Positions 1 to 32,000 of a DNA stretch of 32,000 nucleotides are shown one piece after another. How positions within the stretch are numbered: position 1 is the first letter of the stretch; every line of letters starts with the position of its first letter. The stretch is taken from NCBI GenBank assembly GCA_046533775.1, contig JAWDOO010000001.1, positions 90,001 to 122,000 of the forward strand, written 5' to 3'. The notes beneath the pieces were generated by a model. It was not told the DNA's origin and searched no databases. It was given only the letters and a program-made list of their open reading frames with translations. Position numbers and translations under genes: made by a program. The DNA comes from Candidatus Nanopusillus sp. Lineage in GTDB: Archaea > Nanobdellota > Nanobdellia > Nanobdellales > Nanobdellaceae.

Positions 1-867
1 AGCTGGTGTAGTTCTTACCATTGCACCAGCAGATCTTTCAGATCTTCCAAATATTGGATATTTCTTTTCTTGTAAAACAGATAATAATTCTATCTGAACC
101 TCTGGTCTTAATGTTCCAATTTCATCTATAAACAATACACCTTTATTTGCCTTATGTATTGCACCTGCAATTACCCTCTGATGTGCTGGAGTTTCAAGGC
201 CTCCGGATTGAAATGGATCATGTAATACATCTCCAAATAACATACCTTCAAATGCACCCGTAGCATCTACAAATGGTACAGAAGTTCTGTTTGAATTATC
301 TACCAATAATTTTGGTACATTTTTCATTATTTGCTTTTGCATCACTTGGAAAGAAAATGATAAACTAGCCATTAAAATCATAAATCCAATAAATGTTGCA
401 CCGGCCATTATATAATTTCCTTCATAATAAAAGTACATTGGAGTAAATGCTGATATAAATAATAATAAAATATAGAAATATTGGAAAATTTTTGTTTGTT
501 CTAATATCTTTTTTCTCATTTCTTCTACAATTTTTTTACCAGCTCCCATAGGTACTGTTTTTATTATTGGTTGGTATTCATCATTTGGATTTGGGAATAC
601 CAATATATCTTCTAAATTTTTAACTTGTTCTTTATCTTCTGATAATATTTCTGCCAATGCTCGCGCTAGCATAGATTTACCAGTGCCAGGATCCCCTATC
701 AATAAAACATGTCTCCTCTGTTTAGCAGCTTTTTTAATTATATCTAATGCTTTATCTTGTCCAATAATTTGCTCTGATATCTTTTCAGGTACATTTATTT
801 CTTCTGTAGTCTTAAATTTGAATATATTATATAAGTCCTTTATTGATATTATTGTATTTTCAGACAT
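1..867 (-). CDS. lon: Archaeal membrane-anchored Lon protease (LonB), N-terminal 289 codons; gene continues past the left window edge
   Basis: Absent from the ORF track because it is open at the window edge. Hand translation of the minus strand from ATG 867..865 runs without a stop to base 1. It reads MSENTIISIKDLY..QIIGQDKALDIIKKAAKQRRHVLLIGDPGTGKSMLARALAEIL (Walker A). Two hydrophobic helices (IFQYFYILLLFISAF, AGATFIGFMILMASL) are inserted in the AAA+ module as in LonB. These are followed by KGVLFIDEIGTL (Walker B) and LQEKKYPIFGRSERSAGAMVRTTPA. Confidence 0.9.
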   Translation of the reverse strand, partial: MSENTIISIKDLYNIFKFKTTEEINVPEKISEQIIGQDKALDIIKKAAKQRRHVLLIGDPGTGKSMLARALAEILSEDKEQVKNLEDILVFPNPNDEYQPIIKTVPMGAGKKIVEEMRKKILEQTKIFQYFYILLLFISAFTPMYFYYEGNYIMAGATFIGFMILMASLSFSFQVMQKQIMKNVPKLLVDNSNRTSVPFVDATGAFEGMLFGDVLHDPFQSGGLETPAHQRVIAGAIHKANKGVLFIDEIGTLRPEVQIELLSVLQEKKYPIFGRSERSAGAMVRTTPA

Positions 868-903
868 AATATATTTTATAAAATTAAAAAATATAAAGAT
901 GAA

Positions 904-1869
904 ATGTTTGAATATATAAAAATAGATAGAAGAGTAATATATTATTTAATAATTGTAGGTTTTTTCCTATCTTTTAATCATTGGGATAATTTATTTATTG
1001 GATTAGCTAATTTATTTTTCTCAATAATTTATACAATAATTTCATACTTTATATTTTTATTTATATTTAATTTAGTTTCATCATTTTATGGTTTATATAT
1101 TTATTTAGATAATGTTATTGCAGAATTAAAAATATTGTTTTATAAAAGGGAATCTTATATATTTTTTTATTATTTATTAATTATTTTAGAAATAATATTA
1201 TTCTTTATATTTAGAAATAACTTATTTTTATATGTTATAATATCTCTTTTTGTTATATTATTCTTTTATAATTATATAAAACAATTAAAGATAAAGAGTT
1301 CAAAGAGTGAACAATTAAACTTTACATATATACATAGATATAATTTAAGTTATATAATTACAATCATAATATCAATAATTACACTTGGATTATTTGTTCC
1401 AATAATATTTTCTATGAAACCAATAGTAATAGAATATAAAAGGATTGGAAAAAGTAAAAATATAGAAGTAAGAAATGATGAATTATTAAGGATATTTTTT
1501 ATTTCTACAATAATATTATGGATAATATATTCATCAATAAAATATATATCATATTATTCAACAATATTTTATGGTTTTGTTTATTATTTCTTTAATTTCT
1601 TATTTTTCTTTACATATACATCAATAATACCAATAGGAATATTGTTATCTCCATATTTATCAATTAGAAGGGGATATATATATTCAAATAAATTTATTGG
1701 AGATATATTAATATTATCAAATACACCATTTTATGTTGCATCTATTATAACTATTGCTCTATTGCCAATATTTTCAATAATATTTAATCCAATAGAAGTA
1801 ATAATATTTTCTTTAGCTGTATTTTCTATAATATGGATAAGAAAGCAATTTGACGTTCTAACAAAATGA
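904..1869 (+). CDS. Polytopic integral membrane protein, unknown function
   Basis: 321-aa ORF, I/F/Y/L-rich, with roughly 8-9 hydrophobic helices by eye. No motif I recognise. Divergent from lon across a 36-bp spacer. Confidence 0.6.
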   Translation: MFEYIKIDRRVIYYLIIVGFFLSFNHWDNLFIGLANLFFSIIYTIISYFIFLFIFNLVSSFYGLYIYLDNVIAELKILFYKRESYIFFYYLLIILEIILFFIFRNNLFLYVIISLFVILFFYNYIKQLKIKSSKSEQLNFTYIHRYNLSYIITIIISIITLGLFVPIIFSMKPIVIEYKRIGKSKNIEVRNDELLRIFFISTIILWIIYSSIKYISYYSTIFYGFVYYFFNFLFFFTYTSIIPIGILLSPYLSIRRGYIYSNKFIGDILILSNTPFYVASIITIALLPIFSIIFNPIEVIIFSLAVFSIIWIRKQFDVLTK

Positions 1870-1937
1870 TATAAAAATTATTAAGGACTATATTCATTGA
1901 TTAATAGTAAAAAATTAATAATGTTTAAAAGGTTAAC

Positions 1938-1945
1938 TTTATAAA
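1938..1945 (+). promoter_or_regulatory. TATA-box-like element (TTTATAAA) for tfb, centred about 26 nt upstream of the ATG (implies leaderless or near-leaderless mRNA)
   Basis: Sequence aaaaggttaacTTTATAAAcataatatttaaaaatttattATG. The spacing matches the archaeal TATA-to-TSS distance. Specificity is weak in such AT-rich DNA. Confidence 0.35.
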
Positions 1946-1966
1946 CATAATATTTAAAAATTTATT

Positions 1967-2893
1967 ATGGTACAAAAGCTTATAAAAAATCCTGAATTGA
2001 AATGTCCAGTATGTGGAAGTACAGAATTTATATACAATGAAAAGACAGCAGAACTAGTATGTGCAAAATGTGGTTATGTAATTGAGGAAGTTCCATATCT
2101 AGGAAAGGAATATAGGACAATAAATACAGAAGATGCAGAAAAATTATCAAGAACCGGTAGTGCAATGAGGTATACAAATATACCAAGTATGATATCAACA
2201 GAAATTGGAAAGGCAGAATCAAAAGATGAAGATTTAACATTATCAAGAAAATTAAAGAAATGGCAACAAAGATCTACAAGCTCCTATGAAAGAAATTTAA
2301 AATTAGCACAACAAGAATTAAGAAGAATTTCTTCATTTTTACAATTGCCAAAACAAGTAGAAGAAACAGCATTGAAATTATATTTAGATGCTGTTGAAAA
2401 AGGATTAATTAGGGGAAGATCTGTAGAAACAGTTATTGCTGCATGTACATATATAGCATGTAGGATACATGATGTTGCAAGAACAATAGATGAAATAGTT
2501 AAAGCATCAAATATACATAAAAAAGAATTGGGAAGAACATATAAACATTTATTACAGGCATTAAAGATAAAAATACAACCAATAGATGTTACAGAATATG
2601 TACATAGATTTTCATCACTATTAAATTTACCACCAGAAGTTATATCTACAGCAATAGATATAGTAAATAAAGCAAAAGAATCTGATATAACTGCTGGTAG
2701 AGGTCCAGCAGGAGTTGCAGCAGCTGCAATATATTTAGCATGTGTAAAACATGGAATACAAAAGACTCAAAAAGATATAGCAGAAGTTGCTGGAATAACT
2801 GAAGTTACAATAAGAAATAGATATAAAGAAATGTTAGAAAAATTAAATCTTAAAGATATTGAAGCAAAAATGAATAGTACTGAGGAATGGTAA
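1967..2893 (+). CDS. tfb: Transcription initiation factor IIB (TFB)
   Basis: N-terminal Zn ribbon CPVCGS..CAKCG. Two cyclin-like repeats (RGRSVETVIAACTYIACR; GRGPAGVAAAAIYLAC). C-terminal HTH-like QKDIAEVAGITEVTIRNRYKEM. 308 aa, typical length. Confidence 0.95.
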   Translation: MVQKLIKNPELKCPVCGSTEFIYNEKTAELVCAKCGYVIEEVPYLGKEYRTINTEDAEKLSRTGSAMRYTNIPSMISTEIGKAESKDEDLTLSRKLKKWQQRSTSSYERNLKLAQQELRRISSFLQLPKQVEETALKLYLDAVEKGLIRGRSVETVIAACTYIACRIHDVARTIDEIVKASNIHKKELGRTYKHLLQALKIKIQPIDVTEYVHRFSSLLNLPPEVISTAIDIVNKAKESDITAGRGPAGVAAAAIYLACVKHGIQKTQKDIAEVAGITEVTIRNRYKEMLEKLNLKDIEAKMNSTEEW

Positions 2894-3165
2894 TATTACC
2901 AAAGGCTCTAAAAATTAAGAATAGATATATTTTAATAGATTTTTTTGATGAAGAAAAATTAAAAAATGATTTTATTAAATATTTTGGATATATAGATTAT
3001 TATGATTTACATTTAAATAAAATAGAAATAAATAAGAAAATAATTTTATCAGTAAACAAAAAACATTTGTATAAAATAATTTTTTTATTATATTTACAAA
3101 ATATAAAAAATTTTAAAATATTTAAAACATTAAAAGGTGTAAAATCTTTTTTAAATATATCTTAA
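2887..3165 (+). CDS. RNase P protein component 2 (Pop5/Rpp14-like), compact 92 aa
   Basis: N-terminus LPKALKIKNRYILIDF matches the archaeal Pop5 signature LPptLR.KNRYiafei. The C-terminal ..IFKTLKGVKSF resembles the Pop5 RTLGVSGTIK end. It sits in the conserved position immediately upstream of psmA and overlaps the tfb stop by 7 nt (ATGGTAA). Assignment is by eye only. Confidence 0.55.
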   Translation: MVILPKALKIKNRYILIDFFDEEKLKNDFIKYFGYIDYYDLHLNKIEINKKIILSVNKKHLYKIIFLLYLQNIKNFKIFKTLKGVKSFLNIS

Positions 3166-3176
3166 ACTTTATCTTT

Positions 3177-3893
3177 ATGGAAACTGATATTGGACAATTT
3201 GGACCAATGGATAGAGGATGGGCAATATTCTCACCAGAAGGAAAATTAATATTAGTAGAATATGCAAAACAAGCTGCAAAAGCTGGATCAACAGCAATTG
3301 GAATATGTACAATAGATGGTATATTAATAATTGCAGATAAAAAAATTCCAAGCAAGTTAATTATAACAGATTCTATTGAAAAGATTATGGAAATTGATGA
3401 TAATATAATTGGAACATTCTCTGGATTTATACCAGATGGTAGAGTATTAATAGATTATGCAAGGGAAATTGCTCAACAACATAAATTACAATATGGAAAA
3501 CAAATAGATATAGAACTATTAGTAAGAGAAATGAGTGATATAATGCAATCTTATACAAGATTTGGTGGAGTAAGACCTTTTGCTGTATCATTAATAATTG
3601 GTGGAATAGATAAGGATGGTGAACCAAAGTTATTTTCATTGGATCCATCCGGAATATTCTATAGATATAAAGCTGTTGTAATTGGAGAGGGTGAAGATAA
3701 AATTACACCAATATTGGAAGAAAGATATAAAGAGATGGATTTAAATGAAGCAATTAAATTTGGAATAGATGTATTAAAAGAATATTTGGGAAATAATTTT
3801 GCATATGAGAGATTAATATTATCATATGTAAAGAAAGGTGAAAAAGTTAAAACAGTTGAAAATCATAAAGTAAAAGAATTATATGAAGGATAA
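3177..3893 (+). CDS. psmA: Proteasome subunit alpha
   Basis: DRGWAIFSPEGKLILVEYAKQAAKAGSTAIGI matches the alpha-subunit N-terminal signature (YDRaitvFSPdGrLfQVEYA..a...Gst.vGi). 238 aa. Confidence 0.95.
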   Translation: METDIGQFGPMDRGWAIFSPEGKLILVEYAKQAAKAGSTAIGICTIDGILIIADKKIPSKLIITDSIEKIMEIDDNIIGTFSGFIPDGRVLIDYAREIAQQHKLQYGKQIDIELLVREMSDIMQSYTRFGGVRPFAVSLIIGGIDKDGEPKLFSLDPSGIFYRYKAVVIGEGEDKITPILEERYKEMDLNEAIKFGIDVLKEYLGNNFAYERLILSYVKKGEKVKTVENHKVKELYEG

Positions 3894-4572
3894 AGATACA
3901 GAAATAAGTATAAAATATAAAAAGGAAGGTTATAATTTTGAAATAATTGTATATTTAAGAAAGGCTTTTGAATATAAAGAAGGGAAAATAAAAGATATAA
4001 GAGAAGTATTGGCTATAGAAGAAATTTTTAAAGATTCTAAAAAGGGAGAAAGGGCATCAACAGAATCTTTAAAGAGAGTTTTTGGAACTACAGATATTCT
4101 TGAAGTTGCTAAACAAATATTGGAAAATTCTGAGATTCCATTACCAACCGAATATAAGAGAGAATTAATCGAAGAAAAGAAAAAACAGATTATTGAATAT
4201 ATAAGAAGAATAGCATATGACAGTAAAAATAACATGCCATTAACATATGAAAGAGCAAAAGAATTATTTGAAATGATAAAATATAACGTAGATATAAATA
4301 AACCAGTAGAAAAACAAGCTGAAGAAGTTTTAAAAGAAATAAGAAAGAAATATCCATTAAAGATAGAATATAAAAATATAAAACTTGTAGTATATTCAAA
4401 TAGATTTAAAATAATTGGAATAATAAAAAATAAATATAAAATTATAAAAGAAAATTGGGGCGAAAATTATGAAGCAATATTAGAAATTCCAATTGGATTA
4501 TTATCAGAATTTTATTCAGATATAGGAAAATTATGTGGAGAAGATTGTATAGTTGAAGAAATAAAAAAATAA
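3883..4572 (+). CDS. sdo1: Ribosome maturation protein SBDS/Sdo1 family
   Basis: ISIKYKKEGYNFEIIVY..EGKIKDIREVLAIEEIFKDSKKGERASTESLKRVFGTTDILEVAKQIL is the typical FYSH domain. Follows psmA as in the archaeal superoperon, with an 11-nt overlap with psmA. Confidence 0.9.
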   Translation: MKDKDTEISIKYKKEGYNFEIIVYLRKAFEYKEGKIKDIREVLAIEEIFKDSKKGERASTESLKRVFGTTDILEVAKQILENSEIPLPTEYKRELIEEKKKQIIEYIRRIAYDSKNNMPLTYERAKELFEMIKYNVDINKPVEKQAEEVLKEIRKKYPLKIEYKNIKLVVYSNRFKIIGIIKNKYKIIKENWGENYEAILEIPIGLLSEFYSDIGKLCGEDCIVEEIKK

Positions 4573-5241
4573 TTATTGGGATTTTCCTTTATCTCCACCC
4601 TGTTTTTCAGGTCCTTTCCCACCTTCAGAACTAACACTGGTACCTGAGAATATCAAAAATATTCCTATTAGAATAAAAAATATCATTGCAAATAATATAT
4701 AAGGATTAAAAGTTATTATATAAGTTTGCGCCTGTGGAGATGTACCTAAAGTTATTGATAAAAAATAATTTTGATATGCATAATACATAGCTAGTAAAGC
4801 AAATAAAATAATAAACATTACTATTATCAATGGTATATATCTAGCATTACTTGGTTTTCCTTCAGTTGAAAATAATCTTTTTTCTATTAATTCAAACATT
4901 TTACCATTCGTTAAGAAAGATCCTAAAATTATGAAGAAAAAGAATACTAAAATCATTGAAACTACAAAAGCTACAAAATATTGCGTATATAATACAAAAC
5001 CAGTAAATGTTGTTAACAATAATGATGCAGAAACTGATATAATAAATGCTAATGTGCTATTTATATCTTTCTTTGATCCTCCTTCATCTTTCTTTTCTCC
5101 TTTTTCACCTGCTTTTATTATATTATCCATTAAAAATTTTATTAGAAAATATAATATTCCAAAATAGAATAGAAAAACAAATATTAAATTTATTCCTAAT
5201 ACATTTACTACATTTATTATAAAATCTGCAAATGATGTCAT
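4573..5241 (-). CDS. Integral membrane protein, unknown function, with Gly/Lys-rich soluble loop and tail
   Basis: 222 aa with about 5-6 hydrophobic helices. Charged loop AGEKGEKKDEGGSKKD and C-terminal tail SSEGGKGPEKQGGDKGKSQ. No recognisable family. Confidence 0.6.
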   Translation of the reverse strand: MTSFADFIINVVNVLGINLIFVFLFYFGILYFLIKFLMDNIIKAGEKGEKKDEGGSKKDINSTLAFIISVSASLLLTTFTGFVLYTQYFVAFVVSMILVFFFFIILGSFLTNGKMFELIEKRLFSTEGKPSNARYIPLIIVMFIILFALLAMYYAYQNYFLSITLGTSPQAQTYIITFNPYILFAMIFFILIGIFLIFSGTSVSSEGGKGPEKQGGDKGKSQ

Positions 5242-5274
5242 ATATAAAAATTCACTTTTATTACTTTTAAATTA

Positions 5275-6894
5275 TTATATGGAATCATAAATATTTATAT
5301 ATTCGTTTATATTATTTTTCCAATCAAATTTCTTAGATATTTCATACATTTGCTTTTTTATTTCCATCTTATCATATAAATCTAAATTATAATATTGTAA
5401 AAATTTATTATATATAATTTCTTTATCTAAATTGTTTGGATCTACATTAATTATATATTCATGATTTATATTTTTACTTATTAAGTTTCTATAAAATCCA
5501 GTTTTATTAGATAAAACAATTGGAACAAAATTGTTCAATGCTTCTAATGGTGTATATCCATATGGTTCATACCTTGATAAAAATATACCAAAATCAAATG
5601 CTGGTAATATATATTCCAAATCTAAACTAAATAATATATCATTTCCAAGATAAACTGGAACATATATAACTTTTACATAATTATTTTTATCATTATTTAA
5701 ATTATTTTCTCCTAATTTTTCAATTATAATATTATTTTCTACATCATGAGTACATATTGGTGGATTTTTATTTTTTATTCTATCTAATTTATCTAATATA
5801 TTTTTTCCATTATATAAAGATCTAATAATTAAATGTATATTTTCCTCTATATTTTCTTTCAATTTAATATAATCTTTATAAGATCTAATTATATCATCAT
5901 TTTGTCCTTTAATAATGTAAGGAACAAAAATAAATGCAATAGTATTTAATTTCTTTTCATCTAAATATTTTAATAAATCAATAAATAGATCTAAACCCTT
6001 ATTATATGGCTCATATCTACCAATTGTATATATTAGCAAATATTTTTCTGGTAAATCATAATATGGATAAAAATACCAGGTTAAAAATTCATCTATCCAT
6101 TTCTTTGAAATTTTATAATAATTAAATAATTCCTTTTCTTTTACATTTATATAATTGTATGTTATATAATCTGGCTTTCTCTTATATATTTTATATGCCT
6201 CCTCTCCCAAATTATCAGATACTACTGTAAATATATCGGAATTCAATATTGCCTGTTTTTCCAACTGATATTTTGAATTTATTCCCAATCTATATGAATC
6301 TTTATCAGGATCTATTATATTCAATGCATTTTCTACATTTATATTTTTTTCAGATAATGTCCTTCCAATAACTGTTCCATGGATTGTTAATATTGTTTTA
6401 TAATTTAGATTATTTTTCTTTATATATAATATTGTACCACCAGATAACCATTCATGTGCATGTAATATTTTTTTCTCATTAAAATATTTATCTATTTTTT
6501 CTAAAAATATACCAACAGCAACAGACCATAATAAGGGTTCATCAAAAGTAAAATCTGAATTCAAAGAATCTATTTTATACCATTCCCAATATTTATATTT
6601 CCATAGATTTCTTTCTTTATTAAAAAATTCATCAAATTCTATTAAAAATACATTTGGTTTTGATTCAATATTCCAATATCCATAATGTACTTTAATTCCA
6701 TCCAATTGATAATTTATTTCTTTTATATAATCTGGAGGATCTAATTCAATAAATTCTGAATTATTTTTATATGGACCAATTAAAAAATATTTATCCTTAT
6801 ATTTTTCTTTTATATATTTTGCTTTAGTAGATATTACAGTATATATTCCCCCTACTTTATTACATACTTCCCAAGATTGTTCAAATAGTATCAT
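5275..6894 (-). CDS. Glycogen (alpha-glucan) synthase, eukaryote-like GT3 family
   Basis: The N-terminus MILFEQSWEVCNKVGGIYTVISTKAKY is the hallmark GT3 glycogen synthase motif (FEvsWEvcNKVGGIYTVi). 539 aa. HAHEW and EPYGYTPLEA motifs are consistent with the GT-B fold. Confidence 0.85.
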   Translation of the reverse strand: MILFEQSWEVCNKVGGIYTVISTKAKYIKEKYKDKYFLIGPYKNNSEFIELDPPDYIKEINYQLDGIKVHYGYWNIESKPNVFLIEFDEFFNKERNLWKYKYWEWYKIDSLNSDFTFDEPLLWSVAVGIFLEKIDKYFNEKKILHAHEWLSGGTILYIKKNNLNYKTILTIHGTVIGRTLSEKNINVENALNIIDPDKDSYRLGINSKYQLEKQAILNSDIFTVVSDNLGEEAYKIYKRKPDYITYNYINVKEKELFNYYKISKKWIDEFLTWYFYPYYDLPEKYLLIYTIGRYEPYNKGLDLFIDLLKYLDEKKLNTIAFIFVPYIIKGQNDDIIRSYKDYIKLKENIEENIHLIIRSLYNGKNILDKLDRIKNKNPPICTHDVENNIIIEKLGENNLNNDKNNYVKVIYVPVYLGNDILFSLDLEYILPAFDFGIFLSRYEPYGYTPLEALNNFVPIVLSNKTGFYRNLISKNINHEYIINVDPNNLDKEIIYNKFLQYYNLDLYDKMEIKKQMYEISKKFDWKNNINEYINIYDSI

Positions 6895-7553
6895 CTAAAT
6901 ATAATATCAAATATGCTTCTTTTCTTTTTATTGCCAGTTATACAATATGCTAGCTCATCTATATATTTCAATGCCTTTGATTTTTCATTATAAAATGCAA
7001 TTGGCTGATATTGAAATTGATAATTAATAAAATCTTTAATTATTGGAATAATTGCATATACTTCTTTATTATATAAATCCTCTATAAAATCTATTTCAAT
7101 ACTCTTATCATATTTATTTAATACTATTTTAACCTTATTTTTATCTAAAAGATCATATAATTTTTTATTTACATATAGAGAATAGAAATCTGGATTTATT
7201 ACTAAAAAATTTATATCCGATATTTTCTCAATACTTAATATATAATTTATATTTGGAAGTACATCAAAAATAATTATATCATAATACCTTTTCAAATAAT
7301 TTAAATCATTAATACTAAAATCTAAATTATCTATAATTTTTAAATGAAAATATGGTAATATCTTTATTCCTTCATATATTTTATTTCCAAATAATTTTTC
7401 ATTATTTAGAAATATTAAATTCGAAGAATAAATTCCGTTTGTATCTATTATCAATACTTTATAATTATATTCCTTTTTTAAATATGCTGCAAGATTATTT
7501 GCTAACGTAGTTTTTCCAACTCCACCCTTTAATGATATAAAAGATACTATCAT
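6891..7553 (-). CDS. ParA/MinD-family P-loop ATPase
   Basis: Deviant Walker A ISLKGGVGKTTLANNLA, Walker A' VLIIDTN, Walker B DIIIFDVLP. 220 aa. ATGA overlaps on both sides (6891-6894 and 7550-7553). Confidence 0.85.
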   Translation of the reverse strand: MIVSFISLKGGVGKTTLANNLAAYLKKEYNYKVLIIDTNGIYSSNLIFLNNEKLFGNKIYEGIKILPYFHLKIIDNLDFSINDLNYLKRYYDIIIFDVLPNINYILSIEKISDINFLVINPDFYSLYVNKKLYDLLDKNKVKIVLNKYDKSIEIDFIEDLYNKEVYAIIPIIKDFINYQFQYQPIAFYNEKSKALKYIDELAYCITGNKKKRSIFDIIFR

Positions 7554-7864
7554 AATCCTAATAATTTTGAAAATTTTACTTCAGCTTCTTCTTTTGAAAA
7601 TTTTTTCTTTACATATATTTCATGAGTTTTTAAGAAATTTCCTATAATCTTTATATATTCATCTTTATCTTTTGCTTCTTTTATTTTTTCATATAAACTT
7701 TCCTCCTTTAATGAATTTTTTATCCATTCTGGAAAATGATTTTTATGATAATTAAATTTATCTTGATCTGCATTGTATAGCCAAATTAATAAATCTTGAA
7801 GACCATATAATTTTTGTCCATCAATAGTGATAAATGCTTGTTTTTCATCATCAACTTCAATCAT
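7550..7864 (-). CDS. Small conserved-looking protein of unknown function, first gene of the ParA/GT3-synthase operon
   Basis: 104 aa, sequence FITIDGQKLYGLQDLLIWLYNADQDKFNYHKNHFPEWIKNSL. It reminds me of small uncharacterised proteins found next to alpha-glucan genes (possibly DUF5752-like), which I cannot verify without an HMM search. Confidence 0.6.
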   Translation of the reverse strand: MIEVDDEKQAFITIDGQKLYGLQDLLIWLYNADQDKFNYHKNHFPEWIKNSLKEESLYEKIKEAKDKDEYIKIIGNFLKTHEIYVKKKFSKEEAEVKFSKLLGL

Positions 7865-7901
7865 ATTAAATTTTATATTGTTATATCTTTAAAAAATATT
7901 T
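7865..7901. promoter_or_regulatory. 37-bp bidirectional promoter region between the ParA operon and the GH57 gene
   Basis: attaaaTTTTATATtgttatatcTTTAAAAAatattt. One TATA-like box lies about 26 nt from each divergent ATG (7864 and 7902), implying leaderless transcripts in both directions. Confidence 0.4.
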
Positions 7902-9077
7902 ATGACAGGCATTGTATTTTATTTCCATGCACATCAACCAAGAAGAATAAGATATTATTCCTTTTTTGATATTGGATCAAAAAATTATTTCAACGATGAT
8001 CTAAATAAAAAAATACTAGATAGAGTTGTATATAAATGTTATAAACCAGCATTGGAAATGATATATGATAATATTACAAAATATGATATAAAAGTATCAT
8101 TTTCAATTTCTGGAACATTAATTGAGCAATTAGAATTATATCATCCAGAAATTTTAGAATTATGGAAAAAATTAGTAGATACTGGAAATGTAGAAATTGT
8201 ATCTGAAACTTATTATCATTCATTGGCATATTTAATTGATAAAGATGAATTTATTAACCAAATAAAATTGCATAGAAAGAAAATAAAAGAAGTATTTAAT
8301 TATAAATCTAAAAGCTTTAGAAACTTTGAACTTGTATTTAACAATGAAATCGGAGAAATTGTATATTCTTTGGGATATAAAGTAGCATTAACCGAAGGAA
8401 CTGAAAAAATTTTAGGAAATAGGAGTCCAAATTATATATATAAATTAAAAATAAATAATTTAAGATTATTATTAAGAAATTATAGATTATCTGATGATAT
8501 AGGATTTAGATTTACAAATAAAAGTTGGTCAGAATATCCATTAACTGCAGATAAATATTATTTATGGTTAAAAAATACTCCAGGAGATATAATAAATATA
8601 TTCATGGATTTTGAAACAATTGGAGAACATATATGGAAAGAATCTGGAATATTTGAATTTTGGAATAAATTATTTGAGTATATTGGAAAAGAAAAATATT
8701 TTGAAACATATAATATAACTGAAGCCATAGAAGAATTTAATTATAAAGATGAATTAGATATTCCTGAATTAATATCATGGGCTGATATTGAGAGAGATCT
8801 ATCTGCATGGATTGGAGATAGTATACAAAGAGAAGCTTTAGATTATTTGAGAGAATTATATAAAAAATATAAGAATGATGAAAAAATATTAAATATATTG
8901 AGATATTTATCAACTTCAGATAATTTTTATTATATGAGTTTAAAATATAATAGTGATGGAGATGTACATAAATATTTTAGAGAAGAGGCTTTTGCAACTC
9001 CATATGATTCCTTTATATCATATATGAATATTCTAAAAGATATAGAATTAAACCAGGCTATTGAAAATAGAAATTAA
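7902..9077 (+). CDS. Glycoside hydrolase family 57 (alpha-amylase / alpha-glucan-active enzyme)
   Basis: The N-terminal FYFHAHQPRR carries the GH57 region-1 HQP motif. NFELVFNNE and MDFETIGEH correspond to the regions carrying the catalytic Glu and Asp. 391 aa. Confidence 0.85.
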   Translation: MTGIVFYFHAHQPRRIRYYSFFDIGSKNYFNDDLNKKILDRVVYKCYKPALEMIYDNITKYDIKVSFSISGTLIEQLELYHPEILELWKKLVDTGNVEIVSETYYHSLAYLIDKDEFINQIKLHRKKIKEVFNYKSKSFRNFELVFNNEIGEIVYSLGYKVALTEGTEKILGNRSPNYIYKLKINNLRLLLRNYRLSDDIGFRFTNKSWSEYPLTADKYYLWLKNTPGDIINIFMDFETIGEHIWKESGIFEFWNKLFEYIGKEKYFETYNITEAIEEFNYKDELDIPELISWADIERDLSAWIGDSIQREALDYLRELYKKYKNDEKILNILRYLSTSDNFYYMSLKYNSDGDVHKYFREEAFATPYDSFISYMNILKDIELNQAIENRN

Positions 9078-10244
9078 TTTTTCTACAGAATTTTTCCAAG
9101 ATAAATTTTTTATATCATCTAAACATAATTTTATTTCATATTCTCCCAATTTTGGATAAGATAACAATGCCAATATATAATCTGCCATTTTATTTACATC
9201 CCAAAAATCAACTGCCAATGCATTTTTTAATACTTCATATACACCTGTTTGTTTTGATATTATAATAAAATCTTTATATTTTAAAGCTTCAAATGGTGTT
9301 AAACCAAAAGGTTCTGATATAGATGGTAAAACAAATATATCTGCTATTGAATATAAATATTCTGCTAAATCATCATCAACCCATCCTGTAAATATTACAT
9401 TTTTTGATATATTTAAATCTGCAGCCATTTTTATTAATTGTTCCAACATTTCTCCAGTTCCTGCAAATATAAATAATACATCTTTTCTTTTTTCCAAAAC
9501 TTTTTTAGCTGCTTTTAATAAATAATCCGGACCCTTATGCATTGTCATTCTTCCAAGATATAATACTATTTTATATTTTTCTTTTATTTTACTATTTATT
9601 TTTTCTCTTATATTAAAATCATCATCTGGAGCATTATATATTACATCAATCTTCTTTTCATCGCAATTATAATATTTTATCAATATATCCTTTTCTCTTT
9701 TACTTACTACAATAATCTTATCTGCATATTTACAAGCTTCCAACTCTATTCCATAATCATAATCATATAAATATTTTAATATATCTGGGTTCCCTCCAAC
9801 TCTATCATATACTAAAGAATGAAAATGAACAACCAGTGGTTTTTTGTATATTTTCTTTATTTCTATACCTGCTAAAGCAGTTAACCAATCATATGCATAT
9901 ATAATATCAAAATCTAATTTCATTTTTTTCAATATATCTAATATTTTATCTTTATATTCAATTACCGCTTTTTTATAGTCTATAATTTTTCTTTTATATA
10001 ATGTAAAAGATTCATATTTAAAATAATCTATATATGATTGATATACTTTCATATTTAATCCGAAGATTTTTGAATTCTTTAATTTATCATTCCAAAAGGT
10101 TTTTACATCATCGGTCAAGTTTAAAATAAATAAATAAACATTGTTATTAAAATAATCAAGATACTTTAAATAATAATATGTTACTTTTTCTAATCCACCA
10201 CCTTTTTGAGGAAACACTCCCCATGATAAAAACAGTATTTTCAT
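9048..10244 (-). CDS. GT-B glycosyltransferase, archaeal GlgA-like glycogen synthase (GT4/GT5)
   Basis: The N-terminus KILFLSWGVFPQKGGGLEKV resembles archaeal glycogen synthase (fe.lP.KvGGL). C-terminal PSISEPFGLTPFEALKY is the E-x7-E motif. Adjacent to GH57 as in crenarchaeal glycogen clusters. The 3' end overlaps the GH57 3' end by 30 nt. Confidence 0.75.
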   Translation of the reverse strand: MKILFLSWGVFPQKGGGLEKVTYYYLKYLDYFNNNVYLFILNLTDDVKTFWNDKLKNSKIFGLNMKVYQSYIDYFKYESFTLYKRKIIDYKKAVIEYKDKILDILKKMKLDFDIIYAYDWLTALAGIEIKKIYKKPLVVHFHSLVYDRVGGNPDILKYLYDYDYGIELEACKYADKIIVVSKREKDILIKYYNCDEKKIDVIYNAPDDDFNIREKINSKIKEKYKIVLYLGRMTMHKGPDYLLKAAKKVLEKRKDVLFIFAGTGEMLEQLIKMAADLNISKNVIFTGWVDDDLAEYLYSIADIFVLPSISEPFGLTPFEALKYKDFIIISKQTGVYEVLKNALAVDFWDVNKMADYILALLSYPKLGEYEIKLCLDDIKNLSWKNSVEKLISIFNSLV

Positions 10245-10253
10245 AATTAAAAG

Positions 10254-11900
10254 ATGAATATAAATAATTATAAATCTTTTAACAAAAATATTTGTATGGA
10301 AAAAGAAATTGAATTAGAAAATTTTGATTATGCCATTATAAATAATAAGGGTTCCTTTTTGTTTTTACCTTTACTATATAACAGTAGATATTTTGGTTTA
10401 TTACAATATCATAATAACAATTTTATCAAAATAATAGAAAAAATAGAAAATAGGGATATAAATTATAATGAAATTGAAAAGATAATATTAAAAGATTATA
10501 ATGATTTAAAAATAATTTATAAAAATGGATGGGAAGAATATAAATTAATAGATAATAAATTAATATATAAGACAAATAAATACTCTACATTGAATGTTTA
10601 TTTTGATATAAGATATTTATATGATATAGATGAATGGGGAAGGATATATAATAATGAAAAAAATAAGGATTATGTAAAAATAAAATTTAATAAAGGTGAT
10701 TTAAAATATGAAGTAATAATAAAAGGATTTGAAGTTTATCAAGAATTAAATAAATGGATAAAGGTAAATTACAATTATGATTTATATAGAAAATCCCCTC
10801 CATTTGAAAGATATATATATTTACCATTTTCTTTTTATGCAAAAGAATTAGAAATAATATATAAAAATGATAAGGAAAATTTAAATGGAAAAAATTTAAT
10901 TGAAAATAGGTTATTATCTTTTATTTATGATAATAATATCTCTGCAGGTTTTCCATGGTATTTTCAGGAATGGAGTAGAGATATATTAATTTCATTAAAA
11001 GGATTATATTATATTAATAAAGATATTGTAAAAAATAAGTTAATTGAATATTCAGATTATTTTTTATTAGATGGAAGATTAAAAAATATAAAAAATGAAA
11101 ATGTTGGAAATTCTGATGGGATTGGATTATATATTTTTAGATTATTTCAATTTAAAGATTTATTTGAAAAAGAAATATTTGACAAATTAATAAATAATAT
11201 AATTGAAAAAATAAAATTATTTGAAGAAAATTATTTAGATGAAAAATTATTTTTATTTAAAGCATATCCAAATGAAACATGGATGGATACATTAAATAGA
11301 ATTTATCCAATAGAAATACAATTCTTAATGGCAAATGCATATGATAATTTATATAATTATACAAAGAAAGATGAATATAAAGAAAAATTGGAGAAAATAA
11401 GGAATTCAATTAGAAAGAATTATTTATCAGATTATTCTTTATATGATGATATAAAAAATAAAAAGATAAGATGTAATGTATTTTTATCATATTATTTTTA
11501 TCCAAAGGTTTTTTCAAATTATGAGTGGGAAAATATTTTTGATTATTCATTAACTCATTTATATCTAAAATGGGGAGGAATTAGTAGTTTATCTATATTT
11601 GATAAAGAATTTATTCCATATAGTAATGAGGATAATTATTTTAAAAATGAAGGAAAGTCAATGCATAATGGAGATTCATGGATTTTTATAAATAACATTG
11701 CTGCTATTGATTTATATAATTTAAATAAGGAAAAATATGGAAATATAATAAATAGTATTATAAAATCTAATGAAAGATTGATAAAAATGATAGGAACATT
11801 ACCAGAAAGATCTAGTGCATATGAATTAAAACCAGCAGGAGCTCTACATCAATTATGGTCAATATCAACTTATATAGAATTATTAAATAATATAAAATAG
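10254..11900 (+). CDS. Glycogen debranching enzyme, amylo-alpha-1,6-glucosidase (GDE_C) family
   Basis: GFPWYFQEWSRDILISLKGL, HNGDSWIFINN and LPERSS..GALHQLWSISTYIELL match GDE_C signatures (gyPWF..WgRDt.Isl.Gl; QaWSa). Alternative start at Met15 (10296) has a TTATAAAT box about 26 nt upstream. Confidence 0.85.
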   Translation: MNINNYKSFNKNICMEKEIELENFDYAIINNKGSFLFLPLLYNSRYFGLLQYHNNNFIKIIEKIENRDINYNEIEKIILKDYNDLKIIYKNGWEEYKLIDNKLIYKTNKYSTLNVYFDIRYLYDIDEWGRIYNNEKNKDYVKIKFNKGDLKYEVIIKGFEVYQELNKWIKVNYNYDLYRKSPPFERYIYLPFSFYAKELEIIYKNDKENLNGKNLIENRLLSFIYDNNISAGFPWYFQEWSRDILISLKGLYYINKDIVKNKLIEYSDYFLLDGRLKNIKNENVGNSDGIGLYIFRLFQFKDLFEKEIFDKLINNIIEKIKLFEENYLDEKLFLFKAYPNETWMDTLNRIYPIEIQFLMANAYDNLYNYTKKDEYKEKLEKIRNSIRKNYLSDYSLYDDIKNKKIRCNVFLSYYFYPKVFSNYEWENIFDYSLTHLYLKWGGISSLSIFDKEFIPYSNEDNYFKNEGKSMHNGDSWIFINNIAAIDLYNLNKEKYGNIINSIIKSNERLIKMIGTLPERSSAYELKPAGALHQLWSISTYIELLNNIK

Positions 11901-11901
11901 A

Positions 11902-12816
11902 ATGTGGTGGAAAAAATATGGATTCTCTAAGAATCCATTAGATATAAGACCAAATGAAGATTTGGTAGGAGTAGATGATATAATAAAAAAGGTAAAGGAT
12001 TCTATAATAAATGGTGAAATATTTCTATTATATGGTCCAATTGGTTCTGGGAAAACTTCCTTAGCATTTAAAATTAAAAAAGATCTATCAAATGACTATA
12101 ATATAATATATATAAATGGGGAATATGAAAAGGATAAAGATATAAATTACATAATTGAAAAAAATAAATATATTAAGTTTTTATTCTTTAAATTTGAAAA
12201 TAAATCGCCTATAGTATTAATATTAGATGAATTTTATAATTTTCCAGAAGATGTATCTAAAAAACTAAAATATTTATATGATAATAAAATTGCTCATTCA
12301 ATAATGTTAATTCAACCATCTCCACAAATAATGAATGCTACACTATCTTTCTTAAATAGATTATATAGAAAGATTGAAATGAAATTTCCTCCAGAAGATG
12401 AAATATTAAAATTAATAAATAAAAAATTAAAGGGAAAAGTAAATATAGATGAAAAAATATTGAGAAATATAATAAGAAAGAATAATAATAATGTTAGGCA
12501 GATATTTATTGAATTAAATAATTTATTAGAGGAAGGAATAAATAATATAAATAAAGAATTAGAAGAAATAAAGAATTTAGAAGATAATATAAAATTGTCA
12601 AATACACAAATAAAGATTCTAGAAGTATTATATAAAAATAAAATGTCTTCAAGAGAAATATCAAAAATATTAAATCTTCCAAGGAATACTGTATCAAAAT
12701 ATTTGAATAAAATGCATAAAAATGGTATATTAATAAGAGAAGTAAATAATAATGAATATATTTATAGTATAAATCCTCAATATATAAATATTATATCAAA
12801 GAAAATTGGAAAATAG
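11902..12816 (+). CDS. Compact Orc1/Cdc6-like AAA+ ATPase with C-terminal winged helix-turn-helix
   Basis: Walker A LLYGPIGSGKTSLA, Walker B VLILDEF. LNRLYRKIEMKFPPEDEILKLINKKL resembles the Orc1/Cdc6 sRl...i.F.pY...el..IL block. C-terminal wHTH LSNTQIKILEVLYKNKMSSREISKILNLPRNTVSKYLNKMHKNGILIRE. Only 304 aa. Starts 1 nt after the debranching gene stop. Confidence 0.5.
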   Translation: MWWKKYGFSKNPLDIRPNEDLVGVDDIIKKVKDSIINGEIFLLYGPIGSGKTSLAFKIKKDLSNDYNIIYINGEYEKDKDINYIIEKNKYIKFLFFKFENKSPIVLILDEFYNFPEDVSKKLKYLYDNKIAHSIMLIQPSPQIMNATLSFLNRLYRKIEMKFPPEDEILKLINKKLKGKVNIDEKILRNIIRKNNNNVRQIFIELNNLLEEGINNINKELEEIKNLEDNIKLSNTQIKILEVLYKNKMSSREISKILNLPRNTVSKYLNKMHKNGILIREVNNNEYIYSINPQYINIISKKIGK

Positions 12817-12887
12817 CCACCGTAGCTCAGCGGTAGAGCGCTACCCTGGTAAGGTAGAGGTCCCGGGTTCAAGTCCCGGCGGTGGCA
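12816..12887 (+). tRNA. tRNA-Thr (anticodon GGU), 72 nt, no intron, no encoded CCA
   Basis: Hand-folded cloverleaf: acceptor GCCACCG/CGGTGGC, D stem GCTC/GAGC, anticodon stem CTACC/GGTAG, loop CT-GGT-AA, T arm CCGGG-TTCAAGT-CCCGG, discriminator A. G+C is 47/72 by hand count. G1 is the last base of the upstream TAG stop codon. Confidence 0.93.
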
Positions 12888-12890
12888 CAG

Positions 12891-12895
12891 TTTTT
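12891..12895 (+). terminator. Oligo-T tract (T5) 4 nt downstream of tRNA-Thr
   Basis: ...GGTGGCAcagTTTTTaac. Archaeal RNA polymerase terminates at oligo-T runs. T runs are common in this AT-rich DNA. Confidence 0.3.
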
Positions 12896-13002
12896 AACTT
12901 AATTTTTCATTAGAAACCATTAAATCAATAATTTTTATTTTTCATAAATTCTAAACATTATAGGTGACATAAATTTATATTTGAAAAAAATAAAATATTA
13001 AA

Positions 13003-13593
13003 ATGATAATAAACTTTGGCATACAAGAATATTTGTTTCTTTTTATAATATCGGAAATAATAGTTGGATTAGTATTGCCATTTATTATAATAAAGGAAGA
13101 AAGAGAAAAGATAATAGAATTAAAATTATATTCCTTAGTAGCTTTTATATTGTATGTACTTGTTGGAATGACATTTATAGTAATATTAGCATCAATAAGT
13201 TATTATTATAGCTTTGGATTATTTAATTATAATCTAGGTTATATTATTGGATTTGGATTATTTATAATTGGATTAATATTACAGGGTGTTGCTGAAGCAA
13301 CCCTTGGAAAATATTATTTACCATCTATTGGAACTGTTGAAGGTCAAAAGATAATTAAAAATGGTATATACAAATATATAAGACATCCAGGATATTTAGG
13401 AGAAATAATAATATTTTTTGGACTTGGATTTGTAACATATAGTTTACTAGGAATATTAGGAGCTTTTATTATATCATTAATGGTATATGTTGGAGAAGTA
13501 ATTCCAGAAGAAAAATATATGCTAGAAAAGTTTGGAAAGGAATATGAAGAATATATGAAAGAAACTTTTAGATTTATTCCTTATATATTTTAA
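13003..13593 (+). CDS. Isoprenylcysteine carboxyl methyltransferase (ICMT)/phospholipid methyltransferase-family membrane methyltransferase
   Basis: Multi-pass membrane protein. Carries the GIYKYIRHPGYLGEIIIFFGLG and EEKYMLEKFGKEYEEYMKETFRFIP signatures (RHPxYxG ... EE..L...FG..Y..Y). Confidence 0.8.
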   Translation: MIINFGIQEYLFLFIISEIIVGLVLPFIIIKEEREKIIELKLYSLVAFILYVLVGMTFIVILASISYYYSFGLFNYNLGYIIGFGLFIIGLILQGVAEATLGKYYLPSIGTVEGQKIIKNGIYKYIRHPGYLGEIIIFFGLGFVTYSLLGILGAFIISLMVYVGEVIPEEKYMLEKFGKEYEEYMKETFRFIPYIF

Positions 13594-13610
13594 TTTTTTA
13601 TGTTTTATCT

Positions 13611-13684
13611 GGGACCGTAGTCCAGCCTGGAAGGATGTCGGTTTGGGGTACCGGTGGTCCCGGGTTCAAGTCCCGGCGGTCCCA
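13611..13684 (+). tRNA. tRNA-Pro (anticodon GGG), 74 nt, no intron, no encoded CCA
   Basis: Acceptor GGGACCG/CGGTCCC, D stem GTCC/GGAT, anticodon stem TCGGT/ACCGG, loop TT-GGG-GT (G37), T arm CCGGG-TTCAAGT-CCCGG, discriminator A. The 3' end abuts the stop codon of the convergent gene with 0 nt spacer. Confidence 0.93.
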
Positions 13685-15961
13685 TTAATATAAAATAAAT
13701 ATTATTACTCCAACTATTCCTCCAATTAATAATCCAATATTTAAATAATTATATTGAATTTTTTTATTGAATTGTATAACGATATTTAAAGGCTGATTTA
13801 CAATATAATTGTATCCATTTTCATAATAAATTGTATTATAAAAGAATCCTGGATAAATATATTTTGAAGGTAAAATATTTATTATAGTTCCACTATTTAA
13901 AAAGATAGAAACATTTCCATAATTATTTATAGAATTATTTATAGAAACATTTACTAAGAATGGTGTATTAATATTTACTAGATATTGATATATACAATAA
14001 TTAGACAAATTAATACTTATTGGAGAAGTTATATTTATTGTTATATTATTTTGATTGCAATATAATCTTTCCTGATTATTTATATAATTAATTGAATTTA
14101 TTAATATTATAATATTGTTATTTGCATTTATATAAAAACTATTATTTCCAGAATATGTATTATTATTTATTGTATAATTAAATGGGAAAGATATATTTAA
14201 TTGATATTGTAAATAGCAATAATTTGATAGATTAATAATTTCTGAACTATTTATATTTAATGTTATATTATTTGGACAATAATATTGATAATTTCCAAAA
14301 TTATATGCTTGATTTAAGTAAATATTCAATAAATTATTTGCATAAAGGTAATATATATTATTATAGTATGTTTCATTTAAATAATTTCCAGAAATTGTAA
14401 AATTTATTCCAATGCTATCATTTATAGCAACTAAATAATATTCTGTATAGTTTGCAGAAATATTATAATTGTTATTTACTAACAAACCTATATTTATATA
14501 TTGTTGGGAATAATTAATATTATAACTTTCTCCATTTATTGTTAAATTATTTAGTAAATATAATGTATTGTTTTGGTAAATATATATTGGGATATTTATA
14601 TTAAAAACTGTTCCAAATGGATATTGATAATTTATATATGAATTATTGTAAGAATAATAAATTGATATATTATAATTTAAAGTATTTGTACTTCCCAAAT
14701 ATTCTGGATAAAAAGGACCTTCAGATAAATTTACAAATCCTTGTGATATTATATTTTCATTAATATTTGATGAATATTCTGCTGTATTAAAACCATAATT
14801 AAATATTGAAGGATCTGGAGTAAGATATTGATTATTATATAAATAATATAAACCCAAATAACCATTAATATTATTTATATCTATACAAGTTCCATATCCA
14901 GGTCCTCCAATAACTAATTCTAAATCTTCCATATTATTGGAACCAGTAAGAGATGGAGAAATAACTATATTTCCATTTGATGGAATTAATAGTGTAACAT
15001 TATCATACCAATATATATTTTGTCCATCTAAACTATATCCAAATTGTATTTCTGGATAAGAATTATTTTGAGTAACATTAATTATTAAATATACATTTAA
15101 TGGATATTGCAAATTAGAATAATTTGTTTCATATACATAAAAATATTTATTATAATAATTACTTACTATTCCATTTCCTTCAATTAAATTATTTGATAAA
15201 TAAGAATTTGAAGAAGTAAAATTCCATATATTATCAGCAAATTCATAATATCCGCCAGTATTATTTATTAATAAAACATTTTGTAACCAATAATATTGAC
15301 CATTACTTAATTCTAAGATTGCATTTAATTGTATAGAGCCAGAATTTTCACCTATAAAATTATTAGAACATAAAGGATCAACATATGAACTAAAACTATT
15401 TAAATAAATATCCCCAACAACTTCATCTGTTGTAATATTATATCCATAAATATTTCCATTACTAATATATATACCGTAATCAGAAATTCCTATTGGAAAA
15501 TAAATATTATTTATTACTTGATTTGTTAAAATGTATGTAAAATAATAATATGCATTCTGTGTATTATTATTATAAATTACTATATAATAATTTCCGGAAG
15601 ATAAAAATATACTTTGATTTATATAATTTGTATATGTATTATAAATTGAAGTAAAATTACTACCATTTTGAAAATTTTGATAATTTTGTTGATTCATTAT
15701 ATAAAAATTTAAAGGAATTGATGAATTGAAATATATATTTAAATATTGATTTGATGAATTTATTGGATAAGAAAAATAATATCCCGAATATAAAATATAA
15801 AAATCACCGTAAGATCCTTGTCCCAAATTATATAGATTTAATTGATTTATATTTATAGAATTTACTGGAATATTAAACAATGTTGATGAATAATTTTGTG
15901 AGTATGTATTAAAAAAATTAAATATTAGAATTAATAATGTAAATAGTTTTAATTTATTCAT
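13685..15961 (-). CDS. Thermopsin-family (peptidase A5) secreted protein with C-terminal repeat domains and transmembrane anchor
   Basis: Sec-type signal MNKLKLFTLLILIFNFFNTYSQ. Three blocks parallel Sulfolobus thermopsin: FPIGISDYGIY..YNITTDEVVGDIYLNS, SIQLNAILELSNGQYYWLQNV..FADNIWNFT and LELVIGGPGYG..INGYLGLYY..FNYGFNTAEY. The corresponding thermopsin blocks are PAGIASFGLY..ITTNEMLGYVNITS, TLQFNIVL..YAYWLQDV..FIDNVWNLT and AELVWGGGGNG..LGLYY..TFGADTAEA. C-terminal helix LNIGLLIGGIVGVIIFILY. Very many N-x-S/T sequons. Confidence 0.8.
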   Translation of the reverse strand: MNKLKLFTLLILIFNFFNTYSQNYSSTLFNIPVNSININQLNLYNLGQGSYGDFYILYSGYYFSYPINSSNQYLNIYFNSSIPLNFYIMNQQNYQNFQNGSNFTSIYNTYTNYINQSIFLSSGNYYIVIYNNNTQNAYYYFTYILTNQVINNIYFPIGISDYGIYISNGNIYGYNITTDEVVGDIYLNSFSSYVDPLCSNNFIGENSGSIQLNAILELSNGQYYWLQNVLLINNTGGYYEFADNIWNFTSSNSYLSNNLIEGNGIVSNYYNKYFYVYETNYSNLQYPLNVYLIINVTQNNSYPEIQFGYSLDGQNIYWYDNVTLLIPSNGNIVISPSLTGSNNMEDLELVIGGPGYGTCIDINNINGYLGLYYLYNNQYLTPDPSIFNYGFNTAEYSSNINENIISQGFVNLSEGPFYPEYLGSTNTLNYNISIYYSYNNSYINYQYPFGTVFNINIPIYIYQNNTLYLLNNLTINGESYNINYSQQYINIGLLVNNNYNISANYTEYYLVAINDSIGINFTISGNYLNETYYNNIYYLYANNLLNIYLNQAYNFGNYQYYCPNNITLNINSSEIINLSNYCYLQYQLNISFPFNYTINNNTYSGNNSFYINANNNIIILINSINYINNQERLYCNQNNITINITSPISINLSNYCIYQYLVNINTPFLVNVSINNSINNYGNVSIFLNSGTIINILPSKYIYPGFFYNTIYYENGYNYIVNQPLNIVIQFNKKIQYNYLNIGLLIGGIVGVIIFILY
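13862..14284 (-). repeat. Intragenic tandem duplication (two ~70-aa Cys-pair modules) in the thermopsin-like protein
   Basis: YYCPNNITLNINSSEIINLSNYCYLQYQLNISFPF.. versus LYCNQNNITINITSPISINLSNYCIYQYLVNINTPF... Shared pattern YC..NNIT.NI.S.I.INLSNYC..QY..NI..PF. Confidence 0.6.
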
Positions 15962-16006
15962 AAGAGTTTATTATTTTTCATTTTTTATAAGATTTTATTT
16001 AAATAT

Positions 16007-16630
16007 TTGATTATGAGAACATTTATTTTTTATTCAAATACAATAAGAACTGATGGAAATTTTAAAAACATATATTATTCAGGAAGATTGGATATAGCAA
16101 TTAATTCAATTATACATGCTTTTTTTGTATCAAATGGATTAAGAAAGAATATTAGATTTGATTTATATTTAAATGGAAAACCTGTTCCTCCAAGATTGAT
16201 AAGAATAGAATCAGATATAAATACCCCATGGTCAAAAAAGGATATATCTACATTATTATCAATATCATTGAAAAAATATAATAAAAAGAATATTAAAAAT
16301 CCATTCCCAGGTATATATGTTGATAAAATTGATTTTTTCGATTTATTGGATGAATATAAAAATAATGAAAAAAATATATATTTATTAGATAAAGATGGAG
16401 AATTTATTGAAAATATAAAAATTGAAAATCCGGTATTTATTATTGGAGATTTTTTAGGAATACCAAAAGATGTAAAGAAAAAAATAGATAGTGATGTAAT
16501 AAAGATTTCTTTGGGAGATATTAATTATTTTTCATCACAGGTTATTGTAATATTAAATTATTATTTAGATAAAATGAATTTTGAAAAGGATATATATGAT
16601 ACTTCATATAAATTTATTTATAGGGAATGA
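16007..16630 (+). CDS. trmY: tRNA (pseudouridine54-N1)-methyltransferase TrmY (SPOUT, DUF358)
   Basis: RTFIFYSNT..SGRLDIAINSIIHAFFVSNGLRKNIRFDLYLNG.PVPPRLI, PGIYV and ENPVFIIGDFLGIP closely parallel M. jannaschii TrmY (REFIFKANK..GRLDLLCRCV..FFLSHDIRRDV; ENPVFIIGDHIGI). Confidence 0.85.
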   Translation: MIMRTFIFYSNTIRTDGNFKNIYYSGRLDIAINSIIHAFFVSNGLRKNIRFDLYLNGKPVPPRLIRIESDINTPWSKKDISTLLSISLKKYNKKNIKNPFPGIYVDKIDFFDLLDEYKNNEKNIYLLDKDGEFIENIKIENPVFIIGDFLGIPKDVKKKIDSDVIKISLGDINYFSSQVIVILNYYLDKMNFEKDIYDTSYKFIYRE

Positions 16631-17112
16631 TACTTGGTTTAGATCTATCTGCAAAGGAAAATAATAAAACCGGATATTTTTACTTTAATAAAAGACCAAT
16701 ATTTGGGGTATTAAATAAAAATGAAGAAATATTAAATTTAATAGAAAATGAAAAATTTAAATATATATTTATTGATGCTCCTTTAAGTTATAAATATCCA
16801 TATAGGGAAGAAGAAAGATTATTATATAAATATGGATTTAAACCATTACCATTATCTTTAAAATCAATGAAATTATTATATGAAAGGGCTAATTTATTAA
16901 AAAATAAAATAATAGAAATTAATAAGGATATAGAAGTATATGAAACATTTCCAAGAGCTATAGAAAAAATATTAAAATTAAAATATCAATATTTTTCAAA
17001 AGTATTTAAATATAAAGATATTTATGATGCATATTTATCATATTTAGCAGGTTTATTTTTTAAATTAAATAGATATGAAAAATTTGGAAATTTAATACTA
17101 CCAAAGATATAA
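16627..17112 (+). CDS. RNase H-fold protein, DUF429-like (predicted nuclease)
   Basis: The pattern MILGLDLSAKENNKTG ... YIFIDAPLS ... VYETFPRAIEKIL ... DIYDAYLSYLAG fits DUF429 (GiD...g ... IDaPl ... EvyPaa ... DAl.aa.tA). ATGA overlap with trmY. The stop lies 8 nt before tRNA-Arg. Confidence 0.45.
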   Translation: MILGLDLSAKENNKTGYFYFNKRPIFGVLNKNEEILNLIENEKFKYIFIDAPLSYKYPYREEERLLYKYGFKPLPLSLKSMKLLYERANLLKNKIIEINKDIEVYETFPRAIEKILKLKYQYFSKVFKYKDIYDAYLSYLAGLFFKLNRYEKFGNLILPKI

Positions 17113-17120
17113 TATATATA

Positions 17121-17195
17121 GGACCCGTAGTTCAGCATGGATAGAATTCTCGGTTGCGGTCCGAGAGGTCCGGGGTTCGAATCCCCGCGGGTCCA
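17121..17195 (+). tRNA. tRNA-Arg (anticodon GCG), 75 nt, no intron, no encoded CCA
   Basis: Acceptor GGACCCG/CGGGTCC, D stem GTTC/GAAT, anticodon stem CTCGG/CCGAG, loop TT-GCG-GT, T arm CGGGG-TTCGAAT-CCCCG, discriminator A. Confidence 0.93.
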
Positions 17196-17259
17196 TATAT
17201 AAATTTTATGTTACTAGAAGATAGTAACTAATAAAAATCTTTTTACCATATAAAATATA
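17195..17259 (+). promoter_or_regulatory. Conserved upstream module, copy A: TATATAAATTTT box + perfect 7-bp inverted repeat GTTACTA-gaaga-TAGTAAC (17210-17228) + AATAAAA/T5/CCA
   Basis: About 75% identical by hand alignment to 18301-18361, including all G/C-containing words. Located directly after tRNA-Arg and before the 17260 ATG. Confidence 0.55.
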
Positions 17260-18072
17260 ATGACATATATAACAAATATATTTCTTCCAAATAGGGAAAG
17301 AAAAAGTAAAGAGTTAAATTCTAATCTTGATAGTATACTTAATAATTATAATTCTGGAAATCCTAGAAATTATGAAAATAAAAATACTAGTTATCCCCAA
17401 ACACCATATTATCATTCTATAATTGTTTTGGGAGGAGGCCCAGAACATACAGCATATAGACTTGAAAAGGCAATAGAATTATACAAACAAGGAATTGCAG
17501 ATTACTTAATTGTAACAGTCGGTGAAAGTGATGTCTCTATTGCTAAAAAAATAATAAAGAATACTGGTATAGATAAATATATAGTTGATGATAGATCAAC
17601 AACCACATTACATAATGCTCTCTATGCTAAAGAAATACTTCACAATTTACATGCACCAAAAGGTACATTAGTAGCAATATTAACTGAAGAACCTCATTGT
17701 GATAGAGCTATAGATACATTTAATTTAATCTTTAGAGGAAAATATAGAATAGATACAATTTGTATTAAGCCCCTTCCAGATCCATATATGTGGGATAAAG
17801 AAGAAAAAATAAAACGCATAAGAAAGTATATTCATCCTTTATATCCCCTATTAATTAACTCTTTAACATATTCAGAAAAATATTTAAGTTATTTACCAAG
17901 AATGAATGAAGAAAAAGCAGAGAAAATGGTAGATAAATTCATAAAATCTACATCAGATACCATCAGCTATTTATTTAATACATCATTAAAATATGCTAAT
18001 AAAGTAAGAGAATATATTAATAAGATAATTGGAAGTTATAGGTCATATGTAAATGCATCTCCAAGTAGCTAA
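17260..18072 (+). CDS. DUF218 (YdcF/SanA/ElyC-like) domain protein with N- and C-terminal extensions
   Basis: The core HSIIVLGGGPEHTAYRLEKAIELYKQGIADYLIVTVGES..DRSTTTLHNALYAKEIL..LVAILTEEPHCDRAIDTF fits DUF218 (ivVLGgg...R...a..ly..g.a..ii.sGg..e..s.nT.eNa...vilVTs..HmpRa). G+C is noticeably higher than in neighbouring hypothetical genes. Confidence 0.6.
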   Translation: MTYITNIFLPNRERKSKELNSNLDSILNNYNSGNPRNYENKNTSYPQTPYYHSIIVLGGGPEHTAYRLEKAIELYKQGIADYLIVTVGESDVSIAKKIIKNTGIDKYIVDDRSTTTLHNALYAKEILHNLHAPKGTLVAILTEEPHCDRAIDTFNLIFRGKYRIDTICIKPLPDPYMWDKEEKIKRIRKYIHPLYPLLINSLTYSEKYLSYLPRMNEEKAEKMVDKFIKSTSDTISYLFNTSLKYANKVREYINKIIGSYRSYVNASPSS

Positions 18073-18300
18073 TAAATATGGTTAAAAAGGAAAATGGATA
18101 TTAAATATATACAACTTTTCTTAAAAAACCAATTATAACTTTTATATTCTTCAAAAATATTTAAAAAGCCAAAAAATAAGAAATCAGAAATTAAATATTA
18201 TATATAAATAACTATAATTTTTACATTATATTTCTTAAATAATACAAAAGATTATTTCTGAAAAACCTTTAAGTAAGTATTACCTTAAAAAGAATCTTTG

Positions 18301-18361
18301 TATATAAATTTTTGTTACTAAAGGATAACAATAAAAGTATTTTTCCAATATTATAATAAAG
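18301..18361 (+). promoter_or_regulatory. Conserved upstream module, copy B: TATATAAATTTT box + inverted repeat TGTTA-ctaaagga-TAACA + AATAAAA/T5/CCA
   Basis: Paralogous to 17195-17259. Lies at the end of an unusually long (289 bp) non-coding stretch and directly precedes the 18362 ATG. Confidence 0.55.
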
Positions 18362-18982
18362 ATGTCTGAAATACCTAATATACCTCTCAATACAAGAGTC
18401 TATGCAATAAGAAGAAAAAACAATCTAGATGAAATACTAGCATATCAAATAGATCAAGAAAAAAGATTTATATCTTATACTTTTCAAACAAAAAGAGAGA
18501 TACCAAAAGTATTGGAAATTTATAGAAAAATTAGAGATGAATATTATCCTGCAGCATTTATAGTACCTTCGCCATCACCTGAAATGAATAGACAACCTAT
18601 TCCTTTTGATGGTAACTTTGCTTTAGTTGTAGGATATACAAAAGAAATACCACCTTATGTACCACTAAATAATTTAATCCGTACATATTACATAGAAATT
18701 ATAAAAGAAAAAAATAAATTATTGGAGATGCATATAAATGGCGTTAGTGGAATTGACATTTTACAGAATCGTGAAGAGCTAAGAGAATATATTTTATATT
18801 TAGAGAAGGTTACTAATCAAGAAGATTTGATTAATCTTATTATATACAATGAAAAATATCCTACAACTATTGGAGAAAATAAAATGATGAAAAATGGTTG
18901 GTTCATCGTTATTGATGATGATACTTCTAAAAATTATATATTTACTCCTACCAATGTTAAAATATTTGAAATATTCATATAG
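18362..18982 (+). CDS. Hypothetical cytoplasmic protein, no recognisable domain
   Basis: 206-aa ORF with no hydrophobic segments. The first 12 residues (MSEIPNIPLNTR) resemble those of the preceding gene (MTYITNIFLPNR). Relatively G+C-rich codon use for this window. Confidence 0.55.
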   Translation: MSEIPNIPLNTRVYAIRRKNNLDEILAYQIDQEKRFISYTFQTKREIPKVLEIYRKIRDEYYPAAFIVPSPSPEMNRQPIPFDGNFALVVGYTKEIPPYVPLNNLIRTYYIEIIKEKNKLLEMHINGVSGIDILQNREELREYILYLEKVTNQEDLINLIIYNEKYPTTIGENKMMKNGWFIVIDDDTSKNYIFTPTNVKIFEIFI

Positions 18983-19074
18983 TATGAGAGTAAAGTTTAG
19001 AATATTACCTTAACTACACTATAAGGTCTTATCTTATTACTTTGCATTTTTATTATTAGATAATATCAAAAAAT

Positions 19075-20202
19075 TTAACTAATATAAATTGAAGGCATTA
19101 TATCATTGGGTGGCAATGATCTTAATAAAACCCAATATAAGTATATATTATTACCTGATAGCTGCTGTGCTATTGTTATAGGCAAACTAAATGTACCAGG
19201 TATTGTTGTAGTACTTAATATTTGAGTATAATTCACTAAAAAATAAGTATAATTACTAGAAAATCCAATTTCATATATTGTTGGAACATAATTATATGTT
19301 ATACTTCCTACATTAGAAGTTCCTACATATAAATAAAATTGACCTGAATTTCCTGAATTAGTATATGAAAATGCAGCACCATCATTATTTCCTCGAACAG
19401 CAACTAAAAGTCCACCATAATAGCAATAATAATCATTTCCGTCTGGTGGAGTTGTTCCACCTGCTCCTAAAACTATATAGTCCCAACCAGTACGATTAGT
19501 AATTGGAACAGAAGCATAGATTTCTAATATATCATTTTGCATAGTAAGGTTTACTGTAGTAGTAAGACCATCATTATAAAGTGAAGTAGGAGATGGAATA
19601 ATTGTATAATTTGTAGAAAAAGAAACATTATACTGATCATAACAATCATATGCCCAATTTGGGGGTAATGAACTCAAACCTCCAAAGTTTTGATAATAAT
19701 TAAATACATCTTGTCCATTATCGTATTGAGAAGTACCTAAAACTTGTATAGGTGCACCAACATATGGATAAAATTGTGAATAAAAATCAGCACTACTATT
19801 TCCTATATACATATATATTGTTACATTTGAATTAGCAGGTATCTCATTTGGTAAATTTACCCACCATACATCACATGTTACCCCATTATAATTTAATGGA
19901 CCTTCATACCACGAATAATAAAATAATTGATTATTATTTGGATTAAAGAACATTACATTTGATCCATTTGGATTTATTTTATTAAATAATGTTACATTAT
20001 TAATATAAGCAAAGTTATTACCAATATTTATACTTCCATTACATATTGCAATATCTTGTTGAAATGGTGATGGAGTAGGAATATTTTGATTATTATATAT
20101 TATTATTGGATAACTACTAATATTAAAATTATATATTATATTAAATTTATTATTATTTAATATATTATAATTATAACTTATTCCATTAAATACAAAATTC
20201 AT
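19075..20202 (-). CDS. DUF2341 / concanavalin-A-like (LamG) surface protein body; reading frame stays open upstream to 20607 and is the frameshifted continuation of the 20600 pilin-like start
   Basis: FQQDIAI..NGSNVMFFNPNNNQLFYYSWYEG..CDVWWVNLPNEIPANSNVTIYMYIGNSSA fits the DUF2341 pattern (DirF.d.dg..L.y.ie.w...a.vWVkvp.i.a.s.t.iymYyGN). The frame has no ATG between 20607 and 20202. Confidence 0.6.
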   Translation of the reverse strand: MNFVFNGISYNYNILNNNKFNIIYNFNISSYPIIIYNNQNIPTPSPFQQDIAICNGSINIGNNFAYINNVTLFNKINPNGSNVMFFNPNNNQLFYYSWYEGPLNYNGVTCDVWWVNLPNEIPANSNVTIYMYIGNSSADFYSQFYPYVGAPIQVLGTSQYDNGQDVFNYYQNFGGLSSLPPNWAYDCYDQYNVSFSTNYTIIPSPTSLYNDGLTTTVNLTMQNDILEIYASVPITNRTGWDYIVLGAGGTTPPDGNDYYCYYGGLLVAVRGNNDGAAFSYTNSGNSGQFYLYVGTSNVGSITYNYVPTIYEIGFSSNYTYFLVNYTQILSTTTIPGTFSLPITIAQQLSGNNIYLYWVLLRSLPPNDIMPSIYIS

Positions 20203-20495
20203 ACTTTTTATATAATTTGTATAATTATAATAACAAAAAGGATTTATTATATAACATAATTCATTACTTCCAGAAGGTATTATATTTCCATTATTACATA
20301 CAATATTACTTCCATTTATAGATATAGTATTTCCATAATTATCTGTAAATATTATTTGAGAATTATTTATATTTATTGGTATATTTCCATTGTTATAGAT
20401 ATTAAAATATAATATATTATTTGAACAATATACACTATTTATTGTAAATGATATAATATTAGATTGTTGATTAACTAAATTATTTGTTGATAATT

Positions 20496-20600
20496 TTAAT
20501 GAACCAAAATACCTGTAGTAAATGAATATAATATTAAAGAAATTGCAACTGTAATAACAATAATTAATATAGATGCTATTATTGGAGAAATAGATTTCAT
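20496..20600 (-). pseudogene. 34-codon fragment encoding an archaeal type IV pilin-like class III signal peptide, out of frame with the downstream body (frameshift or sequencing error)
   Basis: Hand translation gives MKSISPIIASILIIVITVAISLILYSFTTGILVH*. KS/ISPIIA..ITVAIS matches the archaeal pilin N-terminal domain (r.vSPVIg.iLlvaITV). Adding one T to the T4 run at 20506-20509 gives ..FTTGIFGSLKLSTNN.. and a continuous 508-aa ORF ending at 19075. Confidence 0.6.
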
Positions 20601-20732
20601 ATATATTCTATATTCCTTAATATATAAATATTTTATGGATAATTAATAATTTAGATGAAATAAGTAAATAATCCCTTTATATTATTAAAATAATTTAAAC
20701 AATTAATTTAATTTGCCAATATTTAGAATTAT

Positions 20733-20743
20733 AAAAAATAAAA
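20733..20743 (-). terminator. Oligo-T tract TTTTATTTTTT 8 nt downstream of tRNA-Leu
   Basis: Minus strand reads ..CCGCCGCActtaaaaTTTTATTTTTTat. This fits the archaeal oligo-T termination signal, with low specificity in AT-rich DNA. Confidence 0.3.
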
Positions 20744-20750
20744 TTTTAAG

Positions 20751-20834
20751 TGCGGCGGAGGGGATTTGAACCCCTGACGGATCTTATCCAATCGGACCTA
20801 AACCGACCCCCTTTGACCTCTCGGGCACCGCCGC
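20751..20834 (-). tRNA. tRNA-Leu (anticodon UAG), 84 nt, type II long variable arm, no intron, no encoded CCA
   Basis: Minus strand: acceptor GCGGCGG/CCGCCGC, anticodon stem GTCGG/CCGAT, loop TT-TAG-GT (G37). Variable arm TGGATAAGATCCGTC with stem GGAT/ATCC. T arm AGGGG-TTCAAAT-CCCCT, discriminator A. Starts 10 nt after the alaS stop. Confidence 0.92.
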
Positions 20835-20844
20835 TTAATAAAAA

Positions 20845-23451
20845 TTAATTTACTTTCTTTATATAAAATTTATCAACTTTCTTTTCTCCTTCTTTTAAAT
20901 TAATTATTCCATCCTTACACTTTAAATTTATATCATTTATTAAATTTTTATACTTCAAAACATATTTTATTATATCAGAAATACATAAATTGGTTTCTAA
21001 ATATAATTTTCCATCCTTTATATTGTTTTTAATATATTCATCTAATATTAAATTTAATTTTTTATTATATTCATCTCTTTCTTTATTTATTTTTTCAATA
21101 TAATTATTTAAATTATTTATATCAATATTATATTTATTTTTTATATCTAAAATTTTTTCTTCATAATCTTCAAATTCTTCTATAACTCTATCACCAGCAA
21201 CAAATCTAAACCTTATTAATCCATCTGCAATTTTTTCTACACTTTTTATTTTTACTAATCCAATTTCTAATGTATTATCTAAATGCGTTCCAGAACATGC
21301 TTCAACATCTGTATTTTCTATTTCAACAATTCTTAATTTTGTTTCTGGTATAAATCCTCCTTGATATATTATAAATCCATATTTTTCTTCAGCCTCATTT
21401 CTTAACAAATAAAATTTATTTATTTTTCTTCCTTCTAATATTATTTTATTTAATTCTTTTTCAATTAATTTTATTTCATTATATGAAGGTACTTTATAAT
21501 GCGTAACATCTAATTTTCCTTCATATTCATTTTTTTCAGCACTAGCTTGCCATATATGATTTCCATATATTTTTCTTAATACAGATGTTAATAAATGTGT
21601 TGCAGTATGATGTCTTGATATCCTATATCTTCTATCTTTATCAATAATTTGTAAAATATTTGAATTTTTATCCCAATTAACTTTTCTATCTATTTTATGT
21701 AATATTATTTTTTCATATTCAATTACATCAATAACTTTTGCAAAATAATTTTCAAATCCTTCAATTTTATTACCGTTTAAATAATCTTTTAATATTTCTT
21801 TTACATAATATGGAAAATCATAATTATTTAAAATATCTTTTGAATAATTTTTTATTTCATCTAAATTAAATATATATCCAGTATCATTTACCTGTCCACC
21901 TTTTGTTGGATAAAATACAGTTCTATCAAATATTAAATATTCATCTTCTATTCCAATTAATTTTCCAATATCATAATATTTTTTCCATGATTCATAAAAT
22001 GATTTATATGTTTCCGGATAATTTAATTTTAAATTTAATTTTTCTTCTTTTTTTATTTTTTTAGATTTTTCTTTATGTTCCTCAATTAATTTATTTAATT
22101 CTTCTCTATTTATTTTTATATTTGGATTTATATCTTCTATAATTTCTAAAGAAATTCCATATGATGTATATAGTTCAAATATTTTCTTTGTATCGATATT
22201 TTTTAAATTATTTAAAATTTTTTGAGCATTTTTCTTTACTTCTAAATATTTTTCATATTCATATTTTAATATATCAACAATTTCATTTATATTTTCCTTT
22301 AATTTTTCTTCATACCAATCTTCAGAAATTTTTATCAATAATTTTCTTAAAAAGTCTTCTATATCATTTATTTCAAAATATTTATCAATAAAATAAAACA
22401 TTCTTCTTGCAATCAATCTTAAATTATAATTTCCTCCAATATTTGAAGGTAATGCTCCATCAGATATTGCAATATATAATGATCTAATATGATCTGAAAT
22501 TGAATATATTGCCCTCATTATTTCAATATTATTCTTTGGATCTATTCCTTTTTCCTTTAAAAATTCCTCAAAAGATTTTATATCATTTTTTTCAAAATCA
22601 AATAATGAAGAATACATTGAAATCTTTGATAATAAATTTATATCAATTTCATATTTTATATTATCTAATAAAAATTTTATTGTATTTGGAAATACAATAT
22701 CATATGATGTACTTGTACCATTTGTAATCCATGCAACTCTTTCCTGTCCCATTCCCATATCCAAAACTTTTAATTTATCCAATTCTATCCATTCATTATT
22801 AATAATTTTATATTGCATATATACCTGATTTGCAACTTCTAAACCTCTTATAAAGAATTCAATCGATGTACCACCATTTCCCCCACCTTCCCATTTATCT
22901 TCATGAAATATAAATTCATTCATTGGAAAATTATTATCTTCAAACCAATAATATAGATCTAAAAAATATTGATTTATATCATATTCTTCAGGTTTTACAA
23001 ATGCATGTTGTCCAATCATTACAAAACCTGTATAATGTCTTCCCGTTAATCCAACATTTCTTACATCATTAAATCTTAAACAAAATTGTGGAACGGTTAA
23101 TTTTTTTGAAGGTGGTTCTGTATATCCTTCTACAACCCATGGTTGAAAATCTGCAATTGATGCAATTACAAAATCTATATCATCCCTCCATCTAGCTACA
23201 ACAGGATATCTATTTATTATTGCATATCCTCTTTTATTTAAATATTTTGAAAAACTTTCCCATACTTCTCTATATTTTAATTTTTTTCCAACAGGATTAT
23301 TTATAAAACCATAATTTTCATGATCTCCACATATTTCTCTATTTTTATCAAAAGTCCAAAAATATCTACCACAAATTTTACATTTTTTTCTAAATAGACC
23401 TAAACTTTCTAAAGATCTTTTTGGATATAATTTTTCATAATCAGATTGCAC
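20845..23451 (-). CDS. alaS: Alanine--tRNA ligase, archaeal type, encoded as a single unsplit gene
   Basis: Archaeal N-terminal Zn motif FRKKCKICGRYFWTF..CGDH. Catalytic core ..WEGGGNGGTSIEFF..GLEVANQVYMQY. Editing domain HHTATHLL ... CSGTHL. 868 aa. Confidence 0.95.
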   Translation of the reverse strand: MQSDYEKLYPKRSLESLGLFRKKCKICGRYFWTFDKNREICGDHENYGFINNPVGKKLKYREVWESFSKYLNKRGYAIINRYPVVARWRDDIDFVIASIADFQPWVVEGYTEPPSKKLTVPQFCLRFNDVRNVGLTGRHYTGFVMIGQHAFVKPEEYDINQYFLDLYYWFEDNNFPMNEFIFHEDKWEGGGNGGTSIEFFIRGLEVANQVYMQYKIINNEWIELDKLKVLDMGMGQERVAWITNGTSTSYDIVFPNTIKFLLDNIKYEIDINLLSKISMYSSLFDFEKNDIKSFEEFLKEKGIDPKNNIEIMRAIYSISDHIRSLYIAISDGALPSNIGGNYNLRLIARRMFYFIDKYFEINDIEDFLRKLLIKISEDWYEEKLKENINEIVDILKYEYEKYLEVKKNAQKILNNLKNIDTKKIFELYTSYGISLEIIEDINPNIKINREELNKLIEEHKEKSKKIKKEEKLNLKLNYPETYKSFYESWKKYYDIGKLIGIEDEYLIFDRTVFYPTKGGQVNDTGYIFNLDEIKNYSKDILNNYDFPYYVKEILKDYLNGNKIEGFENYFAKVIDVIEYEKIILHKIDRKVNWDKNSNILQIIDKDRRYRISRHHTATHLLTSVLRKIYGNHIWQASAEKNEYEGKLDVTHYKVPSYNEIKLIEKELNKIILEGRKINKFYLLRNEAEEKYGFIIYQGGFIPETKLRIVEIENTDVEACSGTHLDNTLEIGLVKIKSVEKIADGLIRFRFVAGDRVIEEFEDYEEKILDIKNKYNIDINNLNNYIEKINKERDEYNKKLNLILDEYIKNNIKDGKLYLETNLCISDIIKYVLKYKNLINDINLKCKDGIINLKEGEKKVDKFYIKKVN

Positions 23452-24301
23452 CCTTTTTCTTTAATAATTCATATTTTTGCATTACTAATATTTCATCCAT
23501 TGAAAGTTCAGAACCATTCATAATTTTTTGCTGTATCTTTGAATATTCTTCAATTATCTTATTCTTTTCTTCTTCAGATATTTCAACTGCTTGCTTTTGT
23601 AATCTCTGACTTATATATTTTTGTAAATCTTCATTTAATTTATCTTCAAGTTCTCTTATTTTATCCTTTATTTGTTTTATTTGTTCCTTAATTTTATTAT
23701 ATTCATCCATTATTTGTGTTAATCTTTCTTTTATTTGCTTTATTTGTTCTTTTACAACCTTTCTTTCATCAATATTTTTTCTAATATTTTGACCTATTAT
23801 TGATAATTTAGATCTATAAGCATTATATTCTTCCCTTAATTTATCAAATTCTTGTAAAACAGAAGATATTTCTTCATATTTACCTAAAAGTTTTCTTAAA
23901 TATTTTATCCTATTCCAAATTTTCTTTTCTTGAGAATATGATAAAACTTCTGTCTGTAAAACATATTCCAATGTTTCCAATTCTTTTTTATATTTATTTA
24001 TATCTTTTGCAATATCTTTATTCTTAAATATATCTTTTCTTGCTTGTCTTATTTCATCTAACTTTTTCTTTAATTCTTCTAACTTCTCCAATGTTTTTTG
24101 TCTTTCGTTCATTAAGTTATCCAATATTTTACTATACTCTTCTTTTTTACTCCTCAATTCCTTTAATTTTTCCAATAATTCTTTTCTTTCTTTATATAAA
24201 ACCTTCTTTCTAGAGTATAAATTTTCCTTTTCTTCTCCTAACTTAATTAATTCTTTTTTTGTTAAGATAATGCCCCTATAAATTTTATCTGAATCTATCA
24301 C
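23441..24301 (-). CDS. Conserved archaeal coiled-coil protein (COG1340-like)
   Basis: 286 aa, K/E/L/I-rich heptad sequence throughout. The LE(Y)VLQTEVLSYSQEKKIW.RIKYLRK block and the C-terminal GSELSMDEILVMQ resemble the COG1340 family. Overlaps the alaS start by 11 nt. Confidence 0.5.
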   Translation of the reverse strand: MIDSDKIYRGIILTKKELIKLGEEKENLYSRKKVLYKERKELLEKLKELRSKKEEYSKILDNLMNERQKTLEKLEELKKKLDEIRQARKDIFKNKDIAKDINKYKKELETLEYVLQTEVLSYSQEKKIWNRIKYLRKLLGKYEEISSVLQEFDKLREEYNAYRSKLSIIGQNIRKNIDERKVVKEQIKQIKERLTQIMDEYNKIKEQIKQIKDKIRELEDKLNEDLQKYISQRLQKQAVEISEEEKNKIIEEYSKIQQKIMNGSELSMDEILVMQKYELLKKKGAI

Positions 24302-24336
24302 CTTAAAATTAAATTATATATAAAAATTTATAAATT

Positions 24337-24645
24337 TTAGAAACCAAATAATGATGATAAACCTTCTAATGCTTGCTCTTCCTTCTTTTCTTCTACCTTC
24401 TTTTCTTGCTTTTCTTCCTTCTTTTGCTCTACTTGTTGTGGAGCAGCTTGTGCTGGAGCAACAGATAATGATTCTTCCTTTATTTTATCCAAATCAACTC
24501 CTTGTAAACTTGCTAATACAGCATTTATCATTGCATCATTTGGTTCTATTCCTACTGATGTCAATACTTTTTTTATATTATCTGCATTTATTTCTTTTTT
24601 AGCTTCATGTAATAACCATACTGCATATATATATTCAAGACCCAT
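24337..24645 (-). CDS. rpl12: Large-subunit ribosomal stalk protein P1 (aP1 / L12e)
   Basis: MGLEYIYAVWLLHEAKKEINADNIKKVLTSVGIEPNDAMINAVLASLQGVDLDKI, then an Ala/Gln and Lys/Glu hinge, then the conserved C-terminal LEGLSSLFGF. Confidence 0.95.
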   Translation of the reverse strand: MGLEYIYAVWLLHEAKKEINADNIKKVLTSVGIEPNDAMINAVLASLQGVDLDKIKEESLSVAPAQAAPQQVEQKKEEKQEKKVEEKKEEQALEGLSSLFGF

Positions 24646-24688
24646 TTATTATTGTTAAAAAAAATATATTTAAAAATGATAGCCTTCC

Positions 24689-25807
24689 CTATTTTATATC
24701 CTCAAATCTTTGAACTAGTTTATCTAATATAGGTTTTACTGTAGTTGTTAATAAATCTTCATAAGATACCCTATGAGGTTCAAATGGGCCATGCCTTCTA
24801 ATATAATCTGCAATTTCTAATGCTTTATTTCTTGTATAATCAAATGCTGGATCATCAAACATATCTTCTGGACCATATAATTTATCTTTCTTTACTTGAA
24901 ATCCCAATGCAATTACCCTTGGAGGTCCATCAAACCTTGTAGCTCTTGCATTCTTTAAACTTACAGGTAATAAAGGACCCCAATATGATCCTCTCATCCA
25001 CCCATTTACCATATATGGAAATGAAAAAGCTTCCAATATTTCTCCTACTGCAGGAAATCCTTTTTGTGCTCTTACAATCATTACTGGATCATCCTTTCCA
25101 GCATATCTACCAGCTTCTTCATATAATCTTTCTGTAGAAGATACTGCAACAGGTTCATCTTTTGGATATTTATCGGATCTTGGATATACCCTTTTTATAG
25201 CAAACCTTTCAGATGTTCCAATTAATAATAATAAATCATAAATTTCTTCTGGAGAATTTAAATATATTCTTTTATGATTATACAAATCCCATACTTCAAA
25301 TCTAAATCCAGGTCTCATGTCTGGATCAATTACTAAACCTGGTGTATTAAATGGATTTGCAAACATTTGAAATAAAGGATAATTAAATGCTCCAGATTCT
25401 GTTTTGTCTGCAGCAAATACAATTATTGATTCTGGAGATCTTAATGTAAATTCCATTTCTGCAACTCCAGGTCCCATTCCAATTAATGAACCAGTAAATT
25501 CTTTTTTTATTAAATCCCCTCCTGCACCATATAAATTCATTTCTTTTGCAATTTCAGAATTTTTCTTAAATATTTCAAATGCAATTTGATGTATTTCTCT
25601 ATTATTTTCCCCTTTATTATGTAATAATATTAAGTTTAAATCATCCCCTACATGTGATACAAAATAATCGAATATTTTTTCTCCCTTATATTTATCTAAT
25701 ATATCTGAAGCTGTTTCTTCAAATATTTCTGGAATTGTTGAATTTCCAACTAAACTTCCTATATCAGCTTTTAAAACACTTATTGTTATTTTTTCTGATG
25801 ATGTCAT
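24689..25807 (-). CDS. fbp: Bifunctional fructose-1,6-bisphosphate aldolase/phosphatase (class V FBPase)
   Basis: Near-colinear with the known enzyme: ITISVLKADIGSLVG, VSHVGDDLNLILLH, GMGPGVAEMEF, FANPFNTPGLVIDP, GKDDPVMIVRAQ, GWMRGSYWGPLLPV, ATRFDGPPRVIALGF, DMFDDPAFD. 372 aa. Confidence 0.95.
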   Translation of the reverse strand: MTSSEKITISVLKADIGSLVGNSTIPEIFEETASDILDKYKGEKIFDYFVSHVGDDLNLILLHNKGENNREIHQIAFEIFKKNSEIAKEMNLYGAGGDLIKKEFTGSLIGMGPGVAEMEFTLRSPESIIVFAADKTESGAFNYPLFQMFANPFNTPGLVIDPDMRPGFRFEVWDLYNHKRIYLNSPEEIYDLLLLIGTSERFAIKRVYPRSDKYPKDEPVAVSSTERLYEEAGRYAGKDDPVMIVRAQKGFPAVGEILEAFSFPYMVNGWMRGSYWGPLLPVSLKNARATRFDGPPRVIALGFQVKKDKLYGPEDMFDDPAFDYTRNKALEIADYIRRHGPFEPHRVSYEDLLTTTVKPILDKLVQRFEDIK

Positions 25808-25902
25808 ATAATAATTTTTAATTTCATTTTTTATAGTATTATTATACCACCTAAGAGTATAAAAATTTTAATAGTTAAATACCTTTCTTAAAATATTTAA
25901 TA

Positions 25903-27090
25903 ATGGCAAAGAGTTCACCTCCTTACATAAAATATATGATACATGCATCAGTATATATTGATGGAGTAGTTGAAAAACCAGATGTAATAGGAGCAATATT
26001 TGGGCAAACAGAAGGTTTGTTAGGATCTGAAATGGATCTAAGAGAATTACAGAGATCTGGAAAAGTTGGAAGAATAGATGTAGATCTTAAGGTAGAAAAT
26101 GATAAAACAATTGGGGAAATTAGAATACCAACAAGTTTAAATAGATTTGAAACTTCATTAATTGCTGCAACATTGGAAACTGTAACTAGAATTGGACCAA
26201 CACATGCAACAATAAAGGTACAAAAGATAGAAGATATAAGAAAAACAAAGGTACAACAAATATTAGAGAGAGCTAGAGAATTATTAGCAAAATTAATAAA
26301 CGAAGAATTACCAGATCCAAAAGAATTACTATTATATTTAGAATATTCATATAATATGAAAACATTAATTGAATATGGACCAGAAAAATTACCTGCAGGA
26401 CCTGATGTAGATAAATCTGAAGAAATAATATTAGTAGAGGGAAGGGCAGATGTTCTAAATTTATTAAGATATGGAATTACAAATGTAATAGCATTAAATG
26501 GATTAAATGTACCAAAAACAATTATTGATTTATCAAAGAAAAAAATAATAACAACATTCTTTGATGGAGATAGGGGTGGAGATTTATTAGTAAAAGAATG
26601 TATGCTAAGTGGTGTTGATATTGATTTTGTAGCAAAGCCAGAACCTGGAAGAGAGGTTGAAGAATTATCTGGAAAAGAAATATTAAAAGCATTAAAGAAT
26701 AAAATATCATTTGATCAAGTTAGGGCATATTATGAAAAATTAGAGGGAACTACTGAAGATATAAAAAATATTAGAAGCGAAAAGAAGATAAAGGATCCAA
26801 TATTACAGAAATTAAAATCATATATGAATGATATATTTAAATCAGATCAAGCTTTATTATTAGATGATAACTTTAATATATTAAATAAAGTACCTGTAGA
26901 TAAATTGGGAGAAATAATATTGAAACATAATAATTTAGCATATTTAGTAATGGATGGTATATTAACAAGAGAATTATTAGAATTAATAGAAAAAAGTACA
27001 AACATAAAATATGTTGTATGTATAGATAGTATACAAAAAAATAGTAATAAGGTAAAGATATATACAATAAGCGATCTTGATAAAGTCTAA
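25903..27090 (+). CDS. dnaG: Archaeal DnaG-type primase (TOPRIM; exosome-associated)
   Basis: IKYMIHASVYIDGVVEKPDVIGAIFGQTEGLLGSEMDLRELQRSGKVGRIDV is the archaeal DnaG N-terminal signature. TOPRIM motifs ILVEGRADVLNL and FFDGDRGGD. Confidence 0.93.
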   Translation: MAKSSPPYIKYMIHASVYIDGVVEKPDVIGAIFGQTEGLLGSEMDLRELQRSGKVGRIDVDLKVENDKTIGEIRIPTSLNRFETSLIAATLETVTRIGPTHATIKVQKIEDIRKTKVQQILERARELLAKLINEELPDPKELLLYLEYSYNMKTLIEYGPEKLPAGPDVDKSEEIILVEGRADVLNLLRYGITNVIALNGLNVPKTIIDLSKKKIITTFFDGDRGGDLLVKECMLSGVDIDFVAKPEPGREVEELSGKEILKALKNKISFDQVRAYYEKLEGTTEDIKNIRSEKKIKDPILQKLKSYMNDIFKSDQALLLDDNFNILNKVPVDKLGEIILKHNNLAYLVMDGILTRELLELIEKSTNIKYVVCIDSIQKNSNKVKIYTISDLDKV

Positions 27091-27560
27091 CTTTTTTCTA
27101 CTTGATAATTTATTATTCCACTAACAGAATTATTTTCTACAGATGAATAATATAATGTTAAATATAAAGTTCCACCAAGTTTTTCCCATTGAATAATTGT
27201 TAATCTTGTTTGATCATCCAATTCAAAATTATATTGCAATGTAATATAACTTTCTGGTTGTATTATATATATATTCTGTAAAAAGTTTCCAGAAGTTATT
27301 ATTGATGATGTTTGATATGAATTTTTTAACCCTAAATATGAAAAATATATTTCTACAGAATAGTTATTTGGATTATTTACATTAAAGGAAAAATAATTTC
27401 CATTTACGCTAAAATTTGATATATATAAATTATATATATTCTCAGGATTTACAATCTTATTTCCAACAAAATATTTTGAATATGAATAATATATTAGGTA
27501 AATTACTGGTATAGAAAATGCTAGAAATAATATATTTAATATTATCTTTTCTCTATCCAT
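27087..27560 (-). CDS. N-terminally membrane-anchored beta-sandwich protein, LEA_2/NDR1-HIN1-like
   Basis: MDREK + hydrophobic helix IILNILFLAFSIPVIYLIYY. Then ISNFSVNGNYFSFNVNNPNNYSVEIYFS fits the LEA_2 pattern (..l.l.v.NPN.~.v.i). 157 aa. The 3' end overlaps the dnaG stop by 4 nt. Confidence 0.4.
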   Translation of the reverse strand: MDREKIILNILFLAFSIPVIYLIYYSYSKYFVGNKIVNPENIYNLYISNFSVNGNYFSFNVNNPNNYSVEIYFSYLGLKNSYQTSSIITSGNFLQNIYIIQPESYITLQYNFELDDQTRLTIIQWEKLGGTLYLTLYYSSVENNSVSGIINYQVEKS

Positions 27561-27565
27561 AATAT

Positions 27566-28162
27566 ATGGATGAATTTAATAAATTAAAAATATATCATAT
27601 GAAAAAACTTGAGGAAGCTAAGGAAAAATATTTAGCAGACCAACCTATATATTATATTCTAGATTTTATTAATTCATTAGATTTCTTTTTTACAACATCT
27701 TCATGTGCTGGTAGAATAATTTTATTAAAAATACCAAAAAGTGGGAAAAAATTTGAGGCAGAATTTCTATTTAAATCTCATTATTATGTAAATTTTTATT
27801 ATATATGGAATAAATTATTAGAAGTATATAAAAATTATGATGAGAAAATATACTTTAAACAAGAACCATTTATTTTACATGTATCTTCAAAAAATATAGA
27901 AAGAGCATATGAACTATTGAATATTGCAAGAAAATCTGGATTCAAACATTCTGGAATATTTTTGATAAATGATAAAAGGGTAATGGTTGAAATTGTTGGA
28001 AATGAAAAAATTGAAACAATTGTATCAAAAAATAGAAAATTATTAATAGATAAAGAATATTTTTATAATTTAGTAAAAGAGGCAAATGAGAAATTAAAGA
28101 ATGTAAGAAAAAGAATAGATATATTTTATAAAAATCTTCTATCCTATTATATTACAATATGA
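27566..28162 (+). CDS. taw3: tRNA wyosine-derivative methyltransferase Taw3 (TYW3 family)
   Basis: FNKLKIYHMKKLEEAKE..ILDFINSLDFFFTTSSCAGRIILL...FLFKSHYYV matches the TYW3 signature (F...K...L...D..i..ll..iN....yfTtSSCsGRi ... K.H). The start codon lies 5 bp from the divergent 27560 start. Confidence 0.75.
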   Translation: MDEFNKLKIYHMKKLEEAKEKYLADQPIYYILDFINSLDFFFTTSSCAGRIILLKIPKSGKKFEAEFLFKSHYYVNFYYIWNKLLEVYKNYDEKIYFKQEPFILHVSSKNIERAYELLNIARKSGFKHSGIFLINDKRVMVEIVGNEKIETIVSKNRKLLIDKEYFYNLVKEANEKLKNVRKRIDIFYKNLLSYYITI

Positions 28163-29647
28163 ATTATAGCAATAATTATTCATTGTTTCATCATTTATTT
28201 TTACAAATTCATATAAATAATAATTGTATGTAAATTGATTACCTTGACTACCCATAATTGCTTCTGCAGAAATACATGTAGCATTAAAATAATAATAACC
28301 ATTTTCTTCATAACATGCAGAGCTAATATGACATGAAGGTGGAATTAATAAATGATTGTACCAAAAATTACATGCAGAGGGATTTTCATATGGCCCAACT
28401 GCAACTATTTCTTCATCTAAAGAGCAACTTACATTATTATAATTTATCTGAATATCTACAGGTATTAAACCTGGATAGTATCCATCAGTATAATATGTAT
28501 AATTTTCTAAAACGTTTTCTACAAAATTTTTATCAACCCCTATATCTTCTCCATAACTAATATAATTAATAATATTTACACTACTTATATTATAAAAATA
28601 TATAGTGGATATAGGTGTTTCGCTTAATATTTTATAGTTAGATAAAGCACTATTATTATATAAACATTCTTGCATATATTGAATATATGTACTATTTACT
28701 ATACATTGATTATTTACAATCTGTCCAATTGATTCACATGGTATTACAATTGTTACATTTGTAATATTTGGATATTCTACTGGTAAAAGTTGAGATGTAT
28801 ATAGATCTAGAAGATAATAATATGGATTATTAAATGATAAATTTAAATATAAATTGTCTCCAATTGTTTCATTAGAATATGCATTTTGATATAAATATAT
28901 ATAATTTGATTGATTTGTTAAATTGTAATATATAAATTGAAATGTTTGATTATATAAATAATCTATTAATTCATTATAATATAATAAAAATGGATATATT
29001 GAATAAGTTATTTGATTATCTAATTGAGGAAAAGATAAACTTCTATTATATTTATTTAATACAAAGAAAGAATATTGCGGATTTGATAATACAAAACTAT
29101 TTTCAGAAATATCATAATAAAAATCCTGATATGAAAAATTTGCATGTTTAAAATTTAAATTTGCATTTAAATATTCAATTTCATTGTTTAAATTTTGATT
29201 TACAATATTTCCAATATTAGAAAATATATTTTCCATATTTGGATAGTTATTATTATTTATATTATTTAAAGGAAATATTGGAACACATAATGAATAATTT
29301 ACATCATAATTATTTCCGTTATTTTCTACACTTTCTACATTAAATAAAAAAGGAATTTCACATTGAGAATAATAATCTGGAGCATTATTTCCAAATACAT
29401 AATTTATATTATACGTAGATCCTGAAAAAATATTTGTTAAAAGATTATTTAATAAATTATATCTAATATCAAATGGAATATAAACAAATAATATATATAA
29501 AAATCCCTGATATGCAATATAATCTTCACTTAAATATCTTAAAGATTGAGTTGAAAGCTGAAGCTGAGAATTTAAATAATATATACCAAAGATAGTTAAA
29601 ATTATTACTCCTAAGAATAATGCTATTGGTGCTAAAGACGTTTTCAT
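28139..29647 (-). CDS. Secreted/anchored Asn/Tyr-rich protein with prepilin-like N-terminus and Cys-rich C-terminal region (last gene of surface-protein operon)
   Basis: The N-terminus MKTSLAPIALFLGVIILTIFGIYYL (K-x-S then LAPIA + hydrophobic helix) resembles the archaeal type IV pilin N-terminal domain. 502 aa, dense N-x-S/T sequons, about 14 Cys in the last 200 residues. No known domain recognised. Confidence 0.6.
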   Translation of the reverse strand: MKTSLAPIALFLGVIILTIFGIYYLNSQLQLSTQSLRYLSEDYIAYQGFLYILFVYIPFDIRYNLLNNLLTNIFSGSTYNINYVFGNNAPDYYSQCEIPFLFNVESVENNGNNYDVNYSLCVPIFPLNNINNNNYPNMENIFSNIGNIVNQNLNNEIEYLNANLNFKHANFSYQDFYYDISENSFVLSNPQYSFFVLNKYNRSLSFPQLDNQITYSIYPFLLYYNELIDYLYNQTFQFIYYNLTNQSNYIYLYQNAYSNETIGDNLYLNLSFNNPYYYLLDLYTSQLLPVEYPNITNVTIVIPCESIGQIVNNQCIVNSTYIQYMQECLYNNSALSNYKILSETPISTIYFYNISSVNIINYISYGEDIGVDKNFVENVLENYTYYTDGYYPGLIPVDIQINYNNVSCSLDEEIVAVGPYENPSACNFWYNHLLIPPSCHISSACYEENGYYYFNATCISAEAIMGSQGNQFTYNYYLYEFVKINDETMNNYCYNSYCNIIG

Positions 29648-29678
29648 ATAAATTCAATAAATTTTAAAATTATTAACT

Positions 29679-30167
29679 TTAATTTGTAATAAAAGTTATA
29701 TAACTACTATAATTTACATAAAAGTTATATAATACTGTTGGTGGACAAACATAAAATGTATATAATATACCATCTAAATAAACATAATAATTTATATATT
29801 CTTTATTTGGACATACACCAATGATTGTATTATTATTAAAATAAAATGATAAAATTGTAGCAGAATTGTTTAAATAATATAATTCTTCATTTGCCAATTC
29901 ATTTATTATATAATTATCTAATGCTGTATTATTATTAAATCCTGCGTATATATCTATTACAGGTATAGTTACATTATCAAAATAGATTAAAGAATCTAAA
30001 AAGCCATTTGCAGATTTATATTCAATACCAACAGTATTTAAACTTGCAATATTATTTAATGTTGGATTTCCATATGAAAATACATTAAATAAAAATATAA
30101 ATAGTAGGGCTATAACAATAATTACTGCAGCAAGAAATGATAAAAAGAAGCCAATTTGTATCCTCAT
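29679..30167 (-). CDS. Small Asn/Tyr-rich protein with basic N-terminus + hydrophobic helix (putative minor pilin-like subunit)
   Basis: Track ORF begins at 30185 (MSNYSIM..). Met7 (ATG 30167..30165) forms a TAATG stop/start overlap with the upstream gene and gives MRIQIGFFLSFLAAVIIVIALLFIFLF, a class-III-signal-like architecture. No known domain. Confidence 0.55.
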   Translation of the reverse strand: MRIQIGFFLSFLAAVIIVIALLFIFLFNVFSYGNPTLNNIASLNTVGIEYKSANGFLDSLIYFDNVTIPVIDIYAGFNNNTALDNYIINELANEELYYLNNSATILSFYFNNNTIIGVCPNKEYINYYVYLDGILYTFYVCPPTVLYNFYVNYSSYITFITN

Positions 30168-31021
30168 TATTGAGTAATTTGACATGAAGATATATTTATT
30201 TGGCCTCCAGCAATTATATTACATGTTTCATTATATATTCCATTCATATAAAGATTTCCTACACCATATAAAGATACTATTATTGGTTCTCCACTATCAT
30301 ATTCTGGTAAAGTAATATAATATGATGTTATTGGTTGAATATATACTTCATTATAATCTATTGTTCCTCCACTTGCAATAGTAGTAAGTATTTTATTAAG
30401 ATATTCATCAATATTTATAAATTTATAGTTTTGATACATATATTCTGTCTCGTTATATATATATAAACTATAATTATAGAAATAATTGATTAAGAATTGG
30501 TTTAAAGATGGTAAATTTTCATATGTATAACTTACATTATAAATATTATATGCAACATAATATGGATTAATATTTATATTATCTTCAAAAGCAAGTCCAT
30601 ATGGATCATAAGAATATGAATAACTTATATTGTTGATATCATAGAAGAAGAAATATATATAATCGTCATAAGAAAAATTTAGATAAGTATATATAGCTTT
30701 ATTTGATTGATTTGATTCATTAATAAGATAATAAAATGTTCCTGATATATTCATAAAACATTGTTGATATATATTATTATATTCATTAATAATATTCATA
30801 TTAGGAGCATAAAATAATAATAATGGATTTCCTGTATTTTCATATAAACAATAATTTAATCTATCAATTAATAAACTATCTGTAAATTGCTGATATGAAT
30901 ATTCAGAATATGATTCAACATTAAATAATGCATATAATATTGCTATAACAAAAAATACAAATATTATAATAACCGCAGCAGCTATATATTCAATTATATC
31001 TTTTAGAGATAATGATCTCAT
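30167..31021 (-). CDS. Asn/Tyr-rich protein with class-III-signal-like N-terminus (putative pilin-like subunit)
   Basis: MRSLSLKDIIEYIAAAVIIIFVFFVIAILYAL. The S-L-x-x-I-I-E-Y + hydrophobic helix is reminiscent of the Q-x-S-x-E-F/Y class III signal family. 284 aa, sequon-rich. ATGA overlap with the upstream gene at 31018-31021. Confidence 0.55.
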   Translation of the reverse strand: MRSLSLKDIIEYIAAAVIIIFVFFVIAILYALFNVESYSEYSYQQFTDSLLIDRLNYCLYENTGNPLLLFYAPNMNIINEYNNIYQQCFMNISGTFYYLINESNQSNKAIYTYLNFSYDDYIYFFFYDINNISYSYSYDPYGLAFEDNININPYYVAYNIYNVSYTYENLPSLNQFLINYFYNYSLYIYNETEYMYQNYKFINIDEYLNKILTTIASGGTIDYNEVYIQPITSYYITLPEYDSGEPIIVSLYGVGNLYMNGIYNETCNIIAGGQINISSCQITQ

Positions 31022-32000
31022 GGTGATATAGAAGGTAATATTGATACATTTAAATATGGGCCTCCAGATTGTACACCTACCTTAGATAAAATAATAAACT
31101 CTGGAAATACTTGATTACCATTATTATCTACATTTCCCAATTCTAGTTTAAATATATGATCCTGTGAGGTATCTGATGAATTATAAATGTATTGAAAGTT
31201 TGGATTACATAAATACTGAATATCATTATATTGACCATAACATCCATCATAAAATGTAAAATTTGGATTATAATATATTGACAATGTTAAATATGATTGA
31301 TATACTGTATATTCTCCATTTGGAAATATACCAAGAATACTACCTTGACTCATAAATTTATTATAATAACAACTAGCATATGGATTTGATGTATCTTGCC
31401 AGTATTGAAATAAAGTAATCGCTGAAGAAAATGCTAAATTAAATGCAAAACCAGCTGCAAAATCAAATGGAGGCGGTAAAACTTCATCTAATATCATATC
31501 TCCAACTTGCATTATAGTAAATTCTACAGTAGACCATAGAGCAGGTCCTACTGAAGATTGTAATGCATTAAATATATCACCAAAAAAATTATTATTTCCA
31601 TATGCATATTGTAAAAGTGCAGATTGATATGTATATAATCCATATGTACCAACAGCATTTATTGCTGTTAGTTTTGCAATTGATGGCAAAGATTTATATA
31701 TATCATTTAAAGCGTCCAATATCCCTCCTGTAGCACCGAAATTCTTAAGTCCAGGTAAATATGAAAATACTTCAGTCATAAAAGAAGTTAATGCATCATC
31801 TGCAAGTTGTTGCCATAGATTATTTACATAACATATTCCAATACTAACTAAAAAATTATTATTATTATATAAGGGAATAAACAGAGCATATGAATTTATT
31901 GGAGGAATTATCCTAAATTCATAGAAAAATGTTGGAGCAGTTGTTACTAAAAATGCTGCCTCCATATTTCCAGGTTCTGATGTTGAATATGTAATAAAAC
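31018..32000 (-). CDS. Large surface-operon protein, 5'-partial (frame open to the right window edge); Ala/Gly/Leu-rich helical hydrophobic core flanked by Asn/Tyr-rich regions
   Basis: Track ORF starts at Met 31965. The frame remains open upstream (..FITYSTSEPGN-MEAAF..) to base 32000, so the true start is probably outside the window. No known domain recognised. Confidence 0.55.
   Translation of the reverse strand, partial: FITYSTSEPGNMEAAFLVTTAPTFFYEFRIIPPINSYALFIPLYNNNNFLVSIGICYVNNLWQQLADDALTSFMTEVFSYLPGLKNFGATGGILDALNDIYKSLPSIAKLTAINAVGTYGLYTYQSALLQYAYGNNNFFGDIFNALQSSVGPALWSTVEFTIMQVGDMILDEVLPPPFDFAAGFAFNLAFSSAITLFQYWQDTSNPYASCYYNKFMSQGSILGIFPNGEYTVYQSYLTLSIYYNPNFTFYDGCYGQYNDIQYLCNPNFQYIYNSSDTSQDHIFKLELGNVDNNGNQVFPEFIILSKVGVQSGGPYLNVSILPSISP

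Follow-up and report, generated by a model that had tools for sequence, protein, structure and literature searches.

A DUF5752 protein and a MinD-like ATPase encoded with the GT3 glycogen synthase of Nanopusillus: a possible ATP-gated membrane module

The 32,000-nucleotide stretch of a Candidatus Nanopusillus genome analysed here (the window) comes from a very small, parasitic archaeon and carries a glycogen cluster with GT4, GH57 and GH133 genes, and this cluster houses a trio of minus-strand open reading frames (ORFs) encoding a DUF5752 protein, a MinD/ParA-family ATPase and a GT3 glycogen synthase. The features of the region are as follows.

4573..5241, minus strand: 222-aa multi-pass membrane protein, 33 bp downstream of GT3 (ORF)
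5275..6894, minus strand: 539-aa GT3 glycogen synthase (ORF; PF05693)
6891..7553, minus strand: 220-aa MinD/ParA-family (SIMIBI) ATPase (ORF; AAA_31, CbiA/MinD/ParA)
7550..7864, minus strand: 104-aa DUF5752 (OrfY-like) protein of one module, first gene of the trio (ORF; family PF19027)
7865..7901, no strand: intergenic AT-rich stretch of 37 bp that separates the divergent DUF5752 and GH57 genes at their start codons (sequence)
7902..9077, plus strand: GH57 family protein, amylase-like or possible branching enzyme (PF03065 at 1.5e-73)
9048..10244, minus strand: GT4/GT5-like glycosyltransferase (Glycos_transf_1 at 2.1e-34)
10254..11900, plus strand: GH133-type amylo-alpha-1,6-glucosidase (GDE_C), debranching enzyme, conserved in the cluster (PF06202 at 4e-18)
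11902..12816, plus strand: AAA_14 ATPase carrying a TrmB/ArsR-type winged helix at its C-terminus (Pfam)

The genes of the trio lie where the initial annotation placed them, with an ATGA start/stop overlap at both junctions (7550-7553 and 6891-6894), and its naming of a deviant-Walker-A ATPase and a GT3 synthase is borne out by Pfam matches and motifs. Its argument that such tight translational coupling marks a functional association carries little weight, because coupling is common in this genome: in our count from the ORF list, the window has 19 pairs of neighbouring genes on the same strand, of which 8 overlap, as do several of its convergent pairs. Gene overlap alone is weak evidence of a functional link here, and it is the comparison across loci, not the overlaps, that places the association beyond chance. 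All recovered loci of Nanopusillaceae type (L001-L009 and L012) have the trio, with overlapping starts and stops and with DUF5752 upstream of the ATPase, and the proposed link to glycogen genes is real and conserved; at L009 the trio is intact though its synthase is just 44% identical and its downstream neighbours have changed. We note that the synteny conserved across the family also takes in unrelated neighbours, namely SBDS, proteasome and TFIIB genes.

The synthase matches the Glycogen_syn family (PF05693) over residues 5-527 at 6.3e-75 and carries FEQSWEVCNKVGGIYTV at residues 4-20. It is eukaryote-like, the best matches among solved structures being the glycogen synthases of yeast (Gsy2p), worm and human (GYS1), at E values of about 1e-62 to 1e-57. 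Three deletions make it shorter than its Woesearchaeal relatives, and its catalytic residues (R293, K299-G300 and E443...E451 in the alignment) are intact and invariant. The GT4/GT5-like protein has Pyrococcus GlgA, MshA and GlgM as its best PDB matches. A 2024 review (PMC11046441) describes DPANN archaea as being without glycogenin, the start and control of archaeal GT3 enzymes as unknown, their activity as yet to be assayed in any archaeon, and the function of GT4 in such clusters as unclear. The 37-bp intergenic region is presumably a compact bidirectional promoter, and a DUF5752/GH57 spacing of about 36 bp recurs at L001, L003 and L005. The AAA_14-winged-helix gene, a candidate regulator of the glycogen cluster, directly follows GDE_C at L001 and L003 too. 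Homologues of the 222-aa membrane protein follow GT3 at L001 and L002 (E 1e-42), and its membership of the module is doubtful because two inserted genes part the homologue from GT3 at L009.

The 104-aa product of the first trio gene had been suspected of belonging to a DUF5752-like family. This holds for the family, 10 of 12 members of which match PF19027 (best E 1.2e-5). Scanned by itself, the window copy has no Pfam match at E values up to 10, and it took a scan of family members to reveal the assignment. The family profile also matches PDB entry 4CSO, the OrfY protein of Thermoproteus tenax, over two repeats at an E value of 1e-6. Both OrfY and the PF19027 model consist of two modules in tandem, whereas the window protein is a single module with an ATPase for a partner. 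OrfY, the prototype of the family, was labelled a transcription factor by its PDB depositors, and its gene is reportedly co-transcribed with the GT4 gene treT in T. tenax, a linkage to sugar-polymer or trehalose metabolism reminiscent of the position of DUF5752 in the glycogen cluster. No function is established for any DUF5752 member; a literature search for DUF5752 or PF19027 found no mention, and one for T. tenax OrfY found nothing. The AlphaFold2 (AF2) model of the window protein (pLDDT 80.9, above 90 at residues 10-80) has no recognisable DNA-binding fold and retrieves nothing from the PDB at E <1 with Foldseek. The protein has neither a transmembrane segment nor a basic N-terminal tail; its N-terminus is acidic (MIEVDDEKQ), and a conserved helix, EEAEvxFxKxxxL, closes it. 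Elsewhere DUF5752 is fused to other P-loop ATPases of KaiC-like and HerA-like types, and it is therefore a habitual ATPase partner.

The 220-aa ATPase is matched by AAA_31 (5.7e-13) and CbiA/MinD/ParA (1.7e-11), all of its Pfam and NCBIfam matches being under the family cut-offs. Its scores are 44.5 bits against a cut-off of 201.75 for minD_arch, 27.8 against 212.9 for minD_bact and 35.1 against 157.85 for TIGR03371 (BcsQ), and PF06564 (CBP_BcsQ) matches residues 3-49, the P-loop region only. The motif SLKGGVGKTT at residues 7-16 is invariant in the clade of window-type ATPases and, in the alignment, supplies a deviant Walker A with signature lysine K9 and P-loop K14-T15, followed by a Walker A' of D37-x-N39 (D37-T-N39) and a Walker B aspartate at D97. 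The water-activating aspartate of MinD (D40) and Soj (D44) is absent, its place being taken by N39, which is invariant both in this clade and in the DPANN MinD-like family, non-glycogen contexts included; a deletion has removed about 35 residues from the segment that joins switch I to Walker B.

The AF2 model of the ATPase (pLDDT 89.4) folds as the solved MinD and ParA proteins do, in an alpha-beta-alpha arrangement around a seven-stranded sheet, and its top Foldseek matches are the MinD structures 4V02 (E 2.5e-11, TM 0.77), 4V03 and 1HYQ (TM 0.78), the range being TM 0.76-0.78, with ParA, Soj, SegA, BcsQ and FlhG lower down. The C-terminal tail, KKKRSIFDIIFR, is short, basic (charge +4) and amphipathic, and aligns with the membrane-targeting helix of E. 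coli MinD; its hydrophobic moment is 0.53 in the window copy and 0.45-0.73 across the clade, against an internal 95th percentile of 0.56, the window copy standing just modestly above background, and AF2 places a helix at residues 214-218 with low confidence. From sequence and model the ATPase looks like MinD, not like nucleoid-binding ParA or McdA, and its nearest sequence relatives among the matches listed are DPANN MinD-like proteins. It differs from MinD in being about 35 residues shorter, in having Asn instead of Asp at the D40 position, in falling far below the minD_arch cut-off and in being embedded in a metabolic operon; the MinD partners MinC and MinE both fail to appear in the Pfam results for the window ORFs scanned, most of them of at least 90 aa. 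MinD homologues in archaea may serve other cargoes: Haloferax MinD4 reportedly positions the archaellum and chemosensory arrays.

The protein is not the ordinary DPANN MinD: the window-type ATPases form a separate, shortened and fast-evolving clade that, among the matches listed, is seen only in the trio, and a neighbor-joining tree places this Nanopusillaceae clade on an unresolved long branch. The ATPase of locus L039, weighed as an orthologue of the window protein, sides with the general DPANN MinD-like family, with which it shares 45-54% identity; the two ATPases may go back to one origin or to two. An origin of the DUF5752-ATPase pair in anti-phage defence or in phages was set aside, its PADLOC and PHROG matches being at chance level save for a generic ParA family.

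What the glycogen cluster widely keeps as its partner is DUF5752, not the ATPase, which in most cases is missing. Of the 33 GT3 loci with an archaeal label, 17 have DUF5752 genes immediately behind GH57 and, for the most part, immediately ahead of GT3; of the 46 with a bacterial label, none does. At metagenome loci found via DUF5752 that have enough flank, GH57 is upstream in 28 of 43 and GT3 downstream in 21 of 39. The cluster order in DPANN archaea is GT4 - GH57 - DUF5752 - GT3 - GH133. The next-closest GT3 lineages have neither DUF5752 nor the ATPase beside the synthase within the recovered flanks. The usual form of DUF5752 is a pair, comprising a short soluble protein with a basic N-tail and a long protein in which an N-terminal DUF5752 domain is joined through a disordered linker of up to 600 residues to a C-terminal transmembrane tail anchor (19-residue Kyte-Doolittle hydropathy maximum of the terminal helix 2.1-3.3). 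The basic N-tails occur on short proteins of ATPase-free lineages and of ATPase-bearing loci of the L039 type.

MinD-like genes also adjoin DUF5752 beyond the Nanopusillaceae, at eight loci (L039, L104, L111, L118, L124, L143, L162 and L168) spread over at least two distant GH57 clades, and in five of the eight the gene visibly lies between DUF5752 and GT3; at L104 it stands between two DUF5752 genes, and at L111 the contig stops inside it. None of these eight loci has a transmembrane-anchored DUF5752. Counting complete genes, the anchor occurs in 0/7 ATPase-bearing and 30/45 ATPase-free loci (Fisher p = 0.0013, a value that ignores phylogeny); since 5/7 of the complete ATPase-bearing loci belong to one clade, the independent events number two or three. 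The long DUF5752 protein of the L039 group ends not in an anchor but in an amphipathic 'MLSHLKKVY/F', which resembles the tail of the ATPase itself. Tail anchor and MinD-like ATPase thus appear as two forms of the DUF5752 module that substitute for each other, and anchoring is not obligatory, as 15/45 ATPase-free loci are also without an anchor.

We tentatively regard the trio as the Nanopusillaceae version of a DPANN glycogen accessory module that performs ATP-gated tethering or assembly at the membrane. The presence of a membrane-anchored DUF5752 paralogue in most lineages points to such a role, and not to the positioning of granules along DNA. Nanopusillaceae, like one or more further lineages, have no tail anchor; between DUF5752 and the synthase they encode instead a MinD-type ATPase with a basic amphipathic C-terminal tail. 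The ATP-bound ATPase would form a sandwich dimer via its signature lysine K9, the paired C-terminal helices would attach to the membrane, the dimer would grip DUF5752, probably through the C-terminal helix of the latter, and DUF5752 would bind GT3, the enzymes that work with GT3, or the growing glycogen particle. Assembly at the membrane, be it for glycogen synthesis or for storage, would thus last no longer than the supply of ATP. By analogy, such a module would act in the manner of MinD or of BcsRQ, and not as the nucleoid-riding ParA and McdAB do.

In knowing of no ParA-type system described for glycogen granules or a glycogen synthase, the initial annotation overlooks a precedent at a glucan synthase, BcsR-BcsQ-BcsA of E. 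coli cellulose synthesis, which has the gene order and logic of the trio: a small helical protein, then a SIMIBI ATPase of the MinD/ParA family, then a glucan synthase, in this case the processive BcsA. There are clear differences, in that BcsR, which we take to be DUF2629, is unrelated to DUF5752, BcsQ has Thr for the cis P-loop lysine whereas the window ATPase keeps KGGVGKT with K14, BcsA is a membrane GT2 making a secreted beta-glucan whereas the window synthase is a soluble GT3 for a storage alpha-glucan, and BcsRQA is bacterial whereas the trio is archaeal. BcsQ forms ATP sandwich dimers and, like the window ATPase, has no water-activating Asp; BcsR clamps the dimer at its interface, and the BcsRQ complex, located at the membrane, contacts the glucan synthase and is essential for it (PMC7840130), an arrangement that the trio may share. 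The Asn in place of MinD D40 hints at an ATP hydrolysis that is slow and set off by a partner, as in BcsQ.

It is also conceivable, though unlikely, that DUF5752 is a DNA- or enzyme-binding regulator of sugar-polymer genes, sequestered by the anchor or the ATPase such that expression or activity tracks the energy or sugar state. The transcription-factor label of the OrfY entry that matches the family profile, the reported orfY-treT co-transcription, the basic tails of the short paralogues and the location of the gene at the 37-bp presumed bidirectional promoter region would all fit, and sugar regulators are known to be sequestered at membranes, with Mlc and PtsG as an example. However, nothing in the AF2 model can be recognised as a DNA-binding fold, Foldseek retrieves no PDB entry for it at E <1, the cluster already contains a separate candidate regulator in the AAA_14-winged-helix protein, and linkers of up to 600 residues followed by tail anchors resemble tethers more than regulators.

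Slightly less probable is that the ATPase is the only MinD/ParA homologue of the lineage, acting in division or on the chromosome, which has drifted into the glycogen operon of a compact genome and left DUF5752 as the sole glycogen-related partner. There is no second Nanopusillus-labelled MinD-like protein among the 120 matches listed, so that the ATPase could also, or only, be a housekeeping MinD; the related DPANN MinD-like genes P0102, P0121 and P0125 sit in non-glycogen contexts, and the family-wide synteny and frequent overlaps weaken the argument from the operon. Mere hitch-hiking is nonetheless hard to reconcile with the recurrence of MinD-like genes between DUF5752 and GT3 in distant clusters, with the alternation of ATPase and transmembrane anchor, with a shortened, fast-evolving clade not found outside the trio among the matches listed, with an intact trio at L009 despite its changed downstream genes, or with the next-closest GT3 lineages, in whose recovered flanks both genes are missing from beside the synthase.

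The initial annotation had proposed granule positioning by analogy with ParA-type systems such as McdAB of carboxysomes. McdAB, ParA/ParB and PpfA likewise pair an ATPase of this superfamily with a small partner to handle non-DNA cargo. In such a positioning scheme, which now seems improbable, the ATPase would bind the nucleoid non-specifically and DUF5752 would be a stimulating cargo adaptor, glycogen granules or synthase foci being spaced and partitioned along the DNA. The deviant Walker A with its signature lysine, the good structural matches to ParA, Soj and SegA, a small upstream partner typical of ParA systems, short DUF5752 paralogues elsewhere with basic N-tails like those of ParA-stimulating peptides, and even the transcription-factor label would accord with it, but MinD is the best structural match and the closest sequence relatives among the matches listed are DPANN MinD-like. 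The ATPases of McdAB, ParA and PpfA ride the nucleoid and have no membrane helix, whereas the tail of the window ATPase, its relatives and the substitute anchors point to the membrane; the window DUF5752 N-terminus is acidic, not basic, and most lineages have a membrane-anchored DUF5752 and no ATPase. Cells 100-300 nm across (PMC4935971) would moreover leave little room for gradient-based spacing.

Least probable is a soluble factor of BcsRQ type, in which two DUF5752 and two ATPase subunits would bind GT3 away from any membrane and stabilise the synthase, prime it or turn it on in a step that is slow, needs ATP and happens once: the shared gene order, the replaced catalytic Asp (by Asn in the window ATPase and by Cys or Ser in BcsQ), the small helical BcsR, which clamps the dimer interface and touches the glycosyltransferase domain (PMC7840130), the presence of BcsQ among the structural matches and the want of a known glycogenin for prokaryotic GT3 synthases (PMC11046441) speak for it, but a role for the membrane is indicated by the tail anchors conserved in lineages without the ATPase and by the amphipathic tails, which are conserved as well, and the Asn is general to DPANN MinD-like proteins, non-glycogen contexts included.

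A bolder form of membrane tethering, which we think improbable, would make DUF5752 the missing organiser of prokaryotic GT3 glycogen synthesis, its anchor having been replaced in Nanopusillaceae and a few Woesearchaeal lineages by an ATP-gating MinD-type ATPase. DUF5752 would then be a membrane-attached nucleation or scaffold site at which GT4, GH57 and GT3 build the particle, standing in for glycogenin or for Stbd1, the membrane-anchored tether for glycogen. With both of these a GT3 enzyme is organised by, or dependent on, a small accessory protein, as proposed here, but DUF5752 has no kinship to either in sequence or fold and lacks GT8 and CBM20 domains, and that it primes synthesis or binds glycogen is pure speculation.

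In the glycogen clusters of DPANN archaea, the conserved family lodged between GH57 and GT3 is an unstudied accessory family, and we know of no prior description of attachment or assembly of glycogen machinery at the cell membrane by DUF5752 and a MinD-type ATPase. If the tethering interpretation is correct, a metabolic enzyme system would join the cargoes of MinD/ParA-family switches, for which the sole comparable metabolic case so far is, to our knowledge, bacterial cellulose synthase with BcsRQ. Through the DUF5752 module, the site and the manner of storage-glycogen synthesis in the smallest cells known become open to concrete tests. The paper describing Nanopusillus, which has no ATP synthase, treats its glycogen but not the MinD-like ATPase (PMC4935971); if the module does act as proposed, storage in organisms of this kind would be gated by ATP that is scarce and host-derived, and such an ATP-gated storage switch would bear on the survival of Nanopusillus off its host.

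The three minus-strand open reading frames described in the initial annotation are present with the coordinates, lengths and motifs it had given, and the ATGA overlaps it reported lie at both junctions of the trio. The surrounding glycogen genes are as follows.

Genes of the trio and of the glycogen cluster in the window
5275-6894, minus strand: GT3 glycogen synthase, 539 aa (FEQSWEVCNKVGGIYTV at residues 4-20; Pfam PF05693, 6.3e-75)
6891-7553, minus strand: MinD-like ATPase, 220 aa (SLKGGVGKTT at residues 7-16)
7550-7864, minus strand: DUF5752-family protein, 104 aa (ORF call)
7865-7901: AT-rich divergent intergenic DNA, 37 bp, with the DUF5752 and GH57 start codons at either side
7902-9077, plus strand: GH57 protein (Pfam)
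9048-10244, minus strand: GT4/GT5-like transferase (Pfam)
10254-11900, plus strand: GDE_C/GH133 debranching enzyme (Pfam)
11902-12816, plus strand: AAA_14-wHTH protein with a TrmB/ArsR-type winged helix (Pfam)

The 220-aa protein is a CbiA/MinD/ParA-type P-loop protein by Pfam, and among solved structures the synthase is nearest to the glycogen synthases of yeast, worm and human. Candidatus Nanopusillus and Nanobsidianus supply close homologues at 92-98% identity, which assigns the window to a Nanopusillaceae nanoarchaeon. The initial annotation laid stress on the ATGA coupling, which is weak as sole evidence because overlaps occur in 8 of the 19 pairs of same-strand neighbours on the window ORF list; opposite-strand genes, convergent or divergent, also overlap by 4-30 nt (at 9048-9077, 27087-27090 and 28139-28162), and with such extreme genome compaction gene overlaps are uninformative on function. 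The AAA_14-wHTH gene begins 1 nt past the debranching-enzyme gene. A gene of this type likewise lies 3' of GDE_C in two of the surveyed GT3 loci, L001 and L003, and its product may regulate transcription of the glycogen cluster. The short divergent spacer, with a DUF5752-GH57 start-codon spacing of ~36 bp also in L001, L003 and L005, implies a very compact bidirectional promoter and, presumably, leaderless transcripts.

The trio is real and conserved: the same three genes, their starts and stops overlapping, occur in every Nanopusillaceae-type locus recovered (L001 and L002 [Nanobdella aerobiophila], L003-L008, L009 and L012). L009 keeps the trio though its synthase is just 44% identical, with an AI-2E transporter gene and a KaiC-like gene, the latter directly 3' of the GT3 gene, inserted downstream. 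Since the unrelated flanking genes for SBDS, proteasome alpha, TFIIB and Lon are also syntenic family-wide, conservation within the family is by itself no proof of function. At the loci of the next-closest GT3 enzymes (L010 and L011, 40-41% identity), neither partner gene lies beside the synthase within the recovered flanks.

The suggestion that the 104-aa protein resembles DUF5752 held for its family, 10 of whose 12 members match PF19027 (best E 1.2e-5), but not for the window copy alone, which when scanned singly has no Pfam match even at E up to 10. The 208 positions of the Pfam model comprise two copies of a ~80-residue module, of which the window protein has one; the AF2 model of this protein has a confident core (residues 10-80, pLDDT >90) of a beta-hairpin followed by helices. 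A DUF5752-family profile (alignments A4 and A5) matches twice, at E 1e-6, within PDB 4CSO ("OrfY protein, transcription factor"), a solved DUF5752-family structure of 216 aa and two modules; "transcription factor" is the depositors' label, the literature searched yielded nothing on OrfY 4CSO and nowhere mentioned the DUF5752 family, and a Foldseek search with the single-module model found no PDB match at E <1 and did not link it to 4CSO. An OrfY-like regulatory role, to which the profile matches might point, is rather unlikely. Searched with a DUF5752 profile, a set of 1.84 billion representative proteins gave 600 clusters with E no higher than 1e-3, including stand-alone and duplicated forms as well as large metagenome proteins in which DUF5752 is fused to KaiC-like (P0279, P0345, P0346) or HerA/FtsK-like (P0281, P0320) ATPases; the module is thus a companion of P-loop ATPases.

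In DPANN archaea, GT3 glycogen clusters have DUF5752 as a conserved accessory. A survey of 80 GT3 loci from GTDB species representatives, searched with HMMs that we built, revealed the recurrent order GT4 - GH57 - [DUF5752] - GT3 - GH133. Of 33 archaeal-labelled loci (Woesearchaeota, Altiarchaeales and other DPANN), 17 carry DUF5752 genes, invariably directly 3' of GH57; of the 46 bacterial-labelled ones (Bacteroidales, Planctomycetota, CPR), where GT4, GH57 and GT3 are adjacent instead, none does. The GT3 genes of such bacterial loci, in Bacteroidales and others, are ~4.2 kb long (L048, L050, L054, L056, L063-L068, L070 and L073-L091, none with DUF5752), so that the encoded protein joins the synthase with a sizeable additional region. 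The converse survey, of 80 metagenome loci picked up by the DUF5752 profile, shows this gene context as the dominant one: where the flanks are long enough, GH57 lies directly 5' in 28 of 43 loci and GT3 3' in 21 of 39. The usual arrangement is a pair: a short protein with a K/R-rich N-terminal tail, and a long paralogue in which an N-terminal DUF5752 domain is joined by 50-600 residues of disordered linker to a transmembrane helix at the extreme C-terminus, which in Woesearchaeota often carries an EFxxGxxxGLxxG motif. The long paralogue is normally tail-anchored (in Woesearchaeota at L019, L020, L028, L029, L031, L033, L034, L040, L041, L043, L069, L085 and many of the metagenome loci L096-L175).

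MinD-like ATPases recur at the same cluster position exactly where this anchor is missing. A MinD-like gene adjoins the DUF5752 genes in seven metagenome loci (L104, L111, L118, L124, L143, L162 and L168) and, as an eighth, in L039 of the genome survey; it lies visibly between DUF5752 and GT3 in five of the eight, is flanked by two DUF5752 genes in L104, and in L111 is cut by the end of the contig. None of the DUF5752 proteins at these eight loci has a transmembrane anchor. Among glycogen-context loci with complete genes, the anchor is found in 0/7 with the ATPase versus 30/45 without it (Fisher p = 0.0013, kinship ignored). In a tree of GH57, five of the loci with the ATPase group as a single clade, L168 is close to them and the Nanopusillaceae are far off, so this pattern has at least two origins. 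In place of the anchor, the long DUF5752 protein of the L039 group has at its end a conserved amphipathic peptide, …DDKKxxMLSHLKKVY/F, resembling the ATPase's own tail, …PRxxSKxxxxFKR. An amphipathic end of the form …LxHLKxVY/F+ is common to proteins encoded directly 5' of group-B DPANN MinD-like genes (L039 3995-5110; L118 6277-7122; L124 1762-2427; L143 5856-6734; L162 6311-7171), including an unrelated 1077-aa coiled-coil protein just 5' of another MinD-like gene (L176 1-3234), and might serve generally as a tail that docks on MinD or binds the membrane. We tentatively favor, at somewhat less than even confidence, a role in which the ATPase would take the place of the permanent anchor and supply reversible, ATP-dependent membrane attachment or assembly to a DUF5752-synthase complex.

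The window ATPase is MinD-like in predicted fold and tail. Its AF2 model (pLDDT 89.4) matches MinD best (4V02, 4V03 and 1HYQ; TM 0.76-0.78), followed by ParA, Soj, SegA, BcsQ and FlhG, and its C-terminal tail, which is basic and amphipathic, aligns with the membrane helix of E. coli MinD; against curated NCBIfam models every score is far under cut-off. In the alignment the P-loop motif is a canonical KGGVGKT (signature lysine K9), followed by D37-x-N39 and the Walker B aspartate D97; ~35 residues are deleted. At N39 an Asn replaces the water-activating D40 of MinD, a substitution common to all DPANN MinD-like proteins aligned (A7), in glycogen and non-glycogen contexts, and therefore not special to the glycogen copies; it suggests that the ATPase may be slow or partner-dependent family-wide. 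Among the matches listed, a Nanopusillaceae-only clade (220-238 residues, down to ~41% identity) is separated by an E-value gap from 1.5e-40 to 8.7e-15 from the general DPANN MinD-like family (~264 residues), members of which (P0102, P0121, P0125 and P0113) are in non-glycogen contexts. A neighbor-joining tree divides the general family into groups A (80% support) and B (78%), the latter including the cluster-associated L039 group and L104, and gives the Nanopusillaceae clade 100% support on a long branch of uncertain placement. Because no second Nanopusillus MinD-like protein appears among the 120 matches listed, the view that this is the housekeeping MinD, simply located in the operon, keeps a low probability. 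The positioning of glycogen granules put forward as possible in the initial annotation, taken as nucleoid-based and of ParA/McdAB type, appears improbable beside these MinD-like features. A defence-system or phage origin was checked and rejected.

For the proposed membrane attachment or assembly by way of the ATPase, the closest working analogue is BcsR-BcsQ-BcsA, which has the same gene order as the trio; there a small helical clamp sits on an ATPase dimer, the glycosyltransferase is contacted, and the system acts at the membrane (PMC7840130). Its catalytic Asp is substituted and hydrolysis is slow (PMC7840130), and the window ATPase has Asn at the D40 position. A soluble activator on the BcsRQ pattern is very improbable.

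The Nanopusillus paper mentions stored glycogen and not the trio genes (PMC4935971), and a 2024 alpha-glucan review, which regards archaeal GT3 enzymes as uncharacterised and glycogenin as not known, draws DPANN GT3/GT4/GH57/GH133 clusters with "unrelated" white arrows (PMC11046441). The literature searched appears to contain no description of an alpha-glucan synthase linked to a MinD/ParA-family switch, or of the way in which the DUF5752 tail anchor and the ATPase alternate. The trio is no new category, falling within the known one of a SIMIBI ATPase with a small adaptor for a dedicated cargo. Three further features of the window bear on the organism.

Other genes in the window
3177-4572, plus strand: overlapping proteasome-alpha and SBDS genes
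13685-15961, minus strand: thermopsin-like protease, 758 aa
24689-25807, minus strand: class V fructose-1,6-bisphosphatase (PF01950, 2.5e-153)

These genes are consistent with a gluconeogenic, host-dependent nanoarchaeon.
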